Source: a virus
Virus genome (UHGV): UHGV-0828925
DNA: 34,506 nucleotides
Reading direction: 5' to 3' (one strand)
Positions 1 to 34,506 of this stretch are shown here, piece by piece. Within the stretch, counting starts at the first letter, position 1. Every line of letters begins with the position of its first letter. The notes under the pieces were generated by a model that was not told where the DNA came from, made no database searches, and was given only the letters and a program-made list of their open reading frames with translations. The position numbers and the translations under genes were made by a program.

Positions 1-11
1 TGGGGGCAACA

Positions 12-449
12 ATGAGCAGAGTAACCGCGATTATCTCCGCTCTGGTTATCTGCATCATCGTCTGCCTGTCATGGGCTGTTAATCATTACCGTGATAACGC
101 CATCTCCTACAAAGAGCAGCGCGATAAAGCCACATCCACAATCGCTGACATGCAGAAGCGTCAACGTGATGTAGCAGAACTTGACGCCAGATACACAAAG
201 GAGCTTGCTGATGCTAACGCGACTATCGAAAGTCTCCGTGCTGATGTTTCTGCTGGTCGTAAGCGCCTGCAAGTCGCCGCCACCTGTGCAAAGTCAACGA
301 CCGGAGCCAGCAGCATGGGCAATGGAGAAAGCCCAAGACTTACAGCAGATGCTGAACTCAATTATTACCGTCTCCGAAGTGGAATCGACAAGATAACCGC
401 GCAGGTTAACTACCTGCAGGAATACATCATGACGCAATGCCTGAAATGA
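12..449 (+). CDS. Rz: Rz-like i-spanin (inner-membrane spanin)
   Basis: 145 aa; N-terminal TM helix ([18 protein letters not shown]) followed by coiled-coil periplasmic domain; contains an embedded +1-frame lipoprotein ORF. Confidence 0.85.
211..396 (+). CDS. Rz1: Rz1-like o-spanin (outer-membrane lipoprotein), embedded in Rz in the +1 frame
   Basis: ATG at 211 preceded by AAGGAG; lipobox LLVVSAC followed by proline-rich segment; the track ORF 181..396 begins with TTG, so the ATG at 211 is preferred. Confidence 0.75.
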
Positions 450-484
450 TCGGGCGATGAAAACCAAAAAAACAGGAGCAATAC

Positions 485-760
485 ATGACTAAGCTTTATC
501 ACCGCATCTCAACTTTTCTCTCTGGTTGCTGGGCGTTTATCACGTCTATTTCGTTCGCCATCTTTAGTTTCGGTAGCACAGCGTGCTCGCTTAGTCGGGG
601 TCTGTGGCGTGCTATTTCAGCACTAGCGCCGAAATTTTTACCTGAAAAGGCTGTTTGGCGAATTGTAGAGCGAATGTGTAGTGAGAGCGTTCGCGAGAAG
701 ATTAACGTATTTGGACGTCATCCTCGAAATACAGGCGCATTGTGCAGTCCGTTACTGTAG
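485..760 (+). CDS. Hypothetical small hydrophobic Cys-containing protein
   Basis: 91-aa ORF with CAGGAG 6 nt upstream of ATG; hydrophobic N-terminal half; followed by a 7-bp-stem hairpin at about 778..799. Could be non-coding. Confidence 0.35.
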   Translation: MTKLYHRISTFLSGCWAFITSISFAIFSFGSTACSLSRGLWRAISALAPKFLPEKAVWRIVERMCSESVREKINVFGRHPRNTGALCSPLL

Positions 761-1054
761 TCATTACAAAGCCCATCTACGGGTGGGCTTGATAATGAAA
801 CCGGAATTTATTCTGGGAAACCAGTTACGGCAGTACCGCGAAACAACCCAAGCCAGTAAGTGGGGAAATAACACTGGCAGCCACTGAAAGATGAACCTCC
901 TGCCTTATGGCAAAAAAGATTCTTTGTGGTGGCGGACTGATGGAAAGACATCGGTTATTGCAGAGACCATTCAATGAGTGGTCTCGACAATGGCTTACAC
1001 CCTACACGGGATAACTTAACTGATATCCCTTTTAACGGATAAACGGAGCCAACA

Positions 1055-1297
1055 ATGGCAGAGATTATTCCCATGACTGAAGAACAGAAATTCCAGTTAG
1101 AGATTTACAAGCTGGTCATGAACCAGAACGCAGCCGCGGAGGAAGCATTTCAGTTCATTGGCACTGACGAGTTGAAGCTTGAGCTATTCAAAATTCACTT
1201 CCAGTCAGGCGGCGCTAATTCAGATATCACGACCCGCACTATCGAAGCGGTGCGTAAATCGAAGGAAGCGTTAGACCTGTTCACTACCGGAGCATGA
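1055..1297 (+). CDS. Hypothetical protein upstream of small terminase
   Basis: 80-aa ORF with ACGGAG SD; acidic helical protein; an 80-codon ORF occupies this position in P22 as I recall. Confidence 0.55.
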   Translation: MAEIIPMTEEQKFQLEIYKLVMNQNAAAEEAFQFIGTDELKLELFKIHFQSGGANSDITTRTIEAVRKSKEALDLFTTGA

Positions 1298-1332
1298 TGC
1301 TCAGCCTGAAATGACAACTAAGTGAGATGAAT

Positions 1333-1821
1333 ATGGCAGCACCAAAGGGCAACCGATTTTGGGAGGCCCGCAGTAGTCATGGGCGAAACCCTAAATTCGA
1401 ATCGCCCGAGGCGCTGTGGGCTGCTTGTTGTGAATACTTCGAGTGGGTTGAAGCTAACCCGCTATGGGAGATGAAGGCGTTCTCGTATCAGGGTGAAGTG
1501 ATACAAGAGCCTATCGCCAAGATGCGAGCGATGACCATTACCGGCCTCACTCTGTTCATTGATGTGACGCTTGAAACATGGCGCACATATCGCCTGCGAG
1601 AAGATTTATCTGAAGTCGTTACGCGAGCAGAACAGGTCATCTACGACCAGAAATTCTCTGGCGCAGCCGCTGACCTTCTCAACGCTAACATCATCGCCCG
1701 TGATTTGGGCCTCAAAGAGCAGTCGCAAGTTGAAGACGTGACACCTGATAAGGGAGATCGCGATAAGCGGCGCTCTCGTATCAAGGAGCTATTCAACCGT
1801 GGAACTGGACGCGATTCTTGA
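1333..1821 (+). CDS. gp3: Terminase small subunit (P22 gp3-like)
   Basis: Translation [22 protein letters not shown]... matches my recollection of P22 gp3 (162 aa); contains the P22 pac sequence; start taken at the second ATG (track ORF starts 6 nt earlier). Confidence 0.9.
1601..1622 (+). other. pac: pac site for headful packaging (P22-type), inside the small terminase gene
   Basis: Sequence AAGATTTATCTGAAGTCGTTAC read directly in the window; matches the P22 pac sequence as I remember it. Confidence 0.7.
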
Positions 1822-3298
1822 TAACCTGAGCGACGAAGAGCAAATCGAATTGCTCGAGCTACTCGAAGAAGAAGAGAACTACCGTAACACACACCTGCTA
1901 TATGAATTTACGCCATACAGCAAACAGCGTGAGTTCATCGACGCCGGGCATGACTATCCAGAGCGATGTTTTATGGCTGGTAACCAGCTTGGTAAGTCAT
2001 TTACTGGTGCTGCTGAAGTCGCGTTTCACCTTACCGGGCGTTATCCGGGCACAAAAGGCTATCCTGCTGATGGTAAATATGGCGGTGAGTGGAAAGGTAA
2101 GCGTTTCTATGAGCCTGTTGTCTTCTGGATTGGCGGCGAGACAAACGAGACGGTAACCAAAACGACTCAACGCATCCTGTGCGGTCGTATTGAAGAGAAT
2201 GATGAGCCGGGCTACGGTTCAATACCGAAAGAGGACATCATTAGCTGGAAGAAGTCTCCTTTCTTTCCGAACCTTGTTGATCATCTTCTGGTTAAGCATC
2301 ACACGGCTGATGGCGTTGAAGATGGCATTTCAATCTGCTACTTCAAGCCATACTCGCAAGGCCGTGCACGCTGGCAGGGTGACACAATCCACGGCGTGTG
2401 GTTTGACGAAGAACCACCATACAGCATTTATGGTGAAGGTCTTACCCGTACCAACAAATACGGGCAATTCTCAATTCTGACGTTTACCCCGCTGATGGGG
2501 ATGTCTGACGTTGTTACCAAGTTCCTGAAGAATCCCAGCAAGTCGCAGAAAGTGGTCAACATGACCATCTATGACGCTGAGCACTACACAGACGAACAGA
2601 AAGAGCAAATCATCGCATCCTATCCCGAGCATGAGAGAGAGGCGCGTGCTCGCGGTATTCCTACGATGGGTAGTGGTCGAATCTTCCAGATACCGGAAGA
2701 GACGATTAAGTGTCAGCCGTTCGAGTGTCCTGATCACTTCTACGTAATTGGCGGGATGGATTTCGGATGGGATCACCCACAGGCGCAGGTTCAGATTTGG
2801 TGGGATAAGGACGCAGACACAATCTACGTTTCACGCGTGTGGAAGGCGAAAGAAAAAACAGCCGTTCAGGCGTGGGGAGCCGTTAAATCATGGGCGCATA
2901 AAGTGCCAACCGCATGGCCTCATGACGGAAACCAGCACGAGAAGGGCGGCGGTGAGCAGCTCAAAGGGCAGTATGCAGATGCTGGTTTTATGATGTTACA
3001 GGAGCATGCGACATGGCCTGATGGCGGTAATGCTGTTGAGCCTGGCATCACTGAATTGCGCGACATGATGCTCGATGGTCGCTTCAAAGTATTCAACACC
3101 TGTGAGCCATTCTTTGAGGAGTTCCGCCTCTATCACCGTGATGAAAACGGGAAAATCGTCAAGCTTAACGACGACGTTCTCTCAGCCGTTCGCTATGCAT
3201 ACATGATGCGCCGCTTCGCAAAAATGATGCGCGACATCAAAAAACCAAAAGAGAAAAAGATACCAGCCCCAATCAGGCCCATCGCACGGAGAACTTAA
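1799..3298 (+). CDS. gp2: Terminase large subunit (P22 gp2-like)
   Basis: 499 aa, overlaps the end of gp3; length and position match P22 gp2; nuclease-domain-like acidic motifs in the C-terminal half. Confidence 0.92.
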
Positions 3299-5464
3299 AT
3301 GGCCGACGAAAACAGACTCAATTCCATTCTGTGTAAGTTTGACGCGGACTGGATGGCGAGCGATGAAGCCAGAACCGAGGCGACAAATGACCTGTATTTT
3401 AGCCGAGTGTCGCAATGGGATGACTGGCTATCAAACTACACGACCCTGCAATATCGCGGACAATTCGATGTTGTTCGCCCGGTGGTCAGGAAGCTGGTCG
3501 CAGAGATGCGCCGGAATCCTATCGACGTTCTCTTCCGACCAAAAGACGGAGCTAATCCTGATGCTGCCGATGTGCTGATGGGGATGTATCGTACTGATAT
3601 GCGCCATAACACGGCAAAAATTGCCGTTAACGTTGGCGTTCGTGAGCAGATAGAGTCCGGCGTTGGTGCATGGCGTCTGGTCACGCAGTACGAAGACAAC
3701 GATCCAACAAGCAACAATCAGGTAATTCGACGCCTGCCAATTCATGAAGCCTGCTCACACGTCATATGGGACGCCAACAGCAAGCAGATGGATAAGAGCG
3801 ATGCTAAGCACTGCACGGTGATTAACGCCTTGTCACGCAATGGCTGGAAAGAGTTCGCAGAGGATTACGGTATTGATCCGGACACCTTACCATCTTTCCA
3901 GAATCCGAACGATACATGGCTGTTTCCGTGGGTATCGAATGATGTCGTCTACGTCGCTGAGTATTACGAGGTCGAAGAGAAGAAAGAGAAAGTCTTCATC
4001 TACCGCGATCCGCTGACAGGTGAGCCGGTCAGCTATTACCAGCAGGATATTAAAGACGTTATCGACGACCTGGCTAATCGTGGATTCATTAAGGTAGCAG
4101 AGCGCAAGGTGAAGCGTCGGCGTGTGTATAAGTCGATCATCACCTGCACGCAGATACTGAAAGACCGCGAGAAGATAGCCGGAGAGCATATTCCAATCGT
4201 TCCAGTGTATGGAGAATGGTCATTCGCTGGTGACAAGGAGTGCTACGAAGGAGTGGTAAGGCTGACGAAAGACGGTCAACGCCTTCGTAACATGATCATG
4301 TCGTTCAACGCCGATATCGTTGCTCGTTCACCGAAGAAGAAACCTACCTTCTTCCCTGAGCAAATCGAAGGCTACGAATACATGTACGGTGGAAATGATG
4401 ACTATCCGTACTATCTGCAGAACAGGACCGATGAAAACGGTAACGACCTGCCGATTGGTCCAATCTCCTACATGGAAAACCCTGAAGTGCCGCAAGCCAA
4501 CGCTTACATGCTTGAGGCTGCCACCAACGCAGTGAAAGAGGTGGCTAGTCTTGGCGTGGATGCGCAGGCGGCAAACTCTCAGGTCGCTTTCGATACCGTC
4601 AATCAACTGAACATGCGGGCAGACCTTGAGACATACGTGTTTCAGGATAACCTGGCTACCGCAATGCGACGCGATGGCGAGATTTATGCCTCAATGGTCA
4701 ATGATATTTATGACGTTCCTCGTCATGTAACGCTGACACTTGAAGATGGAAGCGAGAAAGACGTTCAACTCTATGCGCAAGTTGTCGATTACCAGTCCGG
4801 CAATGTGGTCACACTCAACGACATTCGCGGTCGCTATGAGTGCTATACAGACGTCGGACCATCCTTCCAGAGTATGAAGGAACAGAACCGCGCAGAGATT
4901 CAGGAGTTGCTCACCAAGGTTCCGCAAGGTACTCCAGAGTTCCAGATGCTGATGCTGCAATACTTCACGCTGCTTGACGGTAAAGGCGTCGAGATGATGC
5001 GAGAGTACGCGAACAAGCAACTGGCGATGATGGGGCTGAAGAAACCAGAAACACCTGAAGAGATGGAGATGGTGCAACAGGCACAACAACAGCCGCAGCA
5101 GCCATCAGCAGAGCAAATTCAGGCGCAGGGCATCCTTCTGCAAGGTCAGGCTGAATTGCTCAAGGCAGAGAACCAACAGGCGCAGATTCAGGTTGAAGCT
5201 GCCAAGGTTGAAGCTCAAAACCAACTTAACGCCGCGAAGATTGCAGAAATCTTCAACAATATGGACCTCGACAAGCAGGCAGAACTGCGTGAGTACCTCA
5301 AGCTAGTAGGTCAATTCCAGCAACAGCGCAGCAAAGATGCTCGTGCTAACGCTGAGCTGCTTCTTAAAGATGCAGACCAGACTCATTCACAACGCATGGA
5401 TTTCGCGAATCTTATGCGTCAAGTTCAAATCCCCTCCGGCGGAGTAGCCGAGACACCTCAATAA
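3299..5464 (+). CDS. gp1: Portal protein (P22 gp1-like)
   Basis: 721 aa, directly after large terminase; Q/A-rich coiled-coil C-terminal barrel region ([10 protein letters not shown]...[20 protein letters not shown]) typical of the P22 portal. Confidence 0.92.
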
Positions 5465-5477
5465 GAGAGAGTTAATC

Positions 5478-6389
5478 ATGGACCAAACCACCGACATTCA
5501 GGCTTCTGAAGAATTAACCCTGCCCGGCAATCATGCAGCGGCATCTGCTGATGGCTTAGTTGTCGATAATGCCAACGACAACGCAGGTCAGGAAGAAGGC
5601 TTCGAGATTGTCCTGAAAGACGATGAGAAACCAAAACAAGACCCGGCAACTAATGCTGAATTTGCCCGTCGCCGCATCGAACGCAAACGCCAGCGTGAGC
5701 TTGAGCAGCAGATGGAAGCGGTTAAGCGTGGAGAGTTGCCGGAGCACCTGCGGGTGAACCCTGAGTTACCAAAACAACCAGACCCTAACGATTATCTTTC
5801 CGAAGACGCACTGGCTAAGTACGACTATGACCAGAGCCGCGCACTGGCTGCCTTCCAGCAGGCAAACAGTGAATGGCAGATCAAGGCTATGGACGCACGA
5901 AGCCGGGCTGTCGCCGAGCAGGGTCGCAAAACTCAGGAGTTCACCCAGCAATCAGCGCAATACGTCGAGGCAGCCCGTAAGCACTACGACGCAGCGGAAA
6001 AACTCAATATCCCTGACTATCAGGAGAAAGAGGATGCATTCATGCAACTGGTGCCGCCAGCAGTCGGTGCCGACATCATGCGCCTCTTCCCGGAGAAATC
6101 CGCCGCTCTCATGTATCACCTTGGTGCTAATCCTGAGAAAACACGCCAGTTGCTGGCGATGGACGGGCAATCCGCGCTGATTGAACTCACTCGACTGTCA
6201 GAACGTTTAACTCTCAAGCCTCGAGCAAAGCCTGTCTCAGAAGCCCCGTTACCTGATGAACCCATTCAGGGACACGCTGTTGCTGCAAATATCTCTGCGA
6301 TTGAAAAGCAGATGGAAGCGGCAGCAAACAAAGGTGATGTGGAGACATACCGCAAGCTCAAGGCGCAACTGAATAAAGGAATTCGATAA
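5478..6389 (+). CDS. gp8: Scaffolding protein (P22 gp8-like)
   Basis: 303 aa, acidic/helical, located between portal and coat; same length as P22 scaffold. Confidence 0.88.
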
Positions 6390-7684
6390 TGGCATTAAAT
6401 GAAGGTCAACTGGTCACGTATGCTCTGGATGAAATCATCGAAACAGTCCAGAACCTGACGCCAATGGCGTCCAAAGTGACAAAATACACCCCTCCGGCAG
6501 AATCCATGCAGCGTTCAAGCAACACCGTGTGGATGCCTGTTGAGCAGGAAGCGCCAACCCAGACTGGCTGGGATTTAACTGGCAACGCAACCGGGATTCT
6601 GGAACTCTCCGTGAAATGCAACATGGGCGATCCGGATAACGATTTCTTCGAGCTTCGTGCAGATGACCTGCGTGATGAGCGTTCTTACCGTCGTCGCATC
6701 CAGGCATCCGCCAAAAAACTGGCGAATAACATTGAGTCAGCAATTGCAAAACAGGCAACTGAAATGGGCTCGCTTGTTGTTCACGATACCCGCGCAATTG
6801 GTCCATCTACTGGCCTGTCTGGCTGGGATTTTGTGTCTGATGCAGAGCGCCTGATGTTCTCCCGTGAGCTAAACCGCGATATGGGCATCAGTTACTTCCT
6901 GAACCCTGACGATTACCGCAAAGCAGGCCGCAACCTGGTAGATGGTGACATCTTCGGGCGCGTTACTGAAGACGCGTATCACAACGGTACTATTCAGCGT
7001 CAGATTGCTGGCTTTGATGAAATTCTTCGCTCACCGAAACTTCCGGCAGTTACCAAGTCAACCGCTACTGGTGTAACTGTTTCTGGTGCGCAGAAGTTTA
7101 AGCCGCAGGCATACACCCTTGATACCGATGGTAACAAAGAGAACGTCGACAACCGTGTTGCAACGGTGACCGTATCCTCCACCACCGGATTTAAGCGCGG
7201 CGACAAAATCAGCTTCACTGGTGTGAAATTCCTGTCTCAGATGGCGAAGAACGTGCTGACTGATGATGCGACTTTCTCAATCACCCGTGTGATCGATGGT
7301 ACTCACATCGAAATCACGCCGAAACCGATTGCACTGGATGACGCGTCACTGACAAAAGAAGAGAAGGCTTACGCTAATGTAAACACATCTCTTGCTGATA
7401 CCACTCCGGTAAACGTTCTGAACGTGGCAACAACCACCGCTAACGTGTTCTGGGCTGATGACTCAATCCGTCTGCTGTCTCAGCCGATCCCGGTAACCCA
7501 TGAACTGTTTGCTGGTATGAAAACGTCTTCCTTCAGCATTCCTGGTATTGGTGTTAACGGTATCTTCGCAACGCAGGGTGATATCAACACTCTGTCTGGT
7601 AAGTGCCGTATTGCTGTGTGGTATTCAGCATGTGCTGTACGACCAGAGGCAATTGGTGTTGGTCTGCCTAACCAGACCGCGTGA
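6389..7684 (+). CDS. gp5: Major coat protein (P22 gp5-like)
   Basis: 431 aa beginning [23 protein letters not shown]; position and length as P22 coat; followed by a strong terminator. Confidence 0.92.
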
Positions 7685-7690
7685 TAACCA

Positions 7691-7716
7691 GAGGGAGCTT
7701 CGGCTCCCTTTTCTAT
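7691..7716 (+). terminator. Rho-independent terminator after coat gene
   Basis: GAGGGAGC-TTCG-GCTCCCTT hairpin followed by TTTCTATT immediately 3' of the coat stop codon. Confidence 0.7.
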
Positions 7717-7727
7717 TGGAGATACCA

Positions 7728-8321
7728 ATGAGCGTAATGATTTTTCAGGCTGGCGGAGATACCAAAATCTGGGGGCGCAAGCTGAAAACGAAAACCGTTG
7801 ATCCTGATGATGTAGCTGTGCACTTAGCAAATGGCTGGTATAAGCACCCTGACGATGTTCCTGATGATTCTCTTGTTGGTGATCAAATTGGGAGTGTTGG
7901 CGGAGGTGAGACTTCCCCAGTTGATATGGGCGAAGTGTCCGACGGTTATCACACTTTTAACGAGCTTTACGCTCACCGAGTGCGCCTCTTCTCATCTCTG
8001 ATGCATGCTTACGCTGAGCTTTCGTGGTGGTCTCGCAAACACAGTGACGGTGAAGAGTGGGATGGCTGGATCATTGCTGGTATCACCACTCCAGAAGGCG
8101 AAATCACTTATCACCTACCTGTTGAAGAAATCGAGTTCCTTCCTGAAGGTACTGAGCTTGAGTTCGGGAAAGAGTGGGATGGTCATGAAGCAAATGATGT
8201 TCTTGGACGACTCCTGAGTTTGCGTCCGGCTATTGCAGAGCCAGAGCCAGAAGAAAAACAGCGTAAAAAGCCTGGTCGAAAACCTAAGGCGGCAGCAGAT
8301 GAACCTGACAACGAAGGGTGA
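7728..8321 (+). CDS. Hypothetical acidic protein between coat and gp4
   Basis: ATG at 7728 with GGAGA SD 8 nt upstream (in frame with track ORF 7548..8321, whose upstream part overlaps coat); about 197 aa, Asp/Glu-rich with a lysine-rich C-terminus. Confidence 0.55.
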
Positions 8322-8799
8322 TTTAGTTCTTGCGGCATTACGTAAGCTCGGTGTGGCATCAAATGCCACGTTAACCGATGTAGAACCGCAGTCTATGGAA
8401 GACGGCGTCAACGACCTTGAAATGATGATGGCTGAATGGCTTGGCGGTGATGTGTCACCTGGTATCAACGTTGGCTACATTTTCGCTGATGCAGATGTCG
8501 CTCCAGAACCGGGCGATGAGCACGGTTTATCAAATAACGCTATCAATGCCGTCATTTTCAACCTTGCCTGCCGCATTGCTCCAGATTATGCGCTGGAAGC
8601 GCCAGCAAAACTTATAACCACTGCCAGATACGGGAAAGAGCGACTCGTCAAACTGTCTGCAATGGACAGAGCAAAAGCCGCTAAATGTAAGTCCGGTTAT
8701 CCAAACCGTATGCCTGTTGGTAGCGGTAACCAGTTGGCGAAGTGGAATGGTTGGAATTACTTCCACCGGAAGGAACCTTGCGATAACGGGGGCGAATAA
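8299..8799 (+). CDS. gp4: Head-to-tail adaptor / head completion protein (P22 gp4-like)
   Basis: Internal ATG at 8299 of track ORF 8233..8799 gives 166 aa, the P22 gp4 length; sits directly before gp10. Confidence 0.75.
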
Positions 8800-10218
8800 A
8801 TGCCTATTCAGCAACTTCCGCTTATGAAAGGTGTCGGCAAAGACTTCCGAAATGCCGACTATATCGACTATCTGCCAGTGAATATGCTGGCTACACCCAA
8901 AGAAATCCTCAACAGCAGCGGATATCTTCGCTCATTCCCGGGCATTGCTAAACGTTCTGATGTGAACGGTGTATCTCGAGGCGTCGAGTACAACATGGCG
9001 CAGAATGCTGTTTATCGTGTGTGTGGTGGCAAGCTGTACAAAGGAGAAAGTGAAGTCGGTGACGTTGCCGGAAGTGGTCGCGTATCAATGGCGCATGGTC
9101 GGACATCACAGGCGGTAGGCGTTAATGGTCAACTGGTCGAGTATCGTTATGATGGCACGGTTAAAACCGTCTCAAACTGGCCTACAGACAGCGGATTCAC
9201 GCAGTATGAGTTAGGCTCAGTCCGCGACATTACGCGCTTACGTGGGCGTTATGCGTGGTCAAAAGACGGCACTGATTCATGGTTTATCACTGACCTTGAA
9301 GACGAATCGCATCCTGACCGCTACAGCGCACAATATCGTGCCGAGTCGCAGCCTGACGGCATCATCGGAATCGGAACATGGCGAGACTTCATCGTCTGCT
9401 TTGGTTCATCGACGATTGAATATTTCTCCCTGACTGGCGCAACCACCGTTGGTGCTGCTTTGTATGTCGCACAGCCATCACTGATGGTGCAAAAAGGAAT
9501 AGCCGGAACCTACTGCAAAACGTCGTTTGCTGATTCTTATGCATTTATCAGCAATCCGGCAACAGGTGCGCCGTCTGTGTATATCATCGGCTCCGGTCAG
9601 GTATCACCAATCGCCAGCGCGAGCATTGAGAAAATCCTCCGCTCCTACACTGCTGATGAACTGGCTGATGGTGTGATGGAATCGCTGCGATTTGATGCTC
9701 ATGAGTTGCTGATTATCCACCTTCCGCGCCATGTTCTCGTGTACGACGCATCTTCAAGCGCCAATGGTCCGCAATGGTGTGTACTGAAAACAGGCCTGTA
9801 TGACGATGTGTACCGCGCTATCGACTTCATTTACGAAGGCAACCAAATAACGTGCGGCGATAAGCTTGAATCGATGACAGGGAAATTGCAGTTCGATATC
9901 AGCAGCCAGTACGACAAGCAACAGGAACACCTGCTGTTTACTCCGTTGTTCAAAGCAGATAACGCCAGAGTTTTCGACCTTGAAGTTGAGTCGTCAACTG
10001 GCGTTGCGCAGTATGCTGACCGCCTGTTCCTCTCTGCAACCACTGACGGCATAAATTATGGGCGTGAGCAGATGATTGAGCAGAATGAACCGTTCGTTTA
10101 CGACAAACGCGTTTTGTGGAAACGAGTAGGGCGCATCAGGAAAAACATTGGTTTCAAATTGCGCGTTATCACGAAGTCACCTGTCACTCTGTCTGGCTGC
10201 CAGATAAGGATTGAGTAA
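8800..10218 (+). CDS. gp10: Tail hub / head completion protein (P22 gp10-like)
   Basis: 472 aa, same length and position as P22 gp10. Confidence 0.88.
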
Positions 10219-11066
10219 TGGCGGATTCGAATCTCAATGTGCCGGTAATCATTCAGGCTACACGGCTAGACACATCAGTCCTTCCACGCAATATCTTCTC
10301 GCAGTCGTATCTGCTTTACGTTATCGCACAGGGCACTGATGTTGGTAACGTGGCTAACAAAGCCAACGAGGCCGGACAGGGCGCTTATGATGCACAGGTC
10401 AGGAACGATGAGCAGGATGTGATTCTCGCTGACCATGAGCAGCGAATTTCTGCTGCGGAAGCAACGCTTGTTAATCATGAGGAGCGAATCAGCCAGGCAG
10501 AATCAACTCTTCAGGACCATGAAACACGAATAGCTCAGAATGAAAGCGATATTTCGTCGCTTGACACAAGAGTTCAGTCGCTGGAATCGCAGGTTTCAGA
10601 CCATGAAACGCGCATCGATGCTCTGGAGTATGCCACTACTCGCAAGAAGTCGGAGGTTGTTTACTCTGGCGTATCTGTAACCATCCCGACAGCGCCGACC
10701 AACCTTGTTAGCCTACTGAAAACGCTCACGCCGTCATCCGGCTCGTTGGCACCATTCTTCGACACCGTTAACAACAAGATGGTTGTGTTCAACGAGAACA
10801 AAACCTTGTTCTTCAAGCTGTCGATCGTCGGGACGTGGCCCAGCGGAACCGCCAACAGGTCAATGCAGCTAACCTTTTCCGGCTCTGTTCCTGACACACT
10901 GGTAAGCAGTCGTAACTCGGCTACAACAACCGATAACATCCTGTTAGCTACGTTTTTCAGCGTGGATAAAGACGGCTTTCTTGCCACAAATGGCAGCACG
11001 TTAACCATTCAGTCAAATGGTGCGGCGTTTACTGCCACAACCATCAAGATAATCGCGGAGCAGTAA
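10218..11066 (+). CDS. gp26: Tail needle protein (gp26-like) with C-terminal extension
   Basis: 282 aa; N-terminal [14 protein letters not shown] plug motif, long trimeric coiled coil with repeated DHE(T/Q)RI heptads, plus about 50 extra C-terminal residues relative to P22 gp26 (233 aa), as in knob-bearing needles of Sf6-type phages. Confidence 0.85.
10431..10630 (+). repeat. Coding tandem repeats (heptad-encoding) in the tail needle gene
   Basis: Reiterated GACCATGA(G/A)... units encoding DHEQRIS / NHEERIS / DHETRIA / DHETRID. Confidence 0.7.
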
Positions 11067-11521
11067 TGATTCAGTTCAAACCAACGCGAAACATCGACCT
11101 GATCGAAGCAGTCGGAAATCACCCTGACATTATTGCCGGAAGCAACAATGGTGATGGATACGATTACAAGCCTGAATGCCGTTACTTTGAGGTTAACGTG
11201 CACGGTCAGTTTGGCGGCATTGTTTACTATCAGGAGATTCAGCCGCTAACCTTTGATTGCCACGCCATGTACCTGCCAGAGATTCGCGGCTTCAGCAAGG
11301 AAATCGGGCTGGCGTTCTGGCGATACATTCTGACTAACACCACCGTTCAGTGCGTCACATCGTTCGCTGCACGCAAATTCCGCCACGGGCAGATGTACTG
11401 CGCAATGATTGGCCTTAAGCGTGTAGGAACCATCAAGAAATACTTCAAAGGCGTGGATGACGTGACATTTTACAGTGCTACACGCGAAGAACTAATCGAC
11501 TTCCTGAATCACGGGAGATAG
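11066..11521 (+). CDS. gp14: P22 gene 14-position protein (virion assembly / ejection accessory)
   Basis: 151 aa ORF between needle and gp7, start overlapping the needle stop; assignment by position only. Confidence 0.65.
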   Translation: MIQFKPTRNIDLIEAVGNHPDIIAGSNNGDGYDYKPECRYFEVNVHGQFGGIVYYQEIQPLTFDCHAMYLPEIRGFSKEIGLAFWRYILTNTTVQCVTSFAARKFRHGQMYCAMIGLKRVGTIKKYFKGVDDVTFYSATREELIDFLNHGR

Positions 11522-11523
11522 CC

Positions 11524-12216
11524 ATGTTATATGCATTTAAGCTGGGCAGAAAACTGCGCGGCGAGGAACCTTATTGCCCTGAAAAAGGCGGGAAAGGTGG
11601 CAGCTCTGATAAAAGCGCAAAGTATGCAGCAGAAACCCAGAAGTATGCCGCAGACCTGCAAAATCAGCAGTTCAACACCATCATGAATAACCTGAAGCCG
11701 TTTACTCCTCTGGCTGAGAAATATGTCGGCAGCCTCGAGAACTTATCGTCTCTGGAGGGGCAAGGTCAGGCACTTAACCAGTATTATAACTCTCAGCAGT
11801 ATAAAGACCTTGCAGGTCAGGCTCGCTATCAGAGTCTGGCGGCAGCGGAAGCAACAGGTGGATTGGGTTCCACTGCAACCGGTAATCAGTTAGCAACAAT
11901 CGCACCAACGCTTGGTCAGCAATGGCTATCTGGTCAGATGAACAACTACCAGAATCTGGCAAATATTGGTCTTGGCGCACTGCAAGGTCAGGCAAACGCC
12001 GGGCAAACATATGCCAACAATATGAGTCAGATTTCGCAGCAAAGTGCGGCTCTTGCAGCGGCAAATGCCAACAGACCGTCAGCATTGCAGCAGGGTGTTA
12101 GTGGTGCTGCATCCGGTGCGCTTTTGGGTGGTGGCATAGCCAGTGCTCTCGAGCTATCAACTCCGTGGGGTGCTGGTATCGGTGCTGGTCTTGGTCTGCT
12201 TGGTTCACTGTTTTAA
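11524..12216 (+). CDS. gp7: Ejection (internal virion) protein gp7-like
   Basis: 230 aa, Gly/Ala/Gln-rich low-complexity C-terminal half; position and length match P22 gp7. Confidence 0.85.
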   Translation: MLYAFKLGRKLRGEEPYCPEKGGKGGSSDKSAKYAAETQKYAADLQNQQFNTIMNNLKPFTPLAEKYVGSLENLSSLEGQGQALNQYYNSQQYKDLAGQARYQSLAAAEATGGLGSTATGNQLATIAPTLGQQWLSGQMNNYQNLANIGLGALQGQANAGQTYANNMSQISQQSAALAAANANRPSALQQGVSGAASGALLGGGIASALELSTPWGAGIGAGLGLLGSLF

Positions 12217-12226
12217 GGGTTAATCA

Positions 12227-13612
12227 ATGGCTACGTGGCAACAGGGTATTAATTCTGGTGGTTTTCTGGCTGGCATTGGTACGCAAAATGAGAATGCACC
12301 AAAGGCAAGCGACATTAACGCAACGCTTGGTCTGATTCGCGAAAACAATGAACTGGCTCGCTCAGGTACAAATAACGTTGGTCTGACCGCGTTACGTGGT
12401 CTGGCTGGAGTTGCTGATATTTACAATCAGGAACAGCAACAGAAAGCGATTAGTGCGTTCAATAAGGTTCATGCTGATGCATGGGCTTCTGGTGATCCAT
12501 CGGGACTATTTAAGTTTGCCCAGGAAAATCCAGCGTTTGTTGCACAGGCACAACAGGCGTTTTCAGGTCTTAATGATCAGCAACGCAACGATATGGGCGA
12601 TTTAGCCATGAGGGCTAACGTCGCTCTTTCTCAGGGACCGGAAGCCTACAGTAAATTCATTACTGACAACAAGGACAGGTTAAATCGCGTGGGGGCGAAT
12701 GCTGACTGGATGATTCAGACAGGTATCCAGAATCCAGAGCAGCTATCACACATGCTGACTACTATGTCTCTCGGTGCGCTTGGACCAGAAAAGGCGTTTG
12801 CTGTTCAGGACAAGATGGCTGGTCGTGAAATTGACCGAGGCAGACTGGCAGAGACAATCCGCAGCAATCAGGCTGGAGAAGCACTTCAGGCGAGAGGGCA
12901 AAACCTTTCCTATCAGTCAGCAATGACTGGACACGGACTTGCAGCAGAAAGACTGGCACTTGATAAGCAGAAATTCGGTTTTGAAGTACAACAGGCACAA
13001 AAGAAGGCCGATGAACTTATTAATGCTGCGCCAAAACTATCCGTGAACATGGAAAAGGCTATAGAAAAATCAGCAGGTGATGCGGCAGCTAGTCGTAATG
13101 CTGCCGATTCAATGACAACGCTTGCTGACACGCTTGAGAAGGAGAAGCCAACTCCTGGTTTGTTCGGTAACGCTGAAAATATGTTCACTAAGCTTACGGG
13201 GCAAGATAACTACCTCCGAGATATGCGGATTAGATTCAACCAACTAGCCAATGCGCAGGCAACCAAGCTTCTCCCTCCCGGCCCTGCATCAGATAAGGAT
13301 ATTGAGTTTGCAAGGAAAGGCATTCCAAGCGAAACGGATAATCCAATGGTCATGGCTCGATGGTTAAGGGGTATGGCAAAAATGGAAAGTAATAACGCGA
13401 AGTTCAACGAGTTTAGGTCAGAGTGGATGAGTGCAAATGGCAGCCCAGGACAATCTGATCGCAACCGAAACATCATGGGGATGGATGTTAAGAAGGGTGA
13501 ATCATTGAACTCTGCGGCAAAACGTTTTCTTTCCTCAAGTTATGGCGATAGCCAACCTCAACAGCAATTGTCCGATGACGAATTAATTAGCAAATATCTC
13601 GGAGGGCAGTAA
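12227..13612 (+). CDS. gp20: Ejection protein gp20-like
   Basis: 461 aa; conserved position between gp7 and gp16. Confidence 0.85.
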
Positions 13613-15438
13613 TGGCCTATAGTCGTGAACAGTTGATGACGGCGTTAAGGAATGCTGATGCTGCCGGCGATACTGAGGGAGCACGTCGCATTGCTCAGAT
13701 GCTGTCTTCTGGTGATCAATCCACTCAAAACCAATCGCAGCCAGAAGAACAATCTCTGGTGGGAAAAGCTACTGACTGGCTCACTGGTGGTCAAAGTGCA
13801 GGGCAAATTGCAGAACAGGCTGGTCGTGGTCTGGTAAACATACCATTTGACGTATTACAGGGCGGCGCAAGTCTGATTAATGCAATCAGTCAGGGGCTTG
13901 GTGGCCCCAAGGTTTTGGATGATGTTTATCGTCCAGTAGACAGACCGACAGACCCCTACGCTCAAGCTGGAGAAACAATTGGCGGGTATTTAGTTCCAGG
14001 AGTTGGAACGGCAGGAAGCATGGCTATTGGATCACTGGCAGAGGCCGCAAATCAGAAAGGTGATTTCGCACAAAATGCAGCTAAAAATGCCGGAGTTAAC
14101 CTTGCCGCTCAGGGTGTTCTTTCCGCAGCAGCAAAGGGAATAGGGCGTGGAATAACGGCTATAAAAGGTGATATTGCGCCAGAAGTGGCAAAGAAAATTG
14201 CCACATCAGAATCGATGGGCGTGACACCAATGACATCTGATGTTATCCCGCCGAAAAATGCTTTCACTCGCGGACTTACTCAGGATGCTGAGGGGGCTTT
14301 GCTCGGGACAGGCTCAAAGCGAGCGGAGCAATATGCAACGCGTAGTAAGCTGGTAAGCAATTATTTTGACCGTTTTGGTGAGTACAACCCTGATGATGTG
14401 GTGAAATCTCTGACCACCACGTTAAGGGGACGGAAGGATGCCGCTGGCGCTGTTATCAATGACGTCACCAATAAAATGGGTAATGCCGCAGTTGATACCA
14501 CAAATACCATGAATGCTCTGAATACAGCGATCGCAAGACAGGAACGGCTTGGGACTTCTGCCAATCAAAGCCTGCTTACATCCTTGCGTAACCTACGTGA
14601 AGAATTAGCAAACCCTGCAACTGATTTGGATGTTACGTTTGATCTCTTGCGCCAGCACAGAACAGCATTTAGATCTAATGTTCAGGGAGATGCCATGGTC
14701 TTCCCCAACCAGGCAAAAGCAGCTACCAATATGGTAGAGAATGCAATGTCAAAAGACCTTCGTAACGCAGTTGCTAAAAACCTCGGTGCTTCAGACGCAG
14801 CAAAATACCTTAAAGCAAATTCCGATTATGCAAACGTTTATAATAAGGTGCTTAATAAAAACATTGCTAACAAGCTCAACAAGGCAAGCAGTGAAGCCAG
14901 TCCTGAACTTATAAATACTGTTGTATTAAGCAGAAAACCATCTGACGTGAAACGAATCTGGAGCGCATTGGATGATAAAGGGAAAGATGCTATGCGTGCA
15001 GCTTACGTCAGCAAAATAGCGGAAAAGGCCGGTGACTCTCCAGCCAAGTTCATCACGGAAGTTAATAAGCTGAAATCTCAGTCAGGCGGTGAAATTTACA
15101 ACGCTATTTTTTCTGGAAAGCACATGAAAGAACTTGATGCTCTTCATGAAGTTCTACAGCAAACAGCAAGATCAGACACCGCAAATGTAGTAACTCAGAC
15201 GGGGCAATCGCAAGCCAACAGGATAAGGACGATTGGCGCAACTACGACTCTTGGCGTATCAATGGGGCTTGAGGCTGGTTTCGGTGCAATGATGCGCTTG
15301 TATGAATCCAAAGCAGCAAGGAATGCGCTCTTACGTCTGGCAAACACTAAAGCTGGAACGCCAGCTTATGAAAGAGCGCTAAATCAGGCGGCTACTGCCG
15401 TGCGCCCGCTCTTAGTTAACGAAGCTACCCGGCAGTAG
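13612..15438 (+). CDS. gp16: Ejection protein gp16-like
   Basis: 608 aa; last gene of the late operon as in P22. Confidence 0.85.
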
Positions 15439-15460
15439 CACTGTAAGCCAAGGACGGCAT

Positions 15461-15955
15461 TTATTTTATAGTTTTTATGAATTCTTTATTAAATCCCTTC
15501 GCTTCTCCGGGGTATCTTCCGAAGACAATTTTTATAAAAACAGAAAAAATAAAGATAGCAACGCTTAACAACAATTGCAGTATCATTGGAACCCAAAGAA
15601 CTACAGGCTCTATATTCATGAAACCAAATATTCTTCCGGCGATCATGGCGAAGTACCACACTGTTATCAGCAAACTTAGTGGCATATGAATTACTGATAT
15701 TACCAATCCAAGAGCATCAGTAATTCTGTTTTCAAATTTTTCAGGGGAAAACTTTTCTTTAAGGTAATTCAGTGCGCAGGCCTCATTCTCTGGATTTTCA
15801 GCATTTTTCCCTATAGCAATAGAAATCTCAGATATCCTTGATTCAATTCTTTTACGTTTAATAAAACTAGAAAAAAAGAACCACGCAATCTGCAACCCTA
15901 TCCCCAGAAATAGAGTTGCGGCAACTAGCACAGCGTAACTCATAGAATCAGACAC
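15461..15955 (-). CDS. Multi-pass inner-membrane protein, putative superinfection exclusion protein (SieA-like by position)
   Basis: 164 aa with an N-terminal TM helix and 2-3 C-terminal TM helices; AT-rich codon usage; sits between gp16 and mnt where P22 carries sieA. Function inferred from position only. Confidence 0.6.
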
Positions 15956-16037
15956 ACCAACCTCCTTAGTTTTACGCAGGATACCATGATGTCAGTGCAA
16001 GGGGGAGAAAGTCTCCTCATTATCTGATTCGCAATTT

Positions 16038-16073
16038 ACGTGCATATTTAAATATTGCACGTTACAACGTGCA
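16038..16073. promoter_or_regulatory. Overlapping palindromes in the divergent intergenic region (candidate operator/promoter)
   Basis: TGCATATTTAAATATTGCA (near-palindrome) overlapping TGCACGTT-AC-AACGTGCA (8-bp inverted repeat), between the divergent membrane-protein gene and the 16109 gene. Confidence 0.5.
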
Positions 16074-16108
16074 TGTGTATGATTGACTTATCAATCACAA
16101 CACGAGAT

Positions 16109-17122
16109 ATGCTCATGAAAAATGATGATGTTAGTGGGAAGGCCAAAGGCGGTAAGGCACGCGCGGCAAAAATGACAGCAGAGCAAAGAAAAGAATCCTC
16201 AAGAAAGGCTGTTGCCGCAAAAAAAGAAAAAGCTTTATTGCCCGTATCTGCGAATGAGGGAAAGTTAAAGATCGGTGATGCGGAATTAGATGTCGCGGTT
16301 CTCGAAAATGGACGGCGTATCATATCACAAGCTTCTGTTTTTAAAGCATTTGGCCGACCACAAAGAGGGGGTAGAGCACCTCAAGAAGAGGGGGTGATCA
16401 ATATGCCCGCTTTTATGGATGCTGCAAACCTTAAAAAATATATAAATCAAGATGTTATGGATGTGATCAATAAGGTCAAATACAAGACGATTACTGGCTC
16501 CGTCCAGGAAGGTTATGACGCATCCATAATACCTCTTGTCTGCGATGTTTATTTAAAGGCAAGAGAGGCAGGCGCTATCACCAGGCCAAACCAGTTAGAG
16601 ACAGCCAAGAAAGCTGAAATTCTGGTGCGCTCATTAGCTAAAGTCGGAATAATAGCGCTTGTTGATGAAGCGACGGGGTACCAGCGAGATAGAGAAAAAG
16701 ATGCACTCGCCAAAATACTCGAGGCCTTTGTCGCAAAGGAAATTCAACCTTATATTACAACATTTCCTGCTGATTATTATGAAGAGCTTTTCAGGTTAAG
16801 GGGCTTAGAATACCCGCCGGAAAATCCCCGCTTCCGGCCTCAGTATTTTGGCGTTTTGACAAATGATATCGTCTACAAGAGATTGGCACCAAACATCCTT
16901 GAGGAGCTTAAAAAGCAGAACGTAAAGGCCTCAAAAGGTACAAAGTTGTTTCAGGGGCTGACGCCAAATATTGGATATCAAAAATTAAGAGAGCATCTGT
17001 CATCAACCGTTACGATTATGAAGCTATCTAACGACTATTCAGATTTTATTGCAAAAATGAATCGCCTGCATCCAAGGTTTGAGGATGTGAAAACAGACGA
17101 ACTGGATGATTCAGACAAGTAA
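16109..17122 (+). CDS. Hypothetical protein with highly basic Lys/Ala-rich N-terminal tail (accessory gene)
   Basis: About 337 aa; N-terminal 60 residues K/A/R-rich (GKAKGGKARAAKMTAEQRKESSRKAVAAKKEK); AT-rich; start ambiguous between the ATGs at 16109 and 16115. Confidence 0.7.
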   Translation: MLMKNDDVSGKAKGGKARAAKMTAEQRKESSRKAVAAKKEKALLPVSANEGKLKIGDAELDVAVLENGRRIISQASVFKAFGRPQRGGRAPQEEGVINMPAFMDAANLKKYINQDVMDVINKVKYKTITGSVQEGYDASIIPLVCDVYLKAREAGAITRPNQLETAKKAEILVRSLAKVGIIALVDEATGYQRDREKDALAKILEAFVAKEIQPYITTFPADYYEELFRLRGLEYPPENPRFRPQYFGVLTNDIVYKRLAPNILEELKKQNVKASKGTKLFQGLTPNIGYQKLREHLSSTVTIMKLSNDYSDFIAKMNRLHPRFEDVKTDELDDSDK

Positions 17123-17126
17123 CAGT

Positions 17127-17150
17127 AACCCACCTTCAGGTGGGTTTTTT
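17127..17150 (+). terminator. Rho-independent terminator between convergent genes
   Basis: AACCCACC-TTCA-GGTGGGTT followed by TTTT; overlaps the mnt stop codon on the opposite strand. Confidence 0.7.
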
Positions 17151-17387
17151 GTACAAATCCTTCAGCGTATCAAACACCATCTTCTTAACAAGCTCTGACT
17201 GCTCATCAGCGAGTCGTTCTGCATCGTCGCGATAGCCTGCAATCGGTGATGGTTTTGATAGCGCATCCTGAACGATTTGTAATAACTCTGAGTTCATTGA
17301 CCTTCCGTTAGCCTCTGCTCTTAATTTCAATTTTTCTCTTACTTCCAAAGGCATACGGAAGTTAAAGTGCGGATCGTCTCTAGCCAT
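17136..17387 (-). CDS. mnt: Mnt repressor (ribbon-helix-helix)
   Basis: 83 aa MARDDPHFNFRMPLEVREKLKLRAEANGRSMNSELLQIVQDAL..., near-identical to my recollection of P22 Mnt. Confidence 0.9.
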   Translation of the reverse strand: MARDDPHFNFRMPLEVREKLKLRAEANGRSMNSELLQIVQDALSKPSPIAGYRDDAERLADEQSELVKKMVFDTLKDLYKKPT

Positions 17388-17410
17388 GCCATCACTCCAA
17401 GTTAGTATCT

Positions 17411-17674
17411 CTAACTTTCGTCTTTATTGTTGCTATACATGCATTTCAACTTCTCAACATCATGTTCAAGATCTATCAATCGTGATGCTATAGTTGCAAG
17501 GTCTAGTGCTTGAATGTGTTTATTTTTTTCGGTCCATGCTTCAAGTGCCGCGACCATCTCAGCATTTAATGAACGAGAATTAGCCTCAGCCAGTTCAATA
17601 AGACGTTCCTTTATCTCTACAGGAAGCCTCAGATTCACTTGAGGGTTTTTGTACTTACGATCAGACATCGGCAC
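17411..17674 (-). CDS. Second ribbon-helix-helix (Arc/Mnt-family) DNA-binding protein
   Basis: 87 aa; N-terminal NLRLPVEIKERLIELAEANSRSLNAEMVAALE matches the RHH beta-strand/helix pattern; upstream of and co-oriented with mnt. Confidence 0.75.
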   Translation of the reverse strand: MPMSDRKYKNPQVNLRLPVEIKERLIELAEANSRSLNAEMVAALEAWTEKNKHIQALDLATIASRLIDLEHDVEKLKCMYSNNKDES

Positions 17675-17704
17675 ATCCTGAATAATTTTTTACCACAGGA
17701 TATG

Positions 17705-17743
17705 TAGGTATCTATTGACTATCAATGCGTACCTAAATACTAT
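17705..17743 (+). promoter_or_regulatory. Rightward Pant-like promoter with overlapping inverted repeat (candidate Arc/Mnt operator)
   Basis: -35 TTGACT (17715..17720), 17-bp spacer, -10 TACTAT (17738..17743); TAGGTA...TACCTA inverted repeat spans the -35. Confidence 0.55.
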
Positions 17744-17773
17744 GTATGCGTACCACATACAACGGAGGATGCA

Positions 17774-17914
17774 ATGAAGGTAAAAACACTGCGTATGCCA
17801 GAGAAGTTAGAAAAAATCCTTGAAGAGAAAGCAAAGGAAGAGTGTCGCTCATTTAGTGCAGAAGTAATTAAACGGGTGATGGACAGCCTGAAGAGAGAGG
17901 GGATAACGGTATGA
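17774..17914 (+). CDS. arc: Arc-like ribbon-helix-helix repressor
   Basis: 46 aa MKVKTLRMPEKLEKILEEKAKEECRSFSAEVIKRVMDSLKREGITV; GGAGG SD 5 nt upstream; same architecture as P22 Arc; stop overlaps next ATG (ATGA). Below the 60-aa track threshold, found by reading. Confidence 0.7.
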   Translation: MKVKTLRMPEKLEKILEEKAKEECRSFSAEVIKRVMDSLKREGITV

Positions 17915-18114
17915 GTAAAGAATGTTGTTTCTGCGGCATTAGCGAATCAGACGCTGATCAAACATACATTTACTCTAAAGAAACAGGTCGGATGCTGTGT
18001 AGTGACTGCGTGTTGGACATCATAAGATACAAGCATCTTGGATGTTCTGCCAGCATTAGCAATATAGGTGAAGTATATGAAGGGAAAGATATAACTGATA
18101 GAGCAGAAAGTTGA
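17911..18114 (+). CDS. Small Cys-rich protein (possible zinc ribbon)
   Basis: 67 aa with CCFC...CSDC spacing (two Cys pairs); translationally coupled to arc. Confidence 0.5.
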   Translation: MSKECCFCGISESDADQTYIYSKETGRMLCSDCVLDIIRYKHLGCSASISNIGEVYEGKDITDRAES

Positions 18115-18176
18115 AGCCCCAACTGCGGTAACAGTCAGGACTTCGGTATCAACAAATCGGATTAGGAAATATTGAC

Positions 18177-19055
18177 ATGAAAAGTATAGCAAAGGCACAA
18201 AACGATTTCACCATCTTCAAATTCGGCGACAGTGAAATCCGCGTCATCAACAAATGCGGTGAGCCGTGGTTTGTAGCAAAAGATGTTTGTGATGCTTTAA
18301 CCCTGACTAACTCACGCAAGGCGCTTACTGCACTTGATGACGATGAAAAGGGAGTAACTTTAAGTTACACCCTTGGTGGTGAGCAGAATCTAAGCATTGT
18401 TAGCGAATCAGGTATGTATACATTGGTTCTGCGCTGCCGCGATGCTGTCAATAAAGGTTCGGTCCCGCACAAATTCCGCAAGTGGGTAACAGCAGAAGTT
18501 CTACCTTCAATTCGCAAACATGGCGAGTATGTGAAAGGCAAGAAAACCACTGTTGAGGAAAGAACGCCGCTACGCGATGCAGTAAACATGCTGGTAGGAA
18601 AGAAAGGACTTCGCTATGACGATGCATACAATATGGTTCATCAGCGTTTTGGTATTGACAGCATTGATGAACTTTCAATTGAACAAATCCCGCAAGCCGT
18701 AGAGTACATCCACAGGGTAGTGCTTGAAGGCGAATTCATCGGCAAACAAGAGAAGAAAACCGACGAGCTTTCTGCAAAAGAAGCAAACAGCCTTGTATGG
18801 TTATGGGATTATGCCAATCGTTCACAGGCATTATTCCGCGAACTGTATCCGGCATTAAAACAAATTCAATCGAACTATTCCGGCAGATGCTACGACTATG
18901 GTCATGAATTCTCGTATGTTATCGGAATGGCGAGAGACGTTTTAATCAATCACACACGAGATGTTGATATCAATGAGCCAGACGGACCAACGAATCTTTC
19001 CGCATGGATGAGACTTAAGAATAAAGAATTACCTCCTTCAGTACATAACTACTGA
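18177..19055 (+). CDS. ant: Antirepressor with Bro-N-type N-terminal domain
   Basis: 292 aa; N-terminal [30 protein letters not shown]... resembles the Bro-N domain; occupies the ant position after arc. Confidence 0.75.
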
Positions 19056-19074
19056 CAGATAACCAACGCAACGA

Positions 19075-19098
19075 CCCAGCTTCGGCTGGGTTTTTTAT
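19075..19098 (+). terminator. Rho-independent terminator after ant
   Basis: ACCCAGC-TTCG-GCTGGGT followed by TTTTTT. Confidence 0.8.
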
Positions 19099-19108
19099 GC
19101 CCAAAATT

Positions 19109-19229
19109 CACCGTAGCCACACTTAGGCAATGAGCTTGAAGGAGAGACCTACACAAAAAGTGTAGGTCGAAAAGCGAACAAAATAACTTCCGAAAAAGTT
19201 GTTTTATCACAAAAAACTCACCGTAGCCA
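19109..19229 (+). repeat. Direct repeats TCACCGTAGCCA flanking a hairpin upstream of the tailspike gene
   Basis: AAA(T/C)TCACCGTAGCCA at 19105..19120 and 19213..19229; hairpin ACCTACAC-AAAAA-GTGTAGGT at 19147..19167 between them. Confidence 0.55.
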
Positions 19230-19264
19230 TGCTGCGGCGATTCCTTGTATCTGGAGCAAATTAA

Positions 19265-21286
19265 ATGACAGATTCGATAAATGCCAATGTTGTAGTGAGT
19301 ATGCCTTCGCAACTCTTCACTATGGCGCGTTCTTTTAAAGCCGTAGCCAATGGCAAAATTTATATCGGTAAGATTGACACAGATCCGGTAAATCCAGAAA
19401 ACCAGATTCAGGTTTATGTGGAGAATGAAGACGGTTCTCACGTTCCTGTTTCGCAACCAATCATCATTAATGCTGCTGGATATCCGGTATATAACGGACA
19501 GATTGCCAAGTTCGTAACTGTGCAAGGTCATTCTATGGCTGTGTACGATGCGTATGGGGCGCGGCAGTTCTATTTTCCGAATGTGCTTAAGTATGATCCT
19601 GATCAGTTAAAAAACATTTTACTATCAAAATCTGGAGCATCAAATGTTTTCACGTCTTCTGGTGATAGCGTTCAAACATTTATAGATAACTATGCATTTA
19701 TTTATGCTGTTGATTATTTGCCTGAAAATTACGTTACAGACGGTTCTGTAGACTATCGCGCAGAAATACAAGAAGCAATCAATCATGCAACGAGCATAAA
19801 ATCAGCATTGGTTTTACCTCCATTTCAGTGCAAGATAACTCCGGTAGATCAGTTTGATGTTCCAGGTCTCCTAATCCCATCTAATTCAATAATTATAAAC
19901 CCACCAGGAGGATCGCTTAAGATTGGTGAAAATAGCTTTGAGCAATACGGGGTTATGACATTTTCAGATGTTGAAAATATAATTGTTATAAACCCAGTAT
20001 GCATTGGAGATAAAACAACTCACAAAGGACTGGACGGCGAGTTCGGAATGTGTTTCTTTATCAGGGGTGGGTGTAACAATATAGAAATAAAAAACCCTAA
20101 AGCCATTGATGCATGGGGAGATGGAATTTTTATTGGTCAGCACTGGCCTGATAAGGTCTCATACCCGAAGAAAATAACTATAACCAGACCAGTTACAGAA
20201 AACTGCCGTAGGCAAGGTATTAGCATTACATGTGGAGAGTCCATAGTCATCGATAGGCCAGAATTGAACAACACTGGTGATAGCGATTCAACACCCCTCC
20301 CAAACGGCCCATGGGCTGGAATCGACATAGAACCTAACTATTTTCAGACGCCGTTAAGGGGAATTCACGTCAATGGAGTTATAGGAAAGGGTAATAAAGG
20401 GCCGCTAACTCAAATCGCGCTAAATATGGCAGATACAAACATCCCACCAGAAGGTGGTAGATATGACTGCCAAATCACCATTGACGGGGTTTCTGATGAC
20501 TCATCAAGAGGAGCGTTTGAGTTTTGGGGGGTTCCTAACAGAGATTCTCTTTTTAACGGATACGTTTCAGTTAAGAACGTGTGCTCCAAGGGAGCGCTAA
20601 AAAACCCTATAATGATAAACAACCAATTCTACAAGTCAGGCTTGCGCCTACTAGTAGACAACGTATCAATAAATGATTGGTCTTGCTCATATTCAAGCAA
20701 CATTGATAAGGCCCCTATAGCCATTAAAACATCTGATTCATCACAATATCCATCATCAACACTTCCAGTACAGGGGAACTTTGAAATAAGAGATGTGTCT
20801 CTTAGCTCATCTCTTCCAGCTGAAAGCATATCAAAATATGCAATCGTAACAAACAATGCAAAAGGGTTTGTAGGTGCATATATATCGTTCAAGCATGTAA
20901 TATGTCCAGTAAAGCTAACCACTAACGTTTTTGGTAGGATTAATCTTGATCTAGGTTCATTTTACCAGACTCTAACATGTACAATGAATCCAGGTGAAAC
21001 TTTAAACCTTGCTTCATTATCTGATATTAAGATGAGCGAGCCTGGAGAGATCTCCCTTCCATCATCAATTGATAGCAGATTCAATGGTCAACAATATAGA
21101 TTAATGTATGACTCATCGTCTGGATTTATGAAGATGAATACATCTAGCCTTAACGTATTCGTAAACGGTAAAGCGGTTACTGCCGGATATGCTAATTTTT
21201 ATCCATCAGCAGGTGTAATATCAATAACTGTTGGTGTTAATGGGTTTGTTCTTATAAACACTCAGGGAGGATATACGCCATCATGA
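19265..21286 (+). CDS. gp9: Tailspike protein with P22-type head-binding N-domain and divergent receptor-binding domain
   Basis: 673 aa; first ~110 aa ([14 protein letters not shown]...[25 protein letters not shown]...[15 protein letters not shown]...NVLKYDPDQ) match the P22 gp9 head-binding domain as I recall it; the rest is AT-rich and unlike P22. Confidence 0.85.
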
Positions 21287-21440
21287 TTTTTTGAATTTTA
21301 TCCTATCGCATGCAAGTTAACTGGTTTTAGTAGATTCTCGCCCATGTCGTTATATGTACGCGCGGGTCAGCCAACCACTGCATCATTTCTCTGATTCTAT
21401 CGAGATACTGAGCATGATTGTAAATTCAACTAACCCAGTG

Positions 21441-21485
21441 AGTTGACAAAAAATTAGCGCAAGAGGACAAAAAATCACCTTGCGC
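21441..21485 (-). terminator. tI/sib-like terminator hairpin downstream of attP on the int transcript
   Basis: GCGCAAG...CTTGCGC stem followed on the minus strand by TAATTTTTTGT; corresponds to the lambda sib/tI region as I recall it. Confidence 0.55.
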
Positions 21486-21489
21486 TAAT

Positions 21490-21720
21490 GCTCTGTTACA
21501 GGTCACTAATACTATCTAAGTAGTTGATTCATAGTGACTGGATATGTTGTGTTTTACAGTATTATGCAGTCTATTTTTTAAGCTAAATGCATTATAAGGC
21601 ATTGATATTAATGATTTTACTGTTTCTTGTTCAGCTTCTTTATACTAAGTTGGCATTATAAAAAAGCATTGCTTATCAATTTGTTGCAACGAACAGGTCA
21701 CTATCAGTCAAAATAAAATC
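21490..21720. other. attP: attP (lambda-type) with variant core GCTTCTTTATACTAA at 21634..21648
   Basis: CAGCTTCTTTATACTAAGTTGGCATTATAAAAAAGCATTGCTTATCAATTTGTTGCAACGAACAGGTCACTATCAGTCAAAATAAAATCATTATTTG; arm-type sites (CAGGTCACTAT / GGTCACTATCAGTCA) on both sides. Confidence 0.85.
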
Positions 21721-21721
21721 A

Positions 21722-22792
21722 TTATTTGATTTCAATTTTGTCCCACTCCCTGCCTCTGTCATCACGATACTGTGATGCCATGGTGTCCGACTTATGCCCG
21801 AGAAGATGTTGAGCAAATTTATCGCTTATCTGCTTCTCATAGAGTCTTGCAGACAAACTGCGCAACTCGTGAAAGGTAGGCGGATCCCCTTCGAAGGAAA
21901 GACCTGATGCTTTTCGTGCGCGCATAAAATACCTTGATACTGTGCCGGATGAAAGCGGTTCACGACGAGTAGATGCAATTATGGTTTCTCCGCCAAGAAT
22001 CTCTTTGCATTTATCAAGTGTTTCCTTCATTGATATCCCGAGAGCATCAACATGCAATGTTGTAGGGATGGCAATTTTTACGCCTGTTTTGCTTTGTTCG
22101 ACATAAAGATATCCATCTACGATATCAGACCACTTCATTTCGCATAAATCACCAACTCGCTGCCCGGTAACAACAGCCAGTTCCATTGCAAGTCTGAGCC
22201 AACATGGTGATGATTCTGCTGCTTGATAAATTTTCAGGTATTCGTCAGCCGTAAGTCTTGATCTCCTTACCTCTGATTTTGCTGCGCGAGTGGCAGCGAC
22301 CGGGTTTGTTGTTATATGGCCTTCAGCTATTGCCTCTCGGAATGCATCGCTCAGTGTTGATCTGATTAACTTGGCTGACGCCGCCTTGCCCTCGTCTATG
22401 TATCCATTGAGCATTGCCGCAATTTCTTTTGTGGTGATGTCTTCAAGTGGAGCATCTGGCAGACCCCTCCTTATTGCTTTAATTTTGCTCATGTAATTTA
22501 TGAGTGTCTTCTGCTTGATTCCTCTGCTGGCCAGGATTTTTTCGTAGCGATCAAGCCATGAATGTAACGTAACGGAATTATCACTGTTGATTCTCGCTGT
22601 CAGAGGCTTGTGTTTGTGTCCTGAAAATAACTCAATGTTGGCCTGTATAGCTTCAGTGATTGCGATTCGCCTGTCTCGGCCTAATCCAAACTCTTTACCC
22701 GTCCTTGGGTCCCTGTAGCAGTAATATCCATTGTTTCTTATATAAAGGTTAGGGGGTAAATCCCGGCGCTCATGACTTCGCCTTCTTCCCAT
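21722..22792 (-). CDS. int: Tyrosine integrase (lambda Int-like)
   Basis: 356 aa MGRRRSHERRDLPPNLYIRNNGYYCYRDPRTGKEFGLGRDRRIAITEAIQANIELF...; near-identical to my recollection of lambda Int; adjacent to attP. Confidence 0.95.
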   Translation of the reverse strand: MGRRRSHERRDLPPNLYIRNNGYYCYRDPRTGKEFGLGRDRRIAITEAIQANIELFSGHKHKPLTARINSDNSVTLHSWLDRYEKILASRGIKQKTLINYMSKIKAIRRGLPDAPLEDITTKEIAAMLNGYIDEGKAASAKLIRSTLSDAFREAIAEGHITTNPVAATRAAKSEVRRSRLTADEYLKIYQAAESSPCWLRLAMELAVVTGQRVGDLCEMKWSDIVDGYLYVEQSKTGVKIAIPTTLHVDALGISMKETLDKCKEILGGETIIASTRREPLSSGTVSRYFMRARKASGLSFEGDPPTFHELRSLSARLYEKQISDKFAQHLLGHKSDTMASQYRDDRGREWDKIEIK

Positions 22793-22988
22793 TTCTGATC
22801 CTCTTCAAAAGGCTACCTGTTACTGGTCGATTTAAGTCAACCTTTACCGCTGATTCGTGGAACAGATACTCTCTTCCATCCTTAACCGGAGGAGGGAATA
22901 TCCTGCACTCGCGTACCCATCGACGAACTGTTTCAAGGCTTCTTGGGCGTCGCTGGCGTGCGTTCCACTCCTGAAGTGTCAAGTACAT
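22770..22988 (-). CDS. xis: Excisionase (lambda Xis-like)
   Basis: 72 aa MYLTLQEWNARQRRPRSLETVRRWVRECRIFPPPVKDGREYLFHESAVKVDLNRP...; overlaps int start as in lambda. Confidence 0.9.
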   Translation of the reverse strand: MYLTLQEWNARQRRPRSLETVRRWVRECRIFPPPVKDGREYLFHESAVKVDLNRPVTGSLLKRIRNGKKAKS

Positions 22989-23017
22989 CGCAAAGTCTCC
23001 GCAATTACACGCAAGAA

Positions 23018-23185
23018 AAAACCGCCATCAGGCGGCTTGGTGTTCTTTCAGTTCTTCAATTCGAATATTGGTTACGTCTGCATGTGCTATCTGCGCCCAT
23101 ATCATCCAGTGGTCATAGCAGTCATTGATGTTCTCTGCTTCGATAACTCTGTTGAATGGTTCTCCATTCCATTCACCTGTGACTC
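23018..23185 (-). CDS. Small hypothetical protein downstream of xis (55 aa)
   Basis: Hand-translated MHFRVTGEWNGEPFNRVIEAENINDCYDHWMIWAQIAHADVTNIRIEELKEHQAA; similar-sized ORF follows xis in lambda. Confidence 0.45.
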
Positions 23186-23313
23186 GGAAGTGCATTTATC
23201 ATCTCCATAAAACAAAACTCGCCGTAGCGAGTTCAGATAAAAGAAATCCCCGCGAGTGCGAGGATTGTTATTCATTGCCGATATTCACCTTTATCGCGAA
23301 CACCTTTACCGGT

Positions 23314-23556
23314 TTATCTCCTTTGCATGGCGCGTAATTTTTTCAGATGGTTCTCCTGCTCTGTTTCAGCCAGAATTTGTCGGTATTCCTGGTGATCGAT
23401 CCGTTCAAACAGTTCATTAAAATCGTTTATTTTTACCGACTGTGTTCGCCCATCCATTCTTCTGTACAACACAGTGTTGTTTATGCAGCGAAGAATTTTT
23501 ATCGGGTAGCCGGCGCTATCGGTGTATATCTGACCACGTTGAATCAGAGCGAACAT
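23314..23556 (-). CDS. Hypothetical protein (about 80 aa)
   Basis: ATG with AAGGA SD chosen inside track ORF 23314..23610, whose first codon is TTG. Confidence 0.45.
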   Translation of the reverse strand: MFALIQRGQIYTDSAGYPIKILRCINNTVLYRRMDGRTQSVKINDFNELFERIDHQEYRQILAETEQENHLKKLRAMQRR

Positions 23557-23630
23557 TCCTTTATCCCCAGCGGAAAAGCGAATACAGAATAAATGCCACC
23601 GCGATTGCAACTCCTACAGCGGTGAATGCT

Positions 23631-24815
23631 TCAGGCCAATTCATCATTCACTCCCTGCGGCGGTTCTGGTAGCAGCATCCAGTACAAGGCGTTCCCTAAC
23701 CACGATAAAGTGCCGTCGCTCAACTCCACGTATTCCCCTTGTACCTGTCCTGCCATATACTCGCCGTGCTTTGAATAAATTAAAACCCAATCGTCTTGAG
23801 CGGGAATTCGCTCACTACAGCTTATCCAGGCATCCAGAGTTACCTGAGAATTGCCATTTACCAAGTCAGCTCGAACATATAGCGTGTCATCATGGTGCTG
23901 ATTGTGGCTGCACCACGTTAATTCGCTTAACTCGCCATCTTCTGGCCATACTCCAGCTGTTTGCAGCCAGATATGGGCTGGCGCATCCTGGCAAGGTGTA
24001 TTAACTGGAAACTTGTAAGTTTGGCTTACAGGTTGGCTACCCTGAAGCATGGCAGCGTGGCAGGCATACTCAACGCCCTTAACTGCATCTGCGCAGTAGT
24101 TATAGCGATTGCATTCCACTAATTTCCGTTTGAGTTTTTCAATTGCCTGCGCGACATCAGCCTGTATTACAGGAACTGGCGGAACGGCTGTTTGCTCTCG
24201 AACGTCATTAGTCGCTATCGGTTCTGCTGCCAACTGACTGGCATATTTGTTAATGGTAACGATAAGCTCTTGCTCAGCCTCATCCAGACAATCACCGATA
24301 CCTCGCCTGTCACCGTCAAAATCATCGAAATCGGCACGAATCTTGGCAACCTTCAGGATTGCGGACAACACCTCACTAGGAATTACCGGATAGTTGGTTG
24401 ACGTTTCCGCGATTTCCCGAAAATTATTGGTTGACGAATTCTTATTTTCCCGAAAGTTTCCGGACTGAAGCATGGCGGCGCGGCAGGCGTTCCAGCCATC
24501 TGCGTAACAATCTCTGTGTGTCTTGAAATATGTCACCGCCCTTGGTACATCGTTTACGTCTATTTCATCCGGCACAACCGGCGCAGGTGAGTCAGCATAA
24601 ACAGGAATAACGTCCGGTTGCTCTTTATTGCTTTCATCCGTTAAAGCCCAGAATAATTTCCCGGCCGGATGTTTGAAAATATAAGCAACTGGATCTGCTT
24701 CCAGCGATGCCAGTGCAATTTCATAAGCACGGCGCTCAATATTGTCTCGAACGTCCAAGCTGCCTATGCGCTCTTTGATTTCTTTAATCAGTTCTTTGTC
24801 GGTGAAAGTGGTCAT
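23631..24815 (-). CDS. Hypothetical protein with internal duplication and DUF551-like C-terminal domain
   Basis: 394 aa; two similar Cys-containing segments (DCYADGWNACRAAMLQSG... and NYCADAVKGVEYACHAAMLQGS...); C-terminal W..SERIP...DGTLSWLGNALYWMLLPEPP pattern typical of DUF551 as I recall it. Confidence 0.65.
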   Translation of the reverse strand: MTTFTDKELIKEIKERIGSLDVRDNIERRAYEIALASLEADPVAYIFKHPAGKLFWALTDESNKEQPDVIPVYADSPAPVVPDEIDVNDVPRAVTYFKTHRDCYADGWNACRAAMLQSGNFRENKNSSTNNFREIAETSTNYPVIPSEVLSAILKVAKIRADFDDFDGDRRGIGDCLDEAEQELIVTINKYASQLAAEPIATNDVREQTAVPPVPVIQADVAQAIEKLKRKLVECNRYNYCADAVKGVEYACHAAMLQGSQPVSQTYKFPVNTPCQDAPAHIWLQTAGVWPEDGELSELTWCSHNQHHDDTLYVRADLVNGNSQVTLDAWISCSERIPAQDDWVLIYSKHGEYMAGQVQGEYVELSDGTLSWLGNALYWMLLPEPPQGVNDELA

Positions 24816-25021
24816 TTGTTAATCCTCAAAACTTTATGCCCGGGCGCAAAAGCACGCGTTTTGTCTTTGCTTATTCGCCAGCCATCCTTGCGCGCCTCTT
24901 TTGCACAGCCAGCCCATGACGTACCTATATACTCACCGAAGTCTGGCGACTTATATTTGCCATCTGTACACTGGAGGCAATCACAATAGAGATGCATGGT
25001 GTAACTTGCAGCGATAGCCAT
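24812..25021 (-). CDS. Small Cys-rich hypothetical protein (69 aa)
   Basis: ATG with AAGGAGAG SD inside track ORF 24812..25093; CDC..C motif. Confidence 0.5.
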   Translation of the reverse strand: MAIAASYTMHLYCDCLQCTDGKYKSPDFGEYIGTSWAGCAKEARKDGWRISKDKTRAFAPGHKVLRINK

Positions 25022-25022
25022 A

Positions 25023-25211
25023 TCACTCTCCTTTAGTGCGCAAGTGGTTTTTCCAGCGGTTTTGCGCCGCGCTGGGCTTTTTGCAAAAACCACAATCCAT
25101 CATCCCGTAATATTTCATCAACCCCATCCGTCGGTTGCTGAGTCTCACCCACTGCCAGACGCCAGGAGCGTTTCTACGAACTAACAGAATCTTTGCTTTA
25201 CGGTTTTTCAT
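25023..25211 (-). CDS. Small basic protein, tandem paralog 1 (MKNRKAK...)
   Basis: 62 aa; shares N-terminal MKNRKAK and C-terminal QNR(W/R)K motif with the ORF immediately upstream; DNA-level direct repeat (T/C)TTACGGTTTTTCATC at both starts. Confidence 0.45.
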   Translation of the reverse strand: MKNRKAKILLVRRNAPGVWQWVRLSNRRMGLMKYYGMMDCGFCKKPSAAQNRWKNHLRTKGE

Positions 25212-25384
25212 CTTACTGCGTACCCTTTCTTCCGCCTGTTCTGTGACGCAGTAGGCTTACGCTTTGCGGCAAAAGCCACCTGACCAAATGGATGGAGTAC
25301 CGCTATCTTATGGTTGCTAATAACCAGCTCCACCACACGCACAGGTCGCTGTAAAAAAAGTCGTTTTGCCTTACGGTTTTTCAT
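25208..25384 (-). CDS. Small basic protein, tandem paralog 2 (MKNRKAK...)
   Basis: 58 aa hand-translated (MKNRKAKRLFLQRPVRVVELVISNHKIAVLHPFGQVAFAAKRKPTASQNRRKKGYAVR); stop overlaps next ATG (ATGA). Confidence 0.4.
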   Translation of the reverse strand: MKNRKAKRLFLQRPVRVVELVISNHKIAVLHPFGQVAFAAKRKPTASQNRRKKGYAVR

Positions 25385-25556
25385 CGCTTTGCTCTCCTGC
25401 GTCTCTTTGCTGCTCGTCGTGCCGCTGCAATACCGGTATGGCGGCGCTTTGGTGCTGGGGTGATGTTGTCAGCCATCAGGACCTGTGGCTTTGCAATTAG
25501 CGCAGAAGCCCAAAAACGAGTCGGGTACGGTAACAAGCCAATACATGCCACACGCA

Positions 25557-26003
25557 CTACTCACCTCCGTTGATGCGAATGCCTGTTGCAATGCTGTTTA
25601 TGATGCTGTCAGTGCATGGGGTAGAAAGCTGGGCATCTCCAGCAATTTTCATGACATCAACATCTGCATATCGAATACCGAGGTGTATCAGACCGGCTAT
25701 ACCTGACTTAAGCCGAGCATTTTCCATAAACAGATCCTTTGCCCGCTGTTTTTCTGCCTCAAGCTCAACGCGCAACTTCCCTACCGTTAGCGCAATATCC
25801 TCGTTCTCCTGGTCGCGGGATTTGATGTATTGCTGGTTTCTTTCCAGTTCATCCAGCAGTGCCAGCGCGATATCTGGCGAAAAGTGCTTCATAAAATCGT
25901 TAAGCGCATTAATTCGCTGATCGAAGGGCATTACAGGTGCTTCACCAGCAATTTTTGTTTTTTCAGCGATTTCACGAAGCTTTTGATAATCAATCTTGCT
26001 CAC
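25557..26003 (-). CDS. Hypothetical coiled-coil protein
   Basis: 148 aa, charged heptad-rich central region; start overlaps the stop of the upstream gene. Confidence 0.6.
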   Translation of the reverse strand: MSKIDYQKLREIAEKTKIAGEAPVMPFDQRINALNDFMKHFSPDIALALLDELERNQQYIKSRDQENEDIALTVGKLRVELEAEKQRAKDLFMENARLKSGIAGLIHLGIRYADVDVMKIAGDAQLSTPCTDSIINSIATGIRINGGE

Positions 26004-26692
26004 TGGTTGCCTCCTTTGCGAAGCTGTTCAGCAATACTTACGCATATCTCTGCGCCTCTAATCAGCCCCGGAACGTTCTTGTTTGGCCCAACTTCACCAT
26101 CAACAAAATCAATCATCGCGTTACGAGCCATATCCACCCCCTGCGCACGTACTTCAGCCAGGAGAGCGTCGGTGGCTGGGGTTTCGATATTAGGTAGAAG
26201 CGCATAATCGCAAATCGTATCGATCGCAGGATCACAACAGTCATCCTCGTTGCGTGGTCGTTCGCCAACCTTCGTTGACGATTGCATGATGATTCCCCAG
26301 CAAATACTATCGACCTCTTCGCTCCATCCATCGCAAGCATCACCGCGATAGTCGTCGATTGCAGCCTCAGCCGATTCGATAGCTTCCTCAGCAGTTTTGT
26401 GCCATTCGAAATTATGCTCAGAGCCATATGAGAAATATGAATGTCCCGCCTTCAGCCCAGCATTCTCCGCTGCCAGCGCCACGCACTTGGCCTCAAGGTT
26501 ATCAATCGTGATTCCAACAGAACGACACTCCCGCAACGCCGTTTCCAGTTTTGATTCAAGTTCACCGAACTTACGGACAAGATATTCAGCGTTTGTTTCG
26601 TTGACCTTTAAATCTCGTGGGATGCATTTGCCTTTCAGAAATCCATCCATCTCAATTAGTGACATTTGTTTCATTTCTTCCCACTCCGGCAC
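26000..26692 (-). CDS. Hypothetical acidic Cys-containing protein
   Basis: 230 aa ORF in an operon-like arrangement on the minus strand. Confidence 0.6.
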
Positions 26693-26835
26693 ATCGCATT
26701 CAGATATTTGTTTTGATTTACTGACGGAAAAGAATTTCTCTTAAGTAATTCCTCTCTCGATGGCATTGGCTTTACGCGTTGGCGAATAATCATTTCTGCA
26801 GGAAGAATGCCGGGGTTGTATGCAAGTCCTCTCAT
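26671..26835 (-). CDS. Small hypothetical protein (54 aa)
   Basis: ATG with GAGGAA SD inside track ORF 26671..26988, immediately after the stop of the upstream gene. Confidence 0.35.
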
Positions 26836-26845
26836 GGTAAATTCC

Positions 26846-27142
26846 TCAGTCATTACTGATAGCGCCATAGCGTGAGCGGTAATTACGCAGGCGCGGGTCG
26901 ATATATTCAGGGAAGTGGGTATATGTGGCTTTACGGAATGGTCTGATTGATGTCTGGTAAATTCGCTCTCGTTCTTCTTTCTCTGCAAGCCATATACAGT
27001 GGCGAAATTCCTTTTCCTCTTTCGTTTCCTGTGGTAGCGACATTATCCGATCGTAGTTTTTTCTGAATTTATCTAGCACCTCCGATACGGATTTGCCGGA
27101 ACAGCGGCGCGGGTCATCCGCACCATACAAAGGCGCTGGCAT
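26846..27142 (-). CDS. Hypothetical protein (98 aa)
   Basis: ORF in the same leftward operon, charged/basic composition. Confidence 0.5.
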
Positions 27143-27158
27143 GTTTTTCTCCTGTTTA

Positions 27159-27707
27159 TTATTTAGCTAACTTTTTCCAGATCGCTGAAACGTATTTGGC
27201 TTGGTGGATGGCATCATCAAGCGCGTTGTGGCGAGTTCCTTTGAATGGCATATCTCGCTTAGGGTCGAATCCTATTACCTTTCCAAGCTCGACGATTGTT
27301 CTTACGTCGCGGTCATTCCACCACTGCCACGGAACTGGCTGCCCTGTCAGCGAATAACTGTTTCGGAGAATAACGCAGTCAAATGATGCTCCATTCCCCC
27401 AAACCTGAACGAATTTGTGGTTAGCGTTCTTTATGATGAATTCAGATAACCATGAAAGAGCCGTTGAAAGCTCCTGAGTGTTGCTGGTTAGCGATTTTCT
27501 GGCTTCTTCACTCTGTTCCAGCCACCATAAAATCGTTGAAGCGTCAGGACGCGCCCGATATCGCATTGATGACTCAAGCGAGATATTTACCGAGAACTCT
27601 TCTCCTGTTTCTCCGGTATTCGGTTCAAAGAATACCGCCCCAATAGAAATAACTGGCGCGTATGGCCCGTTGCCCATTGTTTCAAGGTCAACCATCAAGT
27701 GATTCAT
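27159..27707 (-). CDS. DEDDh-type 3'-5' exonuclease (DnaQ-like)
   Basis: 182 aa; N-terminal MVDLETMG (Exo I D-x-E), later GASFDCVIL and HNALDDAIHQAKY (Exo III H-x4-D) motifs. Confidence 0.75.
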   Translation of the reverse strand: MNHLMVDLETMGNGPYAPVISIGAVFFEPNTGETGEEFSVNISLESSMRYRARPDASTILWWLEQSEEARKSLTSNTQELSTALSWLSEFIIKNANHKFVQVWGNGASFDCVILRNSYSLTGQPVPWQWWNDRDVRTIVELGKVIGFDPKRDMPFKGTRHNALDDAIHQAKYVSAIWKKLAK

Positions 27708-27715
27708 GTAAGTCC

Positions 27716-28231
27716 TTAAATTGCGTGAATAGCGTGACGAGGGAAAGGGAGAGTTACTGGTGCAAAGGGGATATCGTCGTCAAAATCCATAGGTGGTTCG
27801 CTGTGATTTACCTGCTTCTGAGGCTGCTGTTTTTGTTGCTGACCGTTATTTCGCTGAGGTGAAGACTGTTCATTGCCTCCTTGCTTGCCACCAAGCATTT
27901 GCATGGTTCCACCAACGCCCACGATAACTTCGGTAGTGAACCGATCCTGTCCACTTTGATCCTGCCATTTTCTTGTCCGCAATTTGCCTTCAAGATAAAC
28001 CTCAGAGCCTTTTCGCAGATATTCGCTGGCAATTTCTGCCAGTTTCCCGCTCATTACCACGCGGTGCCACTCCGTCTGCTCCTTTTGCTCTCCAGTTTGC
28101 TTATCACGCCATTGTTCTGACGTAGCAACTGTAAGGTTTGCAAATGCCGTTCCTGATGGTGAATATCTGATTTCTGGATCATGCCCAAGGCGACCAATAA
28201 TGATCACCTTATTTACGCCTCTGCTTGCCAT
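27716..28231 (-). CDS. ssb: Single-stranded DNA-binding protein
   Basis: 171 aa; OB-fold N-terminal region ([34 protein letters not shown]), Gly/Gln-rich linker and acidic C-terminal tail DFDDDIPF. Confidence 0.9.
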
Positions 28232-28939
28232 TTATGCCGCCTGTTTTAGTTCGTTAACTCTGATGTTCATTACCTGAACGCATTTAGCCTGCGCCTCCTC
28301 GTTGCCAGCCATTAATTGCCAGTCACGCTGATAACGCTCGATGAGTTTTTCCTTGTCAGTTTCTGTCGATGCATAATCGCTGAAGTCTTTCAGGATTTGT
28401 TCGCAGTCAACCGATGGAGATTTCTGGTTGGTATTTTCTGGTGATGGTTGATTGCCAGATGCTGGCATTGCCCATCCCGGCAGCGATGGAGGGGACCAGT
28501 AAAATCCTGTTCCATCTTTCAGTTTTGCCCTGTGCCATCCCTGCTTTTTATCGAGAGATGTTTGTGCGAAACCTTCCTCAAGGTTATACAGATACCGACC
28601 GATTCCCCACTGAACGGCAGCGCGCTTCATTGCACCGGAACGACCACCTTTGACGGCTTCTACCTGCGTGTTTTCAGCAGCATCCCATTTGGTTACCCAT
28701 TCGGAATCAATCTTTATTGATATGCCGCATTCAACGCCGCCGTTGTTGGGAATATCGCGGTATTCATTGCGCCATCCTGCTTTGCCACAAACATCGTCCA
28801 GGCGTTTCATGATTGCCCGGTTCGTTACATAAGCCAGCACCATAGCCCACACTTTGCCATCGCGTGTTTTACCGCTTTGCTGTATTCGCCATTCGATATC
28901 TTCAGGGCTGAATGGCTCATCGAATTTATTCAAATCCAT
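28232..28939 (-). CDS. Single-strand annealing recombinase (Rad52/Sak-like core with Erf-like C-terminal region)
   Basis: 235 aa; ...AMKRAAVQWGIGRYLY motif as in Rad52-family annealing proteins; C-terminal DFSDYASTETDKEKLIERYQRDWQLMAGNEEAQAKCVQVMNIRVNELKQAA resembles the P22 Erf C-terminus as I recall it. Confidence 0.7.
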   Translation of the reverse strand: MDLNKFDEPFSPEDIEWRIQQSGKTRDGKVWAMVLAYVTNRAIMKRLDDVCGKAGWRNEYRDIPNNGGVECGISIKIDSEWVTKWDAAENTQVEAVKGGRSGAMKRAAVQWGIGRYLYNLEEGFAQTSLDKKQGWHRAKLKDGTGFYWSPPSLPGWAMPASGNQPSPENTNQKSPSVDCEQILKDFSDYASTETDKEKLIERYQRDWQLMAGNEEAQAKCVQVMNIRVNELKQAA

Positions 28940-29038
28940 AATTCACCTCAGAATGGACATGGCCCAAGGAAATAACGCTGATTTAATACTTCGACTCGGG
29001 ACAAATTAAGGCATACCCGCATTCCTTCGCGGTCACCA

Positions 29039-29197
29039 TTATGGCGATACCAGAGAGCTTTCTGCGTGTACATGCGTCTCTGTAACTTGCTCTCCTTCAC
29101 TGTGGTTGCAAGTGACATGAATATCTCCTTCGTTACCGATTAATTCTTTCATCTGACGAATGAATTCTTCGTCTGACCAGTTATCTGTAAAATTCAT
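29039..29197 (-). CDS. Small hypothetical protein (kil position)
   Basis: 52 aa from internal ATG of track ORF 29039..29227 (first codon TTG); ATG overlaps the cIII-like stop. Confidence 0.35.
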   Translation of the reverse strand: MNFTDNWSDEEFIRQMKELIGNEGDIHVTCNHSEGEQVTETHVHAESSLVSP

Positions 29198-29364
29198 GGA
29201 CGGCCTTGTTGTTTCAAAATATCCCAAAGCTTTTCGAGCAAACTTTTCATTCTTGGTTGTTTAAAGTCTGCTCCGGTTAAAATATTTTTTCGTGAATGCT
29301 GTACCGATAAAATCGGGTTGAAAGGGCGAACCGATGCCGCCCCTGCAATAGCGAACTGTTGCAT
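29194..29364 (-). CDS. cIII: CIII-like protein (protease inhibitor protecting CII)
   Basis: 56 aa hand-translated MQQFAIAGAASVRPFNPILSVQHSRKNILTGADFKQPRMKSLLEKLWDILKQQGRP; AAGGAG SD; central amphipathic region resembles lambda CIII. Below track threshold. Confidence 0.55.
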   Translation of the reverse strand: MQQFAIAGAASVRPFNPILSVQHSRKNILTGADFKQPRMKSLLEKLWDILKQQGRP

Positions 29365-29439
29365 AGGATGCTCCTTCTGTTTGATTGCATAACGAAAACG
29401 CCTCTCGTGAAGCGTTATTGGTATGCGGTAAAGCCGCGC

Positions 29440-29751
29440 TTAGGCGGCTGATGTTTCTTCTTTCAGGCTTTCGAGATATTTACGTGGGTCGTCGTAACAT
29501 TGGCATTCGCTGTACCAATCCACCCAGCGATCAGTAAGCCCCATCTCTGATAAATCTTCATCGGTAAGGCTCTCATCCCACATCTCAAGGCCGTTAGCAT
29601 TGCAGTAATCAGGCTTGATGTTGTTGTCATACTGAAAGGCGTCATAATCAGCCAGTGCGTCCATCAGGCGAACACCCTCTTCAACACTTGCCACTTCTAC
29701 AATGAACGGCTTCATAGGTACTTGCGGGATATGCCAGACACGTAATTTCAT
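29440..29751 (-). CDS. Hypothetical acidic protein
   Basis: About 103 aa from ATG with GGAGAA SD (track ORF 29440..29805 starts with TTG). Confidence 0.5.
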   Translation of the reverse strand: MKLRVWHIPQVPMKPFIVEVASVEEGVRLMDALADYDAFQYDNNIKPDYCNANGLEMWDESLTDEDLSEMGLTDRWVDWYSECQCYDDPRKYLESLKEETSAA

Positions 29752-29939
29752 ATTTTCTCCGTTAAAAAAATCGCCCTCACACTGGAGGGCAAAGAAGATT
29801 TCCAATAATCAGAACAAGTCGGCTCCTGTTTAGTTACGAGCGACATTGCTCCGTGTATTCACTCGTTGGAATGAATACACAGTGCTGTGTTTATTCTGTT
29901 GTTTATGCCAAAAATAAAGGCCGACTATGCGGCCATCAC

Positions 29940-30128
29940 TTAAATTTCCTTCCATCCCCAATCAAGCGTTTCAAATGCTACATCACGCATGTTTTCGTCT
30001 TTTTCGTCCTGATCCATTTCATTCCACTCATTCTCGGATAAGCCAAGATCATCGAGTGTTACAACTGTCTTTTTGCAAGAATGAATGTTTGCGCCGGAAT
30101 CCAACCAAATTTCAAATTTACGTTCCAT
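29940..30128 (-). CDS. Small hypothetical acidic protein downstream of N
   Basis: 62 aa; GAGGTGA SD; ATG 8 nt after the N stop. Confidence 0.5.
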   Translation of the reverse strand: MERKFEIWLDSGANIHSCKKTVVTLDDLGLSENEWNEMDQDEKDENMRDVAFETLDWGWKEI

Positions 30129-30136
30129 ATATCACC

Positions 30137-30436
30137 TCAAATAAGTGGTTTGCTGCCTAATTTCATTTTCTGGCGACCAACACAAGTCACACCCATTTCA
30201 CTGCGTGGCTTGCTGTAGTAAATACGGTTCTGTTTACGCTCGACTTCTTCTGCCTTCTTGCAGCGAAGGCTTCCGAGTGATGCTGCTTTATCTGCTCTGA
30301 CGCAACCAGAGAGCTTTAGCGCAATTTTTCGCGCCAGTCGCTGCTCTTGCATTGCCTGTTCACGTTGAGTCTGTCTGCGTGCTCTGCGGCGATTTCTGGC
30401 GTTATCGTCAGCCAGATATGTAATGACTACTGTCAT
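30137..30436 (-). CDS. N: N-like transcription antiterminator
   Basis: 99 aa; arginine-rich motif NARNRRRARRQTQREQ near the N-terminus; C-terminus ...ERKQNRIYYSKPRSEMGVTCVGRQKMKLGSKPLI resembles lambda N (...RTWYSKPGERGITCSGRQKIKGKSIPLI); GGAGG SD. Confidence 0.8.
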   Translation of the reverse strand: MTVVITYLADDNARNRRRARRQTQREQAMQEQRLARKIALKLSGCVRADKAASLGSLRCKKAEEVERKQNRIYYSKPRSEMGVTCVGRQKMKLGSKPLI

Positions 30437-31085
30437 GTTGACCTCCGATGAAACAACTTTGGAATTTTTTTATTACAAAGTGGTTTCCTTCCCCGCCAAT
30501 TAGACGGGGATGGAAGAGCATTTATGAGCCTTCATGGACTCTGCTCGATCAGTTCTATTTAATTAATCTCTCAACTGAATGTAAGTATTCACATAAATCC
30601 TCCTACCTCTTGTGCAGCTTTCTTGAATATGGTGGCGGCTGCATAACGCCTATGGAATTGACTTTGGCGATTGGATGGCCGGTGCTGAACTCCGGCTTAC
30701 TGGTTAGAGCGCCCGCACTACCAGTGACGCTGTCTTGAGGCGCAGATTGGTTACTGCTTGCCATGAGCGCTGTTTATACATTGGTCGAGCATCAGCCTGC
30801 TCATTCATCCAATCACAAAGCCAACTACTCTTTGACTCACACTCTCGCAGTGAGCGCGCTCATGCCATTGAGTCTCTGCCGCTTCATCGCCGCTGATAAC
30901 CGGTGCGCGTCTGGCATTCGCGCTGCTTTACCGGAGCTACTTTTAATATATTGACCCTAACCCGATGCTAAGCAGGCTCGCTCAATGGCGACTCAGGGCA
31001 GTATCATTACTGCTGCATTGCCTTTCGGCTGCGGTCTAACCGCGTTAGTGCACCATTACGGCACCTCCTGTTTGGTTAAACTCAG

Positions 31086-31127
31086 TTCCCGCATTTCGGC
31101 GGGACAATCCCATCAATGTTAAAGAGC
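31086..31127 (-). promoter_or_regulatory. nutL: nutL (boxA + boxB)
   Basis: On the minus strand: boxA GCTCTTTAACA, then boxB hairpin TCCCGC-CGAAAT-GCGGGA; same boxA/boxB as nutR. Confidence 0.7.
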
Positions 31128-31173
31128 CTGCCAAGCTGTTCCGTTTGGCTACCAGCGTCCTGCTGATGGCTAA

Positions 31174-31260
31174 AGAATACTGTAGGTATTTTATTGTGTA
31201 AATACCCAAGGTATTTATTTTTGGTGAAATAATGATAAGCAAATGAATACAAAGGATATT
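31174..31260 (-). promoter_or_regulatory. OL operators and pL promoter
   Basis: Three AATAC-N5-(G/A)TATT sites at 31176..31190, 31201..31215, 31246..31260; minus-strand -35 TTTACA / 17 bp / -10 TATTCT overlapping the first site. Confidence 0.6.
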
Positions 31261-31347
31261 TATTTTTTTCGGTGTCTGCTTGTTCAGTGCTTTTTATGCG
31301 GGATATGTGAAGTGGATCCCGATAGCTATTGCTGCCGGGATTATGGG

Positions 31348-31716
31348 TTAGTCAGCGAAGGTTAAGACGAGAATTACCTTAATGATGTCTGCTACAACAG
31401 ACACGGCCATAGATAAACCAAAGACAATCCAAGCCATAGAGATGTCTTCACTACCATCGTATAGAGTTCCGTAATCACTGGTGTAAGGCGTAAATGTCGC
31501 GCCTTGATACAATAGGTATAAGCTTGATCCATAGAGGAAAAATGCAGATATCCCTTGTATTGCCATGATCACCAGAATCATGAAACGAGCTGATCTATGC
31601 GCCCAAGCCTGGCTTATTTTTTCTGATAGAGATTTCGCAATAAAAGCATGCGCTAAGCCGTAAATTGTCGAGATTGCCAACATCCCAAAAAAGCTTGCTA
31701 TAGCGGTTCCAACCAT
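31348..31716 (-). CDS. Four-helix membrane protein co-transcribed with cI (rex-position accessory gene)
   Basis: About 122 aa from ATG with AAGGGG SD 18 nt after the cI stop (track ORF 31348..31737 starts with TTG); four hydrophobic segments. Confidence 0.7.
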   Translation of the reverse strand: MVGTAIASFFGMLAISTIYGLAHAFIAKSLSEKISQAWAHRSARFMILVIMAIQGISAFFLYGSSLYLLYQGATFTPYTSDYGTLYDGSEDISMAWIVFGLSMAVSVVADIIKVILVLTFAD

Positions 31717-31733
31717 AAGCGCCCCTTGCGTGA

Positions 31734-32450
31734 TCAAACCAGCCTTAGTTTTGTCTCAATTGCAACGCCTATAATCTTGCAGTTTCCATTGATTGGCACG
31801 AGAGGCCATGCAGGATTAAGCCCCTTGAGGTATTTATTTCCGCCGTCGATTATCAGCTTCTTGAATGTTGCTTCGTTAGAGTCAGAAAGTTTTGCTATGA
31901 CCAAGCTGCCGTTGATCGCCTCCCTTCCGGTATCGAAAAGAACGAATGTTCCCTCTGGAATGCTTAACCCAACCGGTGCCGTCATTGAATCACCTTCCAC
32001 TTTAAGCCAGAACGCATTACCTTGAATATGCGCGTCAGACTCAAGCCAAACATCTATGTCTTTAATGGTGTATGGTTCGCATGCTTCACACCACGAGCCA
32101 GCCTGGATACTGCTTAACACCGGATACCTCTTTCCTGCTCTGTATTCCCCTGCATACCTTACGTTGGCATCGCTCTTAAGGCTTTCTGCCTGTTCTGCAA
32201 CCTTGGCAGCAATTGACTGGCTAAAATCAGCAATTGAGACTTGCAACAATCGTGCAAAACCAGATGCAACCTCAACGTTTAGCGCATTTCTGCCATTAAG
32301 ATAATGCCCTACCGCTCCTTGGGTGATACCCAGTTCATCAGCGATTGAGTATTGGGTTATTCCCAATTCTTTCTTTTTTGACTCATACAAAGCCTTAAGC
32401 CGCTTAGCGTCTTCCAGCTGTTCTGTCGTCAGTGATTTTTTATTTTCCAT
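31734..32450 (-). CDS. cI: CI-type prophage repressor (HTH + S24 LexA-like autocleavage domain)
   Basis: 238 aa; N-terminal LTTEQLEDAKRLKALYESKKKELGITQYSIADELGITQGAVGHYLNG (lambda-cI-like HTH); C-terminal FWLKVEGDSMTAPVGLSIPEGTFVLFD...ATFKKLIIDGGNKYLKGLNP (S24 Ser/Lys dyad region). Confidence 0.92.
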   Translation of the reverse strand: MENKKSLTTEQLEDAKRLKALYESKKKELGITQYSIADELGITQGAVGHYLNGRNALNVEVASGFARLLQVSIADFSQSIAAKVAEQAESLKSDANVRYAGEYRAGKRYPVLSSIQAGSWCEACEPYTIKDIDVWLESDAHIQGNAFWLKVEGDSMTAPVGLSIPEGTFVLFDTGREAINGSLVIAKLSDSNEATFKKLIIDGGNKYLKGLNPAWPLVPINGNCKIIGVAIETKLRLV

Positions 32451-32461
32451 AGCTTAATTCT

Positions 32462-32527
32462 AATAGCTAAGGTACTTAAACTAAAAATACCCTGAGTATT
32501 GATTGCTTTGAATACCTGTAGTATTCT
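32462..32527. promoter_or_regulatory. OR operators with pR and pRM
   Basis: Sites AATAGCTAAGGTACT (32462..32476), AATACCCTGAGTATT (32486..32500), AATACCTGTAGTATT (32511..32525); pR -35 TTGATT (32499..32504), 17-bp spacer, -10 TATTCT (32522..32527). Confidence 0.65.
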
Positions 32528-32556
32528 TTGTTCATGGTTAATAACGGAGAGTGCAT

Positions 32557-32751
32557 ATGATTCGAATGACACTTGCCGATTACGCCAAAATCCATGGACA
32601 GGCTAAAGCAGCCAGTGACTTTGGTGTAATCCAGTGCGCTATCAGCAAGGCCATTCTGGCAGGCCGTAACATTATGGTTACGGTAAAGCCTGATGGCAGT
32701 GTGATTGGAGAGGAAGTTCGTCCTTTCCCAAGCAACAAGAAAAACAAATAG
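32557..32751 (+). CDS. cro: Cro-like repressor
   Basis: 64 aa from ATG with GGAGA SD (track ORF starts 6 nt earlier at GTG); ...KDYA.. / [28 protein letters not shown]...[13 protein letters not shown] parallels lambda Cro. Confidence 0.85.
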
Positions 32752-32757
32752 TAACAA

Positions 32758-32802
32758 CGCTCTTTAACAGTCATGGTCCTCATTCCCGCCGAAATGCGGG
32801 AA
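32758..32802 (+). promoter_or_regulatory. nutR: nutR (boxA + boxB)
   Basis: boxA CGCTCTTTAACA at 32758..32769; boxB hairpin TTCCCGC-CGAAAT-GCGGGAA at 32783..32802; followed by hairpin GCGCAT-AAGTTG-ATGCGC (tR1 region). Confidence 0.7.
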
Positions 32803-32859
32803 TACAACGCGCATAAGTTGATGCGCATAACTTCTTATTTGTTAAGGAAATACTTACAT

Positions 32860-33153
32860 ATGGTTCGTGCAAACAAACGCAACGAGGCTCTAAGAATCGA
32901 GAGTGCGTTGCTTAACAAAATCGCAATGCTTGGAACTGAGAAGACAGCGGAAGCTGTGGGAGTTGATAAGTCGCAGATCAGCAGGTGGAAGAGGGACTGG
33001 ATTCCAAAGTTCTCAATGCTGCTTGCTGTTCTTGAATGGGGTGTCGTCGAAGACGACATGGCTCGATTGGCACGACAAGTTGCTTCGATTCTCACCAATA
33101 AAAAACGCCCGGCGGCAACCGAGCGTTCTGAACAAATCCAGATGGAATTTTAA
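32860..33153 (+). CDS. cII: CII transcriptional activator (lambda-like)
   Basis: 97 aa MVRANKRNEALRIESALLNKIAMLGTEKTAEAVGVDKSQISRWKRDWIPKFSMLLAVLEWGVV...; TAAGGAAATACTTACAT-ATG upstream as in lambda; internal start of track ORF 32773..33153. Confidence 0.92.
   Translation: MVRANKRNEALRIESALLNKIAMLGTEKTAEAVGVDKSQISRWKRDWIPKFSMLLAVLEWGVVEDDMARLARQVASILTNKKRPAATERSEQIQMEF
32870..32883 (-). promoter_or_regulatory. CII-binding repeat of pRE (TTGC-N6-TTGC) antisense within the cII 5' end
   Basis: Minus-strand TTGCGTTTGTTTGC directly read at the start of cII, as in lambda pRE. Confidence 0.65.
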
Positions 33154-33175
33154 TAACATCCAACGAGGTAATTAT

Positions 33176-33448
33176 ATGCGAAACAAAGGCTTTAATCCAC
33201 CTGATACACACAAAGAAGCCAAGCGTTTGCGCTTCCTTCGTTCCATTGATGAAAGAACTCAAATCTCTTTTGTGAAAGTTGCCAGAACTGAGCTTCTGAA
33301 GGCTGAGGCGAGGGCGTTGCTCCCGTCTCTACCAAAAGAGGAGGGATATACGTTCATTCCAAACGCATTTCTGGAAAAGCTGCTCAAAGAAGACATATCC
33401 GTAAGTCAGTTTAACGATGTTCTTAAGGTCTTTCGTCAAGGCAGGTAG
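33176..33448 (+). CDS. Hypothetical basic protein between cII and O
   Basis: 90 aa (MRNKGFNPPDTHKEAKRLRFLRSIDERTQISF...); GAGG SD; stop 2 nt before the O start; 3' part of track ORF 32903..33448. Confidence 0.5.
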   Translation: MRNKGFNPPDTHKEAKRLRFLRSIDERTQISFVKVARTELLKAEARALLPSLPKEEGYTFIPNAFLEKLLKEDISVSQFNDVLKVFRQGR

Positions 33449-33450
33449 TT

Positions 33451-34398
33451 ATGAGCAATACAGCAAAAATCTACGATTTCAGCGCCGCACACGAGCGCAG
33501 GAGCAACAGGATGGAGAACCAGAAAACTGGTTACATTCCGTTGTACCGGAGCATTCTGAAACAGTCATGGGCGAAAGATGTTTATCTTCGCACCCTGTGG
33601 GAAAACCTTCTCCTGAATGCCGCCAGAAAGCCATACAAAGCGAATTTCAAAGGTCATGAATGGCATCTGCAACCCGGTCAACTGGTTGTGACAGCAGCTG
33701 ATTTAGGTCTTCAGTTATGCGACAGACATGGCAAGCCAGCAAGCCGTGATCAGGTTGAGCGGATGCTTCAGGTTTTTGTGAAAGAGGGGATGATCTCCAT
33801 TGATGGAGAGAAGCAAAAAGGTCGTGTGATAACCATCACAAATTACCATGAATATGCTCAAAAAATGGACAATTTACCCGCACATGAAGCCGCACAAACA
33901 ACCGCACATGATGCCGCACATGGCGAAGCCAGTAATGGCGCGGCTTTCAGCGCACATGCCGCACATGAAAGCGCACATGAAGCCGCACAAACAACCGCAC
34001 ATCATGAACAAGAAGGTATTAACAAGAATATAAATAATACCCCCCTACCCCCCAATGGGGGCGGCGATGGGCAGGTTAAACCTGAACGTCGCAAGGCAGA
34101 ACGAATCGACTACGAATCCTTCCTGAACGCCTACAACACCGAAGTCGGTGACAGACTGCCACACGCTGTTGCGGTCAACGAGAAACGCAAACGCCGCCTG
34201 AAGAAAATCATCCCGCAACTGAAAACGCCAAACGTGGACGGTTTCAGAGCGTATGTCAGGGCGTTTGTGCATCAGGCCAAGCCGTTTTACTTCGGAGACA
34301 ACGACACGGGCTGGACGGCAGATTTTGATTACCTGCTGAGGGAAGATTCGTTAACGGGAGTTCGGGAAGGGAAGTTTGCAGACAGGGGGATTGCATGA
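33451..34398 (+). CDS. O: Replication initiator (O-like) containing the origin iterons
   Basis: 315 aa; N-terminus [10 protein letters not shown] parallels lambda O (MTNTAKILNF); internal low-complexity [10 protein letters not shown] repeats encoded by DNA iterons; stop overlaps the next gene's ATG. Confidence 0.85.
33878..34055 (+). repeat. ori: Replication origin: iterons (C/G)CGCACATG repeated at least 7 times, followed by an AT-rich tract
   Basis: CCGCACATG / GCGCACATG units between 33878 and 34010, then AACAAGAATATAAATAATA and a C-run; same organisation as lambda ori inside O. Confidence 0.7.
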
Positions 34399-34506
34399 GA
34401 CAGGATATCGAAGCGAGCGTTATCGGTGGCCTGCTGATTGGTGGATTAACACCGACTGCCAGTGACGTTCTGGCAACGCTTGAGCCGGAAGCGTTTTCAA
34501 TTCCGC
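34395..34506 (+). CDS. Replicative helicase, DnaB-like (5' partial; continues beyond window)
   Basis: [34 protein letters not shown] resembles the DnaB N-terminal region (...EAEQSVLGGLML...); P22 gene 12 position. Confidence 0.6.

What the first reader, a model, noticed from the sequence alone, without database searches (positions are those of the whole stretch)
27159..28939. Recombination module: chimeric annealing protein plus SSB plus DnaQ-like exonuclease
The annealing protein combines a Rad52/Sak-like core (GIGRYLY motif) with a C-terminal region that I recall as Erf-like; both assignments are from memory of motifs. It is followed by a phage SSB and a DEDDh 3'-5' exonuclease rather than a lambda-type 5'-3' exonuclease. 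The architecture suggests domain shuffling among recombinase families.
Basis: partly seen in the sequence, partly recalled or inferred. Interest (0 to 1): 0.45.

Follow-up and report, generated by a model that had tools for sequence, protein, structure and literature searches.

The report
Known epsilon34-type phage recombination module
This is the recombination gene block of a P22-like phage, whose DNA-annealing protein joins a Rad52-type core to the small tail domain also found on P22 Erf; the description is correct, but this module and the domain swap were already published for phages epsilon34, Sf6 and L.

Summary
Three tightly packed minus-strand genes lie at 27159-28939: a 235-aa annealing protein, a 171-aa SSB and a 182-aa DEDDh 3'-5' exonuclease.

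The annealing protein is a two-part mosaic:
- Residues 4-136 match Pfam Rad52_Rad22 (E 5e-26), and the model resembles Mgm101/RAD52. There is no ERF Pfam match.
- A disordered linker follows.
- The last 56 residues form a three-helix bundle that is 73% identical to the C-terminus of P22 Erf. The P22 Erf N-terminus belongs to Pfam ERF and is only 13% identical to this one.

The same tail domain occurs on both ERF-type and Rad52-type cores, in three subtypes that cut across core type. This indicates repeated domain swaps.

None of this is new. The protein is 97% identical to Sf6 gp28 and 93% to epsilon34 gp36. The epsilon34 (2008) and phage L (2020) genome papers describe this "Erf domain swap". 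A 2025 survey of 325 lambdoid phages lists the Abc2 + DnaQ-like nuclease + SSB + annealing-protein module. The full module is in 140 of 5426 complete E. coli genomes.

The missing 5'-3' exonuclease is normal for P22-type modules, where Abc2 redirects host RecBCD. The roles of the tail domain and of the T4 DexA-like exonuclease are inferred, not tested.

The parts
28232..28939 (-). Single-strand annealing protein, 235 aa, Rad52-type core plus P22-Erf-type tail domain. It is the homologue of Sf6 gp28 and epsilon34 gp36.
   Evidence: ORF. Pfam Rad52_Rad22 E 5e-26. 97% identical to Sf6 gp28 and 93% to epsilon34 gp36. 5563 database homologues, with PF04098 on all 120 listed.
28466..28939 (-). N-terminal annealing domain, about aa 1-158 (Rad52 beta-beta-beta-alpha core with GIGRYLY at aa 112-118, plus a small extra beta-sheet at aa 126-149).
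   Evidence: AF2 pLDDT is mostly 80-95. Foldseek top PDB hits are yeast Mgm101 and human RAD52, probability 0.95-1.0, E 2e-3 to 8e-3.
28409..28465 (-). Flexible linker, about aa 159-177. The left mosaic boundary with P22 erf lies here.
   Evidence: pLDDT <50 for aa 162-175. DNA identity to P22 erf is 24% immediately upstream of the last 56 codons, which is random level.
28235..28408 (-). C-terminal three-helix-bundle domain, aa 178-235, shared with P22 Erf and other ERF-type and Rad52-type annealing proteins. Putative partner-docking adaptor.
   Evidence: AF2 of the domain alone gives pLDDT 92 and three helices. 73% aa and 77% nt identity to the P22 erf 3' end. The alignment includes ERF-core proteins.
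27716..28231 (-). Bacterial-type SSB ('SSB-1' of the lambdoid Rec-module survey), 171 aa. Its start codon directly abuts the stop codon of the annealing gene.
   Evidence: PF00436 E 2e-38. TIGR00621 at 183.6 bits against a cut-off of 53.95.
27719..27763 (-). 15-aa extension ([15 protein letters not shown]) that follows the canonical SSB tip DFDDDIPF (tip at 27764-27787). In Sf6 and Bas106 this is where an HNH endonuclease gene is inserted.
27159..27707 (-). DEDDh (DnaQ-like) 3'-5' exonuclease, 182 aa, Pfam Rv2179c-like, homologue of T4 DexA.
   Evidence: PF16473 E 5e-73. PDB 8kel/8ken (T4 DexA) E 3.5e-13. Catalytic D7 E9 D110 H160 D165. About 31% identity to T-even dexA genes.
26846..27142 (-). 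abc2, the P22-type anti-RecBCD gene and fourth member of the module.
   Evidence: PF11043 E 2.9e-61 and phrog_656.
28948..29118 (-). 56-aa ORF (phrog_1723, homologue of the small ORF upstream of the annealing gene in Sf6 and mEp235) in the position that arf occupies in P22. It is not an Arf homologue, and its membership of the module is uncertain.
   Evidence: phrog_1723, E 9e-36. No Phage_Arf Pfam hit. Same arrangement in Sf6 and mEp235.

Best explanation
The region is the homologous-recombination ('Rec') module of the early-left operon of a P22-like lambdoid phage or prophage of E. coli. It is of the epsilon34 type. In transcription order the genes are: annealing protein, SSB, DnaQ/DexA-like 3'-5' exonuclease, Abc2.

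Proposed mechanism:
1. Abc2 binds RecC of host RecBCD and converts it into a Chi-independent resection machine that leaves 3' single-strand tails. No phage 5'-3' exonuclease is therefore needed. This is established for P22 Abc2 and inferred here from 2.9e-61 homology.
2. The phage SSB coats the single strands (inferred from family membership).
3. The annealing protein uses its Rad52-type N-terminal domain to bind single strands and pair complementary ones (inferred from fold and family).
4. Its small three-helix C-terminal domain sits on a flexible linker and serves as a docking adaptor that brings the annealing core to its partner. [quoted passage not shown] This step is the least certain, with a probability of about 0.5.
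5. The 3'-5' exonuclease most likely trims non-homologous 3' flaps or ends of annealed intermediates, as T4 DexA does in intron homing. This is also inferred.

The annealing gene is a mosaic. The tail-domain coding segment has been exchanged horizontally between genes with ERF-type and Rad52-type cores.
For: The genes are tightly packed: the SSB ATG abuts the annealing gene's stop, and the next two gaps are 8 and 16 nt. No promoter-like or terminator-like site lies inside 26700-28940.

Fold evidence: Rad52-type N-terminal domain, linker and three-helix C-terminal domain.

Mosaicism:
- Homology to P22 erf covers only the last ~170 nt (77% identity over the last 56 codons against 24% just upstream) and ends at the stop codon.
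- Six ERF-core proteins carry the same domain.
- Three tail-domain subtypes each occur on both core types.
- P22 Erf and Oslo Erf are nearly identical for aa 1-157 and then drop sharply, to roughly a third identical.

The identical module is present in epsilon34, g341c, mEp235, mEpX2 and Bas106. It is also in 140 of 5426 complete E. coli genomes.

Literature:
- PMC2629481 and PMC8022706 describe the domain swap.
- PMC12315714 lists the module and judges the epsilon34 DnaQ nuclease a likely Rec-module member.
- PMC5928155 summarises the Abc2 mechanism and shows that an SSB tail stimulates a phage annealase.
- PMC11611040 describes the Red-beta C-terminal domain binding both lambda Exo and the SSB tail.
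- PMC12153337 covers DexA in intron homing.

Seven of the top 23 viral-structure matches to the tail domain are annealing proteins of several families (ERF, Sak3, RecT), although no single match is significant.
Against: No biochemical or genetic data exist for this protein set; PMC12315714 says these proteins have not been studied experimentally.

The canonical tip of the phage SSB is not at the C-terminus in this allele, which argues against classical tail binding to the phage SSB itself.

The exonuclease is absent from most relatives that carry the same annealing-protein and SSB pair: only 12 of 93 phage records and 140 of 439 E. coli genomes have it. Elsewhere it occurs in unrelated contexts. 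In E. coli, 3'-5' exonucleases usually inhibit recombination (PMC12315714).
Confidence: 0.85

Rival explanations
1. The DEDDh exonuclease is not a recombination component. It is an independently mobile gene that happens to sit here and works in nucleotide scavenging or in attacking the DNA of competing phages, like the DexA-family 'HREX' exonuclease EcD that protects E. coli from T4.
For: The closest solved relative is T4 DexA. PMC12153337 shows that a short E. coli DexA homologue degrades 5hmC DNA and blocks T4. Like that class, the window protein lacks the DexA D90 tetramer residue and keeps the Trp equivalent to DexA W152 (W130 here), by my reading of the alignment.

The gene is optional next to this annealing-protein and SSB pair. 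Its homologues sit beside a DNA polymerase, beside an integrase, or as the C-terminal domain of an 823-aa protein.
Against: The gene is packed 8 nt after the SSB gene and 16 nt before abc2, with no promoter of its own. It would therefore be expressed only with the early-left operon during lytic growth, not from a resting prophage. The authors of the lambdoid survey regard the epsilon34 copy as a legitimate Rec-module member. EcD is a different protein: its cloning primers encode MIDTET.... The DexA D169 equivalent is Phe here, with Asp one position later.
Confidence: 0.3
2. The tail domain does not dock onto SSB. It docks onto another partner common to these phages, for example Abc2-modified RecBCD, so that the annealing protein is loaded as the strand is produced. 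Alternatively it regulates ring assembly.
For: Every subtype A or B example examined in a P22-like or lambdoid context carries abc2. The Red-beta C-terminal domain binds its resection nuclease as well as SSB. Subtype A occurs with abc1 and no phage SSB in P22 and L and with SSB here, so it does not track a phage SSB. The window SSB tip is masked.
Against: No abc2 was detected in the downstream genes I scanned in the Klebsiella and Erwinia phages that carry subtype C on ERF cores. Several ERF proteins with this tail are followed by SSB-like genes ending in a canonical terminal ...IPF. All hosts share the same SSB tail, so host SSB remains the simplest common partner.
Confidence: 0.3
3. There is no chimerism: the protein is a uniform member of a single family (all ERF or all Rad52), and the similarity to P22 Erf is ordinary family resemblance.
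For: PHROG 1097 matches the full length and is labelled 'Erf-like'. ERF and Rad52 cores are thought to share a distant common fold (PMC2896510, PMC9870868).
Against: The N-terminal parts are 13% identical and belong to different Pfam families, while the last 56 aa are 73% identical. DNA identity jumps from 24% to 77% at the linker. Tail-domain subtypes are incongruent with core type. P22 Erf and Oslo Erf, with nearly identical cores, differ in the tail.
Confidence: 0.02

Closest known systems
Salmonella phage epsilon34 genes 33-36 (Abc2, DnaQ-like nuclease gp34, SSB gp35, 'Erf' gp36); also g341c, mEp235, mEpX2 and CurroJimenez_Bas106
   Same: Same four genes in the same order and spacing. DNA identity over 27159-28939 is 85.5% to epsilon34, 90.6% to mEp235 and 97.7% to Bas106. 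The annealing protein is 93% identical to gp36. The SSB tail extension is the same.
   Different: Only allelic differences. Bas106 has an extra HNH endonuclease gene between the SSB and exonuclease genes.
Shigella phage Sf6 genes 25-28
   Same: The annealing protein is 97% identical and the SSB 96% identical. abc2 is present.
   Different: Sf6 lacks the DEDDh exonuclease. It has an HNH endonuclease gene inserted at the 3' end of the SSB gene, so its SSB ends at ...DSDIPF.
Phage P22 recombination module (arf, erf, abc1, abc2)
   Same: Same operon position, homologous abc2, and a homologous C-terminal domain on the annealing protein (73% over 56 aa). Both depend on host RecBCD instead of a phage 5'-3' exonuclease.
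   Different: The P22 annealing core is Pfam ERF, not Rad52. P22 has abc1 and arf and has no SSB or DEDDh exonuclease.
Lactococcal phage ul36 Sak / eukaryotic Rad52 and Mgm101 (Rad52-type annealing proteins)
   Same: The N-terminal domain matches Pfam Rad52_Rad22, and its model matches the Mgm101 and RAD52 structures.
   Different: About 15% identity to the solved structures. The C-terminal domain is unrelated to the Rad52 or Sak C-terminal regions and comes from the enterobacterial Erf/Rad52 tail pool.
Lambda Red (Exo, Beta, Gam)
   Same: Functional analogy: an annealing core plus a small helical C-terminal adaptor on a linker, and an anti-RecBCD function in the same operon position.
   Different: There is no 5'-3' exonuclease here. 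Beta is RecT/Red-beta type. The tail domain has no detectable sequence similarity to the Beta C-terminal domain. Gam blocks RecBCD, whereas Abc2 redirects it.
T4 DexA (exonuclease A) and the E. coli HREX exonuclease EcD
   Same: Same DEDDh family, with E 3.5e-13 to the DexA structure and about 31% identity. Catalytic residues are conserved.
   Different: The window protein is shorter (182 aa against 227 aa) and lacks the DexA loops and the D90 tetramer residue. Its substrate preference is unknown. It is not the EcD protein.

Membership tests
Rad52/Rad22 (Sak-type) single-strand annealing proteins, Pfam PF04098 | Profile match above the curated threshold over the annealing domain | tested here: met
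   91.9 bits against a cut-off of 20.3, E 5e-26, aa 4-136. PF04098 is precomputed on all 120 homologues listed.
Rad52/Rad22 (Sak-type) single-strand annealing proteins, Pfam PF04098 | Beta-beta-beta-alpha core fold like the RAD52 N-terminal domain | tested here: met
   AF2 model with pLDDT 82.6. The top 17 Foldseek PDB hits are all Mgm101 or RAD52, probability 0.75-1.0, but with modest TM-scores of 0.21-0.45.
Rad52/Rad22 (Sak-type) single-strand annealing proteins, Pfam PF04098 | Oligomeric ring, ssDNA binding and strand-annealing activity | not testable with these tools
   Needs purified protein (EM, gel shift, annealing assay).
ERF family (P22 Erf), Pfam PF04404 | Profile match to the ERF annealing domain | tested here: not met
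   No ERF hit at E<=1 for the window protein. P22 Erf scores 157 bits with the same search. The N-terminal parts are 13% identical. The 'Erf-like' label of PHROG 1097 and RefSeq rests on the tail domain only.
ERF family (P22 Erf), Pfam PF04404 | C-terminal small domain of P22 Erf (second domain of the two-domain protein of Poteete et al. 1983, as cited in PMC2629481) | tested here: met
   63% identity over 71 aa, E 2e-29. 41/56 identical over the last 56 aa.
Bacterial-type SSB, PF00436 / TIGR00621 | OB-fold ssDNA-binding domain profile match | tested here: met
   PF00436 at 131 bits against 26. TIGR00621 at 183.6 bits against 53.95.
Bacterial-type SSB, PF00436 / TIGR00621 | Acidic tip ...DDDIPF at the extreme C-terminus, with the free carboxylate of the last Phe used for partner binding (established knowledge of E. 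coli SSB) | tested here: not met
   DFDDDIPF is at aa 149-156 and is followed by 15 more residues. The Sf6 and Bas106 alleles end at ...DSDIPF.
DEDDh (DnaQ-like) 3'-5' exonucleases, PF16473 / T4 DexA | Profile match plus all five catalytic residues (D, E, D, H, D) | tested here: met
   PF16473 at 245 bits against 27. D7, E9, D110, H160 and D165 are present. T4 DexA structure E 3.5e-13.
DEDDh (DnaQ-like) 3'-5' exonucleases, PF16473 / T4 DexA | 3'-5' polarity and DNA versus RNA substrate | not testable with these tools
   The Pfam name says exoribonuclease, while DexA is a DNase. An enzyme assay is needed.
Lambda Red / RecET two-component recombinase (5'-3' exonuclease plus annealase) | Adjacent lambda Exo/YqaJ-type or RecE-type 5'-3' exonuclease | tested here: not met
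   None of the eight early-left ORFs scanned between 25557 and 30436 matches such a nuclease.
P22-type Abc2-dependent Rec module (epsilon34 subtype of PMC12315714) | abc2 contiguous with the annealing-protein gene in the early-left operon, with optional SSB-1 and DnaQ-type nuclease | tested here: met
   abc2 PF11043 E 2.9e-61 at 26846-27142, 16 nt downstream of the exonuclease gene. Same arrangement as epsilon34 genes 33-36. Described.

The most novel reading that the evidence does not exclude
The roughly 57-aa three-helix tail may be a freely exchangeable specificity adaptor that decides which partner the annealing core is delivered to. Its three subtypes move between ERF and Rad52 cores, and even recombine inside helix 1, as seen in P22 Erf against HK022/Oslo-type Erf.

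In this allele the phage SSB hides its canonical tip behind 15 extra residues. That would keep host SSB-tail clients such as ExoI, RecQ and RecO off phage recombination intermediates and leave them to the phage annealing protein and the DexA-like exonuclease.

The 2025 lambdoid survey explicitly left the shuffling of partner-interaction domains unanalysed.
Probability: 0.2. Interest if true: 0.45.

Novelty: already known. Interest (0 to 1): 0.15.

Why it matters
For discovery it matters little. The module is common (140 of 5426 complete E. coli genomes), RefSeq annotates it correctly, and the genome papers for epsilon34, Sf6, ES18 and L and a 2025 survey all describe it.

It has some practical value:
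- The 'Erf-like ssDNA annealing protein' label that PHROGs and RefSeq phage records give this protein is misleading, because the annealing core is Rad52-type.
- The natural swaps between Rad52 and ERF cores show that the tail domain is a portable unit. That is relevant to engineering host-portable recombineering proteins, where the contact between the annealing protein's C-terminus and SSB is the known bottleneck.
- The partner of the tail domain and the role of a 3'-5' exonuclease in a single-strand-annealing pathway are still untested experimentally.

Tried and rejected
1. Word-indexed protein search with the 75-aa tail domain returned only 14 fragments and gave no information on domain architecture.

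2. The exhaustive representative search with the same query gave only 15 hits, because clusters are represented by one member. One hit, P0137, is a 1674-aa eukaryotic Ig-repeat protein with 12 weak stretches; I rejected it as a repeat artefact. The remaining hits did show ERF-type fragments carrying the tail.

4. hhalign of the tail-domain alignment against the lambda Beta C-terminal domain gave probability 0.8%, so there is no sequence-level link. The analogy to Beta is functional only.

5. phmmer of the annealing protein against PDB sequences gave nothing significant. The weak WW-domain hit at aa 129-160 (E 0.29) was not pursued.

6. I tested whether the window exonuclease is the published anti-T4 EcD protein. 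The EcD primers encode MIDTET... and ...TIPETY, so it is not.

7. NCBIfam has no model for the annealing protein or the exonuclease.

8. The ES18 genome paper (PMC545730) is not held in the library, and the 2002 Iyer-Koonin-Aravind classification paper was not found by search. The earliest statements of the domain swap are therefore cited second-hand through PMC2629481.

9. I looked for co-variation between tail subtype and the downstream gene (abc1, SSB-1, SSB-1b, others) and found no clean pattern.
Full report
**What is there.** Three ORFs occupy exactly 27159-28939 on the minus strand. They are a 235-aa protein (28232-28939), a 171-aa protein (27716-28231) and a 182-aa protein (27159-27707).

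The genes are tightly packed. The SSB ATG directly follows the stop codon of the annealing gene, the exonuclease gene starts 8 nt after the SSB stop, and abc2 starts 16 nt after the exonuclease stop. A consensus scan finds no promoter-like or terminator-like site between 26700 and 28940.

The surroundings are the early-left operon of a P22-like lambdoid phage:
- an N-like antiterminator (30137-30436);
- a gp17 superinfection-exclusion homologue (29440-29805);
- cIII (29194-29364);
- two small overlapping ORFs;
- the three genes of the finding;
- abc2 (26846-27142, PF11043, E 2.9e-61);
- Ead/Ea22-family genes.

The rest of the window encodes P22-like virion, tailspike, integrase and immunity genes. 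It is a mosaic that no single deposited phage covers by more than 38%.

**The annealing protein is a real chimera.** Pfam assigns aa 4-136 to Rad52_Rad22 (91.9 bits, E 5e-26) and gives no ERF hit. GIGRYLY is at aa 112-118.

An AlphaFold2 model built on 39 homologues has mean pLDDT 82.6. It shows:
- a confident N-terminal domain to about aa 158;
- a disordered linker (aa 162-175, pLDDT <50);
- a confident three-helix bundle (aa 179-234).

Modelled alone, the bundle reaches pLDDT 92. The top 17 Foldseek PDB matches of the full model are all yeast Mgm101 or human RAD52.

P22 Erf, taken from AF217253, matches Pfam ERF over aa 5-146. BLASTP between the two proteins aligns only the ends: window aa 166-235 against Erf aa 135-205, 63% identity, E 2e-29. 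The last 56 residues are 41/56 identical, whereas the N-terminal parts are 13% identical in a global alignment. At the DNA level the last 56 codons are 77% identical and the preceding 168 nt are 24% identical, which is random level. Similarity stops at the stop codon, because SSB follows here and abc1 follows in P22.

**How general the tail domain is.** A tblastn with the C-terminal 99 aa finds it in 129 phage records. Six of the proteins I checked have ERF-type cores by Pfam:
- P22 Erf;
- Salmonella phage Oslo, described as similar to HK022 Erf;
- Sf101;
- Klebsiella phage RCIP0034;
- Erwinia phage vB_EhrS_49;
- Morganella phage IME1369_01.

All of them align with the window tail through a shared pattern, (D/E)x(I/V)LxxF(S/T)x(Y/A)A...L...Y...W..L.G...Q.K(C/A)..(V/I)..IR..EL.

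A pairwise identity matrix separates three tail subtypes, and each one is found on both core types:

| Subtype | Rad52-core example | ERF-core example | Identity |
|---|---|---|---|
| A (CVQVMNIR) | window protein | P22 Erf | 71% |
| B (AKDIYNIR) | one member of alignment A2 | Oslo, Sf101 | 51-53% |
| C (CKDVTGIR) | P0139 | Klebsiella and Erwinia phages | 57-62% |

P22 Erf and Oslo Erf are nearly identical through aa 157, which includes the linker and the first half of helix 1 (EQVLKAF). After that point only roughly a third of residues are identical. A breakpoint therefore lies inside the tail domain, and P22 Erf may itself be a recombinant. Which allele is the recombinant is not determined.

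**What the tail domain does is not established.**
- hhalign against the lambda Beta C-terminal domain is negative (probability 0.8%).
- Foldseek against viral models gives no significant single hit (best E 0.73). However, 7 of the top 23 matches are C-terminal parts of annealing proteins from several families: ERF, Sak3, RecT and proteins labelled 'recombinase'.

That enrichment is suggestive. It fits the published picture that phage annealases carry small C-terminal adaptor domains, and that the Beta one binds lambda Exo and the SSB tail (PMC11611040). In HK620, the last six residues of the phage SSB are needed to stimulate Sak4 (PMC5928155). By analogy, I take SSB-tail docking as the most likely role, with a probability of about 0.5. 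Docking to Abc2-modified RecBCD is the main alternative.

Tail subtype does not track the downstream gene. Subtype A sits next to abc1 in P22 and L and next to SSB here. Subtype B sits next to an HK97 gp40-like SSB (phrog_44, E 2e-27) that ends in ...DDSIPF.

**SSB and exonuclease.** The SSB is a robust bacterial-type SSB (PF00436, E 2e-38; TIGR00621 at 183.6 bits).

The exonuclease is a full-length PF16473 (Rv2179c-like) DEDDh enzyme (E 5e-73) with D7, E9, D110, H160 and D165. Its only solved relatives are 8kel and 8ken (E 3.5e-13), which are T4 DexA. It is about 31% identical to T-even dexA genes, and the family is present in 1224 phage records.

DexA is a 3'-5' DNA exonuclease that acts in host-DNA scavenging and in intron homing. 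A short E. coli homologue, EcD, degrades 5hmC DNA and protects against T4 (PMC12153337). EcD is a different protein from the window one.

The exonuclease gene is optional. Only 12 of 93 phage records and 140 of 439 E. coli genomes that match the module include it. Its homologues also lie next to a DNA polymerase (Vibrio phage CP-T1), next to an integrase (phage Eeyore), or as the C-terminal domain of an 823-aa protein (PhiR42_1). Its role in recombination therefore rests on adjacency and tight packing alone. I favour 3'-flap or 3'-end trimming of annealed intermediates and keep a defence or scavenging role as a rival at 0.3.

**Why there is no 5'-3' exonuclease.** P22-type modules do not encode one. 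Abc2 binds RecC and turns RecBCD into the resection activity (summarised in PMC5928155, and PMC12315714). abc2 is contiguous with the module here.

**Comparison with what is known.** The annealing protein is 97% identical to Sf6 gp28 and 93% identical to epsilon34 gp36. The three-gene DNA is 97.7% identical to phage CurroJimenez_Bas106, 90.6% to mEp235 and 85.5% to epsilon34 and g341c.

[quoted passage not shown] It calls the nuclease 'unusual in this context'. [quoted passage not shown] I reproduce the 86% figure (48/56).
- The phage L paper says the same and quotes 13% identity for the N-terminal parts (PMC8022706).
- The 2025 survey of 325 lambdoid phages lists SSB-1, DnaQ-like 3'-5' nucleases, HNH nucleases, annealing-protein types and Abc2 as Rec-module components. 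It cites epsilon34's DnaQ gene as a likely legitimate member. It notes that 'shuffling of partner interaction domains' was beyond its scope (PMC12315714).
- RefSeq annotates the E. coli prophage copies as 'Rad52/Rad22 family DNA repair protein', 'ssb' and '3'-5' exonuclease'.

**Verdict.** Novelty: already known. Interest: 0.15.

What remains open is experimental: the partner of the tail domain, the purpose of the 3'-5' exonuclease, and the consequence of the SSB tail extension described under the side observations.

Noticed in passing
window 27719-27787 (-); compare L005 (Sf6) 1470-2040 and L003 (Bas106) 3527-4097: The SSB's canonical tip DFDDDIPF (aa 149-156) is followed by 15 more residues, [15 protein letters not shown]. 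The same extension occurs in mEp235 and epsilon34.

In Sf6 and Bas106 an HNH endonuclease cassette is inserted in the SSB tail-coding region. It supplies its own recoded tail (...NFDDSDIPF plus stop), and the endonuclease ORF then reads into the old tail (…[14 protein letters not shown]). This looks like a free-standing homing endonuclease that repairs the gene it splits.

The extension should block classical binding of the SSB tail, which needs the free carboxylate of the last Phe. Neither the consequence nor whether the endonuclease-free allele is the cleavage target is known.
   Followed up: partly
L002 (P22) 2599-3216 vs L010 (Oslo) 1599-2216: P22 Erf and the HK022/Oslo-type Erf are nearly identical for aa 1-157. 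They then fall to roughly a third identical for the rest of the C-terminal domain and for the downstream gene (abc1 in P22, an SSB-like gp40 homologue in Oslo). A mosaic joint therefore lies inside helix 1 of the tail domain, after EQVLKAF. The P22 tail groups with the Rad52-type Salmonella phage proteins, not with other Erf proteins.
   Followed up: partly
window 28232-28939 (-): PHROG 1097 and RefSeq phage records label this protein 'Erf-like ssDNA annealing protein', although it has no ERF domain. The label seems to derive from the shared tail. PGAP names the bacterial copies correctly as Rad52/Rad22 family.
   Followed up: yes
window 28948-29118 (-) and 29039-29227 (-): Two small ORFs that overlap by 80 nt in different frames both match PHROG families labelled 'recombinase' (phrog_1723, E 9e-36; phrog_2123, E 8e-41). 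The same overlapping pair is annotated in Sf6 (gp29, gp30) and mEp235. They sit where arf sits in P22 but are not Arf homologues. Their function is unknown, and whether both are real genes is unclear.
   Followed up: partly
L009 (Sf101) 2195-2578; L010 (Oslo) 2216-2599: The 127-aa HK97 gp40-like protein downstream of the ERF-type annealing genes has no Pfam hit. It matches the SSB PHROG (phrog_44, E 2e-27) and ends in a canonical ...EYDDSIPF tip. This agrees with the 'SSB-1b' assignment that the 2025 survey made from predicted structure.
   Followed up: partly
L013 (Escherichia phage PhiR42_1) 584-3055: An 823-aa protein annotated 'exodeoxyribonuclease VIII' carries, as its C-terminal domain, a DEDDh module 58% identical to the window exonuclease (compare phrog_2082). 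The RecE-type name looks like a misannotation for a 3'-5' exonuclease fusion.
   Followed up: no
window 27159-27707 (-), aa 81-83, 130, 147-148: Read against the T4 DexA alignment, the exonuclease lacks the D90 residue said to be needed for the DexA tetramer. It keeps the Trp equivalent to DexA W152 (W130). It has Phe-Asp where DexA has D169-M170. This resembles the short bacterial 'dimer-type' homologues proposed to target modified phage DNA.
   Followed up: partly
window 28493-28555 (-), aa 129-149 of the annealing protein: The N-terminal domain ends with a small extra three-stranded sheet (aa 126-149; W148, P151 and W156 are invariant). It gives a weak WW-domain-like hit to Prp40 (E 0.29). 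It is probably a family-specific decoration of the Rad52 core.
   Followed up: no
window 1-34506: The window is a nearly complete P22-like (Lederbergvirus-like) genome: terminase, portal, coat, ejection proteins, tailspike, a low-GC region at 15-22 kb, integrase, the early-left operon and the immunity region. It is highly mosaic; the best single phage match (JEP4) covers only 38% of 10000-34506.
   Followed up: partly

What the first reader, a model, noticed from the sequence alone, without database searches (positions are those of the whole stretch)
30437..31085. About 650-bp ORF-poor, GC-rich leader between nutL and N with SD-start-stop mini-ORFs
pL and nutL lie around 31086..31202, but N does not start until 30436. 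The intervening minus-strand sequence has no convincing protein gene, yet contains strong SD sequences followed by ATG and an immediate stop (AGGAGGTGCCGTA-ATG-GTG-CAC-TAA; AGGAGGATTT-ATG-TGA) and several stable hairpins, such as CCCCG-CCAATTAGA-CGGGG near 30490..30512 in plus-strand coordinates. Lambda has a much shorter N leader. This could be a structured regulatory RNA, a processing platform for N translation, or a decayed gene.
Basis: seen in the sequence. Interest (0 to 1): 0.5.

Follow-up and report, generated by a model that had tools for sequence, protein, structure and literature searches.

The report
Modular structured RNA leader before N
The 650 bases between the nutL site and the antiterminator gene N of this prophage are not a decayed gene but three stacked, independently swappable RNA structures, one of which belongs to a widespread and apparently undescribed family of phage RNAs that always carries a tiny 1-4 codon reading frame at a fixed distance from its fold.

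Summary
On the minus strand, pL (31202..31174), nutL (boxA 31127..31117, boxB 31104..31087) and N (30436..30137) are separated by a GC-rich stretch with no gene, giving a 731-nt leader against 223 nt in lambda. The leader is a mosaic of three RNA modules that assort independently among related prophages.

- **Module B (30834..30657)** is the counterpart of lambda's large N-leader hairpin, the RNase III site. Its flanks are homologous to lambda's and its closing helix covaries.
- **Module C (30656..30452)** occurs only in N leaders. It is a series of conserved hairpins with a conserved SD-AUG-UGA.
- **Module A (31069..30836)** is the surprise. It is a roughly 210-nt multi-helix RNA with strong covariation: 14 pairs with compensatory changes, and 0 of 500 shuffles reach the observed values.
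  - It has no Rfam match and is never annotated.
  - It is present in about 100 viral contigs, 117 of 5,426 E. coli genomes and many Enterobacterales.
  - It sits in N leaders but also in late operons, next to accessory genes.
  - In 78 of 81 distinct copies, a Shine-Dalgarno sequence and a start codon lie 19-21 nt upstream of a fixed point in the fold, and a stop follows within three codons (77 of the 78).

The function of A and C is inferred, not shown. Viable relatives lack A or C, so neither is essential for N.

The parts
31174..31202 (-). pL promoter (TTTACA-17-TATTCT). The transcript start is inferred at about 31167.
   Evidence: It is the only promoter-like site in 29800-31800. The downstream ATCAGCAGGACGC equals the first bases of the lambda pL transcript.
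31087..31127 (-). nutL: boxA GCTCTTTAACA (31127..31117) and the boxB hairpin (31104..31087).
   Evidence: Read from the sequence. The same boxA and an identical boxB occur in the pR operon at 32759-32802 on the + strand. The block is shared at 95-99% with IME10, CUS-3, HK140 and Stx2c phages.
31045..31069 (-). Mini-ORF of module A: SD AGGAGG (31069..31064), then ATG GTG CAC TAA (31056..31045).
   Evidence: 78 of 81 distinct copies of the family have an SD plus ATG/TTG/GTG placed 19-21 nt upstream of the anchor G of GACCGC. In 77 of the 78, 0-2 sense codons are followed by a stop. There are 30 different mini-ORF sequences.
30836..31043 (-). Module A core, a multi-helix RNA. P1 31043-41/30858-56; P2 31034-31/30893-90; P3 GCC-GAAA-GGC 31029-20; P4 31016-30998; P5 30991-78; P6 30934-31/30903-00; P7 30923-05; P8 30872-59; P9 30854-36.
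   Evidence: Alignment A2 of 78 sequences, RNAalifold and the covariation count. 98.5% of cells pair, 14 pairs carry double changes, 0 of 500 shuffles reach the observed values, and slid controls pair at 23-41%.
30657..30834 (-). Module B: a long hairpin domain framed by CAAAG..GGCTTTG and CCAAAGTCAAT. It is the counterpart of lambda's N-leader RNase III hairpin.
   Evidence: The lambda leader has the same frame, CAAAGCAGAAGGCTTTGGGGTGTGTG...CACACACCACCAAAGCTAAC. A 21-bp closing helix is predicted, z = -3.74. The closing helix differs but stays complementary in at least 6 relatives.
30452..30656 (-). Module C, a structured extension found only in N leaders. It contains the hairpin TGCAGC..GCTGCA, SD AGGAGG (30604..30599) plus ATG TGA (30594..30589), a conserved AU-rich TTAATTAAAT, GAGCA/TGCTC, CCCCG/CGGGG (30509..30491), and the stem AAACCACTTTG/CAAAGTTGTTT (30486..30451).
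   Evidence: Viral scan and alignment. RNAalifold gives 48 pairs, 5 of them with compensatory changes, in 10 sequences. z = -2.95.
30137..30446 (-). SD GGAGG (30446..30442) and gene N (30436..30137, 99 aa).
   Evidence: ORF list. PHROG 271, E=1.7e-36.
32759..32802 (+). nutR (boxA plus an identical boxB). It is used here only to validate nutL.

Best explanation
The region is the body of a 731-nt untranslated pL leader. It is built from three RNA modules that fold on their own and are exchanged as cassettes between lambdoid and P22-like prophages.

**Module B** is the lambda-type leader hairpin. By homology with lambda, RNase III cuts its long closing helix, which separates nutL from the N ribosome-binding site and activates N synthesis.

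**Modules A and C** are closed-domain insertions on either side of B. Because the 5' and 3' ends of each are brought together by helices, they can be added or lost without breaking the nutL-hairpin-SD arrangement.

**Module A** belongs to a portable, apparently undescribed family of Enterobacterales phage RNAs.
- It has no promoter or terminator of its own in this window. It is transcribed only by read-through of antiterminated operons: early-left here, late operons elsewhere.
- It has a strong SD and a start codon fixed about 12 nt before the first long-range helix (P1/P2), and a stop within three codons.
- A ribosome initiating there therefore abuts the closing helices. If it elongates, it must open them, and it is then released before entering the fold.

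**Proposed working (inferred).** Each mini-ORF parks a ribosome at the 5' edge of a compact fold, making a ribosome-capped structured block that protects or insulates the RNA downstream of it.
- After RNase III cleavage in B, module C would become the protected 5' untranslated region of N mRNA.
- nutL plus A would be released as a separate RNA of roughly 300-350 nt.

**What is shown:** the anatomy, the modularity, the covariation, the fixed position of the mini-ORF, and the absence of coding signal.

**What is inferred:** RNase III cleavage, ribosome occupancy, and any stabilising effect.
For: - Modularity. blastn and the alignment show precise junctions at 31085, 30834/30657 and 30451. Six architectures were seen: nutL-B-N, nutL-A-B-N, nutL-short B-C-N, nutL-A-short B-N, nutL-A-short B-C-N and nutL-B-C-N, plus A-B-C in the window and its closest relatives.
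- B matches the lambda hairpin: same flanking sequences and position, a long closing helix, and covarying closing helices. RNase III activation of lambda N synthesis is established (Kameyama et al. 1991, cited in PMC9032294).
- A is a structured RNA: 98.5% of cells pair, 14 pairs have double changes and 82 cells change on both sides, against 16.3 +/- 3.4 in shuffles (0 of 500 reach it), with slid controls far lower. Many G-U pairs fit only the strand that is co-directional with N.
- In a sample drawn with a different search pattern, the GNRA-capped P3 stem changes while keeping its pairing.
- Mini-ORF: 78 of 81 distinct copies, a fixed start, 30 different sequences.
- No promoter or terminator lies inside the leader. 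Some late-operon copies are preceded directly by a terminator-like hairpin with no room for a promoter.
- No coding signal.
- C has conserved hairpins with some compensation.
Against: - No expression, cleavage or ribosome-occupancy data are available.
- A 210-nt fold with many conserved unpaired nucleotides is more elaborate than a stabiliser needs, which points towards a specific binding partner.
- The single-sequence folding energy of A is unremarkable (z = -0.78).
- The genes downstream of A are very diverse, and their distance is broad: the commonest bin is 60-90 nt, but values spread over 0-900 nt. A cis effect on the next gene is therefore not indicated.
- In this window, B separates A from N.
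- Covariation for C rests on only 10 sequences.
- The sampling of architectures is biased by the search patterns used.
Confidence: 0.6

Rival explanations
1. Module A is a trans-acting phage RNA, a non-coding accessory gene. It would be released from the leader by RNase III here, or by other processing in late operons. It would bind a host component, most plausibly the ribosome or a defence or RNA-decay factor. The mini-ORF would recruit that partner or control folding.
For: - Loops and junctions are conserved in sequence whatever the neighbouring genes are.
- A occurs in early-left and late operons and near tail genes.
- Its neighbours in late operons are accessory-type genes: an HNH endonuclease, DUF4145, a trypsin-like peptidase and a Lar-like protein.
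- In the window, B lies between A and N, so cleavage would detach A.
- Each locus held carries a single copy.
Against: A has no promoter or terminator of its own, so no discrete RNA is defined by sequence. No target or complementarity was identified. No expression data are available.
Confidence: 0.3
2. Module A is a riboswitch-like sensor of a metabolite or of translation status. It would control the gene that follows through alternative pairing of P1/P2.
For: It has a complex conserved fold of aptamer-like size. It lies in 5' leaders, often 60-90 nt before the next ORF. The upstream mini-ORF competes sterically with P1/P2.
Against: The downstream genes have no common function. No terminator or SD-sequestering expression platform is conserved after P9. 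In the window about 400 nt and a processing hairpin separate A from N.
Confidence: 0.1
3. The mini-ORFs act like the lambda bar minigenes. Translating very short ORFs from pL transcripts would sequester particular tRNAs as peptidyl-tRNA and depress host translation.
For: They combine a strong SD with 1-4 codon ORFs in a pL transcript, the design of toxic minigenes (PMC2490762 and its reference to Hernandez-Sanchez et al. 1998).
Against: Codon identity is not conserved, with 30 different mini-ORFs. Ten distinct copies are bare start-stops that make no peptidyl-tRNA. What is conserved is the position of the start relative to the fold.
Confidence: 0.05
4. The extra modules are functionless passengers: recombination debris or selfish insertions tolerated because they fold as closed domains.
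For: A and C are dispensable in viable relatives. Module junctions coincide with the short repeated CAAAG/CTTTG sequences.
Against: Compensatory substitutions and the preserved mini-ORF across 72-100% identity and many genomic contexts indicate purifying selection on RNA structure. No target-site duplication or terminal inverted repeat is visible when filled and empty sites are compared.
Confidence: 0.1
5. The region is a decayed or unrecognised protein-coding gene.
For: ORFs of 53 aa (minus strand) and 96 aa (plus strand) exist. A few database records annotate hypothetical proteins over parts of it.
Against: No Pfam or PHROG match. Indels are mostly not multiples of three and substitutions show no codon periodicity. 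PGAP annotates nothing under the listed E. coli matches (305 records hold one). Frames break between variants.
Confidence: 0.02

Closest known systems
Lambda N leader: nutL followed by the large RNase III-sensitive hairpin upstream of the N ribosome-binding site
   Same: Same order: pL, boxA, boxB, long hairpin, SD, N. The first transcribed bases and the hairpin frame are homologous (CAAAG..GGCTTTGGG / CCAAAG). N belongs to the same protein family.
   Different: The leader is 731 nt against 223 nt. The interior of the hairpin is unrelated to lambda's. Two further structured modules, A and C, each with an SD-led mini-ORF, flank it. Cleavage by RNase III was not tested here.
Lambda bar minigenes (two-codon ORFs in pL transcripts) and E. 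coli start-stop sites
   Same: A strong SD, a start codon and an almost immediate stop in a transcribed, otherwise non-coding context. Start-stops in E. coli do bind ribosomes and modestly affect neighbouring translation (bioRxiv 10.1101/520783).
   Different: Here the mini-ORF is an integral part of a conserved RNA fold and sits at a fixed distance from it. Codon content is free. No toxicity or occupancy data exist.
Large structured phage or prophage non-coding RNAs of unknown function (ROOL, GOLLD) and prophage sRNAs (Pas, AgvB, AsxR, STnc100)
   Same: Non-coding and phage-borne, with patchy distribution among strains, located in accessory-gene hot spots.
   Different: No Rfam model matches. 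Pas-type sRNAs end in intrinsic terminators and bind Hfq (bioRxiv 10.64898/2026.05.13.724894), whereas module A has no terminator. A is smaller than ROOL or GOLLD and confined to Enterobacterales.
Ribosome- or SD-dependent 5' mRNA stabilisers (stalled ribosome in erm leaders, STAB-SD of Bacillus cryIIIA); this item rests on my own knowledge
   Same: A ribosome or 30S subunit bound near the 5' end without productive translation would protect the RNA downstream. This matches the proposed working.
   Different: Those elements are short and unstructured or simple hairpins. Nothing like a 210-nt multi-helix fold is attached. The analogy is a hypothesis only.

Membership tests
Lambdoid nut site (nutL) | boxA consensus followed by a boxB hairpin, downstream of pL on the transcribed strand | tested here: met
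   GCTCTTTAACA at 31127..31117 and the hairpin at 31104..31087, downstream of the promoter at 31202..31174.
Lambdoid nut site (nutL) | A second copy (nutR) with the same boxB in the pR operon, and an N protein with an arginine-rich motif | tested here: met
   An identical boxB and boxA lie at 32759-32802 on the + strand. N matches PHROG 271 and carries NARNRRRARRQTQRE.
Lambda-type N-leader RNase III hairpin (module B) | Position between nutL and the N SD, with flanking sequence homology to lambda | tested here: met
   CAAAG-N-GGCTTTG ... CCAAAG frames the hairpin in both lambda and the window. In IME10 the hairpin directly joins nutL to the N SD.
Lambda-type N-leader RNase III hairpin (module B) | A long double-stranded stem (about two helical turns), maintained by compensatory change | tested here: met
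   A 21-bp closing helix, z = -3.74. At least 6 different complementary closing helices occur among relatives.
Lambda-type N-leader RNase III hairpin (module B) | Cleavage by RNase III and the resulting activation of N translation | not testable with these tools
   Known for lambda only (Kameyama et al. 1991, cited in PMC9032294).
Any Rfam 15 family (modules A, B, C) | A covariance-model match at the gathering score, or any suggestive E-value | tested here: not met
   The window has only sar, at 18109-18175. A permissive scan of 30300-31350 gave only noise. Twelve diverse loci carrying module A gave no overlapping hit.
Protein-coding gene or pseudogene | A conserved reading frame, codon-periodic substitution, or a match to a protein family | tested here: not met
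Lambda bar-type toxic minigene | A strong SD plus a very short ORF in a pL transcript | tested here: met
Lambda bar-type toxic minigene | A specific last sense codon or tRNA responsible for peptidyl-tRNA drop-off | tested here: not met
   There are 30 different mini-ORFs, and 10 distinct copies are bare start-stops.
Riboswitch (module A) | A conserved complex fold upstream of functionally coherent genes, with an expression platform | tested here: not met
   The fold is present. The downstream genes are heterogeneous, and no conserved terminator or SD-sequestering stem follows P9.
Hfq-dependent prophage sRNA (Pas-type) | Own promoter and a 3' intrinsic terminator with a U tract | tested here: not met
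   No promoter or terminator lies within the leader. The 3' flanks of A are variable and lack U tracts.

The most novel reading that the evidence does not exclude
Module A is the first recognised member of a new class of phage RNA: a portable, non-coding accessory element of Enterobacterales temperate phages. Its compact multi-helix fold is functionally coupled to a ribosome loaded on an obligatory 1-4 codon mini-ORF. The RNA would either capture or sense the ribosome, or use it to switch its closing helices. It would act independently of the gene next to it.
Probability: 0.4. Interest if true: 0.85.

Novelty: new variant of a known kind. Interest (0 to 1): 0.68.

Why it matters
- The lambda N leader is a textbook regulatory RNA. 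This window shows that in natural relatives it is an expandable scaffold, able to accept whole RNA domains.
- One of these domains is a well-conserved, covariation-supported RNA family that no database names. It occurs in about 2% of complete E. coli genomes and in many other Enterobacterales.
- Its fixed mini-ORF gives an experimentally easy handle: start and stop mutations, toeprinting and ribosome profiling can test how a ribosome and a folded RNA cooperate.
- Cultured phages that carry it, such as mEp213 and Hafnia phage yong1, make the question directly testable.
- If it acts in trans, it would add a non-coding member to the accessory-gene repertoire of temperate phages.

Tried and rejected
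- **Rfam.** Gathering and permissive scans of the window, plus 12 other loci, found nothing over the leader.
- **Protein families.** Pfam and PHROGs were run on every leader ORF on both strands, with no hit.
- **Coding-potential tests** were negative.
- **Thermodynamic stability of A alone** is not significant (z = -0.78). The case for A rests on covariation, not on energy.
- **Transposon-like insertion.** Comparing filled and empty sites (IME10 against the Stx2c phage) shows no target-site duplication or terminal inverted repeats. Exchange at the short CAAAG-type boundary sequences fits better.
- **Link between A and a particular neighbouring gene.** Neighbour clustering shows N-like genes, repressors, endolysins, spanins and diverse accessory genes, with none universal.
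- **Second copies.** No locus held and not the window carries more than one copy.
- **Identity with Pas, AgvB, AsxR or STnc100 prophage sRNAs** was rejected.
- **Literature searches** for a described N-leader or lambdoid RNA motif found nothing relevant.
- **PADLOC** on the neighbouring 129-aa and 62-aa ORFs gave no hit.
- **A long-range alternative for P8** (GCCCTGAG with CTCAAGGGC) was considered. It was dropped because the variation supports the local hairpin.
- **Not done.** I built no covariance model, and the metagenome collection was not scanned.

Full report
**1. The observation**

Everything below is read on the minus strand. The window carries a lambdoid immunity region.
- A repressor lies at 32450..31734, followed by a 129-aa membrane ORF at 31737..31348.
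- The only sigma-70-like promoter of the neighbourhood is TTTACA-17-TATTCT at 31202..31174.
- The first transcribed bases, ATCAGCAGGACGC, are those of lambda pL.
- boxA (GCTCTTTAACA, 31127..31117) and a boxB hairpin (31104..31087) follow. The same boxA and an identical boxB recur in the rightward operon at 32759-32802, so nutL is secure.
- N starts at 30436 and matches PHROG 271.

The leader is therefore about 731 nt, against 223 nt in lambda. GC is 0.53 in 30600-31100 and 0.37-0.45 around it.

**2. Not a gene**

- The longest ORFs are 53 aa on the minus strand and 96 aa on the plus strand. None matches Pfam or PHROGs.
- In 78 homologues of the largest module, indel lengths fall 87:9:11 into length mod 3 = 1:2:0. 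Substitutions show no codon periodicity.
- Every listed match, from the 305 E. coli records found with the whole region and the 117 found with module A alone, has no annotated feature beneath it.

**3. A mosaic of three cassettes**

blastn against related phages gives sharp junctions:

| Segment | Window coordinates (minus strand) |
|---|---|
| nutL | ..31085 |
| A | 31085..30835 |
| B | 30834..30657 |
| C | 30656..30452 |
| SD + N | 30451.. |

- IME10 has nutL-B-N.
- Stx2c phages have nutL-A-B-N.
- CUS-3 and HK140 have nutL-short B-C-N.
- mEp213 has A-short B-N.
- The window and a few E. coli prophages have A-B-C.

Further combinations appear in viral contigs. Presence of A, the long or short form of B, and presence of C thus assort independently. 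Viable phages lack A or C, so neither is required for a working N leader.

CAAAG and CTTTG pentamers sit at each junction. They form the helix strands and probably also serve as recombination boundaries. CUS-3's depositors annotated this stretch as a 'boundary sequence'.

**4. Module B is the lambda hairpin**

- Lambda's leader reads CAAAGCAGAAGGCTTTGGGGTGTGTG...CACACACCACCAAAGCTAAC-SD.
- The window reads CAAAGAGTAGTTGGCTTTGTGATTGGATG...CATCCAATCGCCAAAGTCAAT.
- The inner part of the closing helix differs between phages but stays complementary. Examples are GATTGGATG/CATCCAATC, GGTGACG/CGTCACC, GGTGTGGTG/CACCACACC, GTTGTGGTG/CACCACAAC and lambda's GGTGTGTG/CACACACC.
- The predicted closing helix is 21 bp and the domain is unusually stable (z = -3.74).
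- In lambda this hairpin is the RNase III site whose cleavage activates N synthesis (Kameyama et al. 1991, cited in PMC9032294).

That B is cut in the same way is an inference.

**5. Module C**

- An exact-pattern scan found C only between a B-type hairpin and an N start, upstream of three different N start regions.
- Its hairpins, the SD-AUG-UGA and an AU-rich TTAATTAAAT stretch are conserved between variants that are only about 70% identical.
- 5 of 48 predicted pairs show compensatory change, in just 10 distinct sequences.
- z = -2.95.
- Its last stem ends 5 nt before the N SD.

**6. Module A is a widespread RNA family**

*Distribution*
About 100 were confirmed and 79 were distinct, at 72-100% identity.
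- A scan of one genome per species with a different pattern found it in Kluyvera, Xenorhabdus, Leclercia, Citrobacter, Klebsiella, Tatumella, Yokenella and others.
- It is in 117 of 5,426 complete E. coli genomes and in 14 GenBank phage records, never annotated as RNA.
- No Rfam model matches it in the window or in 12 other loci.

*Structure*
- RNAalifold predicts nine helices, including two long-range closing helices (P1, P2) and a GNRA-capped hairpin.
- On 78 sequences, 98.5% of cells pair. Fourteen pairs carry compensatory double changes, in 82 cells against 16.3 +/- 3.4 in shuffles.
- All five measures exceed all 500 shuffles. Sliding the partners drops pairing to 23-41%.
- Frequent G-U pairs fit only the strand that is co-directional with N.
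- In the independently ascertained genome set, the GNRA hairpin changes stem sequence while keeping the pairing.

*Context*
- About 30 of 79 copies precede N-like genes.
- About as many follow the endolysin/spanin genes of late operons.
- In a few loci the lysis genes lie downstream of A instead. Some copies follow a terminator-like hairpin directly, and one lies by tail genes.
- Genes following the late-operon copies are accessory types: an HNH endonuclease, DUF4145, DUF6236, a trypsin-like peptidase and a Lar-like protein.
- The distance to the next ORF is broad.
- There is never more than one copy per locus.

**7. The mini-ORF belongs to module A**

- In 78 of 81 distinct copies, an SD and an ATG, TTG or GTG lie 19-21 nt upstream of the G of GACCGC. 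That places the start about 12 nt before P1.
- In 77 of the 78 the frame closes after 0, 1 or 2 further codons. One runs for five.
- Thirty different mini-ORF sequences occur: MVH, MKQ, MHQ, LK, M and others.
- The position of the start is fixed. The position of the stop and the codons are free.
- A ribosome initiating there would have P1/P2 at its mRNA entrance. It would have to open them to elongate, and would be released before entering the fold. This geometry follows from the sequence, but occupancy is untested.
- Start-stops in E. coli genes do bind ribosomes (bioRxiv 10.1101/520783).
- The lambda bar minigenes are a formal precedent for very short ORFs in pL transcripts. Their tRNA-specific mechanism does not fit the free codon content seen here.

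**8. How it most likely works**

I take the region to be a modular structured leader.
- B is the processing hairpin.
- A and C are closed-domain additions. Each is capped at its 5' side by a ribosome-loading mini-ORF, and each may act as a ribosome-capped protective or insulating block.
- After cleavage in B, C would head the N mRNA and nutL-A would be a separate RNA.

The structural and evolutionary statements are well supported. The functional statements are hypotheses. The main rival, that A is a trans-acting accessory RNA with a host partner, is almost as likely, because loops and junctions are conserved regardless of neighbours. A riboswitch, a bar-like minigene, a functionless passenger and a decayed gene are less likely, for the reasons listed under the rival explanations.

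**9. Comparison and novelty**

- The pL-nutL-hairpin-N skeleton is the known lambda design.
- The expansion by two mini-ORF-bearing RNA domains is a new variant of it.
- Module A matches no described family that I could find. I checked Rfam 15, GenBank and RefSeq annotation, and five literature searches aimed at a described RNA of this kind.
- I built no covariance model and could examine no transcript data, so novelty and function remain provisional.

Noticed in passing
window 18109-18175 (-): A sar antisense RNA (RF00262, 68.5 bits) is the only Rfam hit in the window. It marks a P22-type immI (ant) region, so the prophage is P22-like or lambdoid.
   Followed up: no
window 31348-31737 (-): A 129-aa predicted membrane protein overlaps the repressor stop codon by 4 nt. 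It sits where lambda has rexAB. It matches PHROG 6534 (function unknown) and has no PADLOC hit. It is a candidate lysogen-expressed exclusion gene.
   Followed up: partly
window 32759-32802 (+): nutR has the same boxA and an identical boxB as nutL.
   Followed up: yes
window 29919-30128 (-): A 62-aa acidic ORF lies directly after N and is followed by an intrinsic terminator (GGCCGCATAGTCGGCC plus a T run at 29934..29919). It is a likely first N-dependent terminator of the leftward operon.
   Followed up: no
L003 (phage vB_EcoM-ep3) 2504-2635; L009 (Klebsiella phage KO-TP1) 2001-2158: The interior of module B (window 30807..30676) is 98.5% identical in an unrelated Jilinvirus myophage and 95% identical in a Klebsiella phage. 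There it has a different but still complementary closing helix, and in ep3 it is not next to an N gene. The hairpin interior may itself be a mobile RNA element.
   Followed up: partly
L007 (phage mEp213) 873-1205 and 2358-2630: mEp213 carries two annotated N genes. The second, HK620-type, is preceded by half a boxB, module A and the short hairpin, but no boxA. It looks like the scar of a recombination that imported a leader cassette.
   Followed up: no
window 30834, 30666, 30461 (CAAAG); 30820, 30480 (CTTTG), minus strand: The same pentamer pair recurs at every module junction. The strands could pair in alternative long-range combinations, for example the 5' strand of B with the CCAAAG just before the N SD. 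That would enclose B and C together.
   Followed up: no
L045, L079, L111: These are the three exceptions among 81 distinct module A copies. Two have ATC in place of the start codon. One has lost the stop, so the frame runs into the fold. They are natural mutants worth testing.
   Followed up: no
L054, L129, L103, L044, L127 (downstream of module A): In late-operon copies, the first gene after module A is typically an accessory gene or a defence- or anti-defence-like gene: HNH_3+AP2 endonuclease, DUF4145, DUF6236, a trypsin-like peptidase, or a Lar-like zinc ribbon.
   Followed up: partly
L072 8017-8213: STnc100 (RF02076) lies 2.3 kb upstream of module A in one late-operon locus. The two RNAs are distinct.
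   Followed up: no

What the first reader, a model, noticed from the sequence alone, without database searches (positions are those of the whole stretch)
31086..32802. nutL and nutR share a boxB with a 6-nt loop, paired with an N protein carrying a distinct arginine-rich motif
Both nut sites contain boxA GCTCTTTAACA followed by the hairpin (T)TCCCGC-CGAAAT-GCGGGA(A), which differs from lambda boxB (GCCCT-GAAGA-AGGGC). The N protein has a lambda-like C-terminus but a different N-terminal arginine-rich motif, consistent with co-evolved RNA-peptide specificity.
Basis: partly seen in the sequence, partly recalled or inferred. Interest (0 to 1): 0.45.

Follow-up and report, generated by a model that had tools for sequence, protein, structure and literature searches.

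The report
HK620-type N antiterminator and nut sites
The two hairpins are the left and right N-utilisation (nut) sites of a lambda-like phage, already annotated in coliphage HK620, and they always travel with an N protein whose RNA-binding peptide is of its own type; this is an ordinary, untested extra specificity class of a textbook system.

Summary
The 18-nt hairpin TCCCGC-CGAAAT-GCGGGA occurs exactly twice, each time 12-14 nt after boxA GCTCTTTAACA. One copy lies downstream of pL on the minus strand and one lies just after cro on the plus strand. Window 31085-32862 is 98.8% identical to coliphage HK620, whose 2001 GenBank record already annotates these stretches as putative nutL and nutR, so the element is known.

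N (30137-30436, minus strand) is a mosaic. Residues 1-~63, with the arginine-rich motif (ARM) DNARNRRRARRQTQREQ, are HK620-type. The rest is 98.5% phage 21 N and ends in the lambda-N-like RNA-polymerase-binding tail.

Comparative data support matched peptide/RNA specificity. In 127 of 127 distinct contexts this ARM sits behind a CGAAAU boxB. The lambda, P22, phage 21 and Hafnia-phage ARMs each have their own loop. The same nutL/nutR/N module is joined to at least 7 repressor types.

The "6-nt loop" is probably a true GNRA tetraloop (GAAA) flanked by a C·U mismatch. That is inference, not shown.

Interest is low to moderate. No binding or antitermination test was found in the accessible literature.

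Separately, the unusually long 650-nt N leader holds a conserved, strongly covarying ~230-nt structured RNA preceded by a mini-ORF. It has no Rfam match and deserves its own follow-up.

The parts
31117..31127 (-). nutL boxA (GCTCTTTAACA), about 40 nt downstream of the pL -10 hexamer
   Evidence: Exact match. It lies inside the stretch corresponding to HK620 'nutL; putative N-utilization leftward' (window 31087-31128).
31087..31104 (-). nutL boxB hairpin UCCCGC-CGAAAU-GCGGGA (loop 31093-31098)
   Evidence: The identical 18-mer lies upstream of N in 77 of 80 loci that carry the same N.
32758..32769 (+). nutR boxA (CGCTCTTTAACA), starting 7 nt after the cro stop codon
   Evidence: Corresponds to the HK620 nutR annotation.
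32782..32803 (+). nutR boxB hairpin AUUCCCGC-CGAAAU-GCGGGAAU (loop 32790-32795)
   Evidence: The core was invariant in 111 nutR copies while the 6-nt spacer in front of it varied at several positions.
30137..30436 (-). N antitermination protein, 99 aa. It is a mosaic: HK620-type residues 1-~63 plus a phage-21-type C-terminus
   Evidence: The Pfam N_peptide match is weak, 17.9 bits against a cut-off of 27.9.
30353..30403 (-). Arginine-rich motif of N, residues 12-28 (NARNRRRARRQTQREQA)
   Evidence: Aligns with the ARMs of lambda, P22-type, phage 21 and Hafnia-phage N proteins. Associated with the CGAAAU loop in 127 of 127 contexts.
31167..31238 (-). pL promoter and operators OL1-OL3, which drive the nutL-N transcript
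   Evidence: Transferred from the HK620 annotation. A promoter-like site TTTACA-17-TATTCT lies at 31202-31174.
32460..32533 (+). OR1-OR3 operators and pR promoter, which drive the cro-nutR transcript
   Evidence: Transferred from the HK620 annotation. The simple promoter scan did not pick it up.
32557..32751 (+). cro
   Evidence: Pfam Cro, E = 3.6e-26.
31734..32450 (-). cI repressor (HTH plus S24 peptidase), HK620 immunity type
30437..31086 (-). 650-nt leader between nutL boxB and the N start codon. HK620 and HF4s have about 90 nt where the window has 633 (30452-31084). It is built of three cassettes that occur independently elsewhere: A about 31084-30817, B about 30836-30657, C about 30677-30437
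29771..29934 (-). Two terminator-like hairpins with T tracts downstream of N in the pL operon. These are candidate targets of antitermination
   Evidence: HK620 annotates tL1 and tL2 terminators at the corresponding region.

Best explanation
These are the nutL and nutR sites of an HK620-type N antitermination module in a mosaic lambdoid (P22-like) phage or prophage of E. coli. Transcripts from pL and pR carry boxA and, 12-14 nt later, the boxB hairpin. BoxA is the NusB/NusE site by analogy with lambda. The N-terminal arginine-rich helix of N (about residues 12-28, NARNRRRARRQTQREQA) binds boxB. The phage-21/lambda-like C-terminal part of N then holds onto RNA polymerase with the Nus factors, so the polymerase reads through the terminators downstream of nutR and downstream of N. 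The ARM and boxB form a matched pair that is inherited as one module, independently of the repressor/operator module and of the C-terminal half of N. The nominal hexaloop CGAAAU most likely folds as a genuine GNRA tetraloop (GAAA) stacked on a non-canonical C·U pair. That is the same architecture as the phage 21 hexaloop (C·C pair plus a 4-nt GNRA-like fold), but with the loop chemistry of lambda. Shown here: sequence, position, conservation and association. Inferred: binding, the loop fold and antitermination activity.
For: The hairpin occurs exactly twice against a chance expectation of 0.03, each time after boxA. It folds stably.

Window 31085-32862 is 98.8% identical to HK620, where pL, OL, nutL, cI, OR, pR, cro, nutR and tR1 are annotated in this order.

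The N C-terminus is homologous to lambda N in the 6GOV antitermination complex and 98.5% identical to phage 21 N.

The ARM aligns column for column with the lambda, P22 and phage 21 ARMs. R16, R20 and R21 are invariant.

ARM class and nutL loop class match one to one: HK620-type 127/127 CGAAAU, phage 21 4/4 CUAACC, lambda 4/4 GAAGA, Hafnia type 6/6 GAGA, P22 type 2/2 GACAA.

179 loci carry both HK620-type nuts around 11 different inter-nut regions with at least 7 repressor types. At least 4 different cro 3' ends abut the same nutR.

The hairpin core is invariant while the adjacent spacer varies.

For the tetraloop reading: a diverged ARM (NARNRRRAKRATEREQ) keeps the loop CGAAAU on a different stem, UCUCCGC/GCGGGGA. 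The related Hafnia-phage N has nutR C-GCAA-U and nutL GAGA closed directly by C-G, so one protein pairs with both forms. In these relatives the inner four bases are always GNRA. P22-type phages likewise carry GACAA closed by U-A in nutL and flanked by C..C in nutR. The phage 21 CUAACC loop is reported to form a 4-nt GNRA-like fold flanked by a C-C pair (PMC12550061).
Against: No experiment on this N/boxB pair was found in the searchable literature.

The HK620-type boxB is almost invariant, so covariation support for its stem rests on a few variants.

The association counts come from related phages and are not independent events.

Pfam's N_peptide model scores below its threshold.

The C·U-closed tetraloop is a sequence-pattern inference. 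Nearest-neighbour folding simply reports a 6-nt loop.

mEp213 carries an N with this ARM but only lambda-type nut sites and a broken boxB remnant. An ARM can therefore persist without its cognate sites.
Confidence: 0.88

Rival explanations
1. The sites are nut sites, but boxB is read as a true open hexaloop with a fold of its own (for example a U-turn as in phage 21), not as a GNRA tetraloop on a C·U pair.
For: Thermodynamic folding gives a 6-nt loop. The N body and the boxA-spacer segments are closest to phage 21, whose boxB is a hexaloop. C and U at loop positions 1 and 6 are conserved in all HK620-type and Hafnia nutR copies, as expected if they are contacted directly.
Against: The inner four bases are GAAA, GCAA or GAGA, always GNRA. 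The Hafnia nutL has GAGA closed by a Watson-Crick C-G with no flanking pyrimidines. Even the phage 21 hexaloop is described as a 4-nt GNRA-like fold plus a C-C pair. The ARM (NA+xRRRxRR) resembles lambda and P22 more than phage 21.
Confidence: 0.3
2. The ARM/boxB pairing reflects shared descent and linkage, not exclusive specificity. This N would also act on lambda or P22 boxB, so 'co-evolved specificity' overstates the case.
For: The ARM is close to the lambda and P22 ARMs. A cited paper title states that P22 boxB sequence requirements overlap with those of lambda (reference list seen). N and nutL are adjacent, so linkage alone would produce association. mEp213 keeps this N next to lambda nut sites.
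Against: nutR lies 1.2-3.4 kb from N across an exchangeable immunity region, yet it always matches nutL in loop type in 179 loci with 11 inter-nut clusters. The mosaic junction falls at boxA on one side and 2 nt after boxB on the other. The position equivalent to lambda Trp18 is Ala28 here.
Confidence: 0.2
3. The repeated hairpin is not an N target. It would instead be a terminator, an RNase III site or a DNA-level protein-binding palindrome.
For: It is a G+C-rich inverted repeat. HK620 annotates tR1 immediately after nutR.
Against: No T tract follows either copy, and the terminator scan does not call them. Both copies follow boxA at nut-like spacing and sit at the canonical nut positions. The loop type tracks the N ARM across phages. 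The two copies are oriented with transcription on opposite strands, as expected for an RNA signal.
Confidence: 0.03

Closest known systems
Coliphage HK620 nutL/nutR and N (GenBank AF335538, 2001)
   Same: The nut sites and spacers are identical. The immunity region is 98.8% identical over window 31085-32862. The first ~63 residues of N, including the ARM, are the same apart from one residue (Q-T-Q versus Q-A-Q).
   Different: The C-terminal third of N is phage-21-type here and P22/933W-type in HK620. The window has 633 bp where HK620 has about 90 bp between nutL and N. In HK620 the sites are annotated only as 'putative'.
Phage 21 N / boxB (CUAACC hexaloop; PDB 1NYB)
   Same: Same boxA GCTCTTTAACA and homologous spacers. 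6-nt loop on a 6-7-bp stem. N residues 34-99 are 98.5% identical. The phage 21 loop is a 4-nt GNRA-like fold flanked by a pyrimidine-pyrimidine pair.
   Different: The loop sequence is CGAAAU rather than CUAACC. The ARM is NARNRRRARRQTQREQ rather than TAKSRYKARRAELIAER.
Lambda N / boxB (GAAGA/GAAAA pentaloop, GNRA-like fold with one extruded base; 6GOV complex)
   Same: Overall organisation: pL-nutL-N and pR-cro-nutR. The ARM pattern is xAxxRRRxRR. The C-terminal RNA-polymerase-binding tail is homologous. The loop begins GAAA.
   Different: The loop has 4 inner bases plus C..U instead of 5 bases closed by U-A, so there is no obvious extruded base. Lambda Trp18 corresponds to Ala28. BoxA is GCTCTTTAA rather than GCTCTTAA/AC.
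P22 gp24 / boxB (GACAA pentaloop; PDB 1A4T)
   Same: The N-terminus MTV(V)ITY... and the placement of the ARM about 12 residues in are the same. In P22-type phages nutR has the loop flanked by a C..C mismatch (ACCGC-CGACAAC-GCGGU) while nutL has U-A closure. This parallels the C..U flank here.
   Different: Pentaloop GACAA rather than tetraloop GAAA. The ARM has His and Lys-Leu-Ala-Ile where this one has Arg and Gln-Thr-Gln-Arg.
Hafnia phages yong1 / Meifeng N and nut sites (unannotated)
   Same: The nutR boxA and spacer are homologous. The loop C-GCAA-U has the same C-GNRA-U form. N has a related ARM and a lambda-like tail.
   Different: The ARM is NAKQRCKLRRLERRSEE. nutL uses GAGA closed by C-G. 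The stems differ.

Membership tests
Lambda-type N/nut processive antitermination module | boxA consensus (CGCUCUU(U)A) in the transcript, 5' of boxB | tested here: met
   CGCTCTTTAACA / GCTCTTTAACA at both sites. Identical to the boxA of phage 21 and P22-type phages.
Lambda-type N/nut processive antitermination module | boxB: a short stable hairpin a few to about 15 nt 3' of boxA, the same in nutL and nutR | tested here: met
   The identical 18-nt hairpin lies 12 nt (nutL) and 14 nt (nutR) after boxA.
Lambda-type N/nut processive antitermination module | One site downstream of pL before N and one downstream of cro before cII, each oriented with transcription | tested here: met
   The gene order kil-cIII...N-nutL-pL/OL-(hkaS)-cI-OR/pR-cro-nutR-cII is as in HK620.
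Lambda-type N/nut processive antitermination module | Small basic N protein with an N-terminal arginine-rich motif | tested here: met
   99 aa. Residues 12-28 align with the lambda, P22 and phage 21 ARMs.
Lambda-type N/nut processive antitermination module | C-terminal RNA-polymerase-binding segment homologous to lambda N | tested here: met
   Residues 62-99 match 6GOV chain N residues 74-110, E = 2.6e-5.
Lambda-type N/nut processive antitermination module | Match to the curated Pfam family N_peptide (PF25694) | tested here: inconclusive
   17.9 bits against a gathering cut-off of 27.9, E = 0.0046.
Lambda-type N/nut processive antitermination module | Terminators downstream whose read-through depends on N and the Nus factors | not testable with these tools
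   Terminator-like hairpins exist downstream of N, and HK620 annotates tL1, tL2 and tR1. N dependence needs an experiment.
Distinct N-ARM/boxB specificity class | ARM type and boxB loop type co-occur exclusively across phages, independently of the flanking modules | tested here: met
   The association is one to one in 144 distinct contexts. It holds across 11 inter-nut region clusters and across different N C-termini.
Distinct N-ARM/boxB specificity class | Preferential binding and antitermination with the cognate boxB only | not testable with these tools
   No data found.
GNRA-tetraloop boxB (C-GNRA-U) | The inner four loop bases fit G-N-R-A in all members | tested here: met
   GAAA (HK620 type and L232), GCAA (Hafnia nutR), GAGA (Hafnia nutL).
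GNRA-tetraloop boxB (C-GNRA-U) | Sheared G·A pair and GNRA backbone fold, with C·U stacked as a closing pair | not testable with these tools
   Needs NMR, crystallography or chemical probing.

The most novel reading that the evidence does not exclude
The HK620-type boxB would be the first natural N target built on a genuine 4-nt GNRA tetraloop (closed by a C·U pair), with no extruded loop base. In lambda, on my recollection, the extruded fourth base is needed for the NusA-dependent step but not for N binding. This class, together with the Hafnia-phage class with GAGA/GCAA loops, would then assemble the antitermination complex with a different boxB-NusA contact, or with none. It would also give a natural series (tetraloop, pentaloop, hexaloop) for studying how ARM peptides retune RNA recognition.
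Probability: 0.4. Interest if true: 0.45.

Novelty: already known. Interest (0 to 1): 0.25.

Why it matters
N/boxB pairs are the classic model for recognition of RNA by arginine-rich peptides, and they are widely used as tethering tools. This class is common: the nutR 58-mer is present in at least 500 of 5,426 complete E. coli genomes. It also occurs in some Stx-converting phages. As far as I could find it has never been tested. A fourth orthogonal peptide/hairpin pair would be useful but not surprising. The practical result here is that the finding is correct and ordinary. The more unusual object is next door, in the N leader.

Tried and rejected
- tblastn with the N-terminal 40 residues against the phage collection found nothing, probably because of low-complexity masking. 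I replaced it with local regex and ORF scans.
- Rfam has no hit anywhere in 29000-34506, and no nut/boxB family matched.
- Literature searches for HK620 combined with boxB, nut or arginine-rich terms returned no study of this pair. The phage 21 NMR paper (PMC1370434) is not held, so I used a 2025 survey that describes that structure.
- I considered that the hairpins might be terminators. I rejected this because there is no T tract and the scan does not call them.
- For leader cassette A I tested three ideas and rejected them. It is not a tRNA or tmRNA. It is not an rRNA mimic, since blastn against an E. coli rrn operon found no similarity. It is not one of the prophage Pas sRNAs; the processed PasA-2 form is 84 nt and all Pas sRNAs end in an intrinsic terminator.
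- The genome-wide scan with an exact 18-mer looked as if the RNA occurred in many phyla. An nhmmer profile showed that only 13 of 120 hits are real, and the ones I identified by record title are Enterobacterales. The rest are chance matches.
- A full-text search for conserved sequence strings found no relevant paper.
Full report
**What is there.** The 18-nt inverted repeat TCCCGC-CGAAAT-GCGGGA occurs exactly twice in the 34.5-kb window, at 31087-31104 on the minus strand and at 32784-32801 on the plus strand. No further copy appears even with three mismatches. Chance expectation is 0.03 copies. Each copy follows GCTCTTTAACA, at 31117-31127 (-) and 32759-32769 (+), by 12 and 14 nt. As RNA, the nutR copy folds into an 8-bp stem with a 6-nt loop at -12.5 kcal/mol, z = -3.9. 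The nutL copy forms the same loop on a shorter stem.

**Context and identity.** The surrounding genes are:
- an S24/HTH cI repressor (31734-32450, -);
- a small membrane-protein ORF downstream of it;
- cro (32557-32751, +);
- cII (32860-33153, +).

Window 31085-32862 is 98.8% identical to coliphage HK620. The HK620 GenBank record AF335538 annotates pL, OL1-3, OR1-3, pR and tR1. It also annotates 'nutL; putative N-utilization leftward' and 'nutR; putative N-utilization rightward'. These two features map to window 31087-31128 and 32757-32802, so the element was already annotated in 2001. A promoter-like site at 31202-31174 (-) matches the annotated pL. nutL boxA therefore starts about 40 nt into the leftward transcript, and nutR boxA starts 7 nt after the cro stop codon. 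Terminator-like hairpins lie downstream of N.

**The N protein.** N lies at 30137-30436 (-), outside the coordinates given, and has 99 residues beginning MTVVITYLADDNARNRRRARRQTQREQ. It is a mosaic:
- The first ~63 residues equal HK620 N.
- Residues 34-99 are 98.5% identical to phage 21 N.
- The last 38 residues align with lambda N in the 6GOV antitermination complex at E = 2.6e-5.

HK620's own N has a different, P22/933W-like C-terminus. A Stx2a phage combines a P22-type ARM with the phage-21-type C-terminus. N is thus modular, and the ARM half can be exchanged independently of the polymerase-binding half.

**Does the ARM go with the boxB?** I compared N loci from phage records and IMG/VR contigs.
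- In 77 of 80 loci with this N, the identical boxB lies once upstream of N and once on the opposite strand.
- Across all loci held, counting distinct contexts only, ARM class and nutL loop class correspond one to one:

| ARM | nutL loop | Contexts |
|---|---|---|
| NARNRRRARR.. (HK620 type) | CGAAAU | 127/127 |
| TAKSRYKARR.. (phage 21) | CUAACC | 4/4 |
| DAQTRRRERR.. (lambda) | GAAGA | 4/4 |
| NAKQRCKLRR.. (Hafnia phages) | GAGA | 6/6 |
| NAKTRRHERR.. (P22 type) | GACAA | 2/2 |

- 179 loci carry both HK620-type nut sites. The DNA between the sites falls into 11 clusters with at least 7 repressor types, including a lambda-cI-like one.
- At least four different cro 3' ends abut the same nutR boxA.
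- In 111 nutR copies the hairpin core never varies, while the six bases just before it vary at several positions.

The nut sites travel with the ARM, not with the immunity genes and not with the C-terminal half of N. This is what a matched peptide/RNA pair predicts. It remains association among related phages and is not a binding measurement. I found no experimental work on this pair.

**What kind of loop.** A 6-nt boxB loop is not new, since phage 21 has CUAACC. A 2025 structural survey describes the phage 21 loop as a 4-nt GNRA-like fold (UAAC) flanked by a non-canonical C-C pair in PDB 1NYB. The same survey describes P22 GACAA and the lambda pentaloops as GNRA folds with one base looped out (PMC12550061).

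Four observations bear on the loop here:
- The loop reads C-GAAA-U.
- A diverged relative (L232, ARM NARNRRRAKRATEREQ) keeps CGAAAU on a different stem, UCUCCGC/GCGGGGA.
- The Hafnia phages yong1 and Meifeng and four IMG/VR relatives share a homologous nutR boxA and spacer. They have nutR C-GCAA-U and nutL GAGA closed directly by C-G, both paired with the same N.
- P22-type phages show the same duality: nutL U-GACAA-A and nutR C-GACAA-C.

The inner four bases are always GNRA, and the flanking pyrimidines can be replaced by a Watson-Crick pair. The most economical reading is a true GNRA tetraloop on a C·U closing pair. I rate this about 0.55-0.6 against a genuinely open hexaloop. It cannot be settled with sequence tools.

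**Mechanism (inferred).** The mechanism follows the lambda paradigm. BoxA recruits NusB/NusE. The ARM helix of N binds boxB. The central and C-terminal parts of N bind NusA and RNA polymerase, and the modified polymerase reads through terminators after nutR and after N. Position 28, which is equivalent to lambda Trp18, is Ala. The stacking contact used by lambda must therefore be made differently or be absent.

**Novelty and interest.** The element is already annotated, belongs to a textbook system and is very common. The nutR 58-mer is in at least 500 of 5,426 complete E. coli genomes and in some Stx-converting phages. What has not been done is any test of its specificity or structure. I score it as already known, with interest 0.25. 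The tetraloop reading is a modest open question.

**Seen in passing: an unusual N leader.** HK620 and HF4s have about 90 bp between nutL and the N upstream region. The window has 633 bp at 30452-31084, and the junction lies 2 nt after boxB. This leader consists of three cassettes that occur alone or in any combination in other N loci.

Cassette A (about 31084-30817, transcribed strand minus) has the following features:
- It starts with a strong Shine-Dalgarno sequence and a mini-ORF, AGGAGGtgccgtaATGGTGCACTAA. In relatives the mini-ORF has 1-6 codons, and some are simply ATG-TGA.
- A structured region of about 230 nt follows.
- An exact 18-mer from it hits at least 120 viral contigs, and 130 copies fall into 56 clusters at <85% identity.
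- On a 51-sequence alignment, RNAalifold predicts 41 pairs, 24 of them with compensatory double changes.
- 97.4% of cells are paired, against 28-40% when the 3' partners are slid by 1-3 columns. There are 253 double-change cells against 11-41 in the slid controls. None of 500 shuffles reaches the observed values.
- It has no Rfam 15 match, is not a tRNA or tmRNA, and does not resemble rRNA.
- Real genomic copies were found only in Enterobacterales, in 13 of 120 18-mer hits.
- In my ORF scan its orientation matches that of the same-strand flanking genes. It sits mainly in two places: between cI/nutL and N, or just downstream of a Q-like antiterminator gene. In Klebsiella phage RothC it lies next to tRNA genes.

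I could not assign a function. It is not one of the Pas prophage sRNAs. It looks like an undescribed phage RNA family and deserves a separate investigation.

Noticed in passing
window 30817-31084 (-); core about 30830-31066: Cassette A of the N leader is a conserved structured RNA of about 230 nt, preceded by a strong SD and a 1-6-codon mini-ORF (here ATG GTG CAC TAA at 31053-31042). At least 120 viral contigs carry it. 24 of 41 predicted pairs show compensatory changes. 97.4% of cells are paired against 28-40% in slid controls. It has no Rfam 15 hit. It was found only in Enterobacterales (pro)phages, mostly in the N leader or just downstream of a Q-like gene. Function unknown.
   Followed up: partly
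window 30437-31086 (-): The leader between nutL and N is 650 nt. The window has 633 bp where HK620 and HF4s have about 90 bp. It is made of three cassettes (A about 31084-30817, B about 30836-30657, C about 30677-30437). In other phages with the same N these occur singly or in any combination, so the nutL-N interval appears to be an insertion hotspot. The effect on N translation control is unknown.
   Followed up: partly
window 30657-30836 (-), cassette B: Cassette B is 90-98% identical to unannotated stretches in unrelated phages (Klebsiella KO-TP1, vB_EcoM-ep3, Enterobacter BUCT554). It contains a possible 34-aa ORF, MNEQADARPMYKQRSWQAVTNLRLKTASLVVRAL, which recurs with changes in other loci. 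Whether it is coding or RNA was not resolved.
   Followed up: no
L243, L257, L276, L277, L279, L281, L292, L295 (about 60-100 nt downstream of cassette A): In 8 viral contigs a further downstream cassette contains a 40-nt copy of 16S rRNA helix 11 (E. coli 16S 243-282; 87.5% identity, with paired changes that keep the helix). L268 has a variant closer to the E. coli sequence. The meaning is unknown.
   Followed up: no
L086 (phage mEp213) 2420-2752 and 3905-4177; remnant at about 3525-3548: mEp213 carries two N genes. One is a lambda-type N with lambda nutL and nutR. The second has the window's ARM and is preceded by cassette A, but only by a recombined half of the HK620-type boxB and no boxA. 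It may be an orphan N or a relic.
   Followed up: partly
L087, L088 (Hafnia phages yong1, Meifeng) and L119, L201, L205, L209: These carry an unannotated N/nut class: ARM MNAKQRCKLRRLERRSEER, with nutL GUAUGCC-GAGA-GGUGUAC and nutR UCCCUGC-CGCAAU-GUGGGGA. One variant changes a G·U pair to G-C. In the phage records N is listed as a hypothetical protein.
   Followed up: partly
window 32809-32843 (+): A second hairpin, GCGCAU-AAGUUG-AUGCGC, lies directly after nutR and is followed by AUAACUUCUUAUUUGUU. It may be part of tR1. The terminator scan did not call it.
   Followed up: no
L174 (IMG/VR contig), nutR: In one contig the nutR boxB is interrupted after TTCCCGCCG by unrelated sequence. This is an insertion or rearrangement inside boxB.
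   Followed up: no

What the first reader, a model, noticed from the sequence alone, without database searches (positions are those of the whole stretch)
31174..32527. Immunity specificity defined by AATAC-N5-GTATT operators, with a lambda-like cI scaffold
Three 15-bp sites of this consensus occur in OR and three in OL, each overlapping a -10 TATTCT element. The repressor resembles lambda cI in its leader and C-terminal domain but differs in the recognition helix region, and Cro differs likewise. This fixes the immunity type from sequence alone.
Basis: seen in the sequence. Interest (0 to 1): 0.45.

Follow-up and report, generated by a model that had tools for sequence, protein, structure and literature searches.

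The report
Known HK620-type phage immunity switch
This is the repressor/operator control region of a temperate E. coli phage, a lambda-style genetic switch whose binding sites are real, but it is the already catalogued HK620/mEpX2 immunity type, so the finding is correct and ordinary.

Summary
The six AATAC-N5-GTATT sites exist as described. Four are perfect (OL1, OL2, OR2, OR1), one has one mismatch (distal OL) and one has two (OR3). They are the six best motif scores in the 34.5-kb window.

The region is 98.6-99.2% identical to the immunity regions of HK620, mEpX2, HK630, HK140, HF4s and some Stx2 phages. It occurs in 146 of 5,426 complete E. coli genomes. GenBank AF335538 (HK620) already annotates OL1-3, OR1-3, pL and pR. 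cI is identical to that of mEpX2 and one residue from HK620's. Cro is identical to HK620's.

Twenty-five diverged relatives from other genera that keep the same cI recognition helix keep the same sites at the same positions. Relatives sharing only the C-terminal domain lack them.

The architecture mirrors lambda. pR and pL are overlapped by OR1/OR2 and OL1/OL2. pRM lies under OR3, abuts OR2 and predicts a leaderless cI mRNA.

- TATTCT overlaps only OR1 and OL1.
- The C-terminal domain and helix 3 are closer to phage L c2 than to lambda cI.
- Phage L uses near-identical half-sites, so the consensus alone does not fix the immunity type.

One small addition: the distal OL site, 45 bp from OL2, fits the motif far better than the GenBank OL3. 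No binding was tested.

The parts
31174..31202 (-). pL early leftward promoter: -35 TTTACA (31202-31197), 17-bp spacer, -10 TATTCT (31179-31174)
   Evidence: Found by the promoter scan. Coincides with the pL annotated in HK620. The -10 overlaps OL1, and the -35 lies between OL1 and OL2, overlapping OL2 by 2 bp.
31176..31190 (.). OL1 operator, AATACTGTAGGTATT (perfect match)
   Evidence: Scores 18.9 bits with the matrix from relatives. Lies inside HK620 OL1. Invariant in 15 copies.
31201..31215 (.). OL2 operator, AATACCCAAGGTATT (perfect match), 25 bp from OL1
   Evidence: Scores 20.7 bits. Lies inside HK620 OL2. The 24-25-bp OL1-OL2 spacing is kept in the 21 relatives where both OL sites were found.
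31246..31260 (.). Candidate OL3, AATACAAAGGATATT (1 mismatch), 45 bp from OL2. Not the OL3 of the HK620 GenBank record.
   Evidence: Scores 9.9 bits, sixth best in the window. Local chance is 0.9%. A palindromic site at the same 45-bp offset occurs in L011, L012, L013, L063 and L030. The HK620 record places terminator tIMM here, but the hairpin folds at only -0.6 kcal/mol and 43 of 200 shuffles fold as well.
31348..31716 (-). hkaS, a 122-aa hydrophobic protein between cI and OL (the position of rexAB in lambda), presumably co-transcribed with cI
   Evidence: ORF. Annotated as hkaS in HK620. Matches PHROG 6534, function unknown. No PADLOC hit.
31734..32450 (-). cI repressor, 238 aa: HTH_3 N-terminal domain (helix 3 = QGAVGHYLN, residues 44-52) and S24 autopeptidase C-terminal domain (Ala117-Gly118, Ser155, Lys197/198)
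   Evidence: Pfam Peptidase_S24 84.6 bits and HTH_3 39 bits. 43% identical to lambda cI; PDB 3bdn E = 2.9e-52. Identical to mEpX2 cI and one residue (A66T) from HK620 cI.
32457..32485 (-). Predicted pRM: -10 TAGAAT (32462-32457), ending 6 nt before the A of the cI ATG, which predicts a leaderless mRNA; weak -35 TTTAGT (32485-32480) directly abutting OR2
   Evidence: Read from the sequence. A TAnnAT hexamer 6 nt before the ATG and fused to the OR3 half-site is present in 23 of the 26 loci; the three Microbulbifer loci have AACCTC or AATCTC there. Promoter activity is inferred, not tested.
32462..32476 (.). OR3 operator, AATAGCTAAGGTACT (2 mismatches), a weak site over the pRM spacer and -10
   Evidence: Scores 12.7 bits, rank 5. 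Lies inside HK620 OR3. An imperfect site sits at -25 to -27 from the cI ATG in 21 of 25 relatives.
32486..32500 (.). OR2 operator, AATACCCTGAGTATT (perfect match)
   Evidence: Scores 20.2 bits. Lies inside HK620 OR2. Sits at -49 to -51 from the cI ATG in 23 of the 25 relatives.
32511..32525 (.). OR1 operator, AATACCTGTAGTATT (perfect match)
   Evidence: Scores 17.5 bits. Lies inside HK620 OR1. Sits at -72 to -76 from the cI ATG in all 25 relatives.
32499..32527 (+). pR early rightward promoter: -35 TTGATT (32499-32504), 17-bp spacer, -10 TATTCT (32522-32527)
   Evidence: Read from the sequence. Coincides with the pR annotated in HK620. The -35 overlaps OR2 by 2 bp and the -10 overlaps OR1 by 4 bp.
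32557..32751 (+). cro, 64 aa, lambda-Cro family; recognition helix [12 protein letters not shown]
   Evidence: Pfam Cro PF09048, 91.3 bits against a cut-off of 32.7. 63% identical to lambda Cro; PDB 1cop E = 4.7e-19. Identical to HK620 Cro.

Best explanation
Window 31174-32751 is the immunity module (OL/pL, hkaS, cI, OR with pRM and pR, cro) of the HK620/mEpX2 immunity type. It sits in a P22-like mosaic phage or prophage of E. coli and works as a lambda-style bistable switch.

**Inferred mechanism.**
- cI dimers bind the 15-bp palindromes AATACY-N3-RGTATT.
- Occupancy of OR1 and OR2 blocks pR (TTGATT-17-TATTCT). Occupancy of OL1 and OL2 blocks pL (TTTACA-17-TATTCT).
- cI at OR2 abuts the weak -35 of pRM and probably activates it. 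pRM would give a leaderless cI(-hkaS) mRNA.
- The weak OR3 lies over the pRM spacer and -10. It serves for negative autoregulation by cI and for Cro-mediated shut-off of cI synthesis.
- A lambda-fold Cro reads the same sites.
- Induction is by RecA-stimulated self-cleavage of cI at Ala117-Gly118, using the Ser155/Lys dyad.
- A third, weak OL site most likely lies at 31246-31260, 45 bp from OL2, rather than at the position given in the HK620 GenBank record.

**Shown here:** the sites, their non-random occurrence, their co-inheritance with the cI recognition helix across genera, the promoter geometry, the domain and catalytic-residue conservation, and identity to catalogued phages.

**Inferred:** binding itself, the order of affinities, cooperativity, activation of pRM, and the leaderless start.
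For: **Identity.**
- The region is 98.6-99.2% identical over all 1,701 bases to HF4s, mEpX2, phi296/phi367, HZ41, HK620, HK630, HK140, two Stx2c phages and 611R6.
- It is present in 146 of 5,426 complete E. coli genomes.
- All six sites are identical to those of HK620 and mEpX2. cI is identical to mEpX2's and Cro to HK620's.
- The HK620 record annotates OL1, OL2, OR1-3, pL and pR at the same places.

**Sites.**
- Enrichment beyond chance, and the top six motif scores in the window.

**Comparative footprint.**
- 25 loci from Lelliottia, Siccibacter, Enterobacter, Tatumella, Lonsdalea, Serratia, Pantoea, Providencia, Proteus, Yersinia, Pectobacterium, Scandinavium, Kluyvera and Microbulbifer encode cI 43-76% identical with helix [TS]QGAVGHY.
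- OR1 sits at -72 to -76 from the cI ATG in all 25, OR2 at -49 to -51 in 23, and OR3 at -25 to -27 in 21. OL1 and OL2 are 24-25 bp apart in the 21 loci where both were found. No other site with up to 1 mismatch occurs anywhere in those 2.6-5.8-kb loci.
- Nearly all of the 55 loci that share only the C-terminal domain have no such site; a few have one isolated match or related variants such as TATAC-N5-GTATA.
- The spacer is free while the half-sites are fixed.
- A pRM -10 hexamer lies 6 nt before the cI ATG in 23 of the 26 loci, all but the three Microbulbifer loci.

**Population constraint.** 1 of 90 site positions varies against 19 of 196 other non-coding positions.

**Proteins.** Pfam S24, HTH_3 and Cro domains. 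Lambda cI and lambda Cro are the best solved-structure matches, with the Ala-Gly, Ser and Lys motifs aligned.

**Experiment in the literature.** mEpX2, which has an identical cI, is described as belonging to an immunity group separate from lambda, HK022, phi80 and others. It was kept in triple lysogens with lambda and HK022 (PMC3442831).
Against: - No binding, footprinting or transcript mapping exists for this repressor family in anything I could search. The primary HK620 paper (Clark et al. 2001) is not held.
- OR3 and the distal OL site are weak matches and are individually not far from chance.
- The 45-bp OL3 arrangement occurs in one clade (window, L011, L012, L013, L063) plus L030, so it represents about two independent events. 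Its right half-site is poorly kept in that clade.
- It overlaps a conserved A-tract element that is also present in relatives whose third site is elsewhere, so that conservation may have another cause.
Confidence: 0.9

Rival explanations
1. The distal palindrome at 31246-31260 is not an operator. OL has only two functional operators, as reported for 933W, or the third is where GenBank places it (31222-31238). On this view the distal sequence is conserved for another reason: the end of the cI-hkaS transcript (tIMM), or an A-tract, UP-like or IHF element upstream of pL.
For: - The HK620 record annotates tIMM here and OL3 at 31222-31238.
- An A-rich element (AAAAATAAATTCCCTT on the cI-sense strand) sits about 70 bp upstream of OL1 in most Enterobacterales relatives. 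This includes relatives whose third site is 21 or 30 bp from OL2 and where the element has no right half-site.
- The site scores only 9.9 bits, and about 1.1 hits of that strength are expected per shuffled window.
- 933W is reported to lack an OL3 (PMC3317979).
Against: - The GenBank OL3 scores -29.9 bits (rank 11,213) and carries a common G/A polymorphism at 31224 (8 G against 7 A).
- The proposed tIMM hairpin folds at -0.6 kcal/mol, no better than shuffles.
- Loci without a site at 21 or 30 bp are the ones in which the distal element is a two-sided palindrome. The exceptions are Yersinia L020/L021 and Kluyvera L030, which also carry a weak 2-mismatch site closer to OL2. In L030 the distal site is a perfect AATACTATGCGTATT at the same 45-bp offset.
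- The local chance of a site with up to 1 mismatch is 0.9%.
- The distal site is invariant in 15 copies, although that test has low power.
Confidence: 0.35
2. The immunity specificity is not unique to this module. Because helix 3 and the outer half-site (A-A/G-T-A-C) are shared with phage L c2 and some Stx1-phage repressors, those repressors cross-repress these operators. The true immunity group would then be broader than HK620/mEpX2.
For: - Helix 3 is QGAVGHYLN here, QGAIGHWLN in phage L c2 and QGGIGHWLR in the cI of Stx1 phage AP005153.
- Phage L OL sites read AATACaaaatGTACT twice and AATACtatgtGTATG once. Its OR1 reads AGTACgaaatGTATT.
- The Stx1 phage has AGTACatattGTATT and AGTACgatatGTACT.
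Against: - Position 6 of the 15-mer is C or T in 98% of HK620-type half-sites, but A in the phage L and Stx1-phage sites.
- The flanking protein segments differ. This cI has a lambda-like N-terminal arm (14/20 identical to lambda, 3/20 to L) and the post-helix loop NGRNALN, against NGRREPS in L.
- The Cro proteins are unrelated; BLASTP finds no alignment.
- No cross-immunity data exist either way.
Confidence: 0.12
3. The repeated palindromes are chance features of AT-rich intergenic DNA, or are bound by some other protein, and the repressor acts elsewhere.
For: Only that no binding experiment exists. At up to 2 mismatches the motif is only marginally enriched window-wide: 21 matches against 14.3 expected, and 2 of 100 shuffles reach 21.
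Against: - Four perfect copies sit exactly at the promoter-overlapping positions.
- Position and half-sites are conserved cross-genus, with free spacers, strictly alongside the cI recognition helix.
- Polymorphism is reduced within the sites.
Confidence: 0.02

Closest known systems
Immunity region of coliphage HK620 (GenBank AF335538; Clark et al. 2001) and of mEpX2, HK630, HK140 and HF4s
   Same: - 98.7-99.2% nucleotide identity across OL, hkaS, cI, OR and cro.
- All six motif sites are identical.
- cI is identical to mEpX2's and one residue from HK620's. Cro is identical to HK620's.
- The same pL, pR, OL1, OL2 and OR1-3 are annotated.
   Different: - There are only scattered substitutions outside the sites.
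- The window's other modules differ, as expected for a mosaic.
- My reading of OL3 (31246-31260) differs from the HK620 record (31222-31238).
Phage lambda immunity region (cI, OR1-3, OL1-3, pRM, pR, pL, Cro)
   Same: - Same gene order, with tripartite OR and OL.
- OR2 is centred about 43 bp and OR3 about 19 bp upstream of the cI ATG, and a leaderless cI mRNA is predicted. The lambda values for comparison are from my own knowledge, not a tool.
- cI is 43% identical, with a conserved N-terminal arm and helix 1, Ala-Gly site and Ser/Lys dyad. Cro is 63% identical and in the same Pfam family.
   Different: - The operator sequence differs: AATACY-N3-RGTATT here. No lambda-type operator lies in the immunity region; the single 3-mismatch match in the window is at 24531-24547, about 6.6 kb away.
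- cI helix 3 is QGAVGHYLN against QSGVGALFN. The Cro helix differs at S28C, N31S and H35L.
- hkaS replaces rexAB.
- The third OL site is 45 bp from OL2.
- mEpX2, with the same cI, is heteroimmune to lambda.
Salmonella phage L c2 repressor and its operators (also the cI of Stx1-converting phage AP005153)
   Same: - Helix 3 is nearly identical to phage L's (7 of 9 residues). The C-terminal domain is 55% identical to L c2.
- Operators are 15-bp palindromes with the outer half-site A-(A/G)-T-A-C. OL1-OL2 spacing is 25 bp.
   Different: - Those repressors have no lambda-like N-terminal arm and a different post-helix loop.
- The inner operator position is A rather than C/T.
- The Cro protein is unrelated.
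- The host differs (Salmonella).
Phage 933W repressor and operators (Koudelka laboratory; PMC3317979)
   Same: A lambdoid repressor that recognises a 15-bp site made of two symmetric blocks about a central base pair, with the central bases weakly specified.
   Different: - The 933W half-site differs: G, A, A, C at positions 2-5 according to the paper.
- 933W is reported to lack OL3 and cooperative binding. None of this is known for the HK620 type.

Membership tests
HK620/mEpX2 immunity group | Repressor (cI) of the same sequence, especially the DNA-binding domain | tested here: met
   238/238 identical to mEpX2 cI and 237/238 to HK620 cI (A66T, outside helix 3).
HK620/mEpX2 immunity group | Same Cro | tested here: met
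   64/64 identical to HK620 Cro. The same protein accession, WP_000620665.1, appears in all five E. coli genome copies fetched.
HK620/mEpX2 immunity group | Same operator sequences at OR and OL | tested here: met
   No difference from HK620 or mEpX2 in any of the six sites. Across 15 copies there is one C-to-T change, at the degenerate position 6 of OL2.
HK620/mEpX2 immunity group | Homoimmunity in vivo: the phage does not grow on HK620 or mEpX2 lysogens and vice versa | not testable with these tools
   Needs plating tests.
Lambda-type (LexA-like) CI repressors | N-terminal helix-turn-helix domain plus C-terminal S24 autopeptidase domain | tested here: met
   HTH_3 39 bits (cut-off 23) and Peptidase_S24 84.6 bits (cut-off 23.3). 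Full-length match to lambda repressor 3bdn, E = 2.9e-52.
Lambda-type (LexA-like) CI repressors | Ala-Gly cleavage site and Ser/Lys catalytic dyad | tested here: met
   IQAGSW aligns with lambda VQAGMF, EGDSMTAP with EGNSMTAP, and TFKKLI with TFKKLI. The positions are Ala117-Gly118, Ser155 and Lys197/198.
Lambda-type (LexA-like) CI repressors | RecA-stimulated self-cleavage (SOS inducibility) | not testable with these tools
   Inferred from the conserved residues only.
Lambda Cro family (Pfam PF09048) | Sequence match above the curated threshold over the whole domain | tested here: met
   91.3 bits against a cut-off of 32.7, covering profile positions 1-59 of 59. 63% identical to lambda Cro.
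Lambda-style tripartite divergent switch | Three operators between divergent cI and cro: OR1 and OR2 over pR, OR3 over pRM, plus a second operator set over pL | tested here: met
   Geometry read from the sequence. It is largely conserved across the 26 loci: OR1 in all, OR2 absent in 2, OR3 absent in 4, and the pRM -10 absent in the 3 Microbulbifer loci. Occupancy and regulation are inferred.
Immunity lambda (imm-lambda) | Lambda operator consensus TATCACCGCCAGTGGTA at OR and OL, and lambda helix-3 residues | tested here: not met
   No lambda-type site lies in the immunity region; the single 3-mismatch hit is at 24531-24547, about 6.6 kb away. Helix 3 differs at 5 of 9 residues. mEpX2 is in a separate immunity group (PMC3442831).
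Immunity of phage L (imm-L) | Same repressor DNA-binding domain, same Cro and same operators | tested here: not met
   - Helix 3 is similar, but the rest of the N-terminal domain is not: 3/20, 8/22 and 7/37 identical in the flanking segments.
- Cro is unrelated.
- Operators differ at the inner position and in one half-site (GTACT).
- Functional cross-reaction was not tested.

The most novel reading that the evidence does not exclude
Two small additions would go beyond the database record, if true.

1. In the HK620 immunity type the third leftward operator lies 45 bp from OL2 (31246-31260), inside a conserved A-tract element. The OL3 and tIMM features of the GenBank record would then be misassigned.

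2. The repressor's DNA-binding domain is effectively a chimera: a lambda-like N-terminal arm, helix 1 and post-helix loop, carrying a phage-L-type recognition helix. Its operator is correspondingly hybrid, with an L-like outer ATAC and a lambda-like inner pyrimidine. That would make this widespread family (25 loci in 14 genera) a natural test set for repressor-operator recognition rules.
Probability: 0.45. Interest if true: 0.25.

Novelty: already known. Interest (0 to 1): 0.12.

Why it matters
There is little new biology here. The module was sequenced and its operators annotated in 2001, and phages carrying it (mEpX2, HK620) are already treated as a distinct immunity group.

- **Practical value.** The prophage or phage in this window can be assigned to immunity type HK620/mEpX2. 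That predicts superinfection immunity relationships among the roughly 2.7% of complete E. coli genomes that carry the module, including some Stx2 phages.
- **Comparative set.** The set assembled here covers the same helix 3 and the same operators across 14 genera. The spacer sequence is free, the position of OL3 varies, and in Microbulbifer the Cro is of a different type. This is a tidy resource for anyone who wants to measure recognition rules or build orthogonal repressor/operator pairs.
- **Annotation.** It also suggests a correction to one GenBank feature, OL3 of HK620.

Tried and rejected
- **'Each site overlaps TATTCT'.** Rejected. The hexamer occurs only at OL1 and OR1.
- **HK620 GenBank OL3 (window 31222-31238) as an operator.** Rejected on motif grounds: -29.9 bits, and the best score anywhere between OL2 and the distal site is -14 bits. 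It is also polymorphic.
- **HK620 tIMM hairpin at 31236-31266, minus strand.** It folds at -0.6 kcal/mol with z = -0.55, so it is not a credible intrinsic terminator. The plus-strand version is also weak at -2.8 kcal/mol. No convincing terminator turned up between hkaS and OL: the terminator scan listed none there, and the only hairpin in the fold, at 31316-31341, is not followed by a U-run.
- **Lambda-type operators.** None in the immunity region.
- **Primary literature.** Clark et al. 2001 is not in the held library. Full-text searches for HK620 with operator, Cro, immunity or repressor, and for the motif words, returned no biochemical study of this repressor.
- **933W as the closest characterised relative.** Considered, but its half-site differs. 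The Stx1 phage AP005153 and phage L are closer in helix 3.
- **hkaS function.** PADLOC gives no hit and the PHROG family has unknown function.
- **Whole-window significance of the two weak sites.** Not significant by score alone. Their support comes from position and from the relatives.
Full report
**1. The observation**

The window contains four perfect AATAC-N5-GTATT palindromes. They are OL1 (31176-31190), OL2 (31201-31215), OR2 (32486-32500) and OR1 (32511-32525). A one-mismatch copy lies at 31246-31260 and a two-mismatch copy, OR3, at 32462-32476.

- At up to one mismatch there are five matches in 34.5 kb, all in these two clusters. The expectation is 0.80, and none of 100 shuffles reaches five.
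- TATTCT occurs in this region only at 31174-31179 (minus strand) and 32522-32527 (plus strand). It forms the -10 hexamers of pL (TTTACA-17-TATTCT) and pR (TTGATT-17-TATTCT), and overlaps only OL1 and OR1, not every site.

**2. What the region is**

- Bases 31100-32800 are 98.6-99.2% identical over their full length to the immunity regions of phages HF4s, mEpX2, phi296/phi367, HZ41, HK620, HK630, HK140, two Stx2c-converting phages and 611R6.
- These phages belong to at least four taxa: Lederbergvirus, Lambdavirus, Hendrixvirinae and Sepvirinae.
- The module is present in 146 of 5,426 complete E. coli genomes.
- The HK620 record (AF335538) already annotates N, nutL, pL, OL1-3, tIMM, hkaS, cI, OR3-OR1, pR, cro, nutR and cII.
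- All six sites are identical in the window, HK620 and mEpX2. cI equals mEpX2 cI and differs from HK620 cI by A66T. Cro is identical to HK620's.
- The rest of the window is a P22-like mosaic.
- A published study describes mEpX2 as belonging to an immunity group separate from lambda, HK022, phi80 and other mEp phages. It maintained mEpX2 in triple lysogens with lambda and HK022 (PMC3442831).

**3. Proteins**

*cI (31734-32450, minus strand, 238 aa)*
- It has HTH_3 and Peptidase_S24 domains.
- Its best solved-structure match is lambda repressor: 43% identity, E = 2.9e-52.
- The Ala-Gly cleavage site and the Ser and Lys motifs are aligned with lambda's.

Identity by segment:

| Segment of cI | vs lambda cI | vs phage L c2 |
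|---|---|---|
| Residues 1-20 | 14/20 | 3/20 |
| Residues 21-42 | 12/22 | 8/22 |
| Helix 3 plus loop (residues 43-58) | 9/16 | 10/16 |
| C-terminal domain | 54/143 | 78/143 |

- Helix 3 proper is QGAVGHYLN here, QSGVGALFN in lambda and QGAIGHWLN in phage L.
- 'Lambda-like leader, different recognition helix' is therefore right. 'Lambda-like C-terminal domain' is weaker than the resemblance to phage L c2.

*Cro (32557-32751)*
- It is a lambda-family Cro: PF09048 at 91.3 bits and 63% identity to lambda Cro.
- Its recognition helix is [12 protein letters not shown] against lambda's QSAINKAIHAGR.

**4. Are the palindromes operators? Comparative test**

A scan of one genome per bacterial species with cI returned 80 loci.

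- **Co-occurrence.** Twenty-five of them, from 14 genera, encode a cI 43-76% identical that keeps helix [TS]QGAVGHY. Each carries AATAC-N5-GTATT sites upstream of cI, and no site with up to one mismatch outside the OR and OL positions.
- **OR positions.** OR1 sits 72-76 bp upstream of the cI ATG in all 25, OR2 at 49-51 bp in 23, and OR3 at 25-27 bp in 21.
- **OL positions.** OL1 and OL2 are 24-25 bp apart in the 21 loci where both were found; four loci show one OL site or none in the sequence held. They lie at a variable distance downstream, 28 to 2,339 bp from the cI stop to the first OL site.
- **Absence.** Nearly all of the 55 loci whose repressor shares only the C-terminal domain have no such site. 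A few have one isolated match or related variants.
- **Information content.** Over 110 distinct sites it is about 1.9, 1.6, 2.0, 2.0 and 1.3 bits at A-A-T-A-C. It is 0.8 bit at position 6 (C or T) and about 0 at the three central positions. The operator is therefore AATACY-N3-RGTATT.
- **Motif ranking.** A matrix built from the relatives alone ranks the window's six sites as its top six scores.
- **Polymorphism.** Among 15 distinct E. coli and phage copies, 1 of 90 site positions is polymorphic. That change is C to T at the degenerate position 6 of OL2. By comparison, 19 of 196 other non-coding positions vary (one-sided Fisher p = 0.004).

**5. Promoter geometry and mechanism (inferred from anatomy)**

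- The pR -35 overlaps OR2 by 2 bp and its -10 overlaps OR1 by 4 bp. The pL -10 overlaps OL1, and its -35 lies between OL1 and OL2, overlapping OL2 by 2 bp.
- On the cI strand, a TAGAAT hexamer (32462-32457) ends 6 nt before the A of the cI ATG and shares one base with OR3.
- The same arrangement (GGTATT-A-n-A-A-T, then about 6 nt, then ATG) is found in 23 of the 26 loci; the three Microbulbifer loci have AACCTC or AATCTC there. This predicts a leaderless cI mRNA, as in lambda.
- The weak -35 (TTTAGT, 32485-32480) abuts OR2, so cI at OR2 is placed to activate pRM. OR3 is placed for negative autoregulation and for Cro repression of pRM.
- OR2 and OR3 are centred about 43 and 19 bp upstream of the ATG. 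From my own knowledge of lambda, this is within about 1 bp of the lambda geometry.
- The conserved cleavage site and dyad predict RecA-dependent induction.
- None of the binding or regulatory steps has been measured for this family in anything I could find.

**6. Specificity**

- Lambda-type operators are absent from the immunity region.
- Phage L has OL sites AATACaaaatGTACT (twice) and AATACtatgtGTATG, and OR1 AGTACgaaatGTATT.
- The Stx1 phage AP005153 has AGTAC-N5-GTAYT sites and helix QGGIGHWLR.
- Several loci from the scan with helix TKGAVSHW carry TATAC(R)-N3-(Y)GTATA.
- The outer core TAC...GTA is therefore shared by a wider repressor group.
- What distinguishes the HK620 type is a pyrimidine at position 6. 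It co-occurs with the lambda-like N-terminal arm and the NGRNALN loop. I offer this as inference only.
- By analogy with lambda contacts (my knowledge, not tested): Gln44 would read the A at 17-mer position 2; the Ser45-to-Gly change accompanies the changed position 4; Asn55 and the arm would read the retained inner C:G.
- Consequently the consensus alone does not fix the immunity type. Near-identity to HK620 and mEpX2 does.

**7. The third OL site**

- HK620's record puts OL3 at window 31222-31238 and a terminator, tIMM, at 31235-31265.
- The former scores -29.9 bits and is polymorphic. The latter's hairpin is no better than shuffled sequence.
- In relatives the third site lies 21 bp from OL2 (nine loci; in two of them, the Yersinia pair L020/L021, it is a 2-mismatch site alongside a weak distal one), 30 bp (L007, L008) or 45 bp (L011, L012, L013, L063 and L030, where it is perfect). 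Six loci have two OL sites only, and four have one or none in the sequence held.
- Caveats:
  - The 45-bp group is essentially one clade plus L030.
  - The right half-site is poorly kept in that clade.
  - An A-rich element (AAAAATAAATTCCCTT on the cI strand) occupies this position even in loci whose OL3 is elsewhere, so something besides cI may act here.
- I rate the distal site as a probable weak OL3, at about 0.6.

**8. Verdict**

- The object is the already catalogued HK620/mEpX2 immunity module working as a lambda-style switch. Novelty: already known. Interest: low.
- What this check added:
  - the cross-genus footprint that validates the operators;
  - the correction about TATTCT and about the C-terminal domain;
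  - the relationship of helix 3 and the half-site to phage L;
  - a suggested re-annotation of OL3.

Noticed in passing
window 31222-31238 and 31235-31265: The OL3 and tIMM features of the HK620 GenBank record map here. Neither is supported: OL3 scores -29.9 bits against the family motif and is polymorphic, and the tIMM hairpin folds at -0.6 kcal/mol. I did not find where the cI-hkaS transcript ends.
   Followed up: yes
window 31246-31272 (A-run on the minus strand); L006-L030 about 70 bp upstream of OL1: An A-rich element (AAAAATAAATTCCCTT on the cI/pL-sense strand) sits at a fixed distance from OL1 in most Enterobacterales relatives, whether or not it forms a palindrome. It could be an UP-like or IHF-related element upstream of pL, as described for lambda pL (my own knowledge). 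It remains unexplained.
   Followed up: partly
L003 2986-3250 (E. coli 2014C-3057 prophage) against window 31085-31345: A prophage with an unrelated repressor and Cro has an OL region that aligns without gaps to the window's. Identity is 85/87 in the nutL/pL leader and 61/103 through the operators, and no shuffle of 20,000 reaches that. At the same positions its operators are ATAAC-N4-GTTAT. The operator half-sites appear to have been replaced on a conserved pL scaffold.
   Followed up: partly
window 31348-31716 (-): hkaS is a 122-aa hydrophobic protein that sits where lambda has rexAB, and it is more polymorphic than cI. It matches PHROG 6534 (unknown function), with no Pfam or PADLOC hit. 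In relatives the gap from the cI stop to the first OL site ranges from 28 to 2,339 bp, so this is a variable cargo slot.
   Followed up: partly
window 31087-31104 (-) and 32782-32803 (+); boxA-like GCTCTTTAA at about 31119-31127 (-) and 32761-32769 (+): nutL and nutR carry the same boxB hairpin, CCCGC-CGAAAU-GCGGG (-10.5 and -12.5 kcal/mol). It is identical in the heteroimmune prophage L003. The N protein (30137-30436, 99 aa) has an arginine-rich N-terminus and matches PHROG 271, N-like.
   Followed up: partly
L064, L066, L067 (Microbulbifer spp.): Marine gammaproteobacterial prophages keep the same cI helix (TQGAVGHYLNGR) and AATACC-N3-GGTATT operators. The gene divergent from cI encodes a different Cro-like protein (GVTQG.VSAW..GRKK), not a lambda-fold Cro. 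The operators are the same but the lytic repressor is of a different type.
   Followed up: partly
L023, L024, L027, L032, L034; L005 (phage L); L004 (Stx1 phage AP005153): Related repressors with helix TKGAVSHW, QGAIGHW or QGGIGHW are accompanied by TATAC(R)-N3-(Y)GTATA or A(A/G)TACA-type palindromes. The helix and half-site co-vary across a wider family, which could be mined for recognition rules.
   Followed up: partly
window 32860-33153 (+) and 33451-34398 (+): cII is a lambda-family CII (Pfam Phage_CII, 161.5 bits). The adjacent replication gene is an O-type initiator (Phage_rep_O, 56.9 bits) with a histidine/alanine-rich low-complexity middle segment. The left 25 kb of the window are P22-like virion genes.
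   Followed up: no

What the first reader, a model, noticed from the sequence alone, without database searches (positions are those of the whole stretch)
31348..31716. Four-helix membrane protein translationally linked to cI at the position of rexAB
A roughly 122-aa protein with four hydrophobic helices starts 18 nt after the cI stop with its own SD, so it is expressed in lysogens from the maintenance promoter. In lambda this slot holds the RexA/RexB exclusion system; here a single small membrane protein sits alone. It is likely a lysogen-expressed exclusion or conversion factor.
Basis: partly seen in the sequence, partly recalled or inferred. Interest (0 to 1): 0.55.

Follow-up and report, generated by a model that had tools for sequence, protein, structure and literature searches.

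The report
HkaS: uncharacterised membrane gene behind cI
The ORF is real and is the already-catalogued but never-studied gene hkaS of coliphage HK620, a small three-pass inner-membrane protein that always sits just after the prophage repressor gene; it is a reasonable but untested candidate for a factor that protects lysogens from other phages.

Summary
The ORF is real: window 31348-31716, minus strand, 122 aa. Its ATG lies 17 nt after the cI stop and it has its own AAGGGG Shine-Dalgarno. It is 96-100% identical to hkaS of phage HK620 (GenBank product 'unknown', PHROG 6534 'unknown function').

It has three transmembrane helices plus one short amphipathic cytoplasmic helix, not four hydrophobic helices (hydropathy; AlphaFold pLDDT 89.5). 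Predicted topology is N-out/C-in.

The family is an ORFan. Only 12 clusters turned up in 5.8 billion proteins and 2 representatives in an exhaustive profile search. There is no Pfam, NCBIfam, PADLOC or PDB match and no informative fold match. It shows no detectable relation to lambda RexB or to P22 SieA.

It is under purifying selection (dN/dS about 0.14-0.2), and 92 of 93 copies are intact. It is found in 146 of 5426 complete E. coli genomes, the same number that carry this cI, adjacent wherever coordinates were compared. It travels with the immunity module across at least five phage genera and one heteroimmune repressor.

Expression from pRM and an exclusion function are plausible from position, since the cI-to-N slot is a known accessory-gene hotspot (rexAB, bstA). 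Neither is shown.

Verdict: a real, already-annotated gene of unknown function and a fair candidate for an exclusion screen. Interest is low to moderate.

The parts
31348..31716 (-). hkaS coding sequence (122 aa plus stop): a predicted three-pass inner-membrane protein, N-terminus periplasmic and C-terminus cytoplasmic
   Evidence: ORF list and translation. 95.8-97.5% protein identity over residues 1-120 to copies in 15 phage records, including HK620 hkaS; HF4s matches in two pieces because of a frameshift. PHROG 6534 matched full length, E 2.3e-78. AlphaFold pLDDT 89.5. dN/dS 0.14-0.2.
31722..31727 (-). Shine-Dalgarno AAGGGG of hkaS, 5 nt upstream of the ATG, inside the 17-nt cI-hkaS spacer (31717-31733)
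   Evidence: Read directly from the sequence. An SD-like purine run is kept in all lineages (AAGGGG, CAAGGA, AAAGGA, AGAGGG).
31734..32450 (-). cI repressor gene (238 aa; HTH_3 plus Peptidase_S24), immediately upstream of hkaS and co-oriented with it
   Evidence: Pfam E 5e-24 and 8e-10. Annotated cI in HK620.
31316..31341 (-). Stem-loop directly 3' of the hkaS stop, with no U-tract in this lineage; the likely 3' end or stabiliser of the cI-hkaS transcript
   Evidence: RNA fold, z = -2.8 for the 136-nt region. Hairpins of different sequence sit at the same place in all five lineages, and the one in L013 is a canonical terminator.
31235..31265 (-). Position corresponding to tIMM ('termination of cI transcript') in the HK620 record. 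Coordinates are approximate and were transferred by alignment.
   Evidence: HK620 annotation. The consensus terminator scan found nothing on this strand here.
31174..31238 (-). OL1-OL3 operators and the pL promoter (TTTACA-17-TATTCT), bounding the cI-hkaS unit on its downstream side
   Evidence: Promoter scan. Operator positions transferred from HK620. The operator sequences are conserved in the E. coli, Hafnia and Salmonella lineages.
32461..32526 (+). OR3-OR1 operator region between cI and cro. pRM, the presumed promoter of cI-hkaS in lysogens, must lie here but is not annotated.
   Evidence: Transferred from the HK620 annotation. pRM itself was not detected by the consensus scan.

Best explanation
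The ORF is hkaS, an accessory ('moron') gene of the HK620-type immunity module. It encodes a 122-aa protein with no soluble domain. The protein is predicted to insert in the inner membrane with three helices, its N-terminus in the periplasm, a basic cytoplasmic loop that carries the most conserved motif (K-I-x3-W-x-H-R-x-A-R-F), an acidic and aromatic periplasmic hairpin, and its C-terminus in the cytoplasm.

It is most likely transcribed with cI, from pRM in lysogens and from pRE during establishment, and translated from its own SD. My preferred function is lysogen-expressed superinfection exclusion at the inner membrane. It would interfere, through helix-helix contacts, with the membrane step of genome entry of incoming phages, as P22 SieA, T4 Imm and HK97 gp15 do. 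It would not be a RexB-type triggered channel.

Shown: the gene is real, the protein is membrane-type, it is under purifying selection and it is strictly linked to cI. Inferred: transcription from pRM. Conjecture: exclusion, and its mechanism.
For: Identity: HK620 hkaS and PHROG 6534.

Membrane topology: hydropathy and charge distribution, with loop 1 net +3 and loop 2 net -4; a confident AlphaFold model.

Selection: dN/dS 0.14-0.2. 92 of 93 copies are intact and keep the identical 369-nt length across 52-100% protein identity.

Linkage: the gene lies 17-23 nt after cI in all 91 loci whose contig reaches cI. 146 E. coli genomes (147 places) match hkaS and 146 (147 places) match this cI, with adjacent coordinates in the records that appear in both lists.

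Operon architecture: no promoter-like or terminator-like site between cI and hkaS, a hairpin after hkaS in every lineage, and tIMM annotated after hkaS in HK620.

Precedent: the cI-to-N slot is a recognised hotspot for lysogen-expressed defence genes, rexAB and bstA (PMC8585504). P22 SieA is a three-TM inner-membrane protein with no other domain that blocks DNA injection (PMC10883804).

Evolutionary rate: HkaS evolves 4-5 times faster than the adjacent CI (dN 0.33-0.5 against 0.08). It is 55% identical where the CI C-terminal domain is about 88% identical. This fits adaptation to host or phage membrane partners.
Against: There is no experimental or expression evidence, and no paper mentioning hkaS together with HK620 was found.

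No sequence, profile or fold similarity to any exclusion protein was detected.

The module occurs in phages with unrelated virions: Lederbergvirus, Lambdavirus, Hendrixvirinae and Sepvirinae. A SieA-like block aimed at the carrier's own injection apparatus would therefore not explain the distribution. This window also already encodes a SieA-like protein and another protein annotated as exclusion.

Strict linkage to cI could be mere hitchhiking inside a non-recombining immunity block.

Phage HF4s, which was isolated as a phage, carries a frameshifted copy. The gene is therefore dispensable for phage growth, as expected for a moron, though this could also reflect relaxed need.
Confidence: 0.4

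Rival explanations
1. A factor that modulates lysogeny or host physiology rather than acting against phages. A small membrane protein made together with CI could tune a membrane-bound host function, for example the FtsH/HflKC protease that controls CII/CIII, envelope stress, or transport. It would thereby stabilise lysogeny or raise lysogen fitness.
For: It would be co-expressed with cI from both pRE and pRM, by position. It keeps its linkage to the CI C-terminal domain even when the DNA-binding domain, Cro and the operators are swapped. Its occurrence is independent of virion type. The most conserved motif faces the cytoplasm.
Against: There is no similarity to any known FtsH modulator or transporter. 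Linkage to the CI C-terminal domain is also what plain physical adjacency predicts. No data exist.
Confidence: 0.2
2. An abortive-infection effector resembling RexB. The protein would be a latent inner-membrane channel that depolarises the cell when an infecting phage perturbs the membrane or supplies a trigger, without a RexA-type sensor.
For: It sits in the same genomic slot as rexAB. It is a small polytopic membrane protein with conserved polar or charged residues inside helices (Q54, S65, S106, D110, K113), which could line an oligomeric pore.
Against: hhalign against RexB gives probability 0.6%. It has three transmembrane helices, whereas RexB is reported to have four. No RexA-like or any other partner ORF lies between cI and OL. 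With no soluble domain there is no obvious sensor. RexB alone is not known to abort infection (established knowledge of the Rex system).
Confidence: 0.15
3. A hitchhiking ORF of no function, or a non-coding DNA/RNA element that merely happens to be open.
For: The family is extremely narrow. Within E. coli, amino-acid polymorphism is high relative to cI: 17 of 32 variable codons change the protein, against 6 of 39 in cI. One frameshifted copy exists.
Against: dN/dS is 0.14-0.2 once enough divergence has accumulated. Exactly 122 codons are kept, with no indel or stop, over divergence that saturates synonymous sites. An SD is kept in every lineage although the spacer sequence differs. The fold is predicted with high confidence from only 8 sequences.
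Confidence: 0.05

Closest known systems
hkaS of coliphage HK620 (AAK28867.1, GenBank AF335538) and its copies in HK630, HK140, mEpX2, HF4s, phi296/phi367 and Stx2c phages; PHROG 6534
   Same: The same gene: 95.8-97.5% protein identity in 15 of the 16 phage records (HF4s is frameshifted), the same length, the same position after cI, and the same flanking operators.
   Different: Nothing material. All records call it 'unknown' or 'hypothetical', so membership gives no function.
Lambda RexB (with RexA), the abortive-infection system in the cI operon
   Same: The genomic slot between cI and OL, the presumed transcription from pRM in lysogens, and being a small polytopic inner-membrane protein.
   Different: No sequence or profile relation. 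122 aa with three TM helices, against 144 aa with four reported. No RexA partner. A spacer of 17 nt after cI, against 112 nt before rexA in lambda.
P22 SieA, an inner-membrane blocker of DNA injection
   Same: A prophage-expressed inner-membrane protein with three predicted TM helices and no other domain (PMC10883804). This is the working analogy for the mechanism.
   Different: No relation by hhalign. The SieA motif FxRYPxEAxxFNK is absent. sieA lies between genes 16 and 9 in the virion module, and a true SieA-like gene is present elsewhere in this window at 15461-15955. hkaS follows the immunity module across virion types.
BstA of Salmonella prophage BTP1
   Same: Encoded directly downstream of the prophage repressor and presumed to share its promoter. 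The paper reports high bstA expression from the BTP1 prophage in lysogeny (PMC8585504).
   Different: The paper describes BstA as localising to sites of phage DNA replication and mediating abortive infection, which is not a membrane-protein role. HkaS has no homology to it.

Membership tests
HkaS / PHROG 6534 (uncharacterised) | Full-length sequence match to the family profile and to HK620 HkaS | tested here: met
   phrog_6534 E 2.3e-78 over residues 1-122 of 122. 95.8% identity to HK620 hkaS by tblastn.
HkaS / PHROG 6534 (uncharacterised) | Located immediately 3' of an S24-type cI repressor and before OL/pL | tested here: met
   All 91 loci whose contig reaches cI show this, as does the window.
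Lambda RexB | Sequence or profile homology to RexB | tested here: not met
   hhalign probability 0.6%, E 0.1, 21 columns. No PADLOC hit at E up to 10.
Lambda RexB | Four transmembrane helices | tested here: not met
   Three hydrophobic segments and three long helices in the model.
Lambda RexB | An adjacent rexA sensor gene | tested here: not met
   Only a 17-nt spacer separates cI from hkaS, and no ORF with a family match lies between hkaS and OL.
Lambda RexB | Abortive infection with membrane depolarisation (for example, exclusion of T4 rII) | not testable with these tools
   Needs infection assays.
P22 SieA | Sequence or profile homology, including the cytoplasmic motif FxRYPxEAxxFNK | tested here: not met
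   hhalign probability 0.2% against the window's own SieA-like protein. The motif is described in PMC10883804 and is absent from the HkaS sequence.
P22 SieA | [quoted passage not shown] | tested here: not met
   hkaS is in the immunity region. The SieA-like gene (phrog_7745, E 7e-109) is at 15461-15955.
P22 SieA | Blocks DNA injection of P22-like phages | not testable with these tools
   Needs K+ efflux or DNA-entry assays.
Holins, GtrA-like flippases, colicin immunity proteins (other small polytopic membrane families that were considered) | A match to the corresponding Pfam or NCBIfam models | tested here: not met
   No family at E up to 1 for the window protein. Only sub-threshold generic TM hits at E up to 10 across 8 members. 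No NCBIfam hit.

The most novel reading that the evidence does not exclude
HkaS is the founding member of a new single-gene family of inner-membrane anti-phage proteins. It would be carried as a passenger of one repressor lineage (the CI C-terminal domain) through at least five temperate-phage genera and four enterobacterial genera, and it would protect about 2.7% of sequenced E. coli. It would act without any sensor partner, by blocking a membrane step common to several phage types.
Probability: 0.3. Interest if true: 0.55.

Novelty: already known. Interest (0 to 1): 0.3.

Why it matters
The gene, its name and its place in the cI operon have been on record since the HK620 genome was deposited, so its existence is not news. 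What remains open is its function.

It is a conserved, selected membrane protein that is probably expressed in lysogens. It sits in a slot known to hold defence genes and is present in roughly 1 in 37 complete E. coli genomes, including Stx-phage relatives.

If it proved to be an exclusion factor, it would add a new and very small protein family to the prophage defence repertoire. It would also matter for phage-therapy host-range prediction in E. coli. If it proved to modulate lysogeny, it would be a new accessory layer on a classic genetic switch. Either outcome can be tested cheaply.

Tried and rejected
Family libraries. Pfam, NCBIfam and PADLOC gave nothing for HkaS. PHROGs gave only an 'unknown function' family.

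Sequence searches. The word-indexed search of 5.8 billion proteins found 12 clusters, all of them the same family. The exhaustive profile search of 1.84 billion representatives found 2 hits, so no remote relatives exist. The PDB sequence search found none.

Profile comparisons with RexB and SieA were negative.

Literature. 'hkaS' alone returns only fungal herbarium codes, 'hkaS' with 'HK620' returns nothing, and 'mEpX2' returns nothing functional. The svsR sRNA reported at the 3' end of another prophage's cI (PMC12803456) concerns a different element.

Translational coupling through RNA structure was rejected: z = +0.40 and the pairing is not conserved.

The 129-aa TTG start was rejected because the frame is not conserved.

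Holin was rejected: there is no charged C-terminal tail, the gene is outside the lysis cassette, and a holin would be lethal if expressed in lysogens. GtrA-type conversion was rejected: no PF04138 match and no gtrB/gtrC neighbours.

The HK620-annotated tIMM could not be reproduced as a canonical terminator on this strand. A hairpin directly after the stop codon is the conserved feature instead.

Full report
**What is there**

On the minus strand, window 31348-31716 is an ATG-initiated ORF of 122 codons. It follows the cI repressor gene at 31734-32450, which has HTH_3 and Peptidase_S24 domains.

The cI stop TGA is at 31736-31734 and the ORF's ATG is at 31716-31714. The spacer is therefore 17 nt, and it holds an AAGGGG Shine-Dalgarno 5 nt from the ATG. 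Downstream come a hairpin (31316-31341), the OL operators and pL (TTTACA-17-TATTCT, 31202-31174), nutL, and the N gene (30137-30436).

The window as a whole is a P22-like (Lederbergvirus-type) temperate coliphage. It carries a sar RNA, a SieA-like gene, and cro, cII and O genes.

**Identity**

The cI-ORF segment is 98.4-99.2% identical in DNA to 16 phage records. The protein is 95.8-97.5% identical over residues 1-120 in 15 of them. In the sixteenth, HF4s, the copy is frameshifted.

In HK620 (AF335538) the gene is named hkaS, with product 'unknown'. That record places tIMM, 'termination of cI transcript', after hkaS and overlapping OL3. PHROGs files the protein as family 6534, 'unknown function', matched end to end at E 2.3e-78. 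RefSeq calls it 'hypothetical protein'.

No paper mentioning hkaS in a phage context was found.

**Is it a real gene?**

Yes. I retrieved 93 copies, counting the window: annotated phage records, IMG/VR contigs, metagenome and genome contigs, and one Buttiauxella genome. Of these, 92 have an intact 369-nt ORF starting with ATG.

The single exception is phage HF4s, which has a 1-nt deletion in an A6 run at about codon 32.

Homologs diverge down to 52% protein identity yet keep exactly 122 codons. Nei-Gojobori dN/dS is 0.14 between the window and the Hafnia-type allele, and 0.20 between the Hafnia and Salmonella types. Beyond that, synonymous sites are saturated.

Each lineage keeps a purine-rich SD although the spacer sequence differs. 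The upstream TTG at 31737, used by some gene callers to give 129 aa, is not conserved in frame.

**What kind of protein**

Hydropathy shows three hydrophobic segments: about 2-27, 45-71 and 93-121. The loop at 28-44 carries K28, K33, R41 and R44 against E32. The loop at 72-92 carries D81, D87, E90 and D91. By the positive-inside rule this gives an N-out/C-in topology with three membrane passes.

AlphaFold, run with only 8 sequences, gives a confident model (pLDDT 89.5, pTM 0.76). It has helices at 2-29, 31-38, 41-74 and 89-121, and a small hairpin at 78-86.

Invariant residues cluster in three places:
- the cytoplasmic helix and the start of TM2 (K33, I34, W38, H40, A43, R44, F45);
- the periplasmic end of TM2 (S65, Y67-Y70, T74, F75, Y78);
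- the cytoplasmic half of TM3 (D110, K113, I115-T119, A121).

**Relatives**

There are none outside the family.
- The word-indexed search of 5.8 billion proteins found 12 clusters, from E. coli, Hafnia and Salmonella.
- The exhaustive profile search of 1.84 billion representatives found 2.
- Pfam, NCBIfam and PADLOC gave no hit, and the PDB sequence search gave none.
- Foldseek against viral and PDB structures found nothing at E <= 0.001.
- hhalign against lambda RexB gave probability 0.6%. Against the window's own SieA-like protein it gave 0.2%.

**Distribution and linkage**

In complete E. coli genomes, hkaS matches 146 of 5426 genomes at 147 places. This cI also matches 146 genomes at 147 places, and the coordinates are adjacent in the records that appear in both lists. 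In every fetched locus whose contig reaches upstream, cI ends 17-23 nt before hkaS.

The conserved block ends at about 31085, just past nutL boxB. Beyond that point the flanks are mosaic.

The module occurs in several phage groups with different virion architectures:
- Lederbergvirus: HK620, HF4s and this window;
- Lambdavirus: HK630;
- Hendrixvirinae: HK140 and mEpX2;
- Sepvirinae: phi296, plus phi367, which PMC12502783 classes as Oslovirus.

Stx2c-converting phages carry it too.

In Buttiauxella (L013) a 55%-identical hkaS follows a repressor whose C-terminal domain is about 88% identical. Its N-terminal domain, Cro and operators are different, so that phage is heteroimmune.

HkaS evolves 4-5 times faster than CI (dN 0.33-0.5 against 0.08). 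Within E. coli it shows 17 amino-acid-changing variable codons out of 32, against 6 of 39 for cI.

**Expression**

This is inferred, not shown. Four observations favour a cI-hkaS transcript from pRM and pRE:
- the two genes are co-oriented;
- the spacer is only 17 nt;
- no promoter-like or terminator-like site lies between them on this strand;
- every lineage has a hairpin directly after the hkaS stop, with a different sequence each time, and the L013 version is a canonical GC stem plus U-tract.

The E. coli hairpin lacks a U-tract, and I could not reproduce HK620's tIMM as a canonical terminator.

'Translationally linked' is not supported. The junction folds no better than shuffled sequence (z = +0.40), and the one AUG-occluding pairing is not conserved. 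A G4-G6 length polymorphism in the SD may modulate translation.

**Function**

The cI-to-N interval of lambdoid phages is described as a mosaic hotspot. It holds rexAB in lambda and bstA in BTP1. The BstA paper argues that this reflects the high activity of the repressor promoter in lysogens (PMC8585504).

P22 SieA shows that a three-TM inner-membrane protein with no other domain can be sufficient to block DNA injection (PMC10883804). On that analogy I favour a lysogen-expressed exclusion function at the inner membrane, with confidence about 0.4.

Three points cut against a SieA-like, own-type-specific block:
- hkaS follows the immunity module rather than the virion module;
- this phage already has a SieA-like gene and a second gene annotated as exclusion;
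- no homology supports the assignment.

The rivals, with my confidence in each:
- a modulator of lysogeny or host physiology (0.2);
- a RexB-like abortive-infection channel without a sensor (0.15), weakened by the absence of RexA, the three-TM topology and the lack of homology;
- a functionless hitchhiker (0.05), contradicted by purifying selection.

**Verdict**

The gene is already catalogued as hkaS, so the finding is ordinary in kind: an uncharacterised accessory gene in a known hotspot. It does have some value as a well-defined, cheaply testable candidate for a new small exclusion protein present in about 2.7% of complete E. coli genomes.

Noticed in passing
window 15461-15955 (-): A 164-aa SieA-like superinfection exclusion protein (phrog_7745, E 7e-109) sits just after the ejection-protein genes. 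The phage therefore already encodes a three-TM inner-membrane injection blocker in its virion module.
   Followed up: partly
window 29440-29805 (-): An ORF in the pL operon matches phrog_1510, annotated 'superinfection exclusion' (E 4e-58). This is a third candidate exclusion gene in the window.
   Followed up: no
window 30452-31084: About 633 bp between nutL boxB and the N start codon is absent from HK620 and HF4s. It is present piecewise in other prophages, as segments 31085-30816, 30834-30657 and 30669-30451. No ORF in it matches a family and there is no Rfam match. One phage record annotates an ORF here as 'repetitive proline-rich cell wall protein 2', which is probably spurious. This is an unusually long, mosaic N leader.
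   Followed up: partly
window 18109-18175 (-): sar antisense RNA (Rfam RF00262, 68.5 bits), marking a P22-type immI (ant/arc/mnt) region.
   Followed up: no
window 31717-31733 and the same spacer in 91 other copies: The G-run inside the hkaS Shine-Dalgarno varies in length (G4, G5, G6, and GGGGGA) among otherwise near-identical prophages. This changes the SD-to-ATG spacing and may tune translation.
   Followed up: partly
L013 (uncultured Buttiauxella, CBCPKK010000004.1) 2067-3369: A heteroimmune module. The CI C-terminal domain is about 88% identical to the window's, but the N-terminal DNA-binding domain, Cro and the operators are different. hkaS (55% identical) still follows 20 nt after cI and ends with a canonical intrinsic terminator. 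This implies a recombination joint inside cI, between its domains.
   Followed up: partly
L002 (phage HF4s, MT833387) about 2960-2975: hkaS has a 1-nt deletion in an A6 homopolymer at about codon 32. It is the only disrupted copy among 93, and it is either a real null allele in a viable phage or a sequencing error.
   Followed up: yes
window 32773-33153 (+): The mechanical cII ORF is 126 aa, but the Phage_CII domain starts at residue 30 and HK620 annotates a 92-aa cII. The true start is therefore probably an internal ATG.
   Followed up: no
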